Part shown: positions 1 to 64,000 of the stretch, piece after piece
Layout: each line of letters starts with the position of its first letter
How positions within the stretch are numbered: position 1 is the first letter of the stretch
NCBI GenBank assembly: GCA_963767005.1
Contig: CAVYCN010000002.1
Location: 320,001 to 384,000, forward strand
Direction of reading: 5' to 3'
DNA from: an uncultured Actinomycetes bacterium
GTDB lineage: Bacteria; Actinomycetota; Thermoleophilia; UBA2241
DNA length: 64,000 nt
Notes under the pieces: model-generated
What the model saw: the letters and a program-made list of their open reading frames with translations, nothing else
Databases searched by the model: none
What the model was told of the DNA's origin: nothing
Made by a program: the position numbers and the translations under genes

Positions 1-1226
1 TGGCCAGGTGTCTTGTCGCCGCGCGCGAGCGGCTGGACGGGCGCGGCCTGCGGCCGCGCCCCGACGCGCCGCGTCCCGCGGCCGTCTATGCGCTCGCGAG
101 CGACGGCGCCCTCGAGGCGCCGGCGGCCCTGCATCCGGCGCCGGGCTCGCCGGCCACCCTGCGCGAGGCCCTGGGTGGTGCGCTCGGCGCCCTGAACGCG
201 GCCTCGGGCGGCGCGCTGCTCGTGGCCTCGGCCGACCTGCTGGGCTCGACCAGCCTGAACCTCGCCGCGGCCGGCTTTCCGGCCGGTTTCTGGAACGCGC
301 TCGACAACCCCGGCGCCCGCGAGCTGGCGACCGGCGGCATCTGCGAGGACGCCATGAGCGGCATCCTGGCCGGCGTGTCGACCTTCGGCGGGGCGATCGG
401 CGTGGGCTCGTCCTACGGGGCCTTCATGGCGCCGCTCGGCCACGTCGCGGCGCGCCTGCACGCGATCGGCCAGCAGGCCCGCCGGGCGGCAACCGGCGAG
501 CCCTGCCGGCCGCTCGTGCTGGTCTGCGCCCACGCCGGCCTCGCGACCGGCGAGGACGGTCCCACGCACGCCGATCCCCAGGCGCTGCAGCTCCTGCAGG
601 GCAACTTCCCGCCGGGCAGCGCCGTCACCTTGACGCCCTGGGAGCCGCAGGAGGTGTGGCCGCTGCTCTGCGCCGCGCTCGCTCGCCGGCCGGCGCTCGT
701 GTTCCCGTTCGTCACCCGCCCGGCCGAGCCCGTCCTCGACCGTGCCGCGCTCGGCCTGGCGCCGCCGGCCGCCGCCGCCGACGGTCTCGAGCTGCTACGC
801 GCGCCGCGTGGTGCCGGCGACGTGACCATCGTGCTCCAGGAGAGCGCCGTGACCTACGCCTTCGTGACCGGCGCCCTGCCTGTACTGGAGCGCGACGGCA
901 TCGACGCCCGGGTCTACGTCGTGACGAGCGCCGAGCTGTACGACGCGCTGCCCGCCGCGCGCCGCGCGGAGCTGTTCCCCGAGGAGCACGCCCGCGAGGC
1001 CATCGGCATCACCGGCTTCACGCTGCCCACGCTTTACCGCTGGGTGCAGTCGCGCGCCGGCCTCGAGGCGTCGCTGCACCCCTACCGCCGCGGTCACTAT
1101 CTCGGCAGCGGTCAGGGAGCGGTGGTGCTGGCCGAGGCGGGCCTCGACGGCGAGAGTCAGTACCGCGCCGTGCGGGCCTTCCTCGACGATCGCGCCGCCG
1201 CGCACACAGGGCGCCCGCGGGGCTGA
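1..1226 (+). CDS. tkt: Transketolase-family protein, pyrimidine-binding and C-terminal domains (5'-truncated by window edge)
   Basis: Frame is open from position 3. Motifs SADL, GICEDAM and HAGLATGEDGPTH match the transketolase central domain. Confidence 0.75.
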   Translation, partial: ARCLVAARERLDGRGLRPRPDAPRPAAVYALASDGALEAPAALHPAPGSPATLREALGGALGALNAASGGALLVASADLLGSTSLNLAAAGFPAGFWNALDNPGARELATGGICEDAMSGILAGVSTFGGAIGVGSSYGAFMAPLGHVAARLHAIGQQARRAATGEPCRPLVLVCAHAGLATGEDGPTHADPQALQLLQGNFPPGSAVTLTPWEPQEVWPLLCAALARRPALVFPFVTRPAEPVLDRAALGLAPPAAAADGLELLRAPRGAGDVTIVLQESAVTYAFVTGALPVLERDGIDARVYVVTSAELYDALPAARRAELFPEEHAREAIGITGFTLPTLYRWVQSRAGLEASLHPYRRGHYLGSGQGAVVLAEAGLDGESQYRAVRAFLDDRAAAHTGRPRG

Positions 1227-1243
1227 AGACCGGCGACGGGGAA

Positions 1244-1273
1244 GAGGGGGCCGGTCGGCGGGCCGGCCCCCTC
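1244..1273 (+). terminator. GC-rich hairpin after tkt
   Basis: GAGGGGGCCGGTC-ggcg-GGCCGGCCCCCTC, 13-bp stem with one G-U pair. Confidence 0.5.
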
Positions 1274-1293
1274 CCTCTGGTACACTGCCGCCC

Positions 1294-2613
1294 ATGGCTG
1301 TGATCCCTACCTTCGCCGTGATCGGCGTTCCCAACGCCGGCAAGTCCACGCTCATCAACCGGCTGACAGGCACCCGGGTGGCGGTCGTGCACGAGACGCC
1401 GGGCGTGACCCGCGACCGCAAGGTCGTCGAGACCGAGTGGGGCGGCCGCGTCGTGCGCCTGATCGACACCGGTGGCTTCGACCAGTCCGATCACACGCGT
1501 CTCGGGGGCGACATCCGCGCGCAGGTCCGGGCGGCCCTGGCCGCGGCCGACGGCGTCGTCTTCGTGGTCGACGGTCGGGCCGGCCCGCTGCCCGGCGACC
1601 ACGACATCGCCGACGTGCTGCGCCGCGCCCGCATCCCCACCCTGCTCGTTGCCAACAAGGTCGACGACCGCCGCCACGAAGCCGACCTCGTCGCCTTCCA
1701 CGAGCTCGGTCTGGGCGAGCCGCTGCCGGTCTCGGCGCTGCACGGCACCGGCAGCGGCGACCTCCTCGACGAGATCGTGGCCCTGGCCGACGGCCTCACC
1801 GGCGAGGACGCAGAGGCGGGGGAGGAGACCGACGACCAGGCCGCGGAGATCGCGGTGGCCATCGTCGGGCGGCCCAACGCCGGCAAGTCGTCGCTGCTGA
1901 ACGCCTTGGTCGGCGAGGAGCGCGTCATCGTGAGCGACGTCGCCGGCACGACGCGCGACGCGATCGACACGACGGCGACCTGGCACGGGCATGACTTCCG
2001 CTTCGTCGACACGGCCGGCATGCGCAAGGCGGCCAAGGTCTCGGGGGTCGAGTACTACGCGTACCTGCGCAGCCTGGCCACGCTCGACCGCGCCGGTGTG
2101 GCGATCGTGGTCGTCGACGCCGCCGTGGGGCTCGGCGAGCTCGACCTGCAGATCGCCGGCGAGGCGATGCGACGCGGCTGTGCCACCGTGCTTGCCGTGA
2201 GCAAGGCCGACATCGTTGCGCCCGACCTCGCCGAAGTCGGCGGCACGGCCGCGCGCAAGCTGCGCCAGCGGCCGCGAGCGATCGCCGTGTCGGCTGTCAC
2301 GGGTCGCGGTCTCGAGCAGCTCCTCAACGTAGTGACCGACCTGTGGAGCCGCTATACTGCCCACATCCCGACCGGCGCCCTGAACCGGGCGCTCGCCGCG
2401 ATCACCGAGCAGCGCACCATGCCGGGCAAGGGGCGCAAGAAGCTGAAGCTCTACTACATCTCCCAATTCCAGACCGCGCCGCCGCGCTTTGCGATCGCCG
2501 TGAACGACCGTGACCTCGTGACGCGCGACTTCGGGTTCTTCGTCGAGAACCGCCTGCGCGACGCCGTGGGCTACGAAGGCGTGCCGTTGATCATCGACTT
2601 CAAGGAGCGCTAG
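1294..2613 (+). CDS. der: Ribosome biogenesis GTPase Der (EngA)
   Basis: Two GTPase domains: GVPNAGKS/DTGG/NKVD and GRPNAGKS/DTAG, plus KH-like C-terminus. Confidence 0.97.
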   Translation: MAVIPTFAVIGVPNAGKSTLINRLTGTRVAVVHETPGVTRDRKVVETEWGGRVVRLIDTGGFDQSDHTRLGGDIRAQVRAALAAADGVVFVVDGRAGPLPGDHDIADVLRRARIPTLLVANKVDDRRHEADLVAFHELGLGEPLPVSALHGTGSGDLLDEIVALADGLTGEDAEAGEETDDQAAEIAVAIVGRPNAGKSSLLNALVGEERVIVSDVAGTTRDAIDTTATWHGHDFRFVDTAGMRKAAKVSGVEYYAYLRSLATLDRAGVAIVVVDAAVGLGELDLQIAGEAMRRGCATVLAVSKADIVAPDLAEVGGTAARKLRQRPRAIAVSAVTGRGLEQLLNVVTDLWSRYTAHIPTGALNRALAAITEQRTMPGKGRKKLKLYYISQFQTAPPRFAIAVNDRDLVTRDFGFFVENRLRDAVGYEGVPLIIDFKER

Positions 2614-3273
2614 ATGCTCCCCTGGCTGGCAGGCGCCGCCCTCGTGATCGTGGCCTACGTGATGGGTTCGGTGCCCTTCGCGATCGTGGTCGGCAAGTGG
2701 TTCTGGCACGTCGACGTGCGCGACCACGGCTCCGGCAACGTCGGCACGACCAACGTCTTCCGCGTGCTCGGCAAGCGCGCCGGCACGCTCGTGCTGATCG
2801 GCGACATGGCCAAGGGCTTCATCCCGGTCTGGGTGGCCGCCCACTACTATCCGGCCTGGTTCGCGCTGATCGTCGCCCTGGCGGCGCTGATCGGTCACAT
2901 GTACTCGGTGTTCCTGCGCGGTGGCGGCGGCAAGGGCGTGGCGACCGGCGCCGGCATCATCCTCGCCCTCGTGCCCTGGATCTTCGTCATCGCCATCGTC
3001 GTGTTTCTCGTGCTCCTGCTCACCACCCGCATGGTGAGCGCGGCTTCGATGGCCGGGGCGATCACTTTTGCGGTGTGCACGATCTCGTTCCACAAGCCGG
3101 TCTGGTACGAGGTGCTCTCGGTGTTCGCCGCCCTCGTCGTCGTCTACCAGCACCGCACCAACATCAGACGCATCGCCCTGCGCTGCGAGAACAAGGTGAC
3201 GTTCCCCTGGGACCACGACCGGCGGTCGTCGGGCTCGGGCGCTCACGGCGCCGGCGGCGCCTCGACCCGCTAG
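2614..3273 (+). CDS. plsY: Glycerol-3-phosphate acyltransferase PlsY
   Basis: GSGNVGTTNVFR, GGKGVAT and HRTNI motifs; hydrophobic; der-plsY-gpsA synteny. Confidence 0.96.
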   Translation: MLPWLAGAALVIVAYVMGSVPFAIVVGKWFWHVDVRDHGSGNVGTTNVFRVLGKRAGTLVLIGDMAKGFIPVWVAAHYYPAWFALIVALAALIGHMYSVFLRGGGGKGVATGAGIILALVPWIFVIAIVVFLVLLLTTRMVSAASMAGAITFAVCTISFHKPVWYEVLSVFAALVVVYQHRTNIRRIALRCENKVTFPWDHDRRSSGSGAHGAGGASTR

Positions 3274-3277
3274 CGCC

Positions 3278-4348
3278 GTGCGGGTCACCGTCGTCGGCTC
3301 CGGTAGCTGGGGCACCGGCTTCGCGCGGCTGCTGCACCGCGGCGGCCACGAGGTGCAAGTGCTCACCCTGACGGCGGCCGAGGCCGCCGAGCTGAACGAG
3401 AGCCACGTCAATCCCCTGTTCCTGCCGGGCGTGGAGATCAGCCCCGAGATCCGCTTTGCAGCGATGGCCGACGCCACGCTCGACGAGAGCGAGCTGGTCG
3501 TGTACGCCGTGCCGACCCAGGTGGTGCGCGAGGTGGCGTGCTGGGTCGCGCCGCGTCGCGCGTCGCGCTCGCTGCAGCTCTCGCTCGCCAAGGGTCTCGA
3601 GCTGCACACGCTCCTGCGGCCGACCGAGGTCATCGCCAGCGAGACGGGCTCGCCGGTCGCCGCGCTGTCGGGCCCGAACCATGCCGAGGAGGTCGCCCGC
3701 GACCTGCCTTCGGCCACGGTCATCGCGGCCGCCGACGAGCGCCTGGCGCGCCGCCTGCAGGGCATCGTCACCGGCGAGACGCTGCGCGTGTACACCAACG
3801 ACGACCTTGTCGGCGTCGAGTTCTGCGGCGCCGCCAAGAACCCCATAGCGATCGCCGTGGGCATCGCCGACGGCCTCGGCTTCGGCGACAACACCCGGGC
3901 GGCGCTCATGACGCGCAGCCTCGCCGAGGTCGCCCGCCTCGGCATGCGCCTGGGCGCCGACTTCGCCACCTTCGCCGGCCTGGCCGGCATCGGCGACCTC
4001 ATGGTCACCTGCACCTCGATGCACAGCCGCAACCGGCGTGCCGGCGAGCTGATCGGCCGCGGCGAGGAGCCGAGCAGGGTGCCCGAGCTCGTCGGCCAGG
4101 TGGTCGAGGGCATCCCGACCGCCTACGCCCTGCACGACCTGAGCGGGCGCATGGGGGTCGAGATGCCGGTGACCGAGGCCGTCTACGACGTGCTCGAGCG
4201 CGGCGTCTCGCCGCGGGAGTGCGTCGGCAGCCTGATGAGCCGCGACGTCACCTCCGAAGCCGGGCAGGACATCATGAGCCTGGTCGGCCAGATCCGTCAG
4301 TCGGCCACCAAGAAGGCACGGCGCACGGCGCGGCGGCTGCTGCCCTAA
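3278..4348 (+). CDS. gpsA: NAD(P)H-dependent glycerol-3-phosphate dehydrogenase
   Basis: GSGSWG, SGPNHAEE, GAAKN and GDLMVTC..SRN motifs. Confidence 0.96.
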   Translation: MRVTVVGSGSWGTGFARLLHRGGHEVQVLTLTAAEAAELNESHVNPLFLPGVEISPEIRFAAMADATLDESELVVYAVPTQVVREVACWVAPRRASRSLQLSLAKGLELHTLLRPTEVIASETGSPVAALSGPNHAEEVARDLPSATVIAAADERLARRLQGIVTGETLRVYTNDDLVGVEFCGAAKNPIAIAVGIADGLGFGDNTRAALMTRSLAEVARLGMRLGADFATFAGLAGIGDLMVTCTSMHSRNRRAGELIGRGEEPSRVPELVGQVVEGIPTAYALHDLSGRMGVEMPVTEAVYDVLERGVSPRECVGSLMSRDVTSEAGQDIMSLVGQIRQSATKKARRTARRLLP

Positions 4349-4388
4349 GGGAGCGGGTCGGGGTCCAGGGCGCTCCTCCGGGTATTCT

Positions 4389-4500
4389 GAGCGCGTTACG
4401 CAGACTGCATAAGCGCAACTCACCAGCTCGCCTCTTGCGCTTATGTACAAGGGCGCAGGATGCTGCCGATGTTATCGAGACGACAGAATCAGGGTTGGCA
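4389..4500 (+). mobile_element. attI-like region upstream of first gene cassette (putative)
   Basis: Ends in core site G|TTGGCA (4494-4500). Upstream GTTA motifs at 4395 and 4471 and an inverted repeat at 4408-4445. No attC fold precedes the core. Confidence 0.4.
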
Positions 4501-4523
4501 GTACAGACGATGGGAGGTGGACG

Positions 4524-4949
4524 GTGAGCCTGTCAGTACGTGTGGCGACTCCTGACCCCAGCCGCAGCCCGGTCTTGCGCGCTGCGCTCGCCGTACCCCT
4601 GCTCTACACCCTGTTCCACGTGTGGCCCAGGCACTGGTCCTGGGCCTTCCCGTCCGACCAGGCGACTGGCTTCTACGCCGTCAACGGCCTGCTCTTCTTC
4701 ATCCCCATCGCCGTCTGGTGCACCGCTCTCGCGCTGCTCGCGCTGGGCAGCCCCAACCGCATCGCTTGGGCCCTCGTGGCCGTCGGAGGCACGCTCGTCG
4801 CCGTCTACGGCTTTCGCTTCGTCCTGGCAGTCCAGCGCGACCTGAACCCCGTGCTTGCCTTCGGCCTCTACGCCGCGCTCCTGGGAGCGTGGCAGCTCGC
4901 CCGGCGCCGCAAGCGTGAGCGCGGTCCGGCGACCAAGTCGGGGGCGTAG
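4524..4949 (+). CDS. Hypothetical membrane protein of about 4 TM segments (integron cassette gene)
   Basis: SD GGGAGG (4512-4517) then GTG at 4524, in frame with the 4443 ORF. Hydrophobic segments. Stop lies 13 nt before attC. Confidence 0.7.
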   Translation: MSLSVRVATPDPSRSPVLRAALAVPLLYTLFHVWPRHWSWAFPSDQATGFYAVNGLLFFIPIAVWCTALALLALGSPNRIAWALVAVGGTLVAVYGFRFVLAVQRDLNPVLAFGLYAALLGAWQLARRRKRERGPATKSGA

Positions 4950-4962
4950 CCGTGGTCCGAGC

Positions 4963-5052
4963 TGCTAACCAGCGGATCAAGCTGACTCGCAGATGCGCGG
5001 GCGGTGCAACGGAATGCCGGCGCGCTCGCAGCTTATCCGCCGGCCGTTAGGT
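4963..5052 (+). mobile_element. Integron attC recombination site
   Basis: R'' TGCTAAC, 5-nt spacer, L'' GATCAAGC ... L' GCTTATC, spacer, R' GTTAGGT. The extra C in L'' and extra A after AAGCTG give the two extrahelical bases. Confidence 0.85.
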
Positions 5053-5119
5053 GCGGTTTCCGGAGGGCTGAGGGTGATCAACGCGCACGGAAAGCGGGCT
5101 GCTTGGGGAGCGCTGAGCT

Positions 5120-5204
5120 AGCCAACAGGCATTTCGCAGACTCGCCGAATGAGTGCGCCGAGAGCGACAGTCTCGCTCGCAGCTCAAATGCAGCGACGCT
5201 ATAC
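5120..5204 (+). mobile_element. Second, degenerate attC site
   Basis: AGCCAAC-AGGCATTT..GACTCGC ... GCTCGCAGCTCAAATGC..GCTATAC. Shares GACTCGC and GCTCGCAGCT with attC1; R' has GCT instead of GTT. Confidence 0.55.
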
Positions 5205-5313
5205 CCAGGGGGTCGAGGCGTGGGCAACACCTCACTGGTCAACCCGCTCGTCATCGTCTTGCTGCCGGCCTACGTCTCGATGCGCTTGGGCGGGCGGGCC
5301 CTGATGCGCTGCA

Positions 5314-5343
5314 TTGTGCCGGCGCGCGCGCCTCTGGTAGACT
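5314..5343 (+). promoter_or_regulatory. Housekeeping-sigma promoter for metK leader
   Basis: TTGTGC-18 nt-TAGACT with extended TG, just upstream of the riboswitch. Confidence 0.5.
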
Positions 5344-5360
5344 GCCAGCCAGGTCGCACT

Positions 5361-5497
5361 GACCCATCAAGAGAGAGGCCGCCACACGCGTCGTACGCGC
5401 GCGGCGGTCCTGGCTGAGGGACTGGCCCTACGAAGCCCGGCAACCGGTCGCACGGCACGGTGCCAACTCCAGCAGGCGCGAGCCTGACAGATGGGTC
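5361..5497 (+). promoter_or_regulatory. SAM-I (S-box) riboswitch with an extra inserted hairpin
   Basis: P1 GACCCATC/GATGGGTC; ATCAAGAG; GAGGGACTGGCCC; GAAGCCCGGCAACC; GGTGCCAACTCC; P4 CAGG/CCTG; upstream of metK. Confidence 0.93.
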
Positions 5498-5569
5498 GAC
5501 CGGGTACTTGCCGTCGAAAAGCAGCGACGTTCGCGCACGCCGTGTCGAAGGCGCGGGCCAGGAGGACAC

Positions 5570-6805
5570 GTGGACAAGCACGAGCACCTGTTCAGCTCGG
5601 AGTCGGTGACCGAGGGGCACCCCGACAAGATCGCCGACCAGATCTCCGACGCCATCCTCGACGCGGCGCTCACCGACGATCCCATGAGCCGCGTCGCCTG
5701 CGAGACGCTCACCACGACCGGCCTCGTCATGGTCTCCGGCGAGATCAGCACGCAGACCTACATCGACATCCCGCGCGTGGTGCGCGAAGTGGTGCGCGAC
5801 GTCGGCTACTCGCATTCTTCGTTCGGCTTCGACCACGAGACCTGCTCGGTGATCTCGACGATCCACGAGCAGTCGCCCGACATCGCCCAGGGCGTGGGGA
5901 AGGCCTACGAGGTCCGCACCGACGTCAACGACGACGACGTGCTCGACAGCCAGGGCGCCGGCGACCAGGGCATGATGTTCGGCTTCGCCTGCAACGAGAC
6001 CCCGGAGCTCATGCCACTGCCCATCATGCTGGCCCACAAGCTCACTCGCCGTCTGACCGACGTGCGCAAGGCCGAGGTGCTGCCGTATCTGCGGCCCGAC
6101 GGCAAGTCGCAGGTCACAGTGCGCTACGAGGGCCGTCGCCCGGTCGAGGTCGTGCGCGTCGTGCTCGCCACGCAGCACGCCCCCGAGGCCGACGTCGACA
6201 CGCTCATCAAGCCCGACCTGATCGAGCACGTGGTCGAGCCCATCCTGCCGCACGAGCTCTACCGGCCCGGCAGCCTGGCCGAGATCACGCTGGTCAATCC
6301 GACCGGCCGGTTCGTCGTCGGCGGGCCGATGGGTGACACCGGCCTGACCGGCCGCAAGCTGGTCGTCGACACCTACGGCGGCGCGGCGCGGCACGGCGGC
6401 GGAGCCTTCTCGGGCAAGGACCCGAGCAAGGTCGACCGTTCGGGCGCCTACGCCGCCCGGTACGTCGCCAAGAACATCGTGGCGGCCGGCCTGGCCGACG
6501 TCTGCGAGGTGCAGATCGCCTACGCGATCGGCGTCGCCCACCCGGTGTCGGTCATGGTGGACTGCCACGGCACCGAGAAGGTCGCGGTCGAGACGATCGA
6601 GCAGCTCGTGCGCGAGCAGTTCGATCTGCGCCCGGCGGCGATCATCCGCGACCTCGACCTGCGTCGGCCGATCTACCGCAAGACGTCGAACTACGGCCAT
6701 TTCGGCCGCTCCGACCACGACTTCACCTGGGAGCGCACCGACAAGGCGGCCGAGCTGCGCGCGGCCGCCGGCATCAAGGCCGCGGCCGAGCCGGTCGCCG
6801 ACTGA
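5570..6805 (+). CDS. metK: S-adenosylmethionine synthetase
   Basis: [17 protein letters not shown] and GGGAFSGKD motifs; SD AGGAGG. Confidence 0.98.
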
Positions 6806-6833
6806 CGGGCGGGCGCACGGCAAGAGCCACGGC

Positions 6834-6874
6834 GGCGGCCGACGGACGGGGCGGAGCCCCGTCCGTCGGCCGCC
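6834..6874 (+). terminator. Perfect 19-bp hairpin after metK
   Basis: GGCGGCCGACGGACGGGGC-gga-GCCCCGTCCGTCGGCCGCC. Confidence 0.6.
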
Positions 6875-6902
6875 CGCGTTAGACTGAAGGGCGGTCACGC
6901 CC

Positions 6903-9209
6903 GTGTACGCTGCCGTCGTCCCGCTGCTCACCGCCCGGGCTCTCGAGGAGCCGTTCGATTACCTCGTGCCCGACGACCTCGCCGCCCAGGTGCGGCGCGG
7001 CTCCGTCGTGGCCGTTCGTCTGGGCGCTCAGACCGTCCTCGGCATCGTCACCGGTCTCTCTGCGACCTCGTCGCACACCGGACGCCACCTGCCTGTCCTT
7101 TCCGTCGTCGATGTGCCGGCCGTGCCCGACGACCTGCTCGATCTCGCGCTGCGCGTGCGCGAGCACTACCTCTCGGCGGCCGGTACGGCGCTCGCGCTCG
7201 TGTTGCCGCCGGCCGGCGCCCTGCGCCTGCGGCGCGTGCTCGAGCCGAGCGCCGCCGGGCGCGCCGCGCTCGCCGCCGGCGAACGCGGCGCCGCGGCGCT
7301 CGCACGCTATGCGGGGGGCGCCACGCCCGACGCCGCCGCCGCGACCCTGCGCCGGCGGGGCTGGCTCACGGTCGTCTACCGTCTGCACGTGGTGGGCGCA
7401 CCGCCGGCGCCGCGCCGCCTCGTCGCCGGCGACGGTCTGCCGGCCCGGCTGGGCGCGCGGCAGCGGGCCGCGCTCGACGACGTGCGCCGCCACCCCGGCG
7501 TCGACGACGCAACGTTGCGGCAGCGCAGCGGCCTCTCCGCGGCTGGGCTGCGCCGCCTGCTCGAGTCCGATGCCCTGCGCGTCGCCGGCGACGCCGCGCG
7601 ACCGGCGGCTCGTCTGGAGGCGCCGCCCACGCTGCTGCCCGAGCAAGAGGCCGCGCTCGCCGAGATTCTCGCCGCCGGCGGTCGCGGCGAGGCCGTCCTG
7701 CTTCACGGCGTGACCGGCAGCGGCAAGACCGAGGTCTACCTGCGCGCCGCCGAGGCCGTCCTGTGCTCGGGCCACGGCGTGCTCCTGCTGGTGCCCGAGA
7801 TCGGCCTGACCGGGCAGACGATCGCCCGTCTCACGGCGCGCTTCCCCGGCGAGCGGCTCGCGGTGTTCCACTCCGGCCTGTCGGCCGGCGAACGGCTCGC
7901 CGCCTGGCGCGACGCCGCCGAGGGGCGCGCCCGTCTCGTGCTCGGCGCCCGCTCGGCGGTCTTCGCCCCGATCCGCGACCTCGGCCTGATCGTGGTCGAC
8001 GAGGAGCACGACGCCTCGTACAAGCAGGACAACGATCCGCGCTACGATGCCCGCACCGTCGCCCGCTGGCGGGCGGCTCGTACGGGCGCCGCCCTCGTGT
8101 TCGGCTCCGCGACGCCGAGCCTCGAGGCCTTCGCCCGGACGGTGCGCCACGCCGACCTGCCGCGCCGCGTCGACGGCTCGGCGCCGCCGCGCCTCGAGGT
8201 GGTCGACCTGCGCGACACGCCCGGCCTGCTGTCGCCCCAGCTCTCGCGCGCCATGACCCAGGCGATCGAGGCCGGCGACAAGGTGATCCTGTTCCTGAAC
8301 CGCCGGGGCTACGCCGCCCTGCTCGCCTGCGGCCACTGCGGCCACACGTGGACCTGCCCGCACTGCGACGTCGCGCTCGCGTACTTCGCCCGCGGCGGCG
8401 TGCTGCGCTGCCGCATCTGCGGCCACCGCGAGCCGGTGCCCGGCTCGTGCCCCGCCTGCCACAGCATGGAGCTCGCCCGCTACGGCTACGGTACCGAGGC
8501 GCTCGAACGCGAGGTCGCGGCTCTGCTGCCCGGCGTCGAGCTGCTGCGCCTCGACTCCGACGTCGCCGCGTCGTTCACCCGTCTGTCCGAGGTCCTCGAG
8601 CGCTTCGCGGCGCCCGGCGGCAAAGTCCTGGTGGGCACGCAGATGATCGCCAAGGGCCATCACTTTCCCGAGGTCACCCTGGTCGGGGTCGTGCAGGCCG
8701 ATCTCACGCTGCGCTTCCCCGATTTCCGCGCCGAGGAGCGCACCTTCGCCATGCTCGTCCAGGTCGGCGGGCGCAGCGGGCGCGGGCCGCGCCCCGGCCG
8801 CGTGCTCGTCCAGACCCTCGACCCCGAGGCCCGACCCATCGCCCTCGCGGTGGCGGGCGAGCATGAGCGCTTCTACGCCGACGAGCTCGCGCGTCGCGAG
8901 GCGCTCGGCTACCCGCCGGCCACCACGCTGCTCGCCGTCGAGGTGTCGTCGCCCGCGGCCGACAAGGCGAGCGCCGGGGCCGACTTCGTCGCCCGGCGCC
9001 TGAGCGTGGCGCTGACCGGCGGCGAGAGCGTGGTCGGTCCCGGCCCGCTCTCGCGCGAGCGCGCCCGCTACGTCGCCCGGGTGATCGTCAAGAGCCCGGC
9101 GCTCGACGCCACCCTGCCGGTCGCGCGCGACCTGCTCGACCGCTACGCCGCGCGCTTTGCGCGCCGTGGCGCGCGCCTCGTGGTCGACGTCGAGCCGCAA
9201 TGGCTGTGA
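6903..9209 (+). CDS. priA: Primosomal protein N' (replication restart helicase)
   Basis: GVTGSGKT, DEEHD, SATPS, four CxxC pairs, GTQMIAKG. Confidence 0.96.
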   Translation: MYAAVVPLLTARALEEPFDYLVPDDLAAQVRRGSVVAVRLGAQTVLGIVTGLSATSSHTGRHLPVLSVVDVPAVPDDLLDLALRVREHYLSAAGTALALVLPPAGALRLRRVLEPSAAGRAALAAGERGAAALARYAGGATPDAAAATLRRRGWLTVVYRLHVVGAPPAPRRLVAGDGLPARLGARQRAALDDVRRHPGVDDATLRQRSGLSAAGLRRLLESDALRVAGDAARPAARLEAPPTLLPEQEAALAEILAAGGRGEAVLLHGVTGSGKTEVYLRAAEAVLCSGHGVLLLVPEIGLTGQTIARLTARFPGERLAVFHSGLSAGERLAAWRDAAEGRARLVLGARSAVFAPIRDLGLIVVDEEHDASYKQDNDPRYDARTVARWRAARTGAALVFGSATPSLEAFARTVRHADLPRRVDGSAPPRLEVVDLRDTPGLLSPQLSRAMTQAIEAGDKVILFLNRRGYAALLACGHCGHTWTCPHCDVALAYFARGGVLRCRICGHREPVPGSCPACHSMELARYGYGTEALEREVAALLPGVELLRLDSDVAASFTRLSEVLERFAAPGGKVLVGTQMIAKGHHFPEVTLVGVVQADLTLRFPDFRAEERTFAMLVQVGGRSGRGPRPGRVLVQTLDPEARPIALAVAGEHERFYADELARREALGYPPATTLLAVEVSSPAADKASAGADFVARRLSVALTGGESVVGPGPLSRERARYVARVIVKSPALDATLPVARDLLDRYAARFARRGARLVVDVEPQWL

Positions 9210-9228
9210 GCCGGGGTAGAATGACCTC

Positions 9229-9822
9229 ATGAGTCAGGAACGTACAGAAGGGCGCCGCGGCGAGCGCCGCGAGCGCCCCGAGATCCCGCTCGAGCGGCAG
9301 GCGGCGGCGCGCCGCCAGATCCGCACGCTCGGCGATCCTGTGCTGCGCGAGGCGGCCCGGCCGGTCGAGAGCTTCGATGCCGACCTCGCCGCGCTGGCGC
9401 GCCGCATGATCGCCGTCATGCGCGACGCGCCGGGCGTCGGGCTCGCCGCGACCCAGCTCGGCGTCGTGCAGCGCGTCCTGGTGTACGAGGTCGACGACGA
9501 CCACCCGGTCACGCTCGTCAACCCTACGATCGTCTGGTCGTCGCCCGACACCGAGGTCGCCGACGAGGGTTGCCTGAGCGTGCCCGGCGTCACCGTGCCC
9601 GTCGAGCGCTCCGTATCGGTGCACGTGCGGGCCCGCGACGTGCGCGGCCGGCGCCTCGACTTCGACGCCGACGACATCGAGGCGCGCGTCATCCAGCACG
9701 AGTCCGACCACCTGGACGGCGTGCTGATCCTCGAGCGCACGACCCGTGCCGAGCGCGCCCGTGCGTTGCGCGAGCTGCGCGAGCGCGACACCCAGGTCGT
9801 CGGCTCGCGCGCCGGGCTGTAG
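9229..9822 (+). CDS. def: Peptide deformylase
   Basis: GVGLAATQ, EGCLS and QHESDHLDG motifs. Confidence 0.96.
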   Translation: MSQERTEGRRGERRERPEIPLERQAAARRQIRTLGDPVLREAARPVESFDADLAALARRMIAVMRDAPGVGLAATQLGVVQRVLVYEVDDDHPVTLVNPTIVWSSPDTEVADEGCLSVPGVTVPVERSVSVHVRARDVRGRRLDFDADDIEARVIQHESDHLDGVLILERTTRAERARALRELRERDTQVVGSRAGL

Positions 9823-9828
9823 GCGGCC

Positions 9829-10725
9829 GTGCGGATCGCCTGGGCCGGCACGGCGCACTTCTCGGTCCTCGTCCTCTCACGGCTCGCCGCGTCGTCCCAC
9901 ACGGTCGCCGTCTGTCTGACCACGCCCGACCGGCCGCGCGGGCGCCACGGCGCGCCGCAGCCGTCGCCGGTCAAGGAGTACGCGGCCGTCGCCGGCCTGC
10001 CCGTGCTGCAGCCCGACGACCTGCAGGCGCCCGCGGTCCTCGACGAGCTGCGCGCGTTCTCGCCCGAGGCCCTCGTAGCCTGCGCCTACGGCCGCATCGT
10101 GCCGCCCGCGCTGTTCGCGGCGCTGCCGGCATTCGTCGTGCATCCATCACTCGTGCCCCATCTGCGCGGCGCGGCGCCGGTCGTGCGTGCCCTCATGGCC
10201 GGCGAGACCGAGCTCGGCGTCACGATCCTGGCCATGAGCGCAGGGGTCGACGAAGGGCCGGTGGCGGCGCGCCGGGCCGTCACCGTGCCGCGCGACCGCG
10301 ACGCCGCCGAGGCCTACGAGCTGCTCGCCGCGCCGTCGGCCGAGGCGCTGGTCGCGACGCTCGACGAGCTGGCCGCGGGCACGCTCGTTTGCGCGCCGCA
10401 GACCGGCTCCGTCGACTACGCCGAGAAAGTGACCGAAGACGATCGCGTGATCGATTGGCGGCGGCCGGCCGCCGCCGTCGCCGACCAGGTCCGCGCGCTG
10501 GCGCCCGACGTCGGCGCCGTTGCGGAGCTCGGCGGCAGGCGGGTGCTGGTGTGGCGGGCGCGGCCCCTGCCGGCGCTGCCGACCGACGGCGAGGCGCGCG
10601 ATCGCCTGATCGTGCCCTGCGCCGACGGCGTGCTCGAGATCGTCGAGCTGCAGGAGGCCGGCAGGCGCCGCATGACGGCGGCCGAGTACCTGCGCGGCGC
10701 CGGCCGGCGCCTGGTGCAGGGCTAG
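9829..10725 (+). CDS. fmt: Methionyl-tRNA formyltransferase
   Basis: TTPDRPRGR, AYG and HPSLVPHLRGAAP motifs; def-fmt-rsmB synteny. Confidence 0.92.
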   Translation: MRIAWAGTAHFSVLVLSRLAASSHTVAVCLTTPDRPRGRHGAPQPSPVKEYAAVAGLPVLQPDDLQAPAVLDELRAFSPEALVACAYGRIVPPALFAALPAFVVHPSLVPHLRGAAPVVRALMAGETELGVTILAMSAGVDEGPVAARRAVTVPRDRDAAEAYELLAAPSAEALVATLDELAAGTLVCAPQTGSVDYAEKVTEDDRVIDWRRPAAAVADQVRALAPDVGAVAELGGRRVLVWRARPLPALPTDGEARDRLIVPCADGVLEIVELQEAGRRRMTAAEYLRGAGRRLVQG

Positions 10726-10727
10726 GC

Positions 10728-12152
10728 GTGGCCGGCGCCGCCGCCGTCGCTCCGGCGCGTGCCGCCGCCTTCGAGCTGCTCACGCGCGAGGCCGCGGCGA
10801 CCGGAGCCTTCGACCTGAACGCGGCGGCCAACGACGCCCTCGCGGGCCTCGACCGACGCGACAGAGCCCTCGCCTACGAGCTTGCGATCGGCACGATCAA
10901 GCGGCGCCACGCGCTCGACAGGGTGATCGCCGCCTGCGCCGAGGTGGCGTCGGGCCACACCCGCCCCGCGGTGCGCGAGGCCCTGCGCCTGGGGGCGTTC
11001 CAGCTGCTCTATCTCGACCGCGTGCCGGGCCACGCCGCGGTGTCCGAGTCGGTCGAGCTCGCCAAGCGCAGCGGCCGCCGCGACGGCGCCTTCGCGAACG
11101 CCGTGCTGCGGCGCGTGGCGGCGGGCGGAGCCGACGCCCTCGCGCGGCTCGCAGAGGGAGAGTCGGCCGAGGCCGCCGCCGTGCGTCACTCGCACCCCGC
11201 CTGGCTCGTGTCGCTCTGGCGGCGCGAGCTCGGTCCCGAGGCGACCGAGGCGCTGCTCGCCAGCGACAACCTGCCGGCCGAGCGCTGCGTGCGCGTCAAC
11301 CTGCTGCGGGCGACATCGGCGCAGGCGATCGCCGCTCTGGCCGCCGACGGGATCGTCGCCCGCCCTGCCGCGACGGCCGCCGAGGGCCGGGGCGAGCACG
11401 ACTGGCCCGACGCGCTGCTGCTCGACGGCGCGCCGCTCGAGGGCGCCGCCGCCCTGCGCGACGGCCTCGTCACGCCCCAGTCGCGGGCCTCGCAACTGGC
11501 GGCCGCGGTCGCGACCGAGAGCCTCGAGCCGGCGGCGGCGGGCTCGTTCGCCGACCTCTGTGCCGCGCCCGGCATCAAGACGTCGCAGATCGCGGCCGCG
11601 TTGCCGGGCTGGCGCGTCGACGCTGTCGACGACGACCCGCGACGCGCGGTCGCCCTGCGCGCGAACCTGTCCCGCCTGGGCGCCGGCTCGATCGCGGTGG
11701 TCGAGCGCGACGTGCTCGAGCTGGGCGACGACCCCGCAGCGCGAGACCGGTATGGCGGCGTGCTGCTCGACGCGCCCTGCAGCGGTCTCGGCACACTCGC
11801 CGCGCGGCCCGACCTGCGCTGGCGGCGGCGGCCGGCCGACGTCGAGCGGCTGGCGGCCCTGCAGGGCCGGCTCGTCGTGGCGGCGGCGACCCTCGTCGCG
11901 CCGGGCGGCACGCTCACCTACTCGGTCTGCACGCTCACGCGGGCCGAGACGCTCGACGTGGTCGAGCGGTTCCTGGCCGGGGAGCCGGGCAACGCGCAGC
12001 GGCCGGCGCGGGGGGGCGCCTGGAGCCTCGACGACCTGGGTGCGGCGCGGCCGGCGCTGCGCCACCCCGGCAACGGCGCCTTCGTGCAGACGCTGCCGCC
12101 GCGCGACGGCACGAGCGGTTTCTTCGTCGCGCGGCTGCGGCGGGTGGAATAG
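10728..12152 (+). CDS. rsmB: 16S rRNA m5C967 methyltransferase RsmB (Sun)
   Basis: NusB-like N-terminus; DLCAAPG, DAPCSGLG and YSVCT motifs. GTG start 2 nt after the fmt stop. Confidence 0.92.
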   Translation: MAGAAAVAPARAAAFELLTREAAATGAFDLNAAANDALAGLDRRDRALAYELAIGTIKRRHALDRVIAACAEVASGHTRPAVREALRLGAFQLLYLDRVPGHAAVSESVELAKRSGRRDGAFANAVLRRVAAGGADALARLAEGESAEAAAVRHSHPAWLVSLWRRELGPEATEALLASDNLPAERCVRVNLLRATSAQAIAALAADGIVARPAATAAEGRGEHDWPDALLLDGAPLEGAAALRDGLVTPQSRASQLAAAVATESLEPAAAGSFADLCAAPGIKTSQIAAALPGWRVDAVDDDPRRAVALRANLSRLGAGSIAVVERDVLELGDDPAARDRYGGVLLDAPCSGLGTLAARPDLRWRRRPADVERLAALQGRLVVAAATLVAPGGTLTYSVCTLTRAETLDVVERFLAGEPGNAQRPARGGAWSLDDLGAARPALRHPGNGAFVQTLPPRDGTSGFFVARLRRVE

Positions 12153-12192
12153 CATGGTGCCCGCGACCGCCAGCGACGACCGGAGTGAGAGC

Positions 12193-12870
12193 ATGACCGA
12201 GCTACTGCACGAGCGCCTCGTCACGCCGTCCATCCTGTCGGCCGACTTCGGCCGCCTGGCGGCCGACATCGCGACCGTCGTCGGCGCCGGGGCGCGGCTC
12301 ATCCACGTCGACGTGATGGACGGCCATTTCGTACCCAACATCACGATCGGTGCGCCCGTCGTGAAGGCCATTGCGCCGCCCGTGCACGATGGCGGAGGCG
12401 CCCTCGACGTGCACCTCATGATCGAGCATCCGGAGCGCTACATCGCCGACTTCGCGGCCGCCGGGGCCGACGCCATTACCGTGCACCAGGAGGCCTGCAT
12501 CCACCTGAACCGTACGCTCGTCCAGGTGCGCGAGGCCGGCGCCGCCGCCGGCGTCGCCCTCAACCCGGCGACGCCGCTCGAGACCCTGGCCGAGGTACGC
12601 GACCTCGTCGACCTCGTGCTGATCATGTCGGTGAACCCCGGCTTCGGCGGCCAGCGCTTCATCGAGGGCGCGCGCGACAAGCTGCGCCGGGCGCGCTCGT
12701 TCCTGCCCGCGCACGTCGCCATCGAGGTCGACGGCGGCGTCTCGCTCGACAACGCCGCCGAGCTCGTGCGCTGCGGCGCGAACCTGCTCGTCGCCGGCAA
12801 CAGCGTCTACGGCGCGCCCGACCCGGCCGCCGCCTTCCGCGAGCTCTCGGCCGCCGTCACCGGCGCGTAG
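12193..12870 (+). CDS. rpe: Ribulose-phosphate 3-epimerase
   Basis: PSILSADF, HVDVMDGHFVPN, MSVNPGFGGQ and EVDGG motifs. Confidence 0.96.
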   Translation: MTELLHERLVTPSILSADFGRLAADIATVVGAGARLIHVDVMDGHFVPNITIGAPVVKAIAPPVHDGGGALDVHLMIEHPERYIADFAAAGADAITVHQEACIHLNRTLVQVREAGAAAGVALNPATPLETLAEVRDLVDLVLIMSVNPGFGGQRFIEGARDKLRRARSFLPAHVAIEVDGGVSLDNAAELVRCGANLLVAGNSVYGAPDPAAAFRELSAAVTGA

Positions 12871-12874
12871 GCGA

Positions 12875-12923
12875 GCGGCGCTTGTGTCCGGGCCGCTCTC
12901 GGCGGCGCGGGCGCAAGCGCCGC
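12875..12923 (+). terminator. Long GC hairpin after rpe
   Basis: GCGGCGCTTGTGTCCG ... CGGGCGCAAGCGCCGC arms. Confidence 0.5.
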
Positions 12924-12985
12924 GCCCAGGCCGTGCCACGGCCGCGAGCCGGCACGATTCCTGCTATACTTGCCGGCGACGAGTA

Positions 12986-13102
12986 CGTCTTCGGGGCGGG
13001 GTGAAAGTCCCCACCGGCGGTGAAAGCCCGCGAACCCCGCAGCAGCGGGGCCGACCAGGTGAGATCCCTGGGCCGACGGTACAGTCCGGATGAGAGAAGA
13101 CG
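12986..13102 (+). promoter_or_regulatory. FMN riboswitch (RFN element)
   Basis: CGTCTTCGGGGCGGGGTGAAAGTCCCCACCGGCGGT..AGCCCGCGA..GGTGAGATCC..CCGACGGTACAGTCCGGATGAGAGAAGACG. Preceded by TGc-TATACT (12962-12970); upstream of rib operon. Confidence 0.96.
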
Positions 13103-13116
13103 GCGCGGTGTCGCCG

Positions 13117-13150
13117 AAGCCTCGGAGCGTCCATGTGCCGAGGCTTTTGT
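13117..13150 (+). terminator. FMN riboswitch expression platform hairpin (terminator and/or SD sequestrator)
   Basis: AAGCCTCGG...CCGAGGCTT followed by TTGT, ending just before the ribD ATG. Confidence 0.65.
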
Positions 13151-13151
13151 C

Positions 13152-14306
13152 ATGACGGACGAGCGACATTTGCAGCGCGCCCTCGAACTGGCCCGCCGGG
13201 GCCTGCGTGAGGCCCACCCCAACCCGCGGGTCGGAGCGGTCGTCGTCGCCGGAGAGCGCGTGGTGGGGGAGGGGTACCACCGCGGGCCCGGCACGCCGCA
13301 CGCCGAGGCCGTGGCGCTCGATGTCGCCGCGGCGCAGGCGCGCGGCGCGACCCTCTACGTGACCCTCGAGCCCTGCTGTCACACCGGCCGCACCGGGCCC
13401 TGTACCGAGCGCATCATCGCCGCCGGGGTCGCCCGGGTCGTGGTCGGCGCCGTCGATCCCAACCCGGCGGTCGACGGGCGCGGCCTGGCGGCGCTCCGCG
13501 CGGCCGGTCTCGAGGTGGCCGTCGTCGACGGCGACCTGCGGGCGCGCTGCGAGGCGCTGAACGAGCCCTTCGCCCGCTTCATCCGCACCGCGCTGCCGCT
13601 CGTGACCTACAAGGCGGCCGTGTCGCTCGACGGCAAGGTGGCCGCCGCCGACGGCGACGCTCGCTGGATCTCGTCGCCCGAGAGCCGCCGCCGGGTGCAC
13701 GCCATGCGCGCCGCCGCCGACGCCGTCCTGATCGGCGCCGGGACGCTGCGCCGCGACGACCCGCGGCTCACCGTACGAGACGCCGAGGGGCGCGACCCCG
13801 TGCGGGTCGTGGTCAGCCGGACGGGGCGCGTGCCGGTCGACGCGACCGTCTTCGCGACCGCCCACGACGCGCCGACCATCCTGCTCAGCGAGTCCGTCGA
13901 GCCCGGCGTGGCGGCCGCGCTGGCGCGCCACGGTGTCGAGGTGGTGCGCGTCGCCGGCCTGCGTGCGGGCCTCATCGAGCTCGCCCGCCGCGGTCTGACC
14001 GATATCCTCTGCGAGGGCGGGCCGACCCTGGCCGGCGGGCTGCTGGCCGAGGGTCTGGTCGATCGCGTCGCCGTGTTCGTCGCGCCGCTCGTGCTCGGGC
14101 GCGGCGCGCCCGACTTGGTCGCCCTGCCGGCCGCCGCGGGGGTGGGCGCCGGCCTGGCGTTGCGCGACGCGGTCTGGACGACGTCGGGGCCGGACGTGCT
14201 GTGCGAGGCGCGCGTCGCGCGTGTCGCCGACGCCGTGCCACACGTGGCTTCGAGCGGTCCCGGCGCCGCAGAGGCGTCACCGGCCGGAGGCGACGGGGAG
14301 GACTGA
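13152..14306 (+). CDS. ribD: Bifunctional deaminase/reductase RibD
   Basis: PNPRVG, HAE, TLEPCCH..PC, SLDG and EGG motifs. Confidence 0.96.
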   Translation: MTDERHLQRALELARRGLREAHPNPRVGAVVVAGERVVGEGYHRGPGTPHAEAVALDVAAAQARGATLYVTLEPCCHTGRTGPCTERIIAAGVARVVVGAVDPNPAVDGRGLAALRAAGLEVAVVDGDLRARCEALNEPFARFIRTALPLVTYKAAVSLDGKVAAADGDARWISSPESRRRVHAMRAAADAVLIGAGTLRRDDPRLTVRDAEGRDPVRVVVSRTGRVPVDATVFATAHDAPTILLSESVEPGVAAALARHGVEVVRVAGLRAGLIELARRGLTDILCEGGPTLAGGLLAEGLVDRVAVFVAPLVLGRGAPDLVALPAAAGVGAGLALRDAVWTTSGPDVLCEARVARVADAVPHVASSGPGAAEASPAGGDGED

Positions 14307-14947
14307 TGTTCACGGGGATCATCGAGGAGGTCGGCACGCTGCGTCGCCTGGTCGAGAGCGAGCGTGGCGCCGTGCTCGAGATCGAGGCGCGCGACGTGCT
14401 GCAGGGCACGCGGGTGGGCGATTCGATCGCGACGAGCGGCGCCTGCCTGACCGTCACGCGCCTCGCCGCCGACCGCTTCTGGGCCGACGCCATGCCCGAG
14501 ACCGTGCGTCGCACGACACTCGGGCGTAAACGACCCGGCGACGGTCTCAACCTCGAGCGCGCGCTGACCCTGCAGTCGCGGCTCGGCGGCCATCTGGTGC
14601 AGGGCCACGTCGACGGCGTCGGCGCGGTGGCGCGCATCGGGCGGGAGCGGGGCGCCGAGCTGCTCACGCTGTCGGCGCCGCCGGCCGTGGTCGAGTTCAG
14701 CGTGCCGCAGGGCTCGGTCGCCGTCGACGGCGTGAGCCTCACCATCGTCGACATCGAGCGCGCCGCGCTGCGCGTGTCGCTCATCCCTCACACCGTCGCG
14801 GCCACCACGCTGCGCGACCTGCGGGTCGGCGCCGAGGTCAACCTCGAGGCCGATCTCATCGGCAAGTACGTCCGTGCCTACCTGATCCGGTCCGGGGCGT
14901 CCCCGGGCCTCACTTTCGAGAAGCTGTCCGAAGCGGGGTTCCTATGA
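14306..14947 (+). CDS. ribE: Riboflavin synthase (alpha chain)
   Basis: MFTGII N-terminus; [11 protein letters not shown]. Confidence 0.96.
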
Positions 14948-16269
14948 GCACGAGTGACACGTCCATCAGCCGGCGAGCGGAGGAGACGATTGCCGGTGCC
15001 GACGGGCACGGGCGCGACGAGCAGGGCGAGGGCTCGCCGTTCGCGACGATCGACGAGGCGCTCGCCGACATCAGGGCGGGCCGCATGGTCGTGGTCTGCG
15101 ACGACGAGGACCGCGAGAACGAGGGCGACCTCACCATGGCGGCCCAGTTCGTGACGCCGGAGTCCGTGAACTTCATGGCGACCCACGGCCGCGGCCTCAT
15201 CTGTCTCGCGCTGTCCCCGAAGCGCTGCCAGGAGCTCGGCCTCGGGCCGATGGTCGCGCGCAACTCGGCGCGCTTCCAGACCGCCTTCACGCAGTCGATC
15301 GAGGCGCGCGAGGGCGTGACCACGGGGATCTCGGCGGCGGACCGCGCCCACACCATCCAGGTGGCCGTCGATCCCGACTGCGACGAACACGACATCGTGC
15401 AGCCGGGCCACGTGTTCCCGCTGATCGCCCAGCCGGGCGGTGTGCTCGAGCGCGCCGGACAGACCGAGGCCGCCGTCGACCTGGCCCGCCTCGCCGGCCT
15501 GCAGCCAGCCGGCGTGATCTGCGAGGTCATGAACGACGACGGCACCATGGCGCGCGTGCCCGACCTCGTCGACTACTGCCGGCGCCACGGCCTGAAGATG
15601 ATCACCGTGGCCGCGCTCATCCGGCATCGGCGCCGGACCGAGAAGCTCGTGCGTCGCGTGGCCGTGGCGCAGATGCCCACCCGGTACGGCGAGTTCCGGG
15701 CGATCGGCTACGAGTCGCTGCTCGACGGCTCGCAGCACGTCGCCCTGGTCAAGGGCAACGTCGCCGGCCAGCGCGACGTGCTCGTGCGAGTGCACTCTGA
15801 GTGCCTGACCGGCGACGTCTTCGGGTCTTTGCGCTGCGACTGCGGTGAGCAGCTCGCCCTCGCCCTGCGGCGCGTCGAAGAGGAGGGCCTGGGCGTCGTG
15901 CTCTACATGCGCCAGGAGGGGCGCGGCATCGGCCTCTTGAACAAGCTGCGCGCCTACGCGTTGCAGGAGCAGGGACGCGACACGGTCGAGGCGAACCTCG
16001 AGCTGGGCTTTCCCGCCGACCTGCGCGACTACGGCATCGGCGCCCAGATCCTGGTCGACCTCGGCCTGTCGAGCATCCGCACCATGACCAACAACCCCAA
16101 GAAGCTGATCGCCCTCGAGGGGTACGGCCTCACGATCAGCGAGCGGGTGCCGATCGAGGTCGCCCCGCACGAGCACAGCGTCACCTACCTGCGCACCAAG
16201 CGCGACAAGATGGGCCATCTGCTGGAGCACGAGGAGCTCCTGCTGCCGGTCGAGGGCGACGAAGGATAG
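14944..16269 (+). CDS. ribBA: Bifunctional DHBP synthase / GTP cyclohydrolase II
   Basis: [29 protein letters not shown] and QEGRGIGL motifs. Confidence 0.97.
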
Positions 16270-16318
16270 CCAGCGGGCCGTCCGCGAGAGGCGAAAGCCG
16301 AAAGGAGCTACGACGACC

Positions 16319-16792
16319 ATGGGGACGACGTACGAAGGGAAACTGACGGGCAAGGGGCTGCGCTTCGCGCTCGTCGTCGGCCGGTTCAACGAGTTCATCT
16401 CGACGCGTCTGCTCGAAGGGGCGCTCGACAACCTGCGCCGCCACGAGACCGCCGACGACGACGTCGACGTCGCCTGGGTGCCGGGCGCCTTCGAGATCCC
16501 GCTCGTCGCCCGGCGTCTCGCGGCGAGTGGCCGCTACGACGCGGTCGTGTGCCTGGGGGCCGTGATCCGCGGTGGCACGCCGCACTTCGACTACGTCGCC
16601 GCCGAGACGACCAAGGGCATCGCCAAGGCGGGCCTCGACACGGGCGTGCCGGTCGTCTTCGGGGTGCTCACCACCGACAGCGTCGAGCAGGCGGTCGAGC
16701 GGGCCGGCACGAAGGCCGGCAACAAGGGCTGGGCGGCCGCGACGACGGCCCTGGAGATGGCGAACCTGCTCCGGGAGCTGCCCTCGGCATAG
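16319..16792 (+). CDS. ribH: 6,7-dimethyl-8-ribityllumazine synthase
   Basis: [20 protein letters not shown] and GNKG motifs. Confidence 0.97.
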
Positions 16793-16818
16793 GGGGCAGC
16801 GCCGCGGGGGGTGACGCG

Positions 16819-17010
16819 CTAGAGCGCCTTGGTGACGCGTCCCGACTTGAGGCAGCGGGTGCAGACGTACGCCGACTGCGGGCGGCCGTCGAGCACGATG
16901 TGGACGCGTTGCAGGTTTGGCTCGAAACGCCGCTTGGTAGCTCTGTTGGAGTGGCTGCGGTTGTTGCCCACGGCGGGCTTCTTGCCACAGCTCACGCAGA
17001 CTCGTGACAT
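16819..17010 (-). CDS. rpmB: 50S ribosomal protein L28 (Zn-binding form)
   Basis: [28 protein letters not shown]. Confidence 0.96.
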
Positions 17011-17100
17011 GCGGGGTCCTCGCTTGCGGAAGATGACGGGCCGGAATTATGCTACACGCGGCCGCGCCACGCAACCGCGGCCATTATCGTAGTGTGACTC

Positions 17101-17310
17101 ATGGCGCAGTTCGCGAAACAGATGTCGATTCTCGAGGCGCTCGAGGCGCACCCCGAAGCCCGCGATGTGTTCCTGCGGTGGGGCATGGGCTGCAGCTTGT
17201 GCATCGGGGCGCAGCTCGAGAGCATCGAAAGCGGCGCCATCATGCACGACGTCGACGCCGACGTGATCGTCGCCGAGCTGAACGGGCTCGACCGCCCGGC
17301 CGCCGAGTAG
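17101..17310 (+). CDS. DUF1858-family small CxxC protein
   Basis: HPE..VF..WGMGCSLC....ESIE.G...H pattern. Confidence 0.8.
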   Translation: MAQFAKQMSILEALEAHPEARDVFLRWGMGCSLCIGAQLESIESGAIMHDVDADVIVAELNGLDRPAAE

Positions 17311-17328
17311 GCCGCGCGGCACACGGAC

Positions 17329-17760
17329 GTGGCGCAACCCGACCTCAAAGCAAACCTGCCCGGACGCGAGCTGCGCGGCGACGTCACCGTCGCCGACGGC
17401 GTGATCGCCAAGCTGGCCGGCCGCGCCGCGCTGCTGACCTACGGCGTGATCGACATGCGGCACTCGCTGCTCGCGCCGGTCACGCGCGTGCTCGCGCCGG
17501 TCACGCGCCTGCTCTCGCCGGTCACGCAGCTGATCGCGCCGGTCACCCGCGCGTTCTTCCCCGGTGAGCTCGGCGAGGGCGTCGACGTGTACGCCCACGA
17601 ATCGCACGCCGACATCGTGCTGCACGTCGTGATCGAGCGCGGGCTCAACCTGGCCGAGGTGACGCGCACCCTCGAGGAGCAGGTGCGCTTCGAGGTCGAG
17701 CGGGTCGCCGGCGTGCGCGTCGGCGACGTGCGGGTGCGCGTCGAGGACGTCCGCCGGTGA
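17329..17760 (+). CDS. Asp23/Gls24 family protein
   Basis: VIAKLAG..YGV..EGV..VIERGLNL..V pattern; directly upstream of the DAK2 gene. Confidence 0.85.
   Translation: MAQPDLKANLPGRELRGDVTVADGVIAKLAGRAALLTYGVIDMRHSLLAPVTRVLAPVTRLLSPVTQLIAPVTRAFFPGELGEGVDVYAHESHADIVLHVVIERGLNLAEVTRTLEEQVRFEVERVAGVRVGDVRVRVEDVRR
17467..17550 (+). repeat. 4 x 21-bp in-frame tandem repeat in asp23
   Basis: Unit approx. CTGCTCGCGCCGGTCACGCGC, giving LLAPVTR/VLAPVTR/LLSPVTQ/LIAPVTR. Confidence 0.9.
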
Positions 17761-19391
17761 GCGCCCGCGGGCACGTGCTCGAGGTGCTCGCCGGCGCCTC
17801 GGCCGCCGTCGGCCTCGAGCGCGGCTACATCAACGACCTCAACGTGTACCCGGTGCCCGACGGCGACACGGGCACTAACCTGTTCCTCACCATGCAGGCG
17901 GTGATCGACGAGGTCCACGTCGCGCCGGCCGACGACCTGCGCAGCCTCATGGCGGTGGTCGTGCGCGGCTCGCTCATGGGTGCGCGCGGCAACTCGGGCG
18001 TCATCCTGTCGCAGATCGTGCGCGGCGCCTGCGAGGCGATCGCCACCGCCAGCGCGTTCGACGCCGCTGCGGTGCGCGCCGCCCTGGGAGCCGCCTCCGA
18101 CGCCGCCTACAGGGCCGTGCGCCAGCCGGTCGAGGGCACCATGCTGTCGGTCATCCGGGCGATGGCCGAGGCGGCGGCCGCGACACCCGACACAGTCTCG
18201 TTGCCGGCCCTGCTCACCACCGTGACCACGGCCGGCGCCGAGGCGGTCGAGCGGACCACCGAGCAGCTCGATGTGCTGCGCAGGGCGGGCGTCGTCGACG
18301 CCGGCGGCTACGGCCTGCTCGTGCTCATGCGCGGCGCCGTGGCCGGCTTCTTGCGCGCCGAGACCGGCAGCGCGGCCCAGGCGACGGTCACCGCCGACGG
18401 CAGCGACCGTCGTCGCGGCCGTGCTTCGCGGCACATCACCGGCATCCCGCCCGACGCGCTCGAGGAGTCGCGCTTTCGCTACTGCACGAGCTTCCTGCTC
18501 ACCGGCGACGACCTCGACCACGACGACCTCGAGCAGTTCGTCACGACCCAGGGCGACTGTGCCCTCGTCGTCGGCGGCGAGGGCATGCTCAAGGTGCACG
18601 TGCACACCGACCATCCCGGCGCCGTGCTGAGCTACGCCTCGACGCACGGCACGATCGACGACGTCGAGGTCGCCGACATGCGCGAGCAGACGCGCGCGCG
18701 GCAGCGCCGGCTGTCGCTCGACGAGCGCGTCGCCTGCGTCGCGGTGGCCGCCGGCGAGGGCAACAAGACGCTCTTCCACGAGCTGGGCTGCGACGCCGTG
18801 ATCGACGGGGGCCAGTCGATGAACCCGAGCGCCGCCGAGCTCGTCGCGGCCGTCGAGAGCCTCGACGCCGCCGAGGTCGTGCTGTTGCCCAACAACGGCA
18901 ACGTCGTGCTCACCGCCGAGCAGGCCGCCGAGATGTGCGACCGGCCGGTGGCCGTCGTCCCGTCGACCTCGCTGCCCGCCGGCCTGGCCGCCATGGTCGC
19001 CTTCGACGCCACGGGCGACGCCGCCTCGAACGCCGCCGCCATGGACGAGGCTCTGCGTCGCGTCCACAGCGCCGAGATCACCCATGCGGTGCGCGACTCC
19101 GAGGTGGCCGGCGTGGCGGTGCGCCGGGGCGAGGTCATCGGCCTGATCGACGGCCGCCTCGCGGCGAGCGACGCCGACCTCGTCGCGGTCTTCAGCGCCG
19201 TCGTGCGCGCGCTGGGGGCGGACGGCGCCGAGCTGATCACCGTGCTCACGGCCCTGAACGGCGCCGGGCCGACGGTGGCCGACCTCCAGCGCGCCGCGGC
19301 TGACGCCTGTGCCCGGGAATGCCCCGACGTCGAGTTTCTCTTCCAGGAGGGCGGCCAGCCCCTCTATCCCGTCCTGATCGGAGCCGAATGA
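17757..19391 (+). CDS. fakA: DAK2-domain fatty acid kinase subunit A
   Basis: INDLNVYPVPDGDTGTN, GARGNSGVILSQ, KVHVHT, GGQSMNPS and GGQPLY motifs. Confidence 0.92.
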   Translation: MSARGHVLEVLAGASAAVGLERGYINDLNVYPVPDGDTGTNLFLTMQAVIDEVHVAPADDLRSLMAVVVRGSLMGARGNSGVILSQIVRGACEAIATASAFDAAAVRAALGAASDAAYRAVRQPVEGTMLSVIRAMAEAAAATPDTVSLPALLTTVTTAGAEAVERTTEQLDVLRRAGVVDAGGYGLLVLMRGAVAGFLRAETGSAAQATVTADGSDRRRGRASRHITGIPPDALEESRFRYCTSFLLTGDDLDHDDLEQFVTTQGDCALVVGGEGMLKVHVHTDHPGAVLSYASTHGTIDDVEVADMREQTRARQRRLSLDERVACVAVAAGEGNKTLFHELGCDAVIDGGQSMNPSAAELVAAVESLDAAEVVLLPNNGNVVLTAEQAAEMCDRPVAVVPSTSLPAGLAAMVAFDATGDAASNAAAMDEALRRVHSAEITHAVRDSEVAGVAVRRGEVIGLIDGRLAASDADLVAVFSAVVRALGADGAELITVLTALNGAGPTVADLQRAAADACARECPDVEFLFQEGGQPLYPVLIGAE

Positions 19392-20245
19392 CGCTCCTCA
19401 CGCTCGAGAACACCGCCATCGTCGCAGACTCGACCTGTGACCCGCCGCCCGGCTACTTCGACCGTCCGGGTCTTGTGATGGTGCCGCTCCACGTGCACTT
19501 CGGCGACGAGACCTATCGCGACGGGTACGATCTCTCGCCGCCCGAGTTCTTCGCCAAGCTGACCACGTCGTCAGTCCTGCCGACGACCTCGCAGCCGACG
19601 GTCGCCGAGTTCACGCGCGCCTACGACGAGCTCACCCGCGACTACGAGCACGTGTTCGCGTTCCACCTCTCGAGCAACATGAGCGGCACCTACCAGGCGT
19701 CGGTCACGGCCGCCGAGCCGTTCCCCCGGGTCGAGGTCTACGACACCCGCACCGTGTCCGGCACCATCACGCTGCTGATCGAGCGCTTCCGCACGCTGCT
19801 CGCGGCCGGCATCGACATCGCCGCGGCTCGCGCCTACGTCGATCATTTCGCCCGCAACAGCTGCATGGTGTTCCAGACGCCGACCCTCGAGTACCTGCGG
19901 CGCGGCGGGCGGATCGGACGCGCCCAGTCGATGATCGGCGATGTGTTCGGCATCAGGCCGCTGATCACCGTGATCGACGGAGAGCTCGGGGCGTACGCCA
20001 AGGTGCGCGGCGAGCGGCGCGCGCTCGAGACGATGACGCAGGCCCTGTGCGAGCGCTCGGCGCCCGACGACCCCGTCAAGCTGATCACCTGGAGCGCCGA
20101 CGCCGACGACAAGCTGCCGGCGCTCGAGGAAGCCCTGCTCGCGGCCCGGCCGCGCGCCGAAGTCGTGGTCCACGGCCGGGTCGGCGCCGTCGTCGGCACG
20201 CACGGTGGTCCCGGCATGTTCGCCTTCGCCATGATCGTGGAGTGA
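19388..20245 (+). CDS. fakB: DegV family fatty acid-binding protein (FakB)
   Basis: DSTCD, PTTSQP, SGTYQ, LRRGGRIG and GTHGGPG motifs; ATGA overlap with fakA. Confidence 0.9.
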   Translation: MTLLTLENTAIVADSTCDPPPGYFDRPGLVMVPLHVHFGDETYRDGYDLSPPEFFAKLTTSSVLPTTSQPTVAEFTRAYDELTRDYEHVFAFHLSSNMSGTYQASVTAAEPFPRVEVYDTRTVSGTITLLIERFRTLLAAGIDIAAARAYVDHFARNSCMVFQTPTLEYLRRGGRIGRAQSMIGDVFGIRPLITVIDGELGAYAKVRGERRALETMTQALCERSAPDDPVKLITWSADADDKLPALEEALLAARPRAEVVVHGRVGAVVGTHGGPGMFAFAMIVE

Positions 20246-22419
20246 GCGAGGGGCCGCTTCCCCTGCGCTTCGCCGGCGGCGGCCGGTACGAGCGACGGCC
20301 GCCGCTCCCGCCCCTTGCTCCCGATGCCGCCGGTCTCGACCGGCCGCTCGCCGGGCTGCCTGGTGTGCGATCGGCGCTCGCCCGGCGCCTGTCGGGTTTC
20401 GGCCTGGAGACCGTGGGCGACCTGCTCACGCACTACCCCCGTCGCTACGAGGACTTCACCGACCGCAAGCCGATCGGCGAGCTCAAGGTCGGCGAAGAGG
20501 CCACGGTCCGCGCCACGATCGAGCGCGTCGTGCTCGAGCACGGCCGCAACCGGCGGGTGACGATGGTCAAGGCCGTGCTGCGCGACACCTCGGGCATGAT
20601 GGTCGCCGTCTGGTTCAACCAGCCCTGGCTGGCCAAAGTGCTCGAGCCGGGCATGGAGCTCAGCCTGCGCGGCGGCGTGCGCGTGCGCGGCGGCGCGGCC
20701 TCGTTCGTCGTCAAGGCACACGAGATCCTGGCCGGCGAGGGCGAGACGGTGCACACCGAGGGCATCGTGCCGGTCTACCCCGCGAGCGAGAGCATCTCGG
20801 CGCGGGTCCTGCGCGACCTGGTCCACGCCACGCGCAGGGCGGCGCGCAGCCTGCCCGACCCGCTGCCCGGCGCCCTCCGCGCGGCCGAGCGCCTGCCGAC
20901 CAAGGCCGACGCCGTGCTCGCCATCCACGCGCCGCGCACGCCGGCCGAGGCGGTCGCGGCCCGCGAGCGGCTCGTGCTCGAGGAGCTGCTGCTGATGCAG
21001 CTCGGCCTGCTGTTGCACAAGGCGGCCGAGCAGCGCGCGAGCAGGGCGGTGCCGCTCGGGCGACCCGGCGAGATGGCGGCACGCTTCGTGAGGGAGCTGC
21101 CCTTCGCTCTGACCGAGCATCAGCGCCGCGCGATCACCGAGATCGACGACGACCTCGACGGCACCGTCCCCATGCGCCGCCTCCTGCAGGGCGACGTGGG
21201 GTCCGGCAAGACGGTGGTCGCCGTTCACACGCTGCTGCGCGCGGTCGAGAAGGGCCACCAGGGCGCCTTCATGGCGCCGACGGAGACGCTCGCCGAGCAG
21301 CACCTCGAGACCCTCGCCGCGCTGGTCGGTCCGCTGGCGCACTGCGAGCTGCTCACCTCTCGTCTCACGGCCGCCGAACGTCGCGCCGCCCTGGGGAGGA
21401 TCGCGTCGGGCGAGGCCGCCGTCGTGATCGGCACGCACGCGCTGATCCAGGGCGACGTGGCCTTCGCCGACCTCGCCGTCGTGGTCGTCGACGAGCAGCA
21501 CCGGTTCGGCGTCGTGCAGCGCGACGAGATGGGGCGGCGTGCGGCCGCCGGCGGCCGCACGCCCCACGCCCTCTATATGACCGCCACGCCGATCCCGCGC
21601 ACGCTGGCCCTGACCTTCTACGGCGACCTCGACGTCACGGTGATCGCCGGCGCGCCGGCCGGCCGCACGCCGGTCGCCACGAAGCTGTACTCCGAGGGCA
21701 CGCGGCCGGCCGGCTACGACTTCGTGCGCGGGCAGCTCGACCGCGGCCGCCAGGCGTACGTCGTCTGCCCGCTGATCGACGAGTCCGAAGCGTTGCAGTC
21801 GGCCGCCGCCGTGGCCGAGGCGGAGCGCCTGCGGGCGGGCGAGTTCCGCGCCTACCGGCTGGGCGTCCTGCACGGCCAGATGAAGATCGCCGAGCGCGAC
21901 GCCGCGATGGCCGCCTTCAAGGCCGGTGCCACCGACGTCCTCGTCGCCACGAGCGTGATCGAGGTGGGCATCGACGTGCCCAACGCGACCGTGATGATCG
22001 TCGAAGGCGCCGAGCGCTTCGGCCTGGCTCAGCTTCACCAGCTGCGCGGCCGCGTGGGGCGCGGCACCGAGAAGTCGTACTGCCTGCTGTTCACGAGCCC
22101 GCGCCGCGAGCGCGTGCCGGGCGACCGCTCGGACGCGCGTCTCAAGGCGCTGCGCGCGACGAGCGACGGCTTCGCCCTGGCCGACCGCGACCTCGAGATC
22201 CGCGGCGAAGGGCAGCTGTTCGGCGCGCGCCAGTCGGGCCTGCCCGACCTGAAGCTCGCCAAGCTGACGCGCGACCGCGAGGCCGTGGTGCGCGCCCGGC
22301 GGCTGGCCCGCGAGCTGCTCGCGGGCGACCCGCGGCTCGAGTCGTCGGCCACCGCGCCCCTCGGCGCCGCCGTGCGGGCCGCGTTCGGCGAGGAGCTCGC
22401 CTGGCTGCTGAAGGCGTGA
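20242..22419 (+). CDS. recG: ATP-dependent DNA helicase RecG
   Basis: QGDVGSGKT, DEQHRFG, TATPIPRT and QLHQLRGRVGRG motifs. Confidence 0.97.
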   Translation: MSEGPLPLRFAGGGRYERRPPLPPLAPDAAGLDRPLAGLPGVRSALARRLSGFGLETVGDLLTHYPRRYEDFTDRKPIGELKVGEEATVRATIERVVLEHGRNRRVTMVKAVLRDTSGMMVAVWFNQPWLAKVLEPGMELSLRGGVRVRGGAASFVVKAHEILAGEGETVHTEGIVPVYPASESISARVLRDLVHATRRAARSLPDPLPGALRAAERLPTKADAVLAIHAPRTPAEAVAARERLVLEELLLMQLGLLLHKAAEQRASRAVPLGRPGEMAARFVRELPFALTEHQRRAITEIDDDLDGTVPMRRLLQGDVGSGKTVVAVHTLLRAVEKGHQGAFMAPTETLAEQHLETLAALVGPLAHCELLTSRLTAAERRAALGRIASGEAAVVIGTHALIQGDVAFADLAVVVVDEQHRFGVVQRDEMGRRAAAGGRTPHALYMTATPIPRTLALTFYGDLDVTVIAGAPAGRTPVATKLYSEGTRPAGYDFVRGQLDRGRQAYVVCPLIDESEALQSAAAVAEAERLRAGEFRAYRLGVLHGQMKIAERDAAMAAFKAGATDVLVATSVIEVGIDVPNATVMIVEGAERFGLAQLHQLRGRVGRGTEKSYCLLFTSPRRERVPGDRSDARLKALRATSDGFALADRDLEIRGEGQLFGARQSGLPDLKLAKLTRDREAVVRARRLARELLAGDPRLESSATAPLGAAVRAAFGEELAWLLKA

Positions 22420-22444
22420 GACGAGGGGTATGGTGGGCGGTGAG

Positions 22445-25093
22445 ATGAGCGCCACCGAGCTGATCGCCACCCACTCCAACACCGACTTCGACGGCTTCGC
22501 CGGCATGGTCGCCGCGCACAAGCTGTACCCCGAGGCGCGCATGGTGCTGAGCGGCGCCGTGAACCGCAACGTGCGCGAGTTCCGCACACTGCTCGCCGAC
22601 GAGATCCCCCTGTTCGACGCCGCCTCCGTCGACCTCGCGGCGGTCCGCCGCCTGATCCTGGTCGAGACGTTCCACGCCAACCGGCTCGGCGAGCTCGGCC
22701 CGCTGATCGGGCGGCCCGACGTCGAGATCATCGTGTTTGACCATCACCGCCCCGAGGGCGCGCTGCCGGCGTTCGTCGATGCGGCCAACGTGGTGACCTC
22801 CGACGACGGCTCGCTCGTGACCCTGATGCTGCGCATCATCGCCGAGCGCGGCCTCGAGGTGACGTCGCTCGAGGCGACCGTCTTCGCGCTCGGCATCCAC
22901 GAAGACACGGGCTCGCTCACGTTCCCGACGACGACGGTGCGCGACGTCGAGGCGCTCGCCTTCTGCATGCGCCAGGGTGCGAACCAGCAGGTCATCGAGC
23001 GCTTCCTGCACAACCCGCTGAGCGCACCCCAGCGCGAATTGCTGCTGCGCGTGCTCGAGCGCGCCCGTCCGGTCGCGGCCGGCGGCCTCGACGTGCTCGT
23101 CGCCGCCCTGCGCGGCGCCGAGTACATCGAAGGCGTGAGCCTCGTCGTGCACAAGGCGATGGACGTGGCCAACTGCGACGCGCTCGTGCTGCTCGTCGAG
23201 ATGGAGCAGCGCGTCTTCGTCACGGCCCGCAGCCGTGCGGCGGCGCTCGACGTCGGCGCCGTGCTCAAGGCGGTGGGCGGCGGCGGCCACGCCGCCGCCG
23301 CCTCGGCGATCGTCAAGGACGCGCCGCTGGCCACGGTGCGGCGGCGCCTCGTCGCCGCCCTGCGGCGGGCACGCACGGCGGCGCCGACCGCGGCGACCCT
23401 GATGTCGCGGCCGGTGCACTGGGTGGCGATTGACGCGACCGTCGACGAGGCCCGCGTGACCTGTGAGCGCTACGGCTACGGGGGGCTCTCGGTGGCCGAC
23501 GGCGACCGGCTGGTCGGCGCCGTGTCGCGTCGCGATCTCGACCGCGCCGTGCGCCACCGGCTGGGACACGCCCCCGTCAAGGCGGTCATGCTGAGCACGA
23601 CGGTCACCGTGCCGGCTGCCATGCCGATCGACGAGGTGACCAACGTGCTCGCCCGCGACCCGGTCGGGCGCGTGCCCGTGGTCGCCGGCGCTCTGTCGGG
23701 GCCGGTCGCGGTCGGCGACGTGGTCGGCGTGGTCACCCGCAGCGACCTGCTGCGCGCCCTGCACGCCACCGACCGGGCCGCCGCCGGCGCGCCGGCGGCG
23801 TCGCTCTCGGCCGAGCTCGCCGCCCTCGGTCTCGACGACGTGTTCGCCGAGGTTCAGGCGGTGGCGGCCGCCTATCGCGGCGCCTACCTCGTGGGCGGCG
23901 CCGTGCGGGACCTGCTGCTCGAGCAGAGCGTGTCCGACGTCGACATCGCCGTCGAGGGCGACGGCATCGCCTTCGCCCGCGAGCTCGCGGCGCGCCTCGG
24001 CGGTCGCGTTCGCCCCCACGAGAAGTTCCAGACGGCGGTCGTCGTGGTCGAGCGTGGCGCCGGCGACGAGCACCGGTCGCTGCGGGTCGACGTGGCCTCG
24101 ACCCGTACAGAGTTCTACGACTACCCGGCCGCGCTGCCGAAGGTCGAGCACGCCACCATCCGCGGCGACCTCGCGCGCCGCGACTTCTCGATCAACGCCA
24201 TGGCCGTGTCGCTGAACCCGCGCGACTTCGGCGACCTGCTCGACTTCTTCGGCGGCCTCGACGACCTCCGCGGCAAGCGCATCCGCGTGCTGCACAACCT
24301 GAGCTTCATCGAGGACCCGACCCGCATCTACCGCGCCGTGCGCTACGAGGATCGCTACGGCTTTCGCATGGACCGCCACACGCTCTCGCTGGCACGCGCC
24401 TGCGCCGAGATGGACCTGATCGGCGACCTCTCGTCGGCGCGCCTGCGCGACGAGCTCGTCCTGCTGCTGGGCGAGCCGCGTGTCGGCTTCACGCTGCACC
24501 GGCTGAAGGAGCTCGGCCTGCAGCACGCGCTGCACCCGCGTCTCGCCCTCGACGAGACGAGCGTCGCGCTCGTCGCCGCCGTCGACGTCGCGCGCCGCCG
24601 CTGCGACCTCGCCGCCGAGGTGCCGCTCTGGCGGCCGCGCCTCGTCGTGACGCTGCGCGACCTTGAGCCCGAAGAGCTCGACCCGTGGGTCGAGCGCATG
24701 AAGTTCCGCCGTAGCGACGCCCGCGTGCTCGTGCGCTCCTGGCTCGTCGGGCGGCGCCTGGCGCGGCGCCTCGAGCGGGCCATGCCCGAATCGGAGCTGT
24801 ACGACGTGGTGCACGGCGAGCCGCTCGAGGCGCTGCTCGTGGCGATCGCCGTGAGTGGCGGCGGGGCGGCCGCCGAGCGTCTCGAGCGCTACCTGCGGCG
24901 CTCGCGCAAGGTCCGCCTGGCCGTGAACGGCCGCGACCTGCTCGCGCTCGGCTACCGCCAGTCGGCCGATCTCGGCCAGGTGCTGCGCAGCCTGCTGCAC
25001 CTCAAGCTCGATGGTGTCATCGCCGGCCGTCGCCAGGAGCTCGAGGCCGCGCGGCGTCTGCTCGAAGCCGCGCAGGGGGCGCCGGCGTCGTGA
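22445..25093 (+). CDS. cca: tRNA nucleotidyltransferase (CCA- or A-adding) fused to DHH/DHHA1 and CBS domains
   Basis: N-terminal DFD, DHH and GGGGH; CBS pair; VGGAVRD..DVD, RRDFSINA and SFIEDPTR motifs. Confidence 0.88.
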   Translation: MSATELIATHSNTDFDGFAGMVAAHKLYPEARMVLSGAVNRNVREFRTLLADEIPLFDAASVDLAAVRRLILVETFHANRLGELGPLIGRPDVEIIVFDHHRPEGALPAFVDAANVVTSDDGSLVTLMLRIIAERGLEVTSLEATVFALGIHEDTGSLTFPTTTVRDVEALAFCMRQGANQQVIERFLHNPLSAPQRELLLRVLERARPVAAGGLDVLVAALRGAEYIEGVSLVVHKAMDVANCDALVLLVEMEQRVFVTARSRAAALDVGAVLKAVGGGGHAAAASAIVKDAPLATVRRRLVAALRRARTAAPTAATLMSRPVHWVAIDATVDEARVTCERYGYGGLSVADGDRLVGAVSRRDLDRAVRHRLGHAPVKAVMLSTTVTVPAAMPIDEVTNVLARDPVGRVPVVAGALSGPVAVGDVVGVVTRSDLLRALHATDRAAAGAPAASLSAELAALGLDDVFAEVQAVAAAYRGAYLVGGAVRDLLLEQSVSDVDIAVEGDGIAFARELAARLGGRVRPHEKFQTAVVVVERGAGDEHRSLRVDVASTRTEFYDYPAALPKVEHATIRGDLARRDFSINAMAVSLNPRDFGDLLDFFGGLDDLRGKRIRVLHNLSFIEDPTRIYRAVRYEDRYGFRMDRHTLSLARACAEMDLIGDLSSARLRDELVLLLGEPRVGFTLHRLKELGLQHALHPRLALDETSVALVAAVDVARRRCDLAAEVPLWRPRLVVTLRDLEPEELDPWVERMKFRRSDARVLVRSWLVGRRLARRLERAMPESELYDVVHGEPLEALLVAIAVSGGGAAAERLERYLRRSRKVRLAVNGRDLLALGYRQSADLGQVLRSLLHLKLDGVIAGRRQELEAARRLLEAAQGAPAS

Positions 25094-25914
25094 GCGCCGG
25101 CGCCAGACAGAGCGGTCGAGCCGTTGGCGCCGTCGCCGCGCCGGTGCTGCGCCGGTGCGGCGATCTCGTGTGGTACGAGACCGGCGGCGAGGGCTGGCGC
25201 GCCGCCTTTCCGACGCGCCTCGGCGGCGCGTCAGCCGCACCCTTCGAGTCGCTCAACCTGAGCCTCTCGACTGACGACGACCCCGACTGCGTGCGAGGCA
25301 ACCGGCGTACGCTCGCGGCCGCGCTGGGCATCGACGCGGACGCGCTGGTGGTGCCCGGACAGGTGCACGGCACGACCGTGGCCGTGGTGGGGCCGGCGGA
25401 GCGGGGAAGAGGCGCGCGCGAGCCGGCCGACGTCGTCCGCGACACCGACGGCCTGCTCACGACCGCTGCGGGGCTGCCGCTCGTCGTGAGCGTCGCCGAC
25501 TGCGTGCCGGTGGTGCTCGCCGCCGGGCGCCCGGCGCGCGCCGTCGCGGCGGTGCACGCCGGTTGGCGCGGCATGGTCGCGGGCATCGTCGGACAGGCGG
25601 CGCGGGCGCTCGGCGCCTATGGCGCAGCCCGCGCCGCCGTCATCGGGCCCAGCATCGGGCCATGCTGCTTCGCCGTGTCCGCCGACGTCGGCGAGGCCTT
25701 CGAGGAGCGCTGGCCCGGCACCTGGCGCGACGGGCGCGTCGACCTGTGGGAGGCGGCTCGCCGGCAGCTCACCGAGGCCGGCGTCCCCGCCGAGGCCGTG
25801 GTCACGAGCGGGCTCTGCACCTATCACGATGCGCGCTTCTTCTCGCACCGGCGCGAGCACGGTGTGACCGGCAGGCAGGCGGCCGTCGTCTGGATCACAG
25901 GAGGGAAGACGTGA
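25090..25914 (+). CDS. pgeF: PgeF/YfiH (purine nucleoside phosphorylase / polyphenol oxidase-like) family protein
   Basis: QVHG, ADCVPV, HAGWRG, GPSIGPCC and FFSHRR motifs. Confidence 0.93.
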   Translation: MSAGARQSGRAVGAVAAPVLRRCGDLVWYETGGEGWRAAFPTRLGGASAAPFESLNLSLSTDDDPDCVRGNRRTLAAALGIDADALVVPGQVHGTTVAVVGPAERGRGAREPADVVRDTDGLLTTAAGLPLVVSVADCVPVVLAAGRPARAVAAVHAGWRGMVAGIVGQAARALGAYGAARAAVIGPSIGPCCFAVSADVGEAFEERWPGTWRDGRVDLWEAARRQLTEAGVPAEAVVTSGLCTYHDARFFSHRREHGVTGRQAAVVWITGGKT

Positions 25915-26600
25915 AGCAGTACAGCGGGAGCGCCGCGCACGTGCGGGAGCGGTTCGCCGAGGTCCGTGAGCGCGTCGACGAGGCCGCCGCCCGGGCGGGC
26001 CGGCGGCCCGGCGAGGTCGAGGTCCTCGTGGCCACCAAGTACGTGGCCACCGACGACATGGGCGTGCTCGCCGAGGCCGGCATCACGCTGGTCGGCGAGA
26101 ACCGCGCCCAGGACCTGGCCGCCAAGCACGAGCGCTTCGCCGACGCCTTCACGTTCGACTTCATCGGTCACCTGCAGAGCCGCAAGGTCAAGCTCGTGCT
26201 GCCGCTCGTGCGCCTCATCCACTCGGTCTCCACGGCGAGCGTCGTAGAGGAACTGCAGGCCCGCGCGCAGAACCCTGTTGACGTGCTGCTCGAGGTCAAC
26301 ATCGGGGGAGAGGCGTCAAAGTCGGGGGTCGGTCCGGCCGACGTCGAGCGCTTTCTCGACGAGGCGGCGCCGCACGACAGGGTGCGCTTCGCCGGCCTCA
26401 TGTGCATGCCGCCGCTCGAGGCCGACCCCGAGGGCGCGGCGCCGTATTTCGCCCGCACACGAGAGCTTGCCGCCGACCTTTCGACGCGCTGGGCCGGACG
26501 ATATACTTTCGCGCAGTTGTCGATGGGCACGAGCGCAGACTACGACGTCGCGGTACGCGAGGGTGCGACGATCGTCCGCGTCGGGAGCGTGCTCTTCTGA
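25911..26600 (+). CDS. yggS: Pyridoxal phosphate homeostasis protein YggS
   Basis: VATKY, GENRAQ, FIGHLQS and LSMGTS motifs. Confidence 0.94.
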   Translation: MKQYSGSAAHVRERFAEVRERVDEAAARAGRRPGEVEVLVATKYVATDDMGVLAEAGITLVGENRAQDLAAKHERFADAFTFDFIGHLQSRKVKLVLPLVRLIHSVSTASVVEELQARAQNPVDVLLEVNIGGEASKSGVGPADVERFLDEAAPHDRVRFAGLMCMPPLEADPEGAAPYFARTRELAADLSTRWAGRYTFAQLSMGTSADYDVAVREGATIVRVGSVLF

Positions 26601-26619
26601 CGCCCGACCAGGAGGAACG

Positions 26620-27156
26620 ATGGGTCTAGGAGATAGCTGGCACAAGGTGATGGTCTACTTCGGCATCTCCGAAGACGAGGAGTACGACGACGAAGAGACC
26701 CTCGCGCCCTCCGACGAGCTCGAGCGCTCCTACCAGGATCGGCCCAACGTCCGCAAGCTCTCCCGCAGTGCGCGCGGCCGCCAGGCCGAGTACGACGACA
26801 TCTTCGCCGACGAGCCGCCGGCGCGCCAGCAGCGGGCCGCCGCCGTCGTGCGCCCGATCGAGGCGCCGCGCCCGCAGCGCGTCGAGGTGCACCTCGTCAT
26901 CCCCAAGAACTTCAACGACGCGCAGCAGATCGCCGACAAGTTCAAGGTCGACATCCCGGTGATCGTCAACTTGCAGGGGTCGGACACCGACCTGTCCAAG
27001 CGCCTGATCGATTTCTCGAGTGGGCTCACGTACGCCCTCGACGGCGGCATGCAGCGGGTCGCCGACAAGGTGTTTCTGCTCACGCCGCGCAACGTCGAGG
27101 TCTCCGCCGAGGAGCGTGCCCGCCTCATCGAGAAGGGCTTCTTCAACCAGTTTTGA
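26620..27156 (+). CDS. sepF: Cell division protein SepF
   Basis: P..FNDAQ.IAD..KRLIDF.SG..YALDG..FLLTP; SD GGAGG. Confidence 0.94.
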   Translation: MGLGDSWHKVMVYFGISEDEEYDDEETLAPSDELERSYQDRPNVRKLSRSARGRQAEYDDIFADEPPARQQRAAAVVRPIEAPRPQRVEVHLVIPKNFNDAQQIADKFKVDIPVIVNLQGSDTDLSKRLIDFSSGLTYALDGGMQRVADKVFLLTPRNVEVSAEERARLIEKGFFNQF

Positions 27157-27158
27157 CC

Positions 27159-27953
27159 ATGCGCGCAGGACTCCTCGGCGCCGGGCACATCGCACGGGCC
27201 CTTGCTGAGGGCTGGCACCGGCCGTCCCCCGATCTCAGCGCGCGGCCCGACCTCTTCGTCTACGATCCCCTCGACGAGCGCGCCGCGTCGCTCGCGGCCG
27301 CCTTCGAGGCGCGGGTCTGCGTCGCGCCCGCCGAGCTCGCCCGCGCTTGCGACGTCGTCGTCCTTGCCATGCGTCCGGCCGACGTGGCCGGCGGGCTCGC
27401 GGCCCTGAGGCCGGCGGTCGGGGAGACGGCGCTCGTCTCGGTCGCCGCCGCCGTGCCGCTCGCGACGCTGCTCGGCGGACTGCCGCCGGGCGCCCGTGTG
27501 GCACGCGTCATGCCCAACGTGGCCGCCGCGGTCGGACAGGGCGTCTTTCTGTTCGTACCGGGTACGCTCTCAGCGCGGCAGGCGGGCGAGGTCGCCGGCT
27601 TGTTCGCTCTGGCAGGGATGGTGGTCGAAGTGGCCGAGGAACAGTTCGACGCGGCGACCGCGGTCGCCGGCTGCGGCCCAGGCTTCACCGCGCTCTTCAT
27701 CGAAGCGCTGGCCAAGGCCGGCGCGGCGAGCGGGCTCGACGCGACGCTCGCCCGGCGCCTCGCGATCGGTGGCGTGGCCGGGGCGGCCGCTCTCTTGGCG
27801 CGCGACGGCGACCCGGTCGCGCTGCGCGAAGCGATCGCCACGCCGGGCGGCATGACGGCCGCGGGCGTCGAGGTGCTCGAGAGGAACGATCTGCGGGGGG
27901 CGCTCGGCGCGGCGGTCGCCGCGGCCGTAGCACACGCCAGGCGTACACCGTGA
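27159..27953 (+). CDS. proC: Pyrroline-5-carboxylate reductase
   Basis: GAGHIA, RVMPN, GCGPGF and TPGGMT motifs. Confidence 0.9.
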   Translation: MRAGLLGAGHIARALAEGWHRPSPDLSARPDLFVYDPLDERAASLAAAFEARVCVAPAELARACDVVVLAMRPADVAGGLAALRPAVGETALVSVAAAVPLATLLGGLPPGARVARVMPNVAAAVGQGVFLFVPGTLSARQAGEVAGLFALAGMVVEVAEEQFDAATAVAGCGPGFTALFIEALAKAGAASGLDATLARRLAIGGVAGAAALLARDGDPVALREAIATPGGMTAAGVEVLERNDLRGALGAAVAAAVAHARRTP

Positions 27954-28231
27954 GCTTCCTGGCGAGCGTCGTCAACCTGGCCTTCGAGCTCTACTGGCTC
28001 GCCATCATCGGACGCATCCTGCTGAGCTGGGTGCCGCTGCGGTCCGGCACGTTCGCCTACCGCGTGTACAGTATCCTGTACGATGCGACCGAGCCGTATC
28101 TGCGGCTCTTCCGTCGGTATCTGCCCACGATACGGTTCGGCAACGCCGCCCTCGATCTGAGTCCGCTGGTCGGCCTCGTGGTCCTGGTCGTCGTGAACCA
28201 GATCGTCGTTCGTCTGATCGCTCGGCTCTAG
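27950..28231 (+). CDS. yggT: YggT family membrane protein
   Basis: LLSWV..TEPYL..DLSP; GTGA overlap with proC. Confidence 0.9.
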   Translation: MSFLASVVNLAFELYWLAIIGRILLSWVPLRSGTFAYRVYSILYDATEPYLRLFRRYLPTIRFGNAALDLSPLVGLVVLVVVNQIVVRLIARL

Positions 28232-28254
28232 ACCGCGCCAAGACTGGAGGCCCG

Positions 28255-29139
28255 ATGAAGCTCACTCCGCTCGACATCCGGCACAAGGAGTTCAAGCGCG
28301 GCATGCGCGGCTACGTCGACGGCGAGGTCGACGAGTTCCTCGACGAGGTCGCCGACGAGTTCGAGCGGCTCTTCAAGGAGAACATCGAGCTGTCCGAGCG
28401 CGGGGAGAGCCTCCAGGAGAAGCTCGACCAGTACCGCAACCTCGAAGAGACGCTGCAGAACACGCTGGTCGCGGCCCAGCGCAGCGCCGAGGAGCTCAAG
28501 GCCAACGCGCAGAAGGAGGCTCAGCTCATGCTGAGCGAGGCCGAGCTCAAGGCGCGCGAGATGGTCAACCAGTCCTACGCCGACAAGCAGACAGTCGAGA
28601 AGCAGATCGTCGTGCTGAAGGCCGCCGAAGAGGACTTCCGCTTCAAGTTCCGCTCACTGCTCGAAGGCTATGCCAAGCAGCTCACCGAGGCCGACGCGGC
28701 CACGAAGAAGGCCGAGCAGTTCGCCGGTCACGGCGAGCAGATCAGAGACGCCATGGCGCGTGACGCGGCGGCGCGCCCGGTGCCGGGCGCGGGTGCGCCA
28801 TCCCCGGGACCGGGCGCTCCCGTGCCGCCGCCCGCGCGGCCCGCCGGCGCCGGCGAGCCGCCGTTCAGGCCGGCCGTGCCGCCGGCCGAGCGTCCCACGG
28901 CGCCCGGGGCGGCCGCGACCGCGCCGCTCGGCGCCGAGCGCGACGGCGCCGCCGGTCCCACCGCCGCGGATGGCGAGAACGGCGCGACCGGCGTGGAGTC
29001 GGGCAAGGTCGCCGTGCCGCCCGCCGAGCGTCCCGGGCCGGCCGCCGCGGGTCAGCCGCGCGCGCCGTTCCTCGGCGATGCCGACGATCTCCTGTCCGAC
29101 GTCGACGGTGAGATCGACGAGAACGCCTTCAAGTGGTGA
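28255..29139 (+). CDS. divIVA: DivIVA/Wag31 family protein
   Basis: LTPLDI..KEF....RGY...EVDEFLD; coiled coil; Pro/Ala-rich tail. Confidence 0.93.
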   Translation: MKLTPLDIRHKEFKRGMRGYVDGEVDEFLDEVADEFERLFKENIELSERGESLQEKLDQYRNLEETLQNTLVAAQRSAEELKANAQKEAQLMLSEAELKAREMVNQSYADKQTVEKQIVVLKAAEEDFRFKFRSLLEGYAKQLTEADAATKKAEQFAGHGEQIRDAMARDAAARPVPGAGAPSPGPGAPVPPPARPAGAGEPPFRPAVPPAERPTAPGAAATAPLGAERDGAAGPTAADGENGATGVESGKVAVPPAERPGPAAAGQPRAPFLGDADDLLSDVDGEIDENAFKW

Positions 29140-29443
29140 CGGCGCGCCGCTGCGCGCCGCGAGCGACGGTCTGCGGCTCGCCGTCTGGGCTTCGCCCGGC
29201 CGGCGACGCTCGGCCTTGGCCGGCGTCGCCGACGGGCGCCTGCGCGTGCAGGTAGCGGCCCCGGCCGTCGACGGACGTGCCAACCGCGAGCTCCTGCGTT
29301 TCCTCGCCGGCGAGCTCGGCGTGGCGCCGAGCACCCTGGCGCTGGTGGCCGGCGAGAGCGGGCGACGCAAGACGATCGCGATCGCCGGCCTCGACCTGGT
29401 GACGGCTGCCGCGCGGCTGGGCCTCGGCGGAGACGAGCGGTGA
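29108..29443 (+). CDS. DUF167/YggU family protein (start uncertain)
   Basis: V.APAVDGRANRELLRFLA..LG..GESGRRK. Nearest in-frame canonical starts (GTG 29108, ATG 29078) lie inside divIVA. Confidence 0.8.
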   Translation: MRSTRTPSSGDGAPLRAASDGLRLAVWASPGRRRSALAGVADGRLRVQVAAPAVDGRANRELLRFLAGELGVAPSTLALVAGESGRRKTIAIAGLDLVTAAARLGLGGDER

Positions 29444-29919
29444 CCGGCTCGTCCGGGGCGGCGCTGCGCGGCGTCCGGCTGCGCGCCAGTGTCCTCGCCC
29501 TCGTGGTCCTCGGCGCCGACCAGCTCGCCGGCTGGCTCGTGCGCCACGAGGCGGCCCACCTGCCGTGGACGTTGGGTCGCGAGCTTGGCGTGCGGGTGGC
29601 GCACAACACCGGCATCTCGTTCAGTCGCCTGTCGGACAGCGGGGATTGGCTACGCTGGGTCATCGGCGCCGTCTGCGTCGCCCTGGCCGTTGCCCTCTGG
29701 CGCGCTCCGGCGCGTTTCGCCGTGCCCCTGGCGCTCGTGCTCGGAGGCGCGGCCGGCAACCTCGTCGACCGTCTGCGTTTCGGTTACGTCCTCGACTACG
29801 TCGGCATCGGCTCCTGGCCGACGTTCAACGTCGGCGACGTCGCGATCGCCGTCGGCGCCGCGCTCATCGCGCTCGCCGTGCTCTTCCCGGCGGGCGCCGG
29901 CGTGCGCCCTGAGGAGTGA
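29440..29919 (+). CDS. lspA: Lipoprotein signal peptidase II
   Basis: NTGISF, GNLVDR, VLDY and FNVGD motifs. Confidence 0.92.
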   Translation: MTGSSGAALRGVRLRASVLALVVLGADQLAGWLVRHEAAHLPWTLGRELGVRVAHNTGISFSRLSDSGDWLRWVIGAVCVALAVALWRAPARFAVPLALVLGGAAGNLVDRLRFGYVLDYVGIGSWPTFNVGDVAIAVGAALIALAVLFPAGAGVRPEE

Positions 29920-29926
29920 GGCCGTC

Positions 29927-30838
29927 GTGCCCGGCTTCGTGCCGAGCGGCGACGAGCTCGGCGTGCGCCTCGACGCGGCGCTCGCTCGTCGCCTCGACAC
30001 GAGTCGAGCCGCCGCCCAGCGTCTGATCGAGTCGGGCGCCGTCACCGTGGCCGGCCGGCCGGCCGGCAAGAGCCACGTGCTGCGCGCCGGCGACGAGGTG
30101 GCCTACGAGGCCCCTCGGCCGGCCGCGACGAAGCTCACCGCCGAGGCCGTGCCGTACCGCCTGGTCTACGAGGACGACGACCTGCTCGTCGTCGACAAGC
30201 CGGCCGGCGTCGTCGTGCATCCCGCGCCGGGCCACGAGCACGGCACCCTCGTGCAGGGGTTGCTCGCGCGCGGCATCGCCGGCGGGCACGAGTCGCGCCC
30301 CGGCGTGGTCCACCGCCTCGACCGCGACACGTCGGGCCTTCTGATCGTGGCCCGTACCACCGTCGCGCACCGGCGCCTGGTCGAGCAGATGGCGCGCCGC
30401 GAGATCACCCGGCGCTACGTGGCCCTCGTGGTGGGCGACCTGCCGCACGACGCCGCCACAATCGACGCGCCGCTCGGCCGCCACGTGCGCGATCGCAAGC
30501 GGATCTCGGTGCACACGACGCGGCCGCGACGGGCCGTCACCCATGTCGCAGTGCGCCGGCGCCTCCCGGGCTACACCCTGCTCGACGTGCGGCTCGAGAC
30601 GGGGCGCACGCACCAGATCAGGGTGCATCTCGCGGCGCTCGGCCACGCCGTGGCGGGGGACACCGTATACGGGGCGCGCCAGCGGCCGCCGGGTCTTGAC
30701 CGCCAGTTCCTGCACGCCGCGCACCTCGAGCTGCGGCACCCCACGAGCGGCGCGGCGCTCGCCTTCGACGCGCCGCTGCCCGACGACCTGGCCGGGTTCC
30801 TGACGGCTCTCGAAGCGGCCGCTGCCCCGACCCCCTAG
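29927..30838 (+). CDS. rluD: RluA/RluD family 23S rRNA pseudouridine synthase
   Basis: S4 domain; DKPAG, VHRLDRDTSG and TGRTHQIRVH motifs. Confidence 0.92.
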   Translation: MPGFVPSGDELGVRLDAALARRLDTSRAAAQRLIESGAVTVAGRPAGKSHVLRAGDEVAYEAPRPAATKLTAEAVPYRLVYEDDDLLVVDKPAGVVVHPAPGHEHGTLVQGLLARGIAGGHESRPGVVHRLDRDTSGLLIVARTTVAHRRLVEQMARREITRRYVALVVGDLPHDAATIDAPLGRHVRDRKRISVHTTRPRRAVTHVAVRRRLPGYTLLDVRLETGRTHQIRVHLAALGHAVAGDTVYGARQRPPGLDRQFLHAAHLELRHPTSGAALAFDAPLPDDLAGFLTALEAAAAPTP

Positions 30839-30864
30839 CCGCCGCGGGCCGCCGGCCGCGGGCC

Positions 30865-30893
30865 TTGACCGCGCCGCCGCGCCGGTCTAGAGT
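30865..30893 (+). promoter_or_regulatory. Promoter of pyr operon
   Basis: TTGACC-17 nt-TAGAGT. Confidence 0.7.
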
Positions 30894-30901
30894 CGTGAAA
30901 A

Positions 30902-30933
30902 CCTTTAAGTCCAGGTCCGAGAGACCGGAAAGG
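30902..30933 (+). promoter_or_regulatory. PyrR-binding RNA element
   Basis: CCTTTAAGTCCAGGTCCGAGAGACCGGAAAGG resembles the PyrR loop (CCUUUAA..GUCC.GAGAG..AAAGG); lies upstream of pyrR. Confidence 0.85.
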
Positions 30934-30964
30934 GGTGCTTCATGACGCACCGTGCCAGCAGGTC

Positions 30965-30993
30965 CGCCGCCCACTCCGGGGCGGTGTTTTTTT
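30965..30993 (+). terminator. pyr attenuator terminator
   Basis: CGCCGCCC..GGGCGGTG followed by 7 T. Confidence 0.8.
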
Positions 30994-31572
30994 ATGTCTG
31001 AACGCGGCGACAGGGTCGTTATGACCGGCGAGCAGCTCGGCCGCACGGTCACCCGCATGGCCCACGAGATCCTCGAGAAGAACTCCGGCCAGGAGCGCCT
31101 TGCGGTGGTCGGTATCCACACGCGCGGCGCCTACCTGGCGCGCCGCCTGCACGCGATCCTGTCGGACATCGCGGGGCGTGAGCTGCCGCTCGGCGACCTC
31201 GACATCTCCTTCTATCGCGACGACGTCGCGGCGCGCGGCGCCTGGGGAGTGGTGCCGGCGACGCCCAACCCGGTCGTCAAGAGCAGCGACCTCGCTTTCG
31301 AGGTCGACGGCGCTACGGTGGTGCTCGTCGACGACGTGCTCTACACCGGACGCACGATCAAGGCCGCGATCGACGCCCTGTTCGACTACGGCCGGCCGTC
31401 TCGCGTGCAGCTCGCCGTCCTCGTCGACCGCGGTCATCGCGAGCTGCCGATCAGGCCCGACTACATCGGCAAGAACCTGCCGACGGCGCGCAACGAGCGC
31501 ATCGCCGTGCACCTCTCCGAGGTCGACGGCTCAGACGAGGTCGTGCTCGAGAGCCCGGCCGGGGAGGAATGA
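30994..31572 (+). CDS. pyrR: Pyrimidine operon regulator / UPRTase PyrR
   Basis: GIHTRG, LDISFYRDD, LVDDVLYTGRT and DRGHRELPI motifs; alternative start ATG 31021. Confidence 0.96.
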   Translation: MSERGDRVVMTGEQLGRTVTRMAHEILEKNSGQERLAVVGIHTRGAYLARRLHAILSDIAGRELPLGDLDISFYRDDVAARGAWGVVPATPNPVVKSSDLAFEVDGATVVLVDDVLYTGRTIKAAIDALFDYGRPSRVQLAVLVDRGHRELPIRPDYIGKNLPTARNERIAVHLSEVDGSDEVVLESPAGEE

Positions 31573-31573
31573 C

Positions 31574-32518
31574 ATGGCCAAGCGTGACCTGCTGTCGATC
31601 GACGATCTGACCCGCTCCGAGGCCGAGCTCATCCTCGAGACGGCCGAGAGCTTCCTGCCCGTGCTGCAACGCGACATCAAGAAGGTGCCGACGCTGCGCG
31701 GTCGCACGATCATCAACATGTTCTACGAATCCTCGACCCGCACGCTGACGAGCTTCGAGCTCGCCGCCAAGCGCCTGTCGGCCGACACCATGAACGTGCG
31801 CGCCGCGGGCTCGGCGGTCGACAAGGGCGAGTCGCTCAAGGACACCATCCTCACGCTGTCGGCCTACCAGCCCGACATCATCGTCATGCGGCACCCCCAG
31901 ATCGGCGCCTGCCGTCTCGCCTCGCGATACACGGGGGCGAGCGTGGTGAACGCCGGCGACGGCAAGTTCCAGCACCCCTCGCAGTGCCTGCTCGACCTCT
32001 TCACCATGCGCCAGGCGCTCGGCCGCGACCTCGACGGCATGAAGGTCTGGATCGTGGGCGACATCCTGCACAGCCGCGTGGCGCGCTCCGACATCGCCGG
32101 CTTCCAGCTCCTCGGCATGGACGTGACCGTCGCCGGCCCGCCGTCGCTCATCCCGCGCGACGCCGAGGCCCTGGGCGTGAAGGTCGAGTACACGCTCGAC
32201 CGCCTCGCCGAGGCCGACGTGATCTACCTGCTGCGCATGCAGATGGAGCGCATGCAGGAGGGCGCCAACTTCATCCCCTCGCTGCGCGAGTACTCGGCGC
32301 TCTACGGCATGACGCTCGAGCGCCTGCGCCCCGGCCAGAAGGTCATGCACCCCGGTCCGATCAACCGCGGCGTCGAGATCAGCCCGGCGATCGCCGACCA
32401 CCCCGACACGCTGATCCTCGAGCAGGTCGAGAGCGGCCTCGCCGTGCGCATGGCGATCCTCTACCGCACGATCGCCGGATACGACGAACGGCCCGCCCAC
32501 GAAAGGGGTGCGGCATGA
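31574..32518 (+). CDS. pyrB: Aspartate carbamoyltransferase catalytic subunit
   Basis: FYESSTRT, NAGDG.HPSQ and MHPGP motifs. Confidence 0.97.
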   Translation: MAKRDLLSIDDLTRSEAELILETAESFLPVLQRDIKKVPTLRGRTIINMFYESSTRTLTSFELAAKRLSADTMNVRAAGSAVDKGESLKDTILTLSAYQPDIIVMRHPQIGACRLASRYTGASVVNAGDGKFQHPSQCLLDLFTMRQALGRDLDGMKVWIVGDILHSRVARSDIAGFQLLGMDVTVAGPPSLIPRDAEALGVKVEYTLDRLAEADVIYLLRMQMERMQEGANFIPSLREYSALYGMTLERLRPGQKVMHPGPINRGVEISPAIADHPDTLILEQVESGLAVRMAILYRTIAGYDERPAHERGAA

Positions 32519-33834
32519 CCGTGCAGACGTGGAGCAAGGCAGGCGCGGGCGCCGAGCTGCTCGTGCGCGGCGCGCGCGTCGTCGACCCGCAGGCGGGGCT
32601 CGACCAGACGGTGGACGTGCTCGTCCGCAAGGGCCGGATCGCCGAGATCGGCGAGGGGCTCGCGGCGCCGGCCAAGGTGCGCGTGGTCGAGGGCGATGGC
32701 GCGCTGCTGCTGCCGGGCTTCGTCGACCTGCACGCCCACCTGCGCACGCCGGGGCGCGAGGACGAAGAGGACATCGTGAGCGGCACGGCCGCGGCCGCGG
32801 CCGGCGGCTACGTGACGATCTTCGCCATGGCCAACACCGACCCCGTGGTCGACACGGCACCCGTGCTCGAGGGGCTGGCGCGCCAGGCGGCCGCCGTGGC
32901 GAGCGTACCGGTCGGCTTCTTCGCCGCCATGAGCAAGGGCCTCGCCGGCAAGCAGCTCACCGAGATGCACGAGCTCGCCGCGGCCGGCGCCGTCGGCTTC
33001 AGCGACGACGGCCGTCCGCCGGCGAGCGCCTTGCTGCTGCGCCGCGCGCTGCAGTACGCCAAGGTCACCGACCGCTTCGTCGCCGTCCACGCCCAGGACG
33101 ACTCGCTCATGGGCACGGGCGTCATGCACGAGGGCGCCGTGTCGGCCAAGCTCGGCCTGGGCGGCATCCCTGCCATCGCCGAGAGCGCCGACGTGGCGCG
33201 CGCCCTCGAGGTCGCGCGCTACGAGAGCGGCCGCCTCCACCTCTGCCACCTGAGCACGGCGCTGTCGCTCGAGCACCTGGCCCGCGGCCGCGAGCTCGGT
33301 GTGCCGGTGACGGCCGAAGCCACGCCGCATCACCTCACGCTGACCGACGACGCCGTGGTGAGCCTCGACTCCAACCTCAAGATGAACCCGCCGCTGCGGC
33401 CCGAGGCCGATCGCAAGGCGCTCGTCGAGGCCCTGCGCGACGGCCTCATCGACTGCGTGGCCACCGACCACGCGCCGCACGCGCAGCAGGAGAAGGAGGT
33501 CCCCTTCGAGGCCGCACCGTTCGGCACGACGGGGCTCGAGACGGCCTTCGCCGCGCTCTACAGCGGTCTCGTGCTGACCGGCGAGCTGCCGCTCCCGGTC
33601 CTCGTGACCCGTATGAGCCAGGCGCCGGCCACGCTCGCGGGCCTGCCCGCTCCGACGATCGCGGCGGGTGTGCCGGCCGATCTGTGCCTGGTCGACGTCA
33701 CGACGCCCTGGACGGTCGCGGCGACCGACCTGCACTCGCGGTCGGCCAACTCCGCCTGGCTCGGACGTACCGTCAAGGGACGCGTCAGACTCACCGTCGC
33801 CGCAGGCCGCGTCGCCTACGACGACCGTGCCTAG
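32515..33834 (+). CDS. pyrC: Dihydroorotase
   Basis: DLHAHLR, KMNPPLR and ATDHAPH motifs. Confidence 0.96.
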   Translation: MTVQTWSKAGAGAELLVRGARVVDPQAGLDQTVDVLVRKGRIAEIGEGLAAPAKVRVVEGDGALLLPGFVDLHAHLRTPGREDEEDIVSGTAAAAAGGYVTIFAMANTDPVVDTAPVLEGLARQAAAVASVPVGFFAAMSKGLAGKQLTEMHELAAAGAVGFSDDGRPPASALLLRRALQYAKVTDRFVAVHAQDDSLMGTGVMHEGAVSAKLGLGGIPAIAESADVARALEVARYESGRLHLCHLSTALSLEHLARGRELGVPVTAEATPHHLTLTDDAVVSLDSNLKMNPPLRPEADRKALVEALRDGLIDCVATDHAPHAQQEKEVPFEAAPFGTTGLETAFAALYSGLVLTGELPLPVLVTRMSQAPATLAGLPAPTIAAGVPADLCLVDVTTPWTVAATDLHSRSANSAWLGRTVKGRVRLTVAAGRVAYDDRA

Positions 33835-34972
33835 CCCGGCCCTCGTCGTCCTCGAAGACGGCGCCGCCTTTCGCGGCGAGGCGATGGTCGGGTCGGGGAC
33901 GGTCGGTGGTGAGATCGTCTTCAACACGGCGATGACGGGCTACCAGGAGATCGCGACCGACCCGTCGTACTGCGGCCAGATCGTGACGTACACGTTCCCG
34001 TTGAACGGCGACTACGGCGCCGACCCGGCGCGCGACGAGTCCGACCGGGCGCACGCGCGCGCCATCGTCGCCCGCGAGCTCGTGAACTACGCCTTCAACC
34101 GGGCATCGAGCACGAGCTGGCTCGACTGGTTGAGCGCCCACGGTGTGCTCGCCGTGAGCGGCGTCGACACCCGCGCGCTCACGCGCCACATCCGCAGCCG
34201 CGGCGCGTTGCGCGCGGTGGTGTCGACCGACGATCCCGACGTCGGCTCGCTGCGCAAGCGCGCGCAGCGGCTGCCACGCATGGCGGGGCTCGACCTCGCG
34301 AGCGCCGTCACGCGGGCACAGCCGGCCGAGAGCCCGACGACCGCCGAGCCGGCCGACGGCGGGCCGCCGCTGCACGTGGTCGCGCTCGACTTCGGCATCA
34401 AGCGCTCGATCGTCGGCTACCTCGCGGCGGCCGGGTGCCGCACGACCGTCGTGCCGGCGGGCACGGCCGCGCGCGACATCCTCAGGCTCGCGCCCGACGG
34501 CGTCTTTCTGTCGAACGGTCCGGGCGACCCGGCGGCCGTCGGCTACGCCGTGAAGACCGTCCAGAAGCTGCTCGGCCAGACGCCGCTGTTCGGCATCTGC
34601 CTGGGACACCAGCTCCTCGCTCTGGCGCTCGGCATGCCCACCTACAAGCTCAAGTTCGGTCATCGCGGCGCCAACCACCCGGTGAAGGAGCTCGGCACGG
34701 GCGCGATCGAGATCACGACGCAGAACCACGGCTTCGCGGTGCGCGACGAGCCCTCGTCGAAGCGTGACGCGACCGTGCGGGTCACCCACGTGAACCTGAA
34801 CGACGGCACGGTCGAGGGCGTCGCCGCGCCCGAGCGCTACGCCTTCTCCGTGCAGTACCACCCCGAATCGACGCCGGGACCGCACGACTCCCTGCACCTG
34901 TTCGGGCGCTTCGTGGCCGAGATGCGGCGCTTCGCCGCAGAGCGTGCGCCGGCCGTGGCGGAGGTGCGCTAG
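33827..34972 (+). CDS. carA: Carbamoyl-phosphate synthase small subunit
   Basis: [24 protein letters not shown] and QYHPE motifs. Confidence 0.96.
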
Positions 34973-34974
34973 CT

Positions 34975-38180
<3,206 letters not shown>

Positions 38181-38184
<4 letters not shown>

Positions 38185-38990
38185 GCGCGGCCGCGGCCTT
38201 CGGCGTCGAGAGCTGCGCCGCCGCGACGAGCGGCCGCTACCGCGTCGTCGAGCGACGCTCGTTCGGGCGCTACGCGCTGCTCACGGTGCTCGCCCCCAAC
38301 GTGGCCGCGGCGGCGCGTCCCGGTCAGTTCGTTATGGCGGCGGTGCCGGGCGGCGCGTTCCACCTGCGCCGGCCGCTCTCGATCCATTCCGTGCAGGGCG
38401 ACCGCCTGCGTCTGCTCGTCGAGCCCCGCGGCGAGGGCACGCTCGAGATCGCCAGCGCCGGCGTGGCCGACACGCTCGCCCTGGCCGGGCCACTGGGCAA
38501 CGGGTTCCCGCTCGACGACGTGACCGAGGCGCTGCTCGTGGGCGGCGGCATCGGCGCGGCACCGCTGCAGTCCGTGGCCGACGCCCTGCGGGCCCGCGGC
38601 GTGCCTACGACCGCCGCCTTCGGGTTCCGCGACGCCGAGCAGGCGCGGCTGGCGGGCGCCTTCGAGATCGCCGATCTCTGGGTCGCGACCGACGACGGCA
38701 GCGTCGGCCGGCGGGCGACCGCCGTCGAGCTTGCGGCCGAGGTCGGGGCGGGACCGCAGGCGACCGTGCTCGCCTGCGGTCCCGCCCCGATGCTCGCCGC
38801 CGTGCGCGCCTGGGCCGCCGCGGCCGGCCGCCCGGGCTTCGCCTCGCTCGAGGCGCACATGGCCTGCGGCACGGGTGCGTGTCACGGGTGCGTGGTGGCC
38901 ACGACCGAGGGGTACCTGCGAGTCTGCGTCGAGGGCCCGGTGTTCCCCTTCGATCTGCTGGCCGACGGTCCCGCCGAGGTGGCGCCGTGA
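38181..38990 (+). CDS. pyrK: Dihydroorotate dehydrogenase electron transfer subunit
   Basis: RRPLS, GPLGNGF, GGGIG and [12 protein letters not shown] (2Fe-2S) motifs. Confidence 0.93.
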
Positions 38991-39039
38991 ACCGCCGACG
39001 TCGCGGCCGTGCCGGCACGCCCGGCCAGAAGGAGGATCC

Positions 39040-40008
39040 GTGAGCGGCGAGGCCATCGGCCCCGACCTGCGCGTCGACCTGGCGGGGCTGGCGCTCGCCC
39101 ACCCCGTGATCAACGCCTCGGGCACCTTCGATGCGCTCGAGACGGCCCGGCGGTTCGGCCCGGCGGCGCTCGAGCCGTTCCCCTTCGCGGCCTACGTCCC
39201 CAAGACCGTCACACTCGAGCCGCGCCCCGGTAACCCGCCGCCGCGGGTCACCGAGACGGCGGCCGGCATGATCAACGCGGTCGGTCTGCAGAACCCCGGC
39301 CTCGAAGCGTGGCTCGCCGACCTGCCGCTGCTCTCAGCCGTGCCGGTGCCGGTCATCGTCAACATCGGCGGCCGGCGCCCCGACGACTACCTCGAGGTGC
39401 TGCGTCGCGTCGAGGCGCGACTCGACGAGGGCGCCGCCGGACTGCCCGACGTCGTCGGGTACGAGCTCAACGTCTCGTGCCCCAACGTGGGGAGGGGCGG
39501 CCTTGCGATCGGCACCGAGGCGGTCGAGACCGCTCGCCTCACGGCGGCCGCGCGGGCGCTCACCCGCCGGCTCGTCATCGTCAAGCTGACGCCCAACGTC
39601 ACCGACGTCGTGGCGATCGCCCGGGCGGCGGCCGAGTCGGGGGCCGACGCGGTCTCCCTGGTCAACACGCTGAAGGGTCTCGTGCTCGACCCGGCTACGC
39701 TGCGGCCGTTCCTGGGCAACCGCACCGGCGGGGTGTCGGGCCCGGCGATCAAGCCGGTCGCCCTGCGCATGGTGTACGAGGTCGCCGAGGCTGTCGAGGT
39801 CGCCGTGGTCGGCATGGGCGGCGTGACGAGCGGCCGCGACGTGCTCGAGTTCATCGCCTGCGGTGCCACGGCCGTCGCGGTCGGCGCGGCGACGTTCGCC
39901 GACCCCGAGGCGCCGCGGCGTGTGGTCGCCGAGCTCGCCGCCGAGCTGCGCGCGCGCGGCGTGCGCAGCCCGGCGGCGTTGCGCGGGGCGGCCCTCGAAG
40001 GCTCGTAG
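39040..40008 (+). CDS. pyrD: Dihydroorotate dehydrogenase family 1B catalytic subunit
   Basis: ASGT, GNPPPR, NVSCPN, KLTPN and GGVSGPAIKP motifs; SD AGGAGG. Confidence 0.95.
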   Translation: MSGEAIGPDLRVDLAGLALAHPVINASGTFDALETARRFGPAALEPFPFAAYVPKTVTLEPRPGNPPPRVTETAAGMINAVGLQNPGLEAWLADLPLLSAVPVPVIVNIGGRRPDDYLEVLRRVEARLDEGAAGLPDVVGYELNVSCPNVGRGGLAIGTEAVETARLTAAARALTRRLVIVKLTPNVTDVVAIARAAAESGADAVSLVNTLKGLVLDPATLRPFLGNRTGGVSGPAIKPVALRMVYEVAEAVEVAVVGMGGVTSGRDVLEFIACGATAVAVGAATFADPEAPRRVVAELAAELRARGVRSPAALRGAALEGS

Positions 40009-40016
40009 CGGCGAGC

Positions 40017-40073
40017 GGGCGAGACGGGGCGGCGACAGCCGCCGCCCAGATTCTGCCGCACCGTCGCCCTTTT
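40017..40073 (+). terminator. Putative terminator after pyrD
   Basis: Nested hairpin GGGCGGCG/CGCCGCCC with outer arms, ending in TTTT. Confidence 0.45.
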
Positions 40074-40128
40074 GGGCGGCGCCGGCGGCTTGAACCGGCC
40101 CGGGCGGTTCCCCTATACTGGCGGGCAC

Positions 40129-40461
40129 ATGAGCACGCCCGCCAAACAGCTCAACATCGCACCAGCCCGCTCACTCGACCAGCGCATGGACGCGCTGCGG
40201 CGCGCCAACCAGGTGCGCAGCGACCGCGCTCGCCTCAAGGTCGACCTCAAGCGCGGCACGGTGACGATCGCCTCGGTGCTGCGCGAGCCGCCCGGCTACC
40301 TGCTCACCGCCAAGGTCATCGACGTCCTCATGGCCGCGCCCAAGTGCGGCAGAGTCAAGTCGGCGCGCATCATGGACCAGTGCCGCGTCAGCCCGAGCAA
40401 GACCGTGGGCGGCCTCTCCGACCGCCAGCGCACCGAGCTGCTGCGCTTCTTCGGGAGCTGA
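40129..40461 (+). CDS. mihF: Actinobacterial integration host factor (mIHF)
   Basis: R..RA.LK..LK.G..KV..L...P..G.VK...IM....S..K.VGGL..RQR. Promoter TTGAAC-18-TATACT (40090-40119). mihF-gmk-rpoZ synteny. Confidence 0.9.
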   Translation: MSTPAKQLNIAPARSLDQRMDALRRANQVRSDRARLKVDLKRGTVTIASVLREPPGYLLTAKVIDVLMAAPKCGRVKSARIMDQCRVSPSKTVGGLSDRQRTELLRFFGS

Positions 40462-40472
40462 CCATCCCCGCG

Positions 40473-41042
40473 GTGTTCGTCGTCCTGGGGCCGTCGGGCG
40501 CCGGGAAGGGGACCCTCATCGATCTCGCCCTTCGCTCGCTGCCGGGCGTCGTCACATCGGTGTCGGCGACCACGCGCGCGCCCCGCGCCGGCGAGATCGA
40601 CGGCACGCACTACCGGTTCCTGTCGCAGAGCGCGTTTCGCCGGGCCGTCGACGAGGGCAGGTTCCTCGAGTGGGCCGACTACGGCGGCAACCTCTACGGC
40701 ACGACTCGCGACGACGTGGAAGCCAAGCTCGCCGCAGGCTATGATGTGATCCTCGAGATCGACCTGCAGGGCGCGCGCGCGGTCCGCGCGGCCGTGCCCG
40801 ACGCCACCCTGATCTTCGTCGCGCCGCCGTCGATCGAGGAGCTCGGTCGGCGCCTGCGTGGCAGGGGGACCGACTCCGCGGCGGCGATCGCCCGCCGGCT
40901 CGAGATCGCGCGCGGCGAGCTCGCCGCGGCGCACGAGTTCGACGAGGTGATCGTCAACGACGACGCGAAGCAAGCGGCGGCGAGGCTGGCCGCGATCATC
41001 GCGGACCGCCGCGACGCAGAGAAACGACACAAAGGAGACTAG
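40473..41042 (+). CDS. gmk: Guanylate kinase (start may be CTG 40458)
   Basis: GPSGAGKGT, SATTRAPR, YGT and EIDLQGA motifs. Confidence 0.94.
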   Translation: MFVVLGPSGAGKGTLIDLALRSLPGVVTSVSATTRAPRAGEIDGTHYRFLSQSAFRRAVDEGRFLEWADYGGNLYGTTRDDVEAKLAAGYDVILEIDLQGARAVRAAVPDATLIFVAPPSIEELGRRLRGRGTDSAAAIARRLEIARGELAAAHEFDEVIVNDDAKQAAARLAAIIADRRDAEKRHKGD

Positions 41043-41275
41043 TGGACCGTCCCCGCATCGACGAGCTGCTGCCCCGCGCGGGCAACTCGCGCTACTCCCT
41101 CACGATCATCGCGGCCAAGCGCGCCCGCCAGATCAACAACTACTACAACTCACTCGGCGAGGGCCTGTTCGACGAGTTCCCGCCGCCCCTCGTGACGTCG
41201 CGCAGCAAGAACCTGCTGACGATCGCCTTCGAGGAGATCGCCGAGGGCAAGATCGACTTCGAGTCGAAGGCCTGA
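41042..41275 (+). CDS. rpoZ: RNA polymerase omega subunit
   Basis: SRYSL.IIAAKRARQINNYY..AFEEI.EG. Confidence 0.95.
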   Translation: MDRPRIDELLPRAGNSRYSLTIIAAKRARQINNYYNSLGEGLFDEFPPPLVTSRSKNLLTIAFEEIAEGKIDFESKA

Positions 41276-41291
41276 GCGGACCGCGCCGCGC

Positions 41292-42515
41292 GTGGCAGCC
41301 GTGACCGTCGTCGAGGCACATCCGCCCGAGCGCCACGTCCTCGTGGGCGTGAGCGGCGGCATCGCCATCTACAAGGCTGTTGAGCTCGTCCGCCTGCTCA
41401 CCAAAGAGGGCTTCGCGCCCACCGTCGTGGCCACCGAGGCCAGCAAGCGCTTCATCATGCCGCTGACCTTCGCCGCGGTGGCGCGCGCCGCCGTGCTCGA
41501 CGACGAGAGCTCGTGGCAGCCCTCGAGTGGCTGGTTCGAGCACATCGAGGCGGCCCGGCGCGCCGACGTCATGGTGATTGCGCCGGCGACCGCCAACACG
41601 GTCGCCAAGCTCGCCCACGGACTGGCCGACAACCTGCTGTCGGCGATCTACCTGGCCTTCCGCGGCCCCGTCATCGTGGCGCCGACCGCCAACTGGGCGA
41701 TGTACGAGCACCAGGCCACGCAGGGCAATCTCGCGATCTTGAGCGAGCGGGGCGTCGAGGTCCTGCCGACCGGCACCGGCGATCTCGCCTGCGGCGAGGA
41801 GGGCGCCGGTCGCATGGCCTCGCCCGACGTCATCATGGCGGCCGTACGGCGCGCCTTTGCCGGCCTCGCGGCCGGGCCGCTGTCCGGCCGCAAGGTCGTG
41901 GTGACCGCCGGCGGTACACGCGAGGCGATCGACGCCGTGCGCTACATCGGCAACCGCTCGAGCGGCAAGATGGGCCGAGCGGTGGCCGACGAGGCCTACC
42001 TGCGCGGCGCCGACGTCGTGCTCGTCACGACGCAGGCCGGCGCCGAGGTGCCCTACCGCAGGGTGATCGTCGAGTCGGCGACCGAGATGGCCGACGCGGT
42101 GAGCGGCGAGTGCGCCGACGCCGCGGTCCTCGTGATGGCCGCGGCCGTCGCCGACTATCGCCCGGTCTCGGTCGCCGAGGGCAAGCTCTCGCGCAGCGAC
42201 GAGCCCGAGCTCACGCTGCGGCTCGTGCCCACCGTCGACGTCCTCGCGACGACGCGGCGGCCCGGTCTCGTGCGGGTGGGCTTCGCCGCCGAGGCGGGGC
42301 CGCGCATCGACAGGGCGCGTGCCAAGAAGGCCGCCAAAGACGTCGAGATGCTGGTCTTCAACGACATCCTCGCCGCCGGCGTCGGCATCGGCTCCGACGA
42401 GAACGAGATCACTATCCTCACCACCGGGCGCGACGTGCACGTGCCGCGCACGAGCAAGGCGGCCTGCGCGAGGGCGATCCTCGACGAGCTCGAGGGCATC
42501 CTGACGGCCGGCTGA
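41292..42515 (+). CDS. coaBC: Phosphopantothenoylcysteine decarboxylase/synthetase
   Basis: GGIAIYK, APATAN, LACG..G.GR, TAGGTRE.ID.VR, NRSSGKMG and GFAAE motifs. Confidence 0.96.
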   Translation: MAAVTVVEAHPPERHVLVGVSGGIAIYKAVELVRLLTKEGFAPTVVATEASKRFIMPLTFAAVARAAVLDDESSWQPSSGWFEHIEAARRADVMVIAPATANTVAKLAHGLADNLLSAIYLAFRGPVIVAPTANWAMYEHQATQGNLAILSERGVEVLPTGTGDLACGEEGAGRMASPDVIMAAVRRAFAGLAAGPLSGRKVVVTAGGTREAIDAVRYIGNRSSGKMGRAVADEAYLRGADVVLVTTQAGAEVPYRRVIVESATEMADAVSGECADAAVLVMAAAVADYRPVSVAEGKLSRSDEPELTLRLVPTVDVLATTRRPGLVRVGFAAEAGPRIDRARAKKAAKDVEMLVFNDILAAGVGIGSDENEITILTTGRDVHVPRTSKAACARAILDELEGILTAG

Positions 42516-42604
42516 TCCCCGGTCGCGCGCCAGGAGCGCCCAGGGCCGGTGCAGCCACGCGGTCGGGCCGCGTCCGGCCGCGTCCGACAAGGAGGCAAGG
42601 GCAC

Positions 42605-43180
42605 ATGAGCGTCAGCCCCGCGACGCGCGCCGTGCTCGTCGGTCTCATCGGCGAGTCGGTCGCAAACGAGAACCTCCGCCGTCACATGCTGGCGACCGAG
42701 GCGGTCATGCGGGCGCTCGCCGAGCGCCTCGGCCACGATCCCGACCTCTGGGGTCTCGCCGGCCTCGCCCACGACCTCGACGCCGAAGAGACCGCGCACG
42801 ATGCCGCGCGCCACGGGGCGCAGGCGGCCGAGCGTCTGGCCGGCCTGGGCCTGCCCGACGAACTGGTGCACGCCGTCGCGGCCCACAACCCCGCGACGGG
42901 CACGGTCGTCGAGCGGCCGATCGACGTAGCCCTGATCGCCGCCGACCAGACGACCGGTCTGATCACCGCCGCCACGCTCGTGCGGCCCGACCGCGCGCTG
43001 CCCGAGGTCAAGCTGAAGTCCGTGCGCAAACGCATGCGCGAGGGCGCCTTCGCGCGCGGCGTCGACCGCGGCTCGATCGCGCGGTGCGAAGAGCTCGGTC
43101 TCGGCCTCGACGAGTTCCTCGATCTGGCGCTGCAGGCGATGCAGGGCGTCGCCGCCGACCTGGGGCTGGCCGGGGAGTGA
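42605..43180 (+). CDS. HD-superfamily (HDIG-type) hydrolase
   Basis: H...E..M, GLAHDLD, AAD.TGLI.A..LVRP and FARGVDR motifs; SD AGGAGG. Confidence 0.85.
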   Translation: MSVSPATRAVLVGLIGESVANENLRRHMLATEAVMRALAERLGHDPDLWGLAGLAHDLDAEETAHDAARHGAQAAERLAGLGLPDELVHAVAAHNPATGTVVERPIDVALIAADQTTGLITAATLVRPDRALPEVKLKSVRKRMREGAFARGVDRGSIARCEELGLGLDEFLDLALQAMQGVAADLGLAGE

Positions 43181-43605
43181 GCAGCGACACGGTCGGTGGC
43201 CCGCCGCGGTCCGGCGACTCGCAGGTCGCCCCGGTGGGCGGCGACGGCGACCGCGCCTACGAGTACTTCGAGAGAGGGCGGCGGTTCCTCGCCGAGCGTC
43301 ATCCGGCGCAGGCCGCCATGTACCTCGAGCGCGCCCGGGCGATCGCCCCCGACAAGAACTCGATCCGCGAGGCCCTCGGCCGCGCCTACTACGCGCTCGG
43401 GCGCTACGACGGCGCGGCGCGCGAGTTCGCGGAGATCGTCGGCCGGGCGCCGGCCACCGACTACGCGCATTTCGCCCTCGCGCGCTGCCTGCTGAAGCTG
43501 GGCGACGTGTCCGGTGCGCGTCGCGAGGCGCGTCTCGCCGTGGCGATGGCGCCCGGCAACGACGACTACCGCCAGGCGCTCGACGACTGCCTCGAGGCCG
43601 GCTGA
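43177..43605 (+). CDS. Tetratricopeptide repeat protein
   Basis: About 3 TPR motifs (EALGRAYY..G.Y..A...F; YAHFALARCL); GTGA overlap with the HD gene. Confidence 0.85.
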   Translation: MSSDTVGGPPRSGDSQVAPVGGDGDRAYEYFERGRRFLAERHPAQAAMYLERARAIAPDKNSIREALGRAYYALGRYDGAAREFAEIVGRAPATDYAHFALARCLLKLGDVSGARREARLAVAMAPGNDDYRQALDDCLEAG

Positions 43606-43687
43606 GGATCTGCGCGGCGCGCGACCGCGAGCCCGGGGGGTGCGGCCGGCGCGGGGAACGGGGGCGGCGTGAGCGCCGCCGCGAGGC

Positions 43688-44665
43688 TCAGGCTCTCGGG
43701 GTCTGCTGCGGCGCCGCGCTGGGCGGCGTGAGCGCGTCGCTGCCGGCGTGCGCCATGTCGAGCAGGATCTGGATGCGCTTCTGGATGGGCGGATGCGTGT
43801 CGAACAGGCCGGCCGATTCGCGCGTCTTGCGCCCCTTGAGGGGGTTGGCGATATAGAGGTGCGCGGTGGCCCTCGTCGCGACCTGCAAGGGGCGCGGGTC
43901 GGCGGCGATCTTCTGCAGGGCGTGGGCGAGACCGAGCGGGTTGCGCGTGAGCTCGACGCCGCTCGCGTCGGCTAAGTACTCGCGGTGGCGCGAGACGGCG
44001 AGCTGCACCATCCAGGCGAAGAACGGGGCGAGGATGGCGAGCACGATGGCGATCAGAAAGAAGATCGCCCCTGCGCCGCCGCCGCTGTCGTTGTTACTGC
44101 GGCGGCCGCCGCCGAAGCCGCCGAAGAACGTGAAGCGCAGGAAGAAGTCGGCGATCAGGGCGATCATGCCGACGAGCACGCCGACGAGCGTCGCGAAGCG
44201 GATGTCGAAGTTGCGCACGTGCGACATCTCGTGGGCGATCACACCCTGGAGCTCGTCGCGGCTCATCATCTGGAGAAGGCCGGCCGTGACCGCGACCGAG
44301 GCGTGCTTGGGGTCGCGGCCCGTGGCGAAGGCGTTGGGCGCCGCGTCGGCGATGACGTACACGGTCGGCATCGGGATGCCGGCGGCGATCGACATCTCCT
44401 CGACCACGTCCCAGAGGATCGGGGCCTGATCGCGCGTGATGCGCTGCGCGCGACTCGCGGCCAGGACGATGCCGGCCCCGCCGTAGTAGCCGATCAGGCT
44501 CCAGACGATCGCGACGATGCCGAAGACACCGAGCAGCCCGATGCCGCCCGTGTACGTACGGAAGGCGGCCACGCCGATGGCGAAGCCGAGCGTGAGTAAC
44601 ACGGCGAGGATGACGGCGACCAGGAAGACCGAGTCGCGCTTGTTGCGGGCGATCTGCTCGTACAT
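43688..44665 (-). CDS. htpX: M48 family zinc metalloprotease HtpX
   Basis: PNAFATG, AHEMSH, SRHREYLAD and FDTHPP motifs. Confidence 0.92.
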   Translation of the reverse strand: MYEQIARNKRDSVFLVAVILAVLLTLGFAIGVAAFRTYTGGIGLLGVFGIVAIVWSLIGYYGGAGIVLAASRAQRITRDQAPILWDVVEEMSIAAGIPMPTVYVIADAAPNAFATGRDPKHASVAVTAGLLQMMSRDELQGVIAHEMSHVRNFDIRFATLVGVLVGMIALIADFFLRFTFFGGFGGGRRSNNDSGGGAGAIFFLIAIVLAILAPFFAWMVQLAVSRHREYLADASGVELTRNPLGLAHALQKIAADPRPLQVATRATAHLYIANPLKGRKTRESAGLFDTHPPIQKRIQILLDMAHAGSDALTPPSAAPQQTPRA

Positions 44666-44698
44666 GCCGGGAACGGCGCTCCTTCAGCCGGCCGTCGC

Positions 44699-45394
44699 CT
44701 ACTGCTGCGGCGTGGGCGGCTGCTGCGGCGGCGCCGGGGGTTGCTGGGCGACCGGCGGCTGCGCCAGGGGTGCGGGCTGCGGGGCCGGCGCGACCGGGGC
44801 CGCGGGCTGCTGGAGCTGCACCGCGGGCGCCGAGAGGCCCAGGTCGACCTTCGGCACCTCGCGGTCGGCCGCTTCGCCTTCGAAGAACTGGCGCGCCGTG
44901 AAGTTGAACATGCCGGCGATCGTGTTGGCCGGGAACGACTGGATCTTCGTGTTGTAGCTCATGACGCTGTCGTTGTAGAACTGGCGCGCGAACGAGATCT
45001 TGTTCTCGGTCGTGGTGAGCTCCTCTTGCAGCGAGATCACGTTCTGGTTCGCCTTCAGGTCGGGGTAGTTCTCGACGACGGCGAACAGCGAGCGCAGCGT
45101 CTGGGTCAGCGTGTTCTCGGCCTGTGCCTGGGCGGCAGGGCCCTGCGCGCCGGCGGCCACCGCGGCGGCCCGTGCGTTGGTCACCTTGGTCAGGGTGTCC
45201 TGCTCGAACTGCATGTAGCCCTTGACCGACTCGACCAGGTTGGGGATGAGGTCGTGCCGGCGCTTGAGCTGCACGTCGATCTGGCTCCAGGCGTTGTCGA
45301 CCTGGTTGCGCCCGCGTACGAGGCCGTTGTAGGTGGCCCACAGTGCGAGCGCGAGCACCACGACGATCACGATCACCACGATGACTGCAGTCAC
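44699..45394 (-). CDS. lemA: LemA family protein with Pro/Gln-rich tail
   Basis: AWSQIDVQLKRR.DLIPNLV, ENYPDLKAN and ENKISFARQFYN motifs. Confidence 0.93.
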   Translation of the reverse strand: MTAVIVVIVIVVVLALALWATYNGLVRGRNQVDNAWSQIDVQLKRRHDLIPNLVESVKGYMQFEQDTLTKVTNARAAAVAAGAQGPAAQAQAENTLTQTLRSLFAVVENYPDLKANQNVISLQEELTTTENKISFARQFYNDSVMSYNTKIQSFPANTIAGMFNFTARQFFEGEAADREVPKVDLGLSAPAVQLQQPAAPVAPAPQPAPLAQPPVAQQPPAPPQQPPTPQQ

Positions 45395-45549
45395 GACGAT
45401 TCGCTCCTTTTGAAGGTCTTGTCCCTGCGCGTTCTACCCATTCTACGTCAGACGCTCGCAGGCGAGTGGGTGCCGGCGGGCGGAGCGGCGTCGCAGGTCC
45501 TCCCGTACACTGAAACGTTCCCGTGAACGGAGATGCTATGCTGGCCGCC

Positions 45550-46359
45550 ATGAACGGCGACGAAAGACCGCGCGGTCGGGCCGCGCGCCGCGCGCCGCTC
45601 AGGTTCGCGGCCGTCGCCGTCGCCTTGGCCGTGCTGGCCGGCGGCGGCTGGGCCGTGGTGCGCGCCCGCGCGGCCGGCGCCGCTCTGCCGCCGCTGCCGC
45701 CCGCGCCCGCCGTGTCGCCGGGCCCCAGCGCGAGCTCCGTCCCAGCGGTGCAGGGCTGGCAGGTCGCCAAGGCCGTCGGGCCGGTCGTCGCCTACCGGCG
45801 ACCCTCCACGTCGGCGCCCGTGCGCCAGCGCTTCGGTATCCTCAACCCGAGCGGCTATCCGAGCGTCTTTCTGGTGCGCGGCGTGCGCGAGGTCGGCGGT
45901 GTCACCTGGTACGACGTCTGGCTGCCCATCAGGCCGAACGAGAGTCACGGCTGGATCCGCCAGGGCGGCGTGTCGATCTACACGACGACCGCCAAGATCG
46001 TCGTGCACCTCGCCACCCATCGACTGGTCGTCTACCGCCGCGGCGTCGAGGTCGGCAGCTTCCCGGTCGCGGTCGGCATGCCGTCGCTGCCCACGCCTCG
46101 CGGGATCTACTATATCGACGAAAAGCTCCTGCCGGACGCGCCGGGCGGGCCCTACGGCGTCCTTGCCCTGGGCCTCAGCGCGTTCCAGCCGCGGCTGCCG
46201 AACTGGCCGCTCGGCGGCCCGGTGGCGATCCACGGCACCAACGAGGACGCGCTGATCGGCCAGGCCATCAGCCACGGCTGCATCCGCATGCACAACGCCG
46301 ACGTGCTCAAGGTGAGCGCCTGGGTGCCGACCGGCAGCCCGGTGGTCGTCGAACGCTAG
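45550..46359 (+). CDS. L,D-transpeptidase (YkuD domain) with N-terminal membrane anchor
   Basis: TPRG and AIHGT..SHGCIRM motifs. Start ATG 45550 is 7 nt after TGc-TATGCT. Confidence 0.9.
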   Translation: MNGDERPRGRAARRAPLRFAAVAVALAVLAGGGWAVVRARAAGAALPPLPPAPAVSPGPSASSVPAVQGWQVAKAVGPVVAYRRPSTSAPVRQRFGILNPSGYPSVFLVRGVREVGGVTWYDVWLPIRPNESHGWIRQGGVSIYTTTAKIVVHLATHRLVVYRRGVEVGSFPVAVGMPSLPTPRGIYYIDEKLLPDAPGGPYGVLALGLSAFQPRLPNWPLGGPVAIHGTNEDALIGQAISHGCIRMHNADVLKVSAWVPTGSPVVVER

Positions 46360-46367
46360 CGCACAAA

Positions 46368-46409
46368 CGACGCGGGCGGGGCGGCCCAGAGGGCGCCCCG
46401 CCCGCGTCG
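46368..46409. terminator. Bidirectional hairpin between convergent genes
   Basis: CGACGCGGGCGGGGCG / CGCCCCGCCCGCGTCG, 16-bp stem. Confidence 0.65.
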
Positions 46410-46437
46410 CGCCGCCGCCGCGACAGCGAGAAGGGCC

Positions 46438-46722
46438 TCACCAATACTCGCCCTGAATGAGCTGCATGTCCTTGGCCTTGCACTTGGGGCAGGTGTACGA
46501 CTGCGCCTTCTCGAGGAAGAAGAGCTCGCTGCCGCAGGTCTCGCAATGGAATTCGTCGACGATGATGTCGGCACCGGTCAGGTCGACCGAGGCGATACAC
46601 TTGCACTGCACGCAGACGGCGGGCATGAAGCGCTTGCGCGGGTCGGTCACACTCACGCCCCAGCGGATCTTGTCGGTCGTGTAGCCGCATTCCCGGCACA
46701 CGAAAGTGGTGTATTCTCCCAT
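46438..46722 (-). CDS. Small Zn-ribbon protein (4 x CxxC), function unknown
   Basis: CREC, CVQC, CETC and CPKC in 94 aa; SD GAGGGG; composition unlike the shadow ORFs. Confidence 0.8.
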   Translation of the reverse strand: MGEYTTFVCRECGYTTDKIRWGVSVTDPRKRFMPAVCVQCKCIASVDLTGADIIVDEFHCETCGSELFFLEKAQSYTCPKCKAKDMQLIQGEYW

Positions 46723-46772
46723 GCTCGCAGCCCCTCGCTCGGTCGCCCGTCGCGGTCGTGGTCCGGGGCAGG

Positions 46773-46801
46773 GTATCGGCAGATTTGTGCCGCTCGTTGA
46801 G
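46773..46801 (-). promoter_or_regulatory. Putative sigma28 (FliA/WhiG)-type promoter
   Basis: Minus strand reads CTCAA-16 nt-GCCGATAC, about 50 nt upstream of the Zn-ribbon ATG. Confidence 0.5.
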
Positions 46802-46823
46802 CGAAAAGGCGGCTGCCGCCGCC

Positions 46824-46855
46824 TTGATTAGTCTTCGAGGCGGGTGGTATATACT
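46824..46855 (+). promoter_or_regulatory. Promoter of rimP-nusA-infB operon
   Basis: TTGATT ... TGG-TATATACT. Confidence 0.65.
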
Positions 46856-46898
46856 GAGGCACGACGAAACGGACAACCGGGAGGCGAAGGCTTTCGAG

Positions 46899-46929
46899 AA
46901 GTGGGTGCGGGTCGCCCACTTTTGTTTTG
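46899..46929 (+). promoter_or_regulatory. rimP leader hairpin / attenuator
   Basis: AAGTGGG-tgcgggtcg-CCCACTT followed by T-rich tract, just before the rimP SD. Confidence 0.7.
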
Positions 46930-46934
46930 TGGAG

Positions 46935-47398
46935 ATGAGCACACGCGACCAGCACCGGCAGCTCGTGACCGAGGTCGAGGCCCGGCTGGCCGGGCCCCTG
47001 CCCGACGTCGAGGTCGTCGCGGTCGACGTCCAGGGCGGACGCGGGGCGCGTCTCACCGTCTACATCGACCGACCCGGAGGCGTCGACCTCGGTCTGTGCG
47101 AGGCGGTCGCGCGCGAGCTCGACGACCTGCGTGAGCGCTATGCGCTCGACGTCTCGTCGCCCGGCCTCGACCGGCCGTTGCGTACGGTCGCGCAGTTCGA
47201 GCGGGCGACCGGCGAGCGCGTGTACGTGAAGACCGACGTGCGCCTCGACGGGCGCGCGGTCTTCCGGGGCCGGCTGACGGGAGCCGGCGCGGCCGCCGTG
47301 ACACTGGCGCTCGACGAGGGCGCGGCGGTCGAGATCCCGTTCGACACGATAGCGAAGGCCCACGTGATCTTCGAGTTCGACGACACCGGAGGGCATCA

Positions 47399-47402
<4 letters not shown>
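46935..47402 (+). CDS. rimP: Ribosome maturation factor RimP
   Basis: VYID..GGV....C..V...LD..Y.LDVSSPGLDRPL. Confidence 0.94.
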
Positions 47403-48615
<1,213 letters not shown>

Positions 48616-48619
<4 letters not shown>

Positions 48620-48900
48620 CGGCGCCTCGCATGAGCGTGCCACGGCGCACCTGCGTGGGGTGTCGCCAGGCAGCCCCGAGCGACGCTCTCGTCCGTCTCA
48701 CGCTGCGCGACGGCCAGGTCGAGGTGGCCGCGCCGCGCCCCAGCGGGCGCGGCGCCTGGTTGTGCCCCGAGCCCGAGTGTCTCGACCGGGCCGCGCGGCG
48801 GCGCGCTCTCGAGCGCGCGCTGCGCGCCCGCGTGTCCATCGATCCCGATCTGCGCAGGCGCTTCACCGACGTCTGCGAGCAGCGAAAGGCGGTGAGGTAA
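48616..48900 (+). CDS. ylxR: YlxR/RnpM family RNA-binding protein
   Basis: PRRTCVGCR and GRGAWLC motifs. Confidence 0.9.
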
Positions 48901-50982
48901 GTGGCCCGCATGATCCCAGTCGCGCAGATCGCCGAACAGCGCGGCACCACCGTCGCCGACGTGCTCGCTCATCTGCGACGCGCCGGTGTGGAGCTCGCCC
49001 AGGGCCAGCTCGAGGTCGACGAACAGCTCGTCGAGCGCGCCTACGCCGCGACGGGCGGCGCCCGTCGCGGCCGTCCCGGCGGCGGCGGCGGCGGACGCCG
49101 ACGCCGCGTCGTGATCGACGCGCAGGCGTCGCGTCGCGGTCCCGGACCGCAGGGAGACCGGCGCGGCCGGCGCGACCGCCAGCAGCCGGGCGACCGCGCC
49201 GAGTCGACGCCGGCCGCGCCGGTCGAGGGCCAGGTCGTCAAGGTGCCCTCGGGCTCGAGCGTGAAAGACGTCTCGCAGCTGCTCGGCGTGTCCACCGCCG
49301 AGATCATCAAGCGGATGATGGGCTACGGTGAGATGGCGACCATCACGCAGCCGCTGTCCGACGAGGCCATGACCATCCTTGCCGACGACTTCAAGCGCAC
49401 CATCGAGATCACTCACGCCGCCGACGAGGAAGGCGAGGTCGACGAGACGCCCGAGGACCGTCCCGAGGACCTCAAGCGCCGGCCGCCGGTGATCACCGTC
49501 ATGGGCCACGTCGACCACGGCAAGACGAGTCTGCTCGACGCGATCCGCGAGACCTCGGTGGCCGCCGGCGAGGCGGGCGGCATCACTCAGCACATCGGCG
49601 CCTATCAGGTCGCGCACGACGGCAAGACGATCACGTTCCTCGACACGCCGGGCCACGAGGCCTTTACGGCCATGCGCGCCCGCGGCGCCAAGGTGACCGA
49701 CATCGCCGCGATCGTCGTGGCCGCCGACGACGGCGTCATGCCGCAGACCGTCGAGGCCATCGACCACGCCAAGGCGGCCGGCGTGCCGATCGTCATCGTG
49801 ATCAACAAGATCGACAAGCCCGACGCCAACGTCGAGAAGATCAAGCAGCAGCTCACCGAGTTCAGCATCGTGCCCGAAGCGTGGGGCGGCGATACGGTCT
49901 TCGTCGAGGCCAGCGCGAAGCAGCGCATCGGCCTCGACAACTTCCTCGATATGCTCCAGCTCGTGGCCGATGTGGCCGACCTCAAGGCCAACCCCGACAC
50001 CGCGGCGAGCGGCGTCATCATCGAGGCCAAGGTCGACGTCGGCCGGGGCGTCGTCGCCACCATGCTGGTCGGACGCGGCACCATCCACGTCGGCGACGCC
50101 GTCGTCGCCGGCGAGGCCAGCGGCCGCGTGCGCGCCATGCACGACTTCCGCGGCAAGCCGGTCAAGGTGGCGGGGCCCTCGGTGCCGGTCGAGATCATCG
50201 GCTTCGACTCGGTGCCCGAGGCCGGCGAGTTCTGCCGCGTCGTCAAGGACGAGAAGGCGGCCCGCGTGGTGGCCAACCGGCGCACCAACCGGCTGCGCGC
50301 CGAGGAGCTCGCCAAGCAGCACTCGCTGACCCTCGACGACCTCTACGCGCGTATCGCGCAGGGCGAGGTCGCCGAGCTCAACCTCGTGCTCAAGGCCGAC
50401 GTCCAGGGCAGCATCGAGGCGCTCGCCGACGCCCTCCTGCAGATCAGCCACGACGAGGTCAAGGTACGCATCATCCACTCGGGCGTGGGCGGCATCAACG
50501 AGTCCGACGTGATGCTGGCGACCGCCTCGAAGGCCATCATCATCGGCTTCAACGTGCGGCCCAACGCGCCGGCCGCGGCGCTCGCCGAGTCCGAGGGTGT
50601 CGACATCCGCACGTACCGCGTCATCTACAAGGTGACCGAGGACGTGCAGGCCGCCCTGGTCGGGCTCCTCAAGCCCGAGGTCGTCGAGGAGGTGCTCGGC
50701 CAAGCCGAGGTCCGCCAGCTGTTCAAGGTCTCCCGGCTGGGCACGATCGCGGGCTGCTACGTGACGCGCGGCAAGATCACGCGCACGGCCAGCATCCGCG
50801 TGCTGCGCGACGGCGTGGTCGTCCACGACGGCAGGATCGCCTCGCTCAAGCGCTTCAACGAAGACGCCCGCGAGGCGCTCGAGGGCTTCGAATGCGGCAT
50901 CCTGCTCGACGGCTTCAACGACCTCAAAGAGGGGGACATGCTGGAGGCGTACGAGACGAAGGAAGTCGCCCGTGGCGGGTGA
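48901..50982 (+). CDS. infB: Translation initiation factor IF-2
   Basis: [25 protein letters not shown] and NKID motifs. Confidence 0.98.
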
Positions 50983-51295
50983 GGCGCACGTCGGCGTGCT
51001 GCTCGCCGAGCTGCACTTTCCGGCGAGTCGCTCGCTCAAGGCCAAACGACAACCGCTGACCTCGCTGCGCGACACCGTGCAGCACCGCTTCCGGGCCTCC
51101 TTCGCCGAGGTCGGCCGGCACGACAGCTGGCAGCTCGCCGAGGTGCTGGTCGTCCTCGCCGCGTCGTCGGGGCGGCAGGCCAGCGAGCGCATCGACGAGA
51201 TCGACCGGTACCTGCACGGTCGCGAGTTCGAGGTGTCGCGGGTCATGGTGAAGTCGGTCGACCCGGTCGAGGCCCTGTGGGACACAGGCTCCTGA
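50972..51295 (+). CDS. DUF503 (YlxP) family protein
   Basis: SLKAKR..RF..S.AEV..HD.WQ; located between infB and rbfA. Confidence 0.88.
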   Translation: MAGEAHVGVLLAELHFPASRSLKAKRQPLTSLRDTVQHRFRASFAEVGRHDSWQLAEVLVVLAASSGRQASERIDEIDRYLHGREFEVSRVMVKSVDPVEALWDTGS

Positions 51296-51774
51296 AGGTT
51301 AACGAGGCGCTGCGCGAGGTGCTGTCGCGCGAGATCGCCGGTCTCAAGGACCCACGCGTCGGCTTCGTCACGGTGACCGGCGTGCTGACCTCGAACGACC
51401 TGCGCCACGCGAAGGTCTTCGTGAGCGTGCTCGGCAGCGCCCGCGAGCGCGAGCGTTCGCTCGACGGCCTGCGCGCCGCCCACGGCTTCCTGCAGGAGCG
51501 GATCGCCGTCGACGTGCGCATCAAGCGCACGCCGCAGCTGCGGTTCCTCTACGACGAGTCGATCGACCGCGGCCAGCGCATCGAGAGCCTGCTCAAGCGC
51601 TACGAGGACGAGCTCGGGGGCGAGCCCGCCGCTCCCGGCGAAGGCACCGAGGAGGCCGTCCAGGTCGGGGGGCCGGTGCCCGGCGAAGGCGGCGAGGAGG
51701 TCGTTCAGGGCGAGGAGCCCGCGCCCGGCGGTGGCGGCGCAGAGGCCGGACCCGACGACGTGGAGGAGCCATGA
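51277..51774 (+). CDS. rbfA: Ribosome-binding factor A with acidic repeat tail
   Basis: KDPRVG.VTVT.V....DL..AKVFVS and RTPQLRF..D motifs. Confidence 0.94.
   Translation: MGHRLLKVNEALREVLSREIAGLKDPRVGFVTVTGVLTSNDLRHAKVFVSVLGSARERERSLDGLRAAHGFLQERIAVDVRIKRTPQLRFLYDESIDRGQRIESLLKRYEDELGGEPAAPGEGTEEAVQVGGPVPGEGGEEVVQGEEPAPGGGGAEAGPDDVEEP
51634..51747 (+). repeat. About 2.5 x 45-bp imperfect tandem repeat in rbfA tail
   Basis: CCCGGCG(A/G) units at 51634, 51679 and 51724, giving PGEGTEEAVQ.., PGEGGEEVVQ.., PGGGGAEA. Confidence 0.75.
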
Positions 51775-52748
51775 CCGAACGCGGCGATCAGATCGACGCC
51801 GTGTGCGCCGCGATGCGCGCCGAGTCGCAGGTCGCGGTCGCCGTGCACGAGAGCCCCGACGCCGACGCGGTCGGCGCGGCGGCCGGCATGCTCGACCTCT
51901 TCGGGCAGCTCGGCGTGCCCGCCGCCCTGCACGTCGACGCCGGCGTCGCCGTGCCGTACGCCGCCGAGCTGCTGCCGCCCGGCGTGGTCGTCGTGGGATC
52001 GCCGCCGGGCGCCGCCACGCTGTACGCCCTCGATTGCGGGTCGCTCGACCGCCTGGCGCTGACGCTCGGGGAGCGCAGCGGGCGCACCGTCGACATCGAC
52101 CACCACCACGACAACACCCGGTTCGGCGACCTCACGTGGGTCGACGGGCGGGCGAGCAGCACATCCGAGCTGGTCTGCCGCCTCGCCGCGCGCCTCGGGC
52201 TCGAGTTCGGCACCCGCGCCGCCACGGCGCTCTACGCCGGGATCTCGTTCGACACGGGTCACTTCCAGCACGAAAGCACGTCGGCCGAGACCCTCGGCTG
52301 GGCGGCGCGCCTCGTCGAGCGCGGCGCCGATCCGACGCGCGTGTATCGCCTGCTCTATGAGCGCCGGAGCCTCGCCGGGCTGCGCCTCTGGGCGCGAGCG
52401 ATCGAGCGCATACGGCCGGCCGCCGGCGGCCGCGCGCTGCTGGCGATGCTGACGGCCGACGACTTCACCGCCACGGGGGCGGCCGACGACGACTCCGAGG
52501 GCATCGTCGACGCCCTGCGCGGCGTGCCCGGCGTCGACGTGGCCGCCCTCGTGCGACCGCGCGACGACGGGCGCGTGCGGGTGAGCCTGCGCTCCGAGGG
52601 CTTCGACGTGAGCGCGGTCGCCAGCCTGAAGGGCGGCGGCGGCCACCGCCAGGCCGCGGGGTTCACGGCGGCGGGCTCGCTCGAGGAGGTGATCCAGTGG
52701 CTCAGTACCGTACTCGACGAGCGCCTCTCGACGGTGTCCTCCTCGTAG
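51771..52748 (+). CDS. nrnA: DHH-family oligoribonuclease / pAp phosphatase NrnA
   Basis: H.SPDAD, IDHH, DTG.F, SLRS and GGGHRQAAG motifs. Confidence 0.92.
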
Positions 52749-53608
52749 ACAAGCCGGCCGGCTGCACGTCGCACGATGTCGTGGCGCGCGTGCGCCGGGC
52801 GCTGCGCCCCGAGGTCAAGAAAGTGGGGCACGCCGGCACGCTCGATCCGTTTGCGACCGGCCTGCTGATCGTCCTCGTCGGGCGCGCGACCAAGCTCGCC
52901 CGTTTCTTCGTCGACCTGCCCAAGGACTACGTCTGCACGCTGCAGTTCGGCTTCACCTCGGACACCGGCGACGGGACCGGCGAGCTCACGCCGACCGTCC
53001 GCGCGACCACGCTCGACGAGCTCGCCGCGACGCTGCCGCGGTTCCTCGGGCGCATCCAGCAGAAGGTGCCGATGACCTCGGCCGTCAAGGTCGACGGGGA
53101 GCGCCTCTACCGCAAGGCGCACCGCGGCGAGGTCGTCGAGACGCCGATCAAGGAGGTCGAGATCACGGCCATCGACGTGCTCGACTTCGACCCCGAGAAG
53201 CTGACCTCGCGCTGCCGGGTCGTGTGCTCGAAGGGCACCTACGTGCGGCAGCTCGCGATCGACGTCGGCGAGGCCCTCGGGGCCGGCGCCTACGTCGCCA
53301 GCCTGGCGCGCGCCGCGACCGGCCCCTTCCGGCTCGAGGACGCGCAGACGCTCGCCGATTTCGAAGAAGCCGTCGCAGCCCGCGAGCCCGACGATCTGCG
53401 CATCCCCGGCCTGCTGTCGCCGGCCCAGGCGCTGCAGTTCATGCCGGCGGTGACGGTGACGGCGGCCCAGGTGGCGGCCGTGCGCAACGGCGCACGGCTG
53501 CCGGCCGGCCCGCCGCACCCGGTGCGCCTGCTCTTCAGGGGCGAGCTCCTCGCCGTGTACGGACCGGTCGACGACGGCCCGGGGCTGCGCCCGCTCGTCA
53601 TGCTCTGA
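52697..53608 (+). CDS. truB: tRNA pseudouridine(55) synthase
   Basis: [20 protein letters not shown] and CSKGTYVR motifs; SD GAGGAGGT. Confidence 0.96.
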
Positions 53609-54564
53609 TGGAGGTCGTACACGACCTCTCGGCCGCCGCCCGGCGTCCGCGTGCCGTGGCCCTCGGCACCTTCGACGGCGTGCACGCCGGCCACCAGCTC
53701 GTGATCGGTGTGGCCCGCAAGGAAGCGCGCCGGCGGGGGATCACCGCCAGCGTCGTCACCTTCGACCGTCACCCCCTCGCGATCATCGATCCGACCCACC
53801 AGCCGCGGCTGCTGACGCCGCTCGGCGTCAAGGAGGAGCTCATCGGCGAGCTCGGTGTCGACGAGCTCGTCGTGCTGCGCTTCGATCGAGCGCTCGCCGA
53901 CCTGCCCGCCGACGACTTCGTGGCCGGCGTGCTCTCGGGCGGCCTGCGCGCCAACGTGGTCGCGGTCGGCGAGAACTTCACCTTCGGGGCGCGTGGCCTG
54001 GGCACGCCGGCGACGCTCGCCGCTCGCGGCGACGACCTCGGTTTCGAGACGATCGTCGTGCCCCTGCTCCAGTCGCACGGCCGGCCGATCAGCTCCTCGC
54101 GCATCCGGCGCCTCCTGCACGACGGCCGGCTGCCCGAGGTGCGCGCCATCCTCGGTCGCCCGCCGCGACTCGTCGGCGTGGTCGTGCACGGCGACAAGCG
54201 CGGCCGCACGCTCGGCTTTCCGACCGCCAACATCGACGCCCACACCGGCATGATCTTTCCAGGGCGGGGCGTCTACGCGGCTCGCGCGCGGCTCGACGGC
54301 CGCTGGTACCGCGCCGCGGTCAACGTGGGCCACAACCCGACGTTCCTGCACCCGGGCGACGAGACCGCGTTCGTGCGCATCGAGGCGCACCTGCTGGGCT
54401 TCGACGGCGACGCCTACGGCGCCGACATGGTGGTCGACTTCCTGGCGAGGCTTCGTGCCGAGCAGACCTTCGCCAGCGCCGCCGACCTCGTGGCGCGCAT
54501 GCACGACGACATCGCGCGCACGGCGGCGCTGAACGACCGCGCCTATCTCGAGCTCGGTCTGTGA
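53608..54564 (+). CDS. ribF: Riboflavin kinase / FAD synthetase
   Basis: GTFDGVHAGH, ISSSRIR, GFPTAN and IEAHL motifs. Confidence 0.96.
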   Translation: MEVVHDLSAAARRPRAVALGTFDGVHAGHQLVIGVARKEARRRGITASVVTFDRHPLAIIDPTHQPRLLTPLGVKEELIGELGVDELVVLRFDRALADLPADDFVAGVLSGGLRANVVAVGENFTFGARGLGTPATLAARGDDLGFETIVVPLLQSHGRPISSSRIRRLLHDGRLPEVRAILGRPPRLVGVVVHGDKRGRTLGFPTANIDAHTGMIFPGRGVYAARARLDGRWYRAAVNVGHNPTFLHPGDETAFVRIEAHLLGFDGDAYGADMVVDFLARLRAEQTFASAADLVARMHDDIARTAALNDRAYLELGL

Positions 54565-54663
54565 GGGTGGCGCCGCACGGCCGCGCCCTTGAGCTCGGCG
54601 TGTGACGGCGGCGGCGCGGGCGTGGGGGAGAGGGTCGGCGGTGGTCCGGCGACCCCTACGAGT

Positions 54664-54771
54664 TTGTACCGACCCCCCGGTGTGGTACCCTACCCAGCGA
54701 CCGTCTCTCGGTTCCGGGCTCGCCGACCCGGTACTGGGTCTCCGGATCATCCCGCAAGGGAGGTGATTCCC
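54664..54771 (+). promoter_or_regulatory. rpsO promoter and structured 5' leader
   Basis: TTGTAC-16-TACCCT; hairpins CCGGG/CCCGG and GATCATCCC-GCAA-GGGAGGTGAT covering the SD. Confidence 0.55.
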
Positions 54772-55041
54772 CTGGCGATCACGACTGAAGACAAGCAAGC
54801 CATCATCGCACGATTCTCCAAGCACGACGGCGACACCGGTTCGCCCGAAGTGCAGGTGGCGCTCCTCACCAAGCGCATCGACGACCTCACCGAGCACCTC
54901 AAGGTCCACAAGAAGGACCACCACTCCCGCCGAGGCCTGCTCATGATGGTCGGCCACCGGCGCCGCCTGCTCGACTACCTGCAGGCCAAAGACATGGAGC
55001 GTTACCGTACCCTCGTGAAAGACCTCGACCTGCGCAAGTAG
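54772..55041 (+). CDS. rpsO: 30S ribosomal protein S15 (CTG start)
   Basis: [29 protein letters not shown] lies 7 nt before CTG, giving the canonical 89 aa. Confidence 0.95.
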
Positions 55042-55067
55042 GCGGCGTCCTCCACGTGGCCGCGATC

Positions 55068-55094
55068 GGCCGTCCCGATGCGAATGGGACGGCC
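55068..55094 (+). promoter_or_regulatory. rpsO-pnp intergenic hairpin (terminator or RNase III site)
   Basis: GGCCGTCCC-gatgcgaat-GGGACGGCC. Confidence 0.5.
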
Positions 55095-55115
55095 AGAAGG
55101 ATTCGAAGGGATTCC

Positions 55116-57221
55116 ATGACCGTTCACACCGTTGATGTAGAGATCGGGGGGCGCACCATCACCCTCGAGACAGGCAAGCTCGCCAAGCAGGCCAATGGGG
55201 CCGTCGTGGTGCGCTGCGAAGACACCGTCGTGCTGGCCACGGCGGTGGCGCGCGAGGAGACCCGCGAGAACCAGGACTTCTTTCCCCTGACGGTCGACGT
55301 CGAGGAGCGCATGTACGCCGCCGGCAAGATCCCCGGCGGCTTCATCAAGCGCGAATCACGGCCGAGCGACAAGGCGACGCTCACCGCGCGTCAGATCGAC
55401 CGGCCCATCCGTCCATCGTTCCCGAAGGGCTTCATGAACGAGGTCCAGATCATCGGGACAGTGCTCTCCTACGACCAGGAGAACGCCTACGACGTCCTGA
55501 CCATGACCGGCGCTTCGGCGGCCCTCACGATCTCCGAGATCCCCTTCCTGGGGCCGCTCGGCGCCGTGCGCGTCGGCCTGATCGACGGTGAGTTCGTGGT
55601 CAACCCGCCGCTCTCCGACCTCGAGGGCGCGAGCCTCGACCTCGTCGTGTCCGGCAGCAGCGACGCGATCGTGATGGTCGAGGCCGCCGCGAACGAGGCC
55701 AGCGAGGAGCAGGTCCTCGAGGGCCTGCGGCTCGCCCACGCCGAGATCAAGAAGCTGATCGACGCCCAGCTGCGCCTGCGCGAGCTGGCCGGCAAGCCCA
55801 AGTGGGACGTGCCGCCCTACGAAGTCGATCGTGGCCTCTACGACCGCATCGTGCGCGACTTCGGCGCTGAGGTCGACCGCGTCACGCAGATCGAAGACAA
55901 GAAGGGCCGCCAGGAGGGTACCGTCGAGCTGCGCCAGCAGGTCGTGGAGCGTCTCACCGAAGGCGTCGCCGACGACGACCTGCGCGAGCACACGGCGCAG
56001 GTCCGGCGAGCCTTCGCGCAGCTCGAGAAAGACGTGATCCGGCGGCGCATCGCCGTCGACAAGCGGCGGCCTGACGGGCGCCGCACCGACGAGATCCGGC
56101 CGATCAGCTGCGAGGTCGGGCTCATGCCGCGCACCCACGGCTCGGCCCTGTTCACCCGGGGCCAGACGCAGGCCCTCACGCTGCTCACCCTGGGGGCGAC
56201 CGGCGACGCCCAGCGCATCGACACGATCAACCCCGAGGAGAGCAAGAAGTACATCCACCACTACAACTTCCCACCCTACTCGGTGGGCGAGACGGGCTTC
56301 ATGCGCGGCCCCAAGCGCCGCGACATCGGCCACGGCGCCCTCGCCGAGCGCGCCCTCGTGCCCATGCTGCCCGACGAGAAGGACTTCCCCTACACCATCC
56401 GCCTGGTGTCCGAGATCCTCGAGAGCAACGGCTCCTCGTCGATGGCGAGCGTCTGTGGCTCGACCCTGTCGCTCATGGACGCCGGCGTGCAGATCCGCGA
56501 ACCCGTGGCCGGCATCGCCATGGGCCTGATCAAAGAGGGCGACGACTACGTCGTACTCTCCGACATCGCCGGCGTCGAGGACCATCTCGGCGACATGGAC
56601 TTCAAGGTGGCCGGCTCGCGCAACGGCATCACCGCCCTGCAGATGGACATCAAGATCCGGGGCGTCAGCTTCGAGATCCTGGGCGACGCCCTGGCGCAGG
56701 CCAAGCGCGGCCGCCTGTTCATCCTCGACAAGATGCTCGCCACATTGCCGGCGCCGCGCGCCGAGCTCTCGCCGTACGCGCCGCGTATCTTCACGATCCA
56801 GATCAACCCCGACCAGATCGGCCTGATCATCGGCAAGGGCGGCGAGACCATCAAGGGGCTCTGCGAGGAGTTCGGCGTGCAGATCGACATCGAGGACGAC
56901 GGCACCGTCTACGTCGCCGCCCCCGACATGGAGGCCGGCGAAGCCGTGACCGAGCGCATCGTGTCGATGACCAAGGACATCGAGGTCGGCGACATCATCA
57001 CCGGCAAGGTCGTCAAGACGACCGACTTCGGCGCGTTCGTCGAGCTCAAGCGGGGCGTCGACGGGCTCATCCACATCTCCAAGCTCGGCGGCGGCAAGCG
57101 CGTCGACAAGGTCGAGGACGTGGTCAGCCGCGGCGACACGATCACGGTCGAGGTCGTCGAGATCGACAAAGCGCGCAACCGGATCGGCCTGCGGCCGCTC
57201 GAAGCCCCGGTCAAGCAATAG
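55116..57221 (+). CDS. pnp: Polyribonucleotide nucleotidyltransferase (PNPase)
   Basis: FFPLTVD, GKIPGGF, SNGSSSMAS and GDMDFKVAG motifs; KH and S1 domains. Confidence 0.98.
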   Translation: MTVHTVDVEIGGRTITLETGKLAKQANGAVVVRCEDTVVLATAVAREETRENQDFFPLTVDVEERMYAAGKIPGGFIKRESRPSDKATLTARQIDRPIRPSFPKGFMNEVQIIGTVLSYDQENAYDVLTMTGASAALTISEIPFLGPLGAVRVGLIDGEFVVNPPLSDLEGASLDLVVSGSSDAIVMVEAAANEASEEQVLEGLRLAHAEIKKLIDAQLRLRELAGKPKWDVPPYEVDRGLYDRIVRDFGAEVDRVTQIEDKKGRQEGTVELRQQVVERLTEGVADDDLREHTAQVRRAFAQLEKDVIRRRIAVDKRRPDGRRTDEIRPISCEVGLMPRTHGSALFTRGQTQALTLLTLGATGDAQRIDTINPEESKKYIHHYNFPPYSVGETGFMRGPKRRDIGHGALAERALVPMLPDEKDFPYTIRLVSEILESNGSSSMASVCGSTLSLMDAGVQIREPVAGIAMGLIKEGDDYVVLSDIAGVEDHLGDMDFKVAGSRNGITALQMDIKIRGVSFEILGDALAQAKRGRLFILDKMLATLPAPRAELSPYAPRIFTIQINPDQIGLIIGKGGETIKGLCEEFGVQIDIEDDGTVYVAAPDMEAGEAVTERIVSMTKDIEVGDIITGKVVKTTDFGAFVELKRGVDGLIHISKLGGGKRVDKVEDVVSRGDTITVEVVEIDKARNRIGLRPLEAPVKQ

Positions 57222-57235
57222 GGCGGAGGCCGGCC

Positions 57236-58507
57236 ATCCAGGACTTCGAGATCGCCACGCTCGACAACGGGCTGCGGGTCGTCACCGAGCCCATCGACGG
57301 CGTACGGTCGATCGCGCTCGGATTCTGGATCGGGGTCGGGTCCCGCCACGAGGACCCGACCAAGGCCGGCATATCGCACCTGATCGAGCACCTCATCTTC
57401 AAGGGTACGGCCGACTACTCGGCCTGGGACATCGCGCGCATCTTCGATCAGATGGGCGGCGAGCTGAACGCGGCGACGGCCAAGGAGTACACGCTGCTGC
57501 ACGCGCGCTTCCTCGACGCTCACTTGGACGAAGCCTTCGCCGTCATGGCCGACATGGTGGCCAGGCCGCTCATGGCCGACCTCGACGCCGAGCGCGAGGT
57601 CGTGCTCGAAGAGGTCGCGCTGTACGAGGACTCACCCTCCGACCTCATCCACGACTACCTCGCCGAGACGGTCTTCTGGGAGCATCCGCTGGGTCGCCAG
57701 ATCATCGGCACGGCCGAGACATTGCGGGCGGCCGACCGCGCGGCCGCCGACGCCTACCACCGGGCGCACTACGTGACGCCGTCGATCGTGATCGCGGCGG
57801 CCGGGAACCTGCGCCACGAGCGCATCGTCGAGCTCGCCAGGCGCCACTTCGGCGGCGCCGGGCGTGGCGCGTCGCCGACCTCGCCGCTGGCGCACCCCGT
57901 CGCTCGTCACGACGCCTACTTCATGCGCAAGGACACCGAGCAGTTCCACGTGTGCCTGGGCGCACCGACCATGGCCCGCGACGACCCGCGACGCTTCGCC
58001 CTGTCGGTGCTCGACACGGCCCTCGGCGGCTCGTCGAGCTCGCGCCTGTTCCAGGAGATCCGCGAGAAGCGCGGCCTCGTCTACTCGGTGTACTCGTACA
58101 CCTCGCTCTATGCCGACACCGGCCTCGTGGCGATCTCGTTCGGCTCGCGGCCCGAGGGCCTGGCCGAGGTCATGGAGCTCTGCACCACCGAGCTGCGCGG
58201 GCTCGCCGCGTCGCTCACCGACGAAGAGGTCGAGCGCACCAAGGAGCAGATCAAGGGGCAGATCGTGCTCAGCATGGAGAGCCCCTCGTCGCGCATGAAC
58301 CGCCTGGGCCGCAGCGTGCTCATGGACCTCGAGATCCGCACGCTCGACGGCATGCTGGCGCAGATCGACGCGGTCGACCGCGCGGCGGTGGTCGACCTCG
58401 CCCGGAGCTCCTACGACGTCGCCACCTGGTCGGCGGTCTGCATCGGCCCCGAGCCCGAGCCCTTCCAGGCGACGGTCGGCGACTACAGGTGGTGGGACCC
58501 CGAGTGA
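57236..58507 (+). CDS. M16 family zinc peptidase (non-canonical ATC start inferred)
   Basis: Frame upstream of the first ATG (57452) encodes TLDNGLRVV..VGSRHE..GISHLIEH (HxxEH). SD GGAGG lies 6 nt before ATC. Confidence 0.88.
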   Translation: MQDFEIATLDNGLRVVTEPIDGVRSIALGFWIGVGSRHEDPTKAGISHLIEHLIFKGTADYSAWDIARIFDQMGGELNAATAKEYTLLHARFLDAHLDEAFAVMADMVARPLMADLDAEREVVLEEVALYEDSPSDLIHDYLAETVFWEHPLGRQIIGTAETLRAADRAAADAYHRAHYVTPSIVIAAAGNLRHERIVELARRHFGGAGRGASPTSPLAHPVARHDAYFMRKDTEQFHVCLGAPTMARDDPRRFALSVLDTALGGSSSSRLFQEIREKRGLVYSVYSYTSLYADTGLVAISFGSRPEGLAEVMELCTTELRGLAASLTDEEVERTKEQIKGQIVLSMESPSSRMNRLGRSVLMDLEIRTLDGMLAQIDAVDRAAVVDLARSSYDVATWSAVCIGPEPEPFQATVGDYRWWDPE

Positions 58508-59277
58508 CCGGCGTCGTCGTCATGGGAGCGCTGGGGCGCATGGGCTCGCTGCTCTGCGCGTCGATCGACGCCGCCGCCGACCTCGCCCTCGTCGCGCGGG
58601 TCGACCCCCGCGCCGCCGCCGCGAGCGGCGCGGGGTCGGCGGCGCCGCTCTTCGCGACCCTGGCCGAGGCGCTGGCCGCGACACGACCCGACGTCGCTTT
58701 CGATTTCACCGTGCCGGGCGCCGTGTTCGACAGCGTCGCCGACGCGCTTCGCGCCGGTCTGCCCACGGTCGTCGGCACGACCGGCCTCTCCGACGACCAG
58801 GTCGAGGCGCTGGCGGCGATCGCCGCCGCGCACGACGCGGCCCTGCTGATCGTGCCGAACTTCGCCCTGGGCGCCGTCCTGCTCATGCGCTTCGCGACGC
58901 AGGCCGCGCGCTACTTCCCGGCCGCCGAGATCATCGAGCTTCACGAGCAGGACAAGCTCGACGCGCCCTCGGGCACGTCGCTGCGCACCGCCCGGCTCAT
59001 GTGCGAGGGCGGCGCGGCCCACCCCCACGGCGCCGACGAGACGCGTCCCTCGCGTGGCCTGTCGGCCGACGGCGTGCGGATCCACAGCGTGCGCCTGCCG
59101 GGCCTGGTCGCCCACCAGGAGGTCGTCTTCGGGGGCGTGGGGGAGACCCTGAGCCTGCGGCACGACTCGCTGTCGCGCGAGTCGTTCATGGCCGGCGCGC
59201 TGCTTGCCCTCAGGCGGGCGCCCGGTCTCACCGGCACGACGGTCGGCCTCGAGCACCTGCTCGACGACGGGGCCTGA
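58504..59277 (+). CDS. dapB: 4-hydroxy-tetrahydrodipicolinate reductase
   Basis: GALGRMG, DFT, GTTG and ELH..KLDAPSGT motifs. Confidence 0.95.
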   Translation: MTGVVVMGALGRMGSLLCASIDAAADLALVARVDPRAAAASGAGSAAPLFATLAEALAATRPDVAFDFTVPGAVFDSVADALRAGLPTVVGTTGLSDDQVEALAAIAAAHDAALLIVPNFALGAVLLMRFATQAARYFPAAEIIELHEQDKLDAPSGTSLRTARLMCEGGAAHPHGADETRPSRGLSADGVRIHSVRLPGLVAHQEVVFGGVGETLSLRHDSLSRESFMAGALLALRRAPGLTGTTVGLEHLLDDGA

Positions 59278-59309
59278 GCGACGTGAGCGACGACAGGGGG
59301 AACGCCGAG

Positions 59310-60185
59310 ATGCAGTTGTTCGGAGACATCCTCACCGCCGTCGTCACGCCGTTCACCGCCGACCTGCAGGTCGACGCCGTCGCTTTCGCGCGCCTCGCCG
59401 ACCATCTGCTGGCCGGCGGCTCCGACGGTCTCGTCGTGGCGGCGACGACGGGCGAGGGGCCCACGCTCTCCGACGACGAGAAGGTCGCCCTGTTCCGTCA
59501 CGCCGTCGAGGTCGCGACCGGCCGCGGCACGGTGATTGCCGCGACCGGCTCCAACGACACCGAGCACAGCGTGGCGCTCACGCGCCGCGCCGAGGACGCC
59601 GGCGTCGACGGCGTGCTGGTCGTGACGCCCTACTACAACCGTCCGCCCGAGCGTGGCCTGCGGCTTCATTTCGCGGCCGTCGCGGGCGCGACCACGCTGC
59701 CGGTGATCGTCTACAACATCCCGTCGCGCTGCGCCCTGAACCTCTCGCCCGAGCTCCTCGCCGACCTCGCGGCGATCGACAACGTCGTCGCCGTCAAACA
59801 GGCCAACCCCGACCTCGCCGAATCGCGCCGCTTGCGCGAGCTGTGCGACCTCGGCCTGTACGCCGGCAACGACGACATGACGCTCGACATCGTCGAGATG
59901 GGGGGTTGGGGCTGCATCTCGGTGGCAAGCCACCTGGTCGGGCGGCGCCTCAAGGAGCTGGTGCTGGCCGCTCGGTCCGGCGACCGGGCACGGGCAGCCG
60001 CGATCGACCGCGACCTGGCGCCGCTCTACGCGGCGCTGTTCACCACGACCAACCCCATTCCCATCAAGGCCGCGCTCAACCTGACCGGCCACGAGGTCGG
60101 AGGTCTCCGCCCGCCGCTCGTCGAAGCGAGCGACGACGAGACCTGCGCCATCGAGGCTGAGCTCGAGCGTCTGGGCCTGCTCTGA
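59310..60185 (+). CDS. dapA: 4-hydroxy-tetrahydrodipicolinate synthase
   Basis: TAVVTPF, TTGE, PYYN, YNIP.R, VAVK and NPIPIK motifs. Confidence 0.95.
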   Translation: MQLFGDILTAVVTPFTADLQVDAVAFARLADHLLAGGSDGLVVAATTGEGPTLSDDEKVALFRHAVEVATGRGTVIAATGSNDTEHSVALTRRAEDAGVDGVLVVTPYYNRPPERGLRLHFAAVAGATTLPVIVYNIPSRCALNLSPELLADLAAIDNVVAVKQANPDLAESRRLRELCDLGLYAGNDDMTLDIVEMGGWGCISVASHLVGRRLKELVLAARSGDRARAAAIDRDLAPLYAALFTTTNPIPIKAALNLTGHEVGGLRPPLVEASDDETCAIEAELERLGLL

Positions 60186-60257
60186 AGGATCGCGAGGCGC
60201 GCGCCGGCGATCGCTGCTCGCGCGGCCCGCGACGACAAAAGGATCGATTGAACCAAC

Positions 60258-61922
60258 ATGAACGATGACACCCTGAAGATCATCCCGCTCGGCGGGATGG
60301 GCGAGATCGGCAAGAACATGACCGCCGTCGAGTACCGCGGTAAGATCGTCGTGGTCGACTGCGGGCTTGCCTTCCCGCGCGACGAGATGCTGGGCATCGA
60401 CCTCGTCCTGCCCGACATCACCTACCTGCGCGAGCGGCGCGACGACGTGCTGGCCTTCCTCATCACCCACGGCCACGAGGACCACTTCGGCGCCCTCGCC
60501 TACGTCCTGCGCGACATCAACGTGCCGGTCTACGGCAGCCGGCTCACGCTGGCCTTTGCCAAGTCCAAGCTCGACGAGCACGGGCTGCTCAAGGACGTCG
60601 AGCTCCACGAGGTGACCGAGGACTCCGTGCTCGACCTCGCTCCCTTCACCGTGCGTTTCTGCGCGGTGAGCCACAGCGTGCCCGACGCCCTGGCGATCAT
60701 CGTCGAGACGCCCGCCGGTCGCGTGGTGTGGTCGGGCGACTACAAGTTCGACCACACGCCGATCGACGGGCGCACGACCGACGTCGACAAGCTCGCGCGG
60801 CTCGGCCGCGAGGGCGTGCTGGCCCTGCTGGCCGACTCGACCAACGTCGAGAGCGAGGGCAGCACCGGCTCCGAGAGTCAGGTCGGTCAGGCGTTCCACC
60901 GCATCTTCGCCGAGGCCGACGGCCGGGTGCTCGTGGCCTGTTTCTCGTCGCACATCCACCGCATCCAGCAGGCGGTCGAGATCGCCTACCTGCACGGCCG
61001 CAAGTTCGCCGTGTCGGGTCGGTCGATGGTGAAGAACGTCAACATCGCGCGCAACCTGGGCTACCTGAAGGTGCCCGACGACGCCCAGATCAAGCTCACC
61101 GAGATCGACCAGTACCGGCCCGACGAGGTCCTCATCTTGACGACCGGGAGTCAGGGCGAGCCCCTGTCGGCGCTGTCGCGCATGGCCTGGGACGATCACC
61201 CCCAGGTCGAGCTGCAGCCCGGCGACACGATCGTGATCTCGGCCCGCCCGGTGCCCGGCAACGAGGTCAGCGTGATGGACACGGTCAACCGCCTGCTGCG
61301 CTCGGGTGCCCGCGTGATCTACGGCGCCGCGAGCGGCGTGCACGTGTCGGGCCACGCCTCGCGCGAGGACCAGCGCATGCTGCTCAACCTGCTCACGCCG
61401 CGCTACTTCGTGCCAGCGCACGGCGAGTACCGTCACCAGTACCTGCACGCCGAGCTCGCGCGTGAGGTCGGCATCCCCGACGACCACGTCTTCATCCTCG
61501 ACAACGGCGACGTGCTCGAGTTCGGCGACGGCACGGCCGCCGTCACCGCCAAGGTGCCGGCCGGCATGATGTTCGTCGACGGGCTGCAGATCGGCGGTGC
61601 CGAGCACGTCGTGCTGCGCGAGCGCCAGCAGCTCTCGGGCGACGGCATCCTGATCGCCGTGGTCACGGTGAGCGTGCAGACCGGTGAGTCGGTCGCGCCG
61701 CCCGAGCTCGTCGCACGCGGCTTCCTCTACGACGAGACCACCGAGCACGACCTGCTGGCCGCGGCCTCCGACACGCTGGTCGAGCGCCTGCACGAGCTCA
61801 CGGGTGAGCACACGACCGGTCAGCGCCTGCTGCGCGAGGACATCCACGACACGCTCGCTCAGTTCATCTACCGGCGCACCAAGCGCGAGCCGCTGATCCT
61901 GCCGGTCGTCGTCGAGATCTGA
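60258..61922 (+). CDS. rnj: Ribonuclease J
   Basis: GGMGEIGKN, THGHEDH, TGSQGEP and HVSGHA motifs. Confidence 0.97.
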   Translation: MNDDTLKIIPLGGMGEIGKNMTAVEYRGKIVVVDCGLAFPRDEMLGIDLVLPDITYLRERRDDVLAFLITHGHEDHFGALAYVLRDINVPVYGSRLTLAFAKSKLDEHGLLKDVELHEVTEDSVLDLAPFTVRFCAVSHSVPDALAIIVETPAGRVVWSGDYKFDHTPIDGRTTDVDKLARLGREGVLALLADSTNVESEGSTGSESQVGQAFHRIFAEADGRVLVACFSSHIHRIQQAVEIAYLHGRKFAVSGRSMVKNVNIARNLGYLKVPDDAQIKLTEIDQYRPDEVLILTTGSQGEPLSALSRMAWDDHPQVELQPGDTIVISARPVPGNEVSVMDTVNRLLRSGARVIYGAASGVHVSGHASREDQRMLLNLLTPRYFVPAHGEYRHQYLHAELAREVGIPDDHVFILDNGDVLEFGDGTAAVTAKVPAGMMFVDGLQIGGAEHVVLRERQQLSGDGILIAVVTVSVQTGESVAPPELVARGFLYDETTEHDLLAAASDTLVERLHELTGEHTTGQRLLREDIHDTLAQFIYRRTKREPLILPVVVEI

Positions 61923-61931
61923 TCGGGCCTC

Positions 61932-61983
61932 CGGCGCCCGGGCCGGCGCGGCGGCACAGGCCGCCGCGCCGGCCCGGGCGCCG
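61932..61983 (+). terminator. Perfect 24-bp hairpin after rnj
   Basis: CGGCGCCCGGGCCGGCGCGGCGGC-acag-GCCGCCGCGCCGGCCCGGGCGCCG. Confidence 0.6.
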
Positions 61984-62041
61984 ACGACGAAGTCTGTCGC
62001 CGGCCCTAGGGTTCGCGCCGTCCCCGTCGAATAGGCGACCC

Positions 62042-64000
62042 ATGCCCACATCGCGCACCACGTCATCGACCGCCGGGCGTCGCCGCCCGGCTACGGGGTC
62101 GTCGCGGCGCGGCCGCCCGGTTACGCCGCGTCGCGTCCGGCGTGCGGCGCCCTCGTCGGTCCGCCGTCGAGCTCGCCGGGGCGAGCTCGCCGCGCTGATC
62201 TGCGGCGCACTGGCCGTCTTTCTCGTCTGCGTCCTCTACCTGGGCTGGCACGGCGGCACGCTGGGGCACTGGCTGGTCCACGGACTGCGCCTGCTGGTGG
62301 GATTCCTCGCCTATCTCACGCCGTTCCTGCTCGGCTACGTGGCCGTGCTGCTCGCCGTGCGGCGTGACCGCCGCCCGTCGGGCGAGGTCACGGTCGGCGT
62401 CATCGTCCTCTGTCTCGCCTTCGGCCTCGCCGCCGCGGCCGACACCTTCGGCCTGTTCGGCGGCGCGCGGCCGGGCCGCACGTTCGTCACGTCGTACATG
62501 CAGGGCCACGGCGGCCTGCTCGGAGAGGGGATGTGGGCCCTGCTCCACGTCGTCATCGGTGGCGTGGGCATCGCCGTGCTCGTCGTCGTGGCCACCGTCG
62601 CCGGCCTGCTGCTCGTGACGGGCTCGTCGCTAGGGCTCTGGGCGAGCCGCTCACGGCGCGGCGTCGTGGCCGCCGGCGATGTCGCGCGACGCTCGGCGCG
62701 CACCCTGGGCGCGCGCCGCGAAGCCGCGGCCGAGCTCCGCCGCCGCGACGCGACCGTCGCGACGGGCCCGCGTCCGTTCGAGCACGCGGAGCCTGAGCGC
62801 GTGACGCTGATCGACGGCGCCCGCGACCTGCCCGACGACTACGGTCCGGCCACCGTGGCCGACACGCCGGCCGTCGTCTTCACGCGGCCGCGACCCGAGC
62901 CACGTCCCGTCGAGCGGGTCGAGGCCGACGACCCCGGCGAGCAGCTGTCGCTCGCGGGTGAGGCAGAGGAGGCCGGCGACGAGGCCGGCGCGGTCGCCTT
63001 CGAGGCGCCGGCCGAGCGCCCGTGGCTGTTGCCCGATCCGAGCCTGCTGCAGCGCACCAAGGCGGGCGAGGGCGAGGCCAAGGCCGTGATCGCCTCGGTC
63101 GCCACCCAGCTCACGGAGACCCTCGGCCACTTCGGCGTCGAGGCACGCGTCATCAACACGATCTCCGGGCCGCGCGTCACGCAGTACGAGCTGCAGCTCG
63201 CGCCCGGCACCAAGGTGAGCCGCGTCGCCTCGCTGCGCGACGACATCGCCTACGCCTTGGCCGCCACCGAGATTCGCGTGCAGGCGCCGATCCCGGGCAA
63301 GTCGGCGGTCGGTGTCGAGGTGCCCAACCGCGAGCCCAACTGGGTCAGCCTCGGCGACATCTACGGCGACCTGCCGGTGAACGCCTCGCCGCTTGCCATG
63401 TGGATCGGCAAGGACATCACCGGCAAGCCGGTGCTGGCCGACCTGACGCGCCTCATCCACGTGCTGATCGCCGGTACGACCGGCTCCGGCAAGAGCGCCT
63501 GCCTGAACGCGATCGTGAGCTCGATCCTGCTGCGCGCCACGCCCGACCAGGTGCGCTTCATCATGATCGACCCCAAGAAGGTCGAGCTCTCGCACTTCGA
63601 CGGCGTACCGCACCTGCTGGCGCCGGTGGTCACCAACGTGCGCAACGCCGGCGGCGTGCTCACCACGATCATCCACGAGATGGAGCGGCGTTACGAGCTC
63701 ATGATGCGCACCGGCAACGCCCGCGACCTGCGCGAGCTGAACAAGCGCCTCGTCGCCGGCGGCGAGAAGCCGCTACCCTACATCGTCATCGTCATGGACG
63801 AGCTCGCCGACCTCATGATGGTGGCTCCGGCCGAGGTCGAGCACGCCGTGATCCGGCTCGGTCAGCTCGCCCGGGCGGTGGGCATGCACCTCGTCGTGGC
63901 CACCCAGCGCCCGTCCGTCGATGTCGTCACCGGGCTCATCAAGACCAACATCCCGTCGCGGATCGCCTTCAAGGTGTCGTCGCAGACGGACTCGCGCGTG
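62042..64000 (+). CDS. ftsK: DNA translocase FtsK (3'-truncated; absent from the ORF track)
   Basis: ATG 62042; TM region; GPRVTQYE, APIPGKSAVGVEVPN, Walker A GTTGSGKS, MIDPK, DELADLM and ATQRPSVDV motifs. Confidence 0.95.
   Translation, partial: MPTSRTTSSTAGRRRPATGSSRRGRPVTPRRVRRAAPSSVRRRARRGELAALICGALAVFLVCVLYLGWHGGTLGHWLVHGLRLLVGFLAYLTPFLLGYVAVLLAVRRDRRPSGEVTVGVIVLCLAFGLAAAADTFGLFGGARPGRTFVTSYMQGHGGLLGEGMWALLHVVIGGVGIAVLVVVATVAGLLLVTGSSLGLWASRSRRGVVAAGDVARRSARTLGARREAAAELRRRDATVATGPRPFEHAEPERVTLIDGARDLPDDYGPATVADTPAVVFTRPRPEPRPVERVEADDPGEQLSLAGEAEEAGDEAGAVAFEAPAERPWLLPDPSLLQRTKAGEGEAKAVIASVATQLTETLGHFGVEARVINTISGPRVTQYELQLAPGTKVSRVASLRDDIAYALAATEIRVQAPIPGKSAVGVEVPNREPNWVSLGDIYGDLPVNASPLAMWIGKDITGKPVLADLTRLIHVLIAGTTGSGKSACLNAIVSSILLRATPDQVRFIMIDPKKVELSHFDGVPHLLAPVVTNVRNAGGVLTTIIHEMERRYELMMRTGNARDLRELNKRLVAGGEKPLPYIVIVMDELADLMMVAPAEVEHAVIRLGQLARAVGMHLVVATQRPSVDVVTGLIKTNIPSRIAFKVSSQTDSRV

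Follow-up and report, generated by a model that had tools for sequence, protein, structure and literature searches.

CALINs and related arrangements

Integron integrases (IntI) recombine the folded bottom strand of an attC site with a double-stranded attI site at G|TT. Arrangements already described include CALINs and cassette excision from them in trans, inverted integrases, and insertion at attG sites (PMC4889954, PMC9024848, PMC9668308, PMC3607928, PMC8352920, PMC13323075, bioRxiv 10.1101/2022.09.11.507474 and 10.1101/2025.06.18.660453; here and below these sources are cited for the parts of their text that were available). CALINs have so far been read as degraded integrons or as attG insertions; 95% of them have no intI pseudogene nearby (PMC4889954). 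Actinobacteria are viewed as being without complete integrons (PMC9024848), to the point of a "virtual absence" (PMC13323075).

We analysed an array between gpsA and metK in a 64-kb stretch of DNA (the window, on which unprefixed positions are given). Genomes are denoted G, contigs of the window's own genome (G000, 3.4 Mb) C and fetched loci L; genus g1 includes G000 and its sister genome G011 (GpsA 97% identical). The family genomes are drafts, and G000 is metagenome-assembled with a contamination of 4.87%.

The window array resembles a CALIN in being short, in having two attC sites (attC1 intact, attC2 degenerate) with no intI nearby and in the presence of an IntI elsewhere in the genome, and trans excision from CALINs has been proposed (PMC9668308). 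However, CALINs are described as degraded integrons or reservoirs, whereas the window array keeps a full attI and solo attI sites of this kind show signs of continued capture; IntegronFinder has no attI detection outside class 1. The inverted-integrase integrons of Treponema (PMC3607928) have intI pointing toward attI and co-oriented cassettes, as does the integrase locus of G000 on contig C12, and T. phagedenis has lost intI at a syntenic array, as have loci of the family studied here. In the available account there is one attI per integron and the intI-less array is called static, whereas here there are several attIs per genome and many loci, in Actinomycetota. In Xanthomonas, as here, distant CALINs at recurring places accompany one intI locus, the ilvD integron (bioRxiv 10.1101/2025.06.18.660453); the available text of that preprint reports no attI and a fixed intI locus, whereas here attI is present and the address of intI varies. 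Insertion at attG sites places cassettes outside the integron by IntI acting in trans, as we propose here, but attG sites are unlike attI in sequence and structure, and attI donors gave no genome insertion (bioRxiv 10.1101/2022.09.11.507474, available text). Here a whole attI is found, whereas a SALIN by definition has no upstream att site. Delta-attI-type cassettes of class 1 and 2 integrons, according to the available text of PMC12901181, show that more than one attI per replicon can be recombinogenic, and tandem attIs also occur here (L086, L116). Those cassettes lie in one mobile array beside intI, whereas the attIs described here are dispersed over the chromosome. A literature search, in which subscription journals were thinly covered, found nothing on several dispersed attI-bearing arrays per chromosome, nor on complete integrons in Thermoleophilia.

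Comparison of these sequences leads us to regard the window array as probably a stand-alone attI satellite, likely served in trans by a distant IntI; many of the family's satellites were probably left by intI deletion. The array itself is small and decaying; its interest lies in the architecture which it revealed family-wide. The original prediction was supported in part; the array is one case of a family-wide arrangement with multiple attIs, which it could not have foreseen.

The attI and cassettes of the window

The features of the interval are listed in Table 1. Only 47 nt separate the gpsA stop codon from the first attI motif, and no intI lies between them, so that the adjacency of intI and attI which defines a complete integron is absent. 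The insert had been described as less GC-rich than its flanks, which is right in direction (0.668 vs 0.722 for the window, placing it among the lowest 10% of 3570 genome windows), although the difference is only modest. The host is actinobacterial, as had been supposed, and probably belongs to Thermoleophilia: GpsA is 83% and 76% identical to Thermoleophilia proteins, and the best named matches of MetK are from Gaiellaceae/Thermoleophilia. A sigma-70 promoter scan predicted no promoter in 4300-5600, and no terminator was predicted there on the + strand. Farther along the window there is an FMN riboswitch at 12983-13105 (Rfam RF00050).

Table 1 Features of the gpsA–metK interval of G000 (window positions).
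Feature	Position	Strand	Basis
gpsA (glycerol-3-phosphate dehydrogenase), left flank	3278..4348	+	Pfam PF07479/PF01210
Solo attI, crossover G|TT between 4494 and 4495	4392..4497	+	Profile of intI-linked sites
Upstream attI repeat (motif 1), near-dyad	4396..4411	+	Conserved among the aligned attIs of the family
11-bp inverted repeat inside attI	4408..4445	+	G011 ortholog has two compensatory changes and one wobble
Predicted -10 hexamer of cassette promoter inside attI	4456..4461	+	First base differs from G011 and C4
Cassette 1	4495..5046	+	Core match 7/8
Cassette 1 gene, 141-aa hydrophobic protein, GTG start	4524..4949	+	8 matches among 841 candidates
attC1	4963..5052	+	Structural scan, pair counts; begins 13 nt past ORF stop
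attC1 box R''	4963-4969	+	
attC1 box L''	4975-4982	+	
attC1 box L'	5031-5037	+	
attC1 box R'	5046-5052	+	
Cassette 2 remnant, 15-codon ORF at 5074-5121	5047..5198	+	Core match only 5/8
attC2, degenerate	5120..5204	+	E 5.8e-19, with a profile that includes attC2 itself
Third cassette, likely truncated, lacking attC	5199..5308	+	Inferred from position; G011 homology resumes at 5309
SAM-I riboswitch of metK, right flank	5405..5494	+	Rfam RF00162, 49.4 bits
metK, right flank	5570..6805	+	Pfam PF00438/PF02772/PF02773

The window attI is homologous to the one behind the intI of G000 on C12. It was recognised using a profile built from the terminal 112 nt of the 16 sites that directly follow intI: it ranked second in the genome (E = 7.6e-9), and nothing matched when the genome was reversed. 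With 75 sites in the profile, excluding the window site and its ortholog, E was 2.9e-8. Positions 4396-4491 are 75% identical over 97 nt to C4:271675-271770 (E = 2.7e-10), a site heading another intI-less array, and the window attI is 80% identical to its G011 ortholog. In a tree of 77 attI sites, which has few columns, it groups with attIs of genus g1, two of them intI-linked (94/91 support). Our model R1, built from 15 intI-linked sites only, missed it (it was not listed by cmsearch at E ≤ 1 and had E = 0.45 with nhmmer), and this copy is therefore diverged.

The platform holds three repeats related to TTACGCAG, the first of which (motif 1) is likely a binding site of IntI or of a regulator, and its 11-bp inverted repeat could act on the gpsA transcript. 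A promoter-like motif occurs at two recurring positions in 40 of 77 family attIs, against 5.4 expected; the window is not among these 40. In the window the core and the predicted -10 each carry one change and the distal array is eroded, and this copy is likely ageing. The class 1 site attI1 (L289) has the 9-mer GTTACGCAG upstream of its core, which is also found in the family repeats; it lies 32 nt from the core in attI1 against 23 nt in the family attI.

A second solo attI was found in G000 directly after a glutaredoxin-thioredoxin reductase gene (C4:271670-272900; L010:5670-6900); its array comprises a HicAB-like cassette, one further cassette and attCs that have degenerated. At C6:190760-190852 (- strand) lies a degenerate attI that lacks both core and array, and its orthologs in G011 (L122) and G008 (L125) have cores and differing inserts. 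Apart from this coreless site, no arrays were found at the two places on C6 or at those on C3, the C2 end and C4:400966.

Cassettes may also enter a chromosome at an ordinary secondary (attG) site, here a chance GTT, which would leave a SALIN or a small CALIN without attI. It is true that attC circles enter many genomic attG sites (bioRxiv 10.1101/2022.09.11.507474, available text), that this array is short and that R1 missed its attI. However, about 105 bp upstream of the cassettes are homologous to intI-linked attIs and missing from empty intervals, and the same attI holds other cassettes in G011, so that insertion at an attG site is largely refuted and very improbable. The original prediction of a CALIN or secondary-site array stands in its first part, as the formal definition of a CALIN applies; the second was dropped because a complete attI precedes the cassette. 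It had noted the core at 4494 but overlooked both the full attI (4392-4497) and the 8-nt spacer between L' and R'.

It had nevertheless placed the core, the Shine-Dalgarno sequence, the ORF, the 13-nt gap and the 90-bp attC with its boxes and both extrahelical bases correctly. Cassette 1 begins with the core GTTGGCAG (4494-4501), followed by the Shine-Dalgarno sequence GGGAGG (4512-4517). The L boxes of attC1 are complementary at 7/7 positions, the R'' AAC and R' GTT cores are present, and C4978 and A4985 are the unpaired top-strand bases. As had been noted, the inverse core fits the cassette's own 5' core (7/8) better than the adjoining R' (6/8). A structural scan of G000 found five sites scoring 14-15, with attC1 the joint best (15) and the other four in the intI-linked array of C12. 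When the genome was reversed, a single site reached 14 and none scored 15. Across nine G000 attCs 85.9% of cells pair, as high as in 0 of 500 shuffles, and six pairs are altered on both sides, as high as in 35 of 500; this statistic leans in favour of the structure because the structure was drawn from the same sequences. The fold energy of attC1 is unexceptional (z = -1.04, 32 of 200 shuffles equally stable), and its minimum free energy fold pairs the L box and leaves the R box open.

attC1 is 70-81% identical to many family attCs. Its L'-R' spacer (5038-5045) has the length of 8 nt found in 53 of the 57 family attCs called, the other 4 having 9 nt. The control attCs (aadA1, Kovacikia and five Gemmatirosa sites) have 6 nt and several other Actinomycetota loci 9 nt, and we treated the long spacer as a lineage variant of attC, giving no reason for exclusion. 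A spacer of 8-9 nt may reduce the detection of attCs by standard models; an attC scan of G000 that was set to 5-6 nt gave nothing reportable.

The cassette 1 protein matched no family over cut-off in Pfam or NCBIfam, and its Atlas matches are hypothetical proteins; the single metagenome match to the cassette (L283) was judged spurious. Among the 88 other family genomes there was one strong match, in G022 of another genus, where cassette 1 is a true cassette 4.2 kb into an intI-linked array with near-identical ends and a different attC body. No cassettes are common to the arrays of G000 itself at ≥ 100 nt and E ≤ 1e-5. The second, degenerate attC of the original prediction is also real, being 81-88% identical to three C12 attCs, but it has a 2-nt deletion in L'' and GCT replacing GTT, so that the features of an attC are only partly present. 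The cassette 2 remnant is likely a deletion fusion of two cassettes.

The integrase locus and the gpsA–metK interval in relatives

Within the window no intI was found, as had been stated: of the 11 matches to TIGR02249 in G000 only one lies over the cut-off, at C12:167860-168801 (462 bits against a cut-off of 265), and the other ten are far below it. The suggestion that cassettes of IntI type were served from elsewhere thus gained a candidate enzyme, and the proposed search for a tyrosine recombinase with the IntI-specific insertion succeeded, as this open frame aligns over its full length, insertion included, to the solved integron integrase 2A3V. The gene sits behind a Prismane/CO-dehydrogenase gene. 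Downstream on the same strand, in the inverted arrangement, follow an attI and a six-attC array which reaches the contig end, with core matches of 8, 8, 8, 7, 6 and 6 of 8. A truncated attC at the start of contig C4 (C4:62-127) is possibly the tail of this array or of another. The attI pattern was found downstream of intI in 16 of 20 loci. The IntI tree is mostly without resolution and does not separate vertical from lateral inheritance. In L042-L048, L101, L103 and L270 the predicted intI promoter is immediately preceded by a conserved inverted repeat, a candidate regulator site, which differs in genus g1.

The comparison of the gpsA–metK interval across relatives, also suggested earlier, covered 83 gpsA loci, a few of them duplicates or incomplete. 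In 63 the interval is empty, with a gap of only 110-362 bp, including all seven other genus g1 loci fetched. An attI lies behind gpsA in two loci, those of G000 and G011. In G011 the same solo attI is followed by 2.3 kb with at least four cassettes unrelated to those of G000, the first a DUF3024 gene; then comes a HicAB-like pair that shares 75% identity with one of the cassettes in the C12 array of G000. The intI of G011 at the CO-dehydrogenase locus is a pseudogene with deletions and a stop. In G087, of another genus, a full integron lies 1.3 kb behind gpsA, beyond a DUF218 gene, and is probably a separate insertion. G007 (L282) carries a solo attI with three attCs in the priA-def interval, two genes downstream from the position of the window attI.

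An array or C12 intI foreign to this chromosome, joined to it by faulty assembly or binning, would be another explanation, given the contamination of this metagenome-assembled genome and the fact that no single contig from four runs covers the whole stretch. Against it, G011 independently shows attI at the same place, the intI locus has orthologs in G004 and G011, and the gpsA-attI junction and that between attI and cassette are bridged at 0-2 differences by contigs of separate runs, which makes an artefact hardly credible. No alternative first cassette was seen in the contigs of the four DNA runs, the depth of which is too low to be informative.

Under the stand-alone satellite reading, the ancestor of G000 and G011 would have received a whole integron or an attI copy behind gpsA; in the family intI would often have been deleted later, with the 110-bp platform retained. 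The IntI encoded at the CO-dehydrogenase locus would diffuse and bind each satellite attI, that of the window included, and the folded attC bottom strands of cassette circles would be recombined at its G|TT. The one whole and two eroded cassettes of the window would have been loaded in this way, in trans, by the single inverted-type IntI of G000 and would be read from a promoter inside attI or by read-through from gpsA.

Solo attI sites across the family

A full IntI over cut-off was found in 47 of the 89 genomes of this Thermoleophilia family, nearly always in one copy. IntI exceeds the cut-off in none of 24 genomes that represent the class's other families, and elsewhere in the phylum it does so in 19 of 300 genomes (≤ 7 candidates scored per genome); the family and phylum counts bear on the view that Actinobacteria lack complete integrons. 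Of the IntI loci fetched from other genomes of the phylum, 6 of 9 have same-strand downstream attCs. With model R1, attI-like sites were found in 71 of the 89 family genomes; there are 244 such matches at E ≤ 0.01, and a single genome holds as many as 17. The model gave two weak partial matches in the 24 control genomes; among attIs of other families it recognised those of 1 of 19 genomes. Single-sequence searches found one attI outside the family in the closed genome G318 and in G241. In genus g1, attI-like matches occur in 12 of 12 genomes and an intact IntI in only 2 of 12.

We studied 78 distinct attI sites, a non-random sample consisting mostly of the best-scoring among the 244 matches and of sites beside intI; matches without a core near the expected place were dropped (L099 and the C6 site of G000). 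Of these, 16 lie directly after intI, 14 have intI or a fragment of it within 1.2 kb and 48 are without intI (solo); for 45 of the latter the upstream sequence extends over at least about 1.5 kb, and three are limited by contig ends. A same-strand attC was found within 1.5 kb downstream in 26 of 46 sites of the solo group and 14 of 20 of the linked group, with none on the opposite strand and 1 of 37 in the upstream control; in the other 20 solo sites no attC was called within this distance. The first-cassette core matches at 8/8 positions in 19 of 26 solo sites vs 10 of 14 linked sites. In all nine orthologous attI pairs (eight solo-solo and one linked-solo) the first cassettes are unrelated, with identities of 49-59% against a random median of 53%, and in seven alignments identity ends ≤ 5 bases from the core. 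In L098/L104 a common block is about 1 kb more distant from attI in one of the two genomes, which is what the entry of new cassettes at attI would produce.

How solo sites arise was indicated by three loci which have intI and attI in one genome and a solo attI in another. The first lies behind a class II tRNA synthetase gene, which we take to be lysS (intI in G022; solo in G030, G109 and G111), the second behind the CO-dehydrogenase gene (intI in G000 and G004; solo in G021), and in the third (L101/L103) a clean internal deletion has fused the start of intI to its tail. Six further solo sites of the 48 retain the intI 3' tail, two of the six representing one duplication. It follows from these loci and tails that intI deletion makes at least some satellites and that the address of intI varies between genomes. 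A search for 5' or 3' remnants of intI beside the window attI found none; this site may have come from intI deletion or from attI copying.

There are also hints, from sequence similarity, that attIs may be copied or converted between loci: four G109 attIs at different loci are 91-94% identical, and the site in G011 L122 pairs with the attI type of the CO-dehydrogenase locus, while its orthologous sites bear another type. Three G111 attIs are 80-81% identical, and no intact intI was found in G111, which is 64% complete. Movement of a solo attI as an IntI-excised circle starting at G|TT was rejected, as only 6 solo sites have GT in front of the motif, out of 22 in which the motif was located; in the other 26 of 48 it could not be placed.

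The same loci would also suit a different history of the window array, in which an integron behind gpsA gathered cassettes in cis and then lost intI, so that the arrays now just erode and differences between relatives would reflect turnover before the loss or whole-array swaps by homologous recombination. The three observed losses at orthologous loci, the retained tails and the G087 integron speak for it, as do the eroded state of the window array and the absence of an intact IntI from most members of genus g1. However, none of the 83 gpsA loci has intI directly at gpsA-attI, and the cores of first cassettes are just as well preserved behind solo attIs as behind linked ones. We therefore consider such a frozen relic unlikely, and service in trans is favoured because an independent, traceless loss of intI in both members of the eight solo-solo pairs with a common upstream flank is less parsimonious. 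The main evidence against the favoured reading is that only two genus g1 genomes have an intact IntI and that the intI of G011 is a pseudogene, so that many satellites, perhaps including that of the window, may be idle now. The divergence and erosion of the window site, the solo sites with no attC called and the lack of cassettes common to the arrays of G000 also speak against it.

It should be noted that, using a lineage-specific attI model, many intI-less arrays keep a complete docking site with a first cassette that varies between relatives. A single enzyme and a site of 110 bp would therefore suffice to test service in trans directly. With several attIs, a genome would have not one but several first positions close to a promoter. 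It is possible, and we suggest it tentatively from the sequences, that the family runs a distributed integron, in which one integrase would serve up to a dozen or more attI-plus-promoter pads that are copied or converted without intI. If that is true, many "degraded" CALINs in other phyla would be active satellites with an attI invisible to current tools.

Some further arrangements were observed among the fetched loci. In L046, L055, L086, L092, L135 and L116 genes occupy the space from intI to attI or separate two tandem attIs; by eye several are toxin-antitoxin-like, and they resemble cassettes closed by an attI. Loci L118 and L120 of G007 share a 6.4-kb segment at 99.6% identity, in which a solo attI lies, and represent a recent duplication or an assembly duplicate. 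In G120, which belongs to another class, a solo attI-like site was seen by eye after a peptidase-like gene (L304:1380-2260), with a first-cassette core match of 8/8 and the intI of the genome on another contig.
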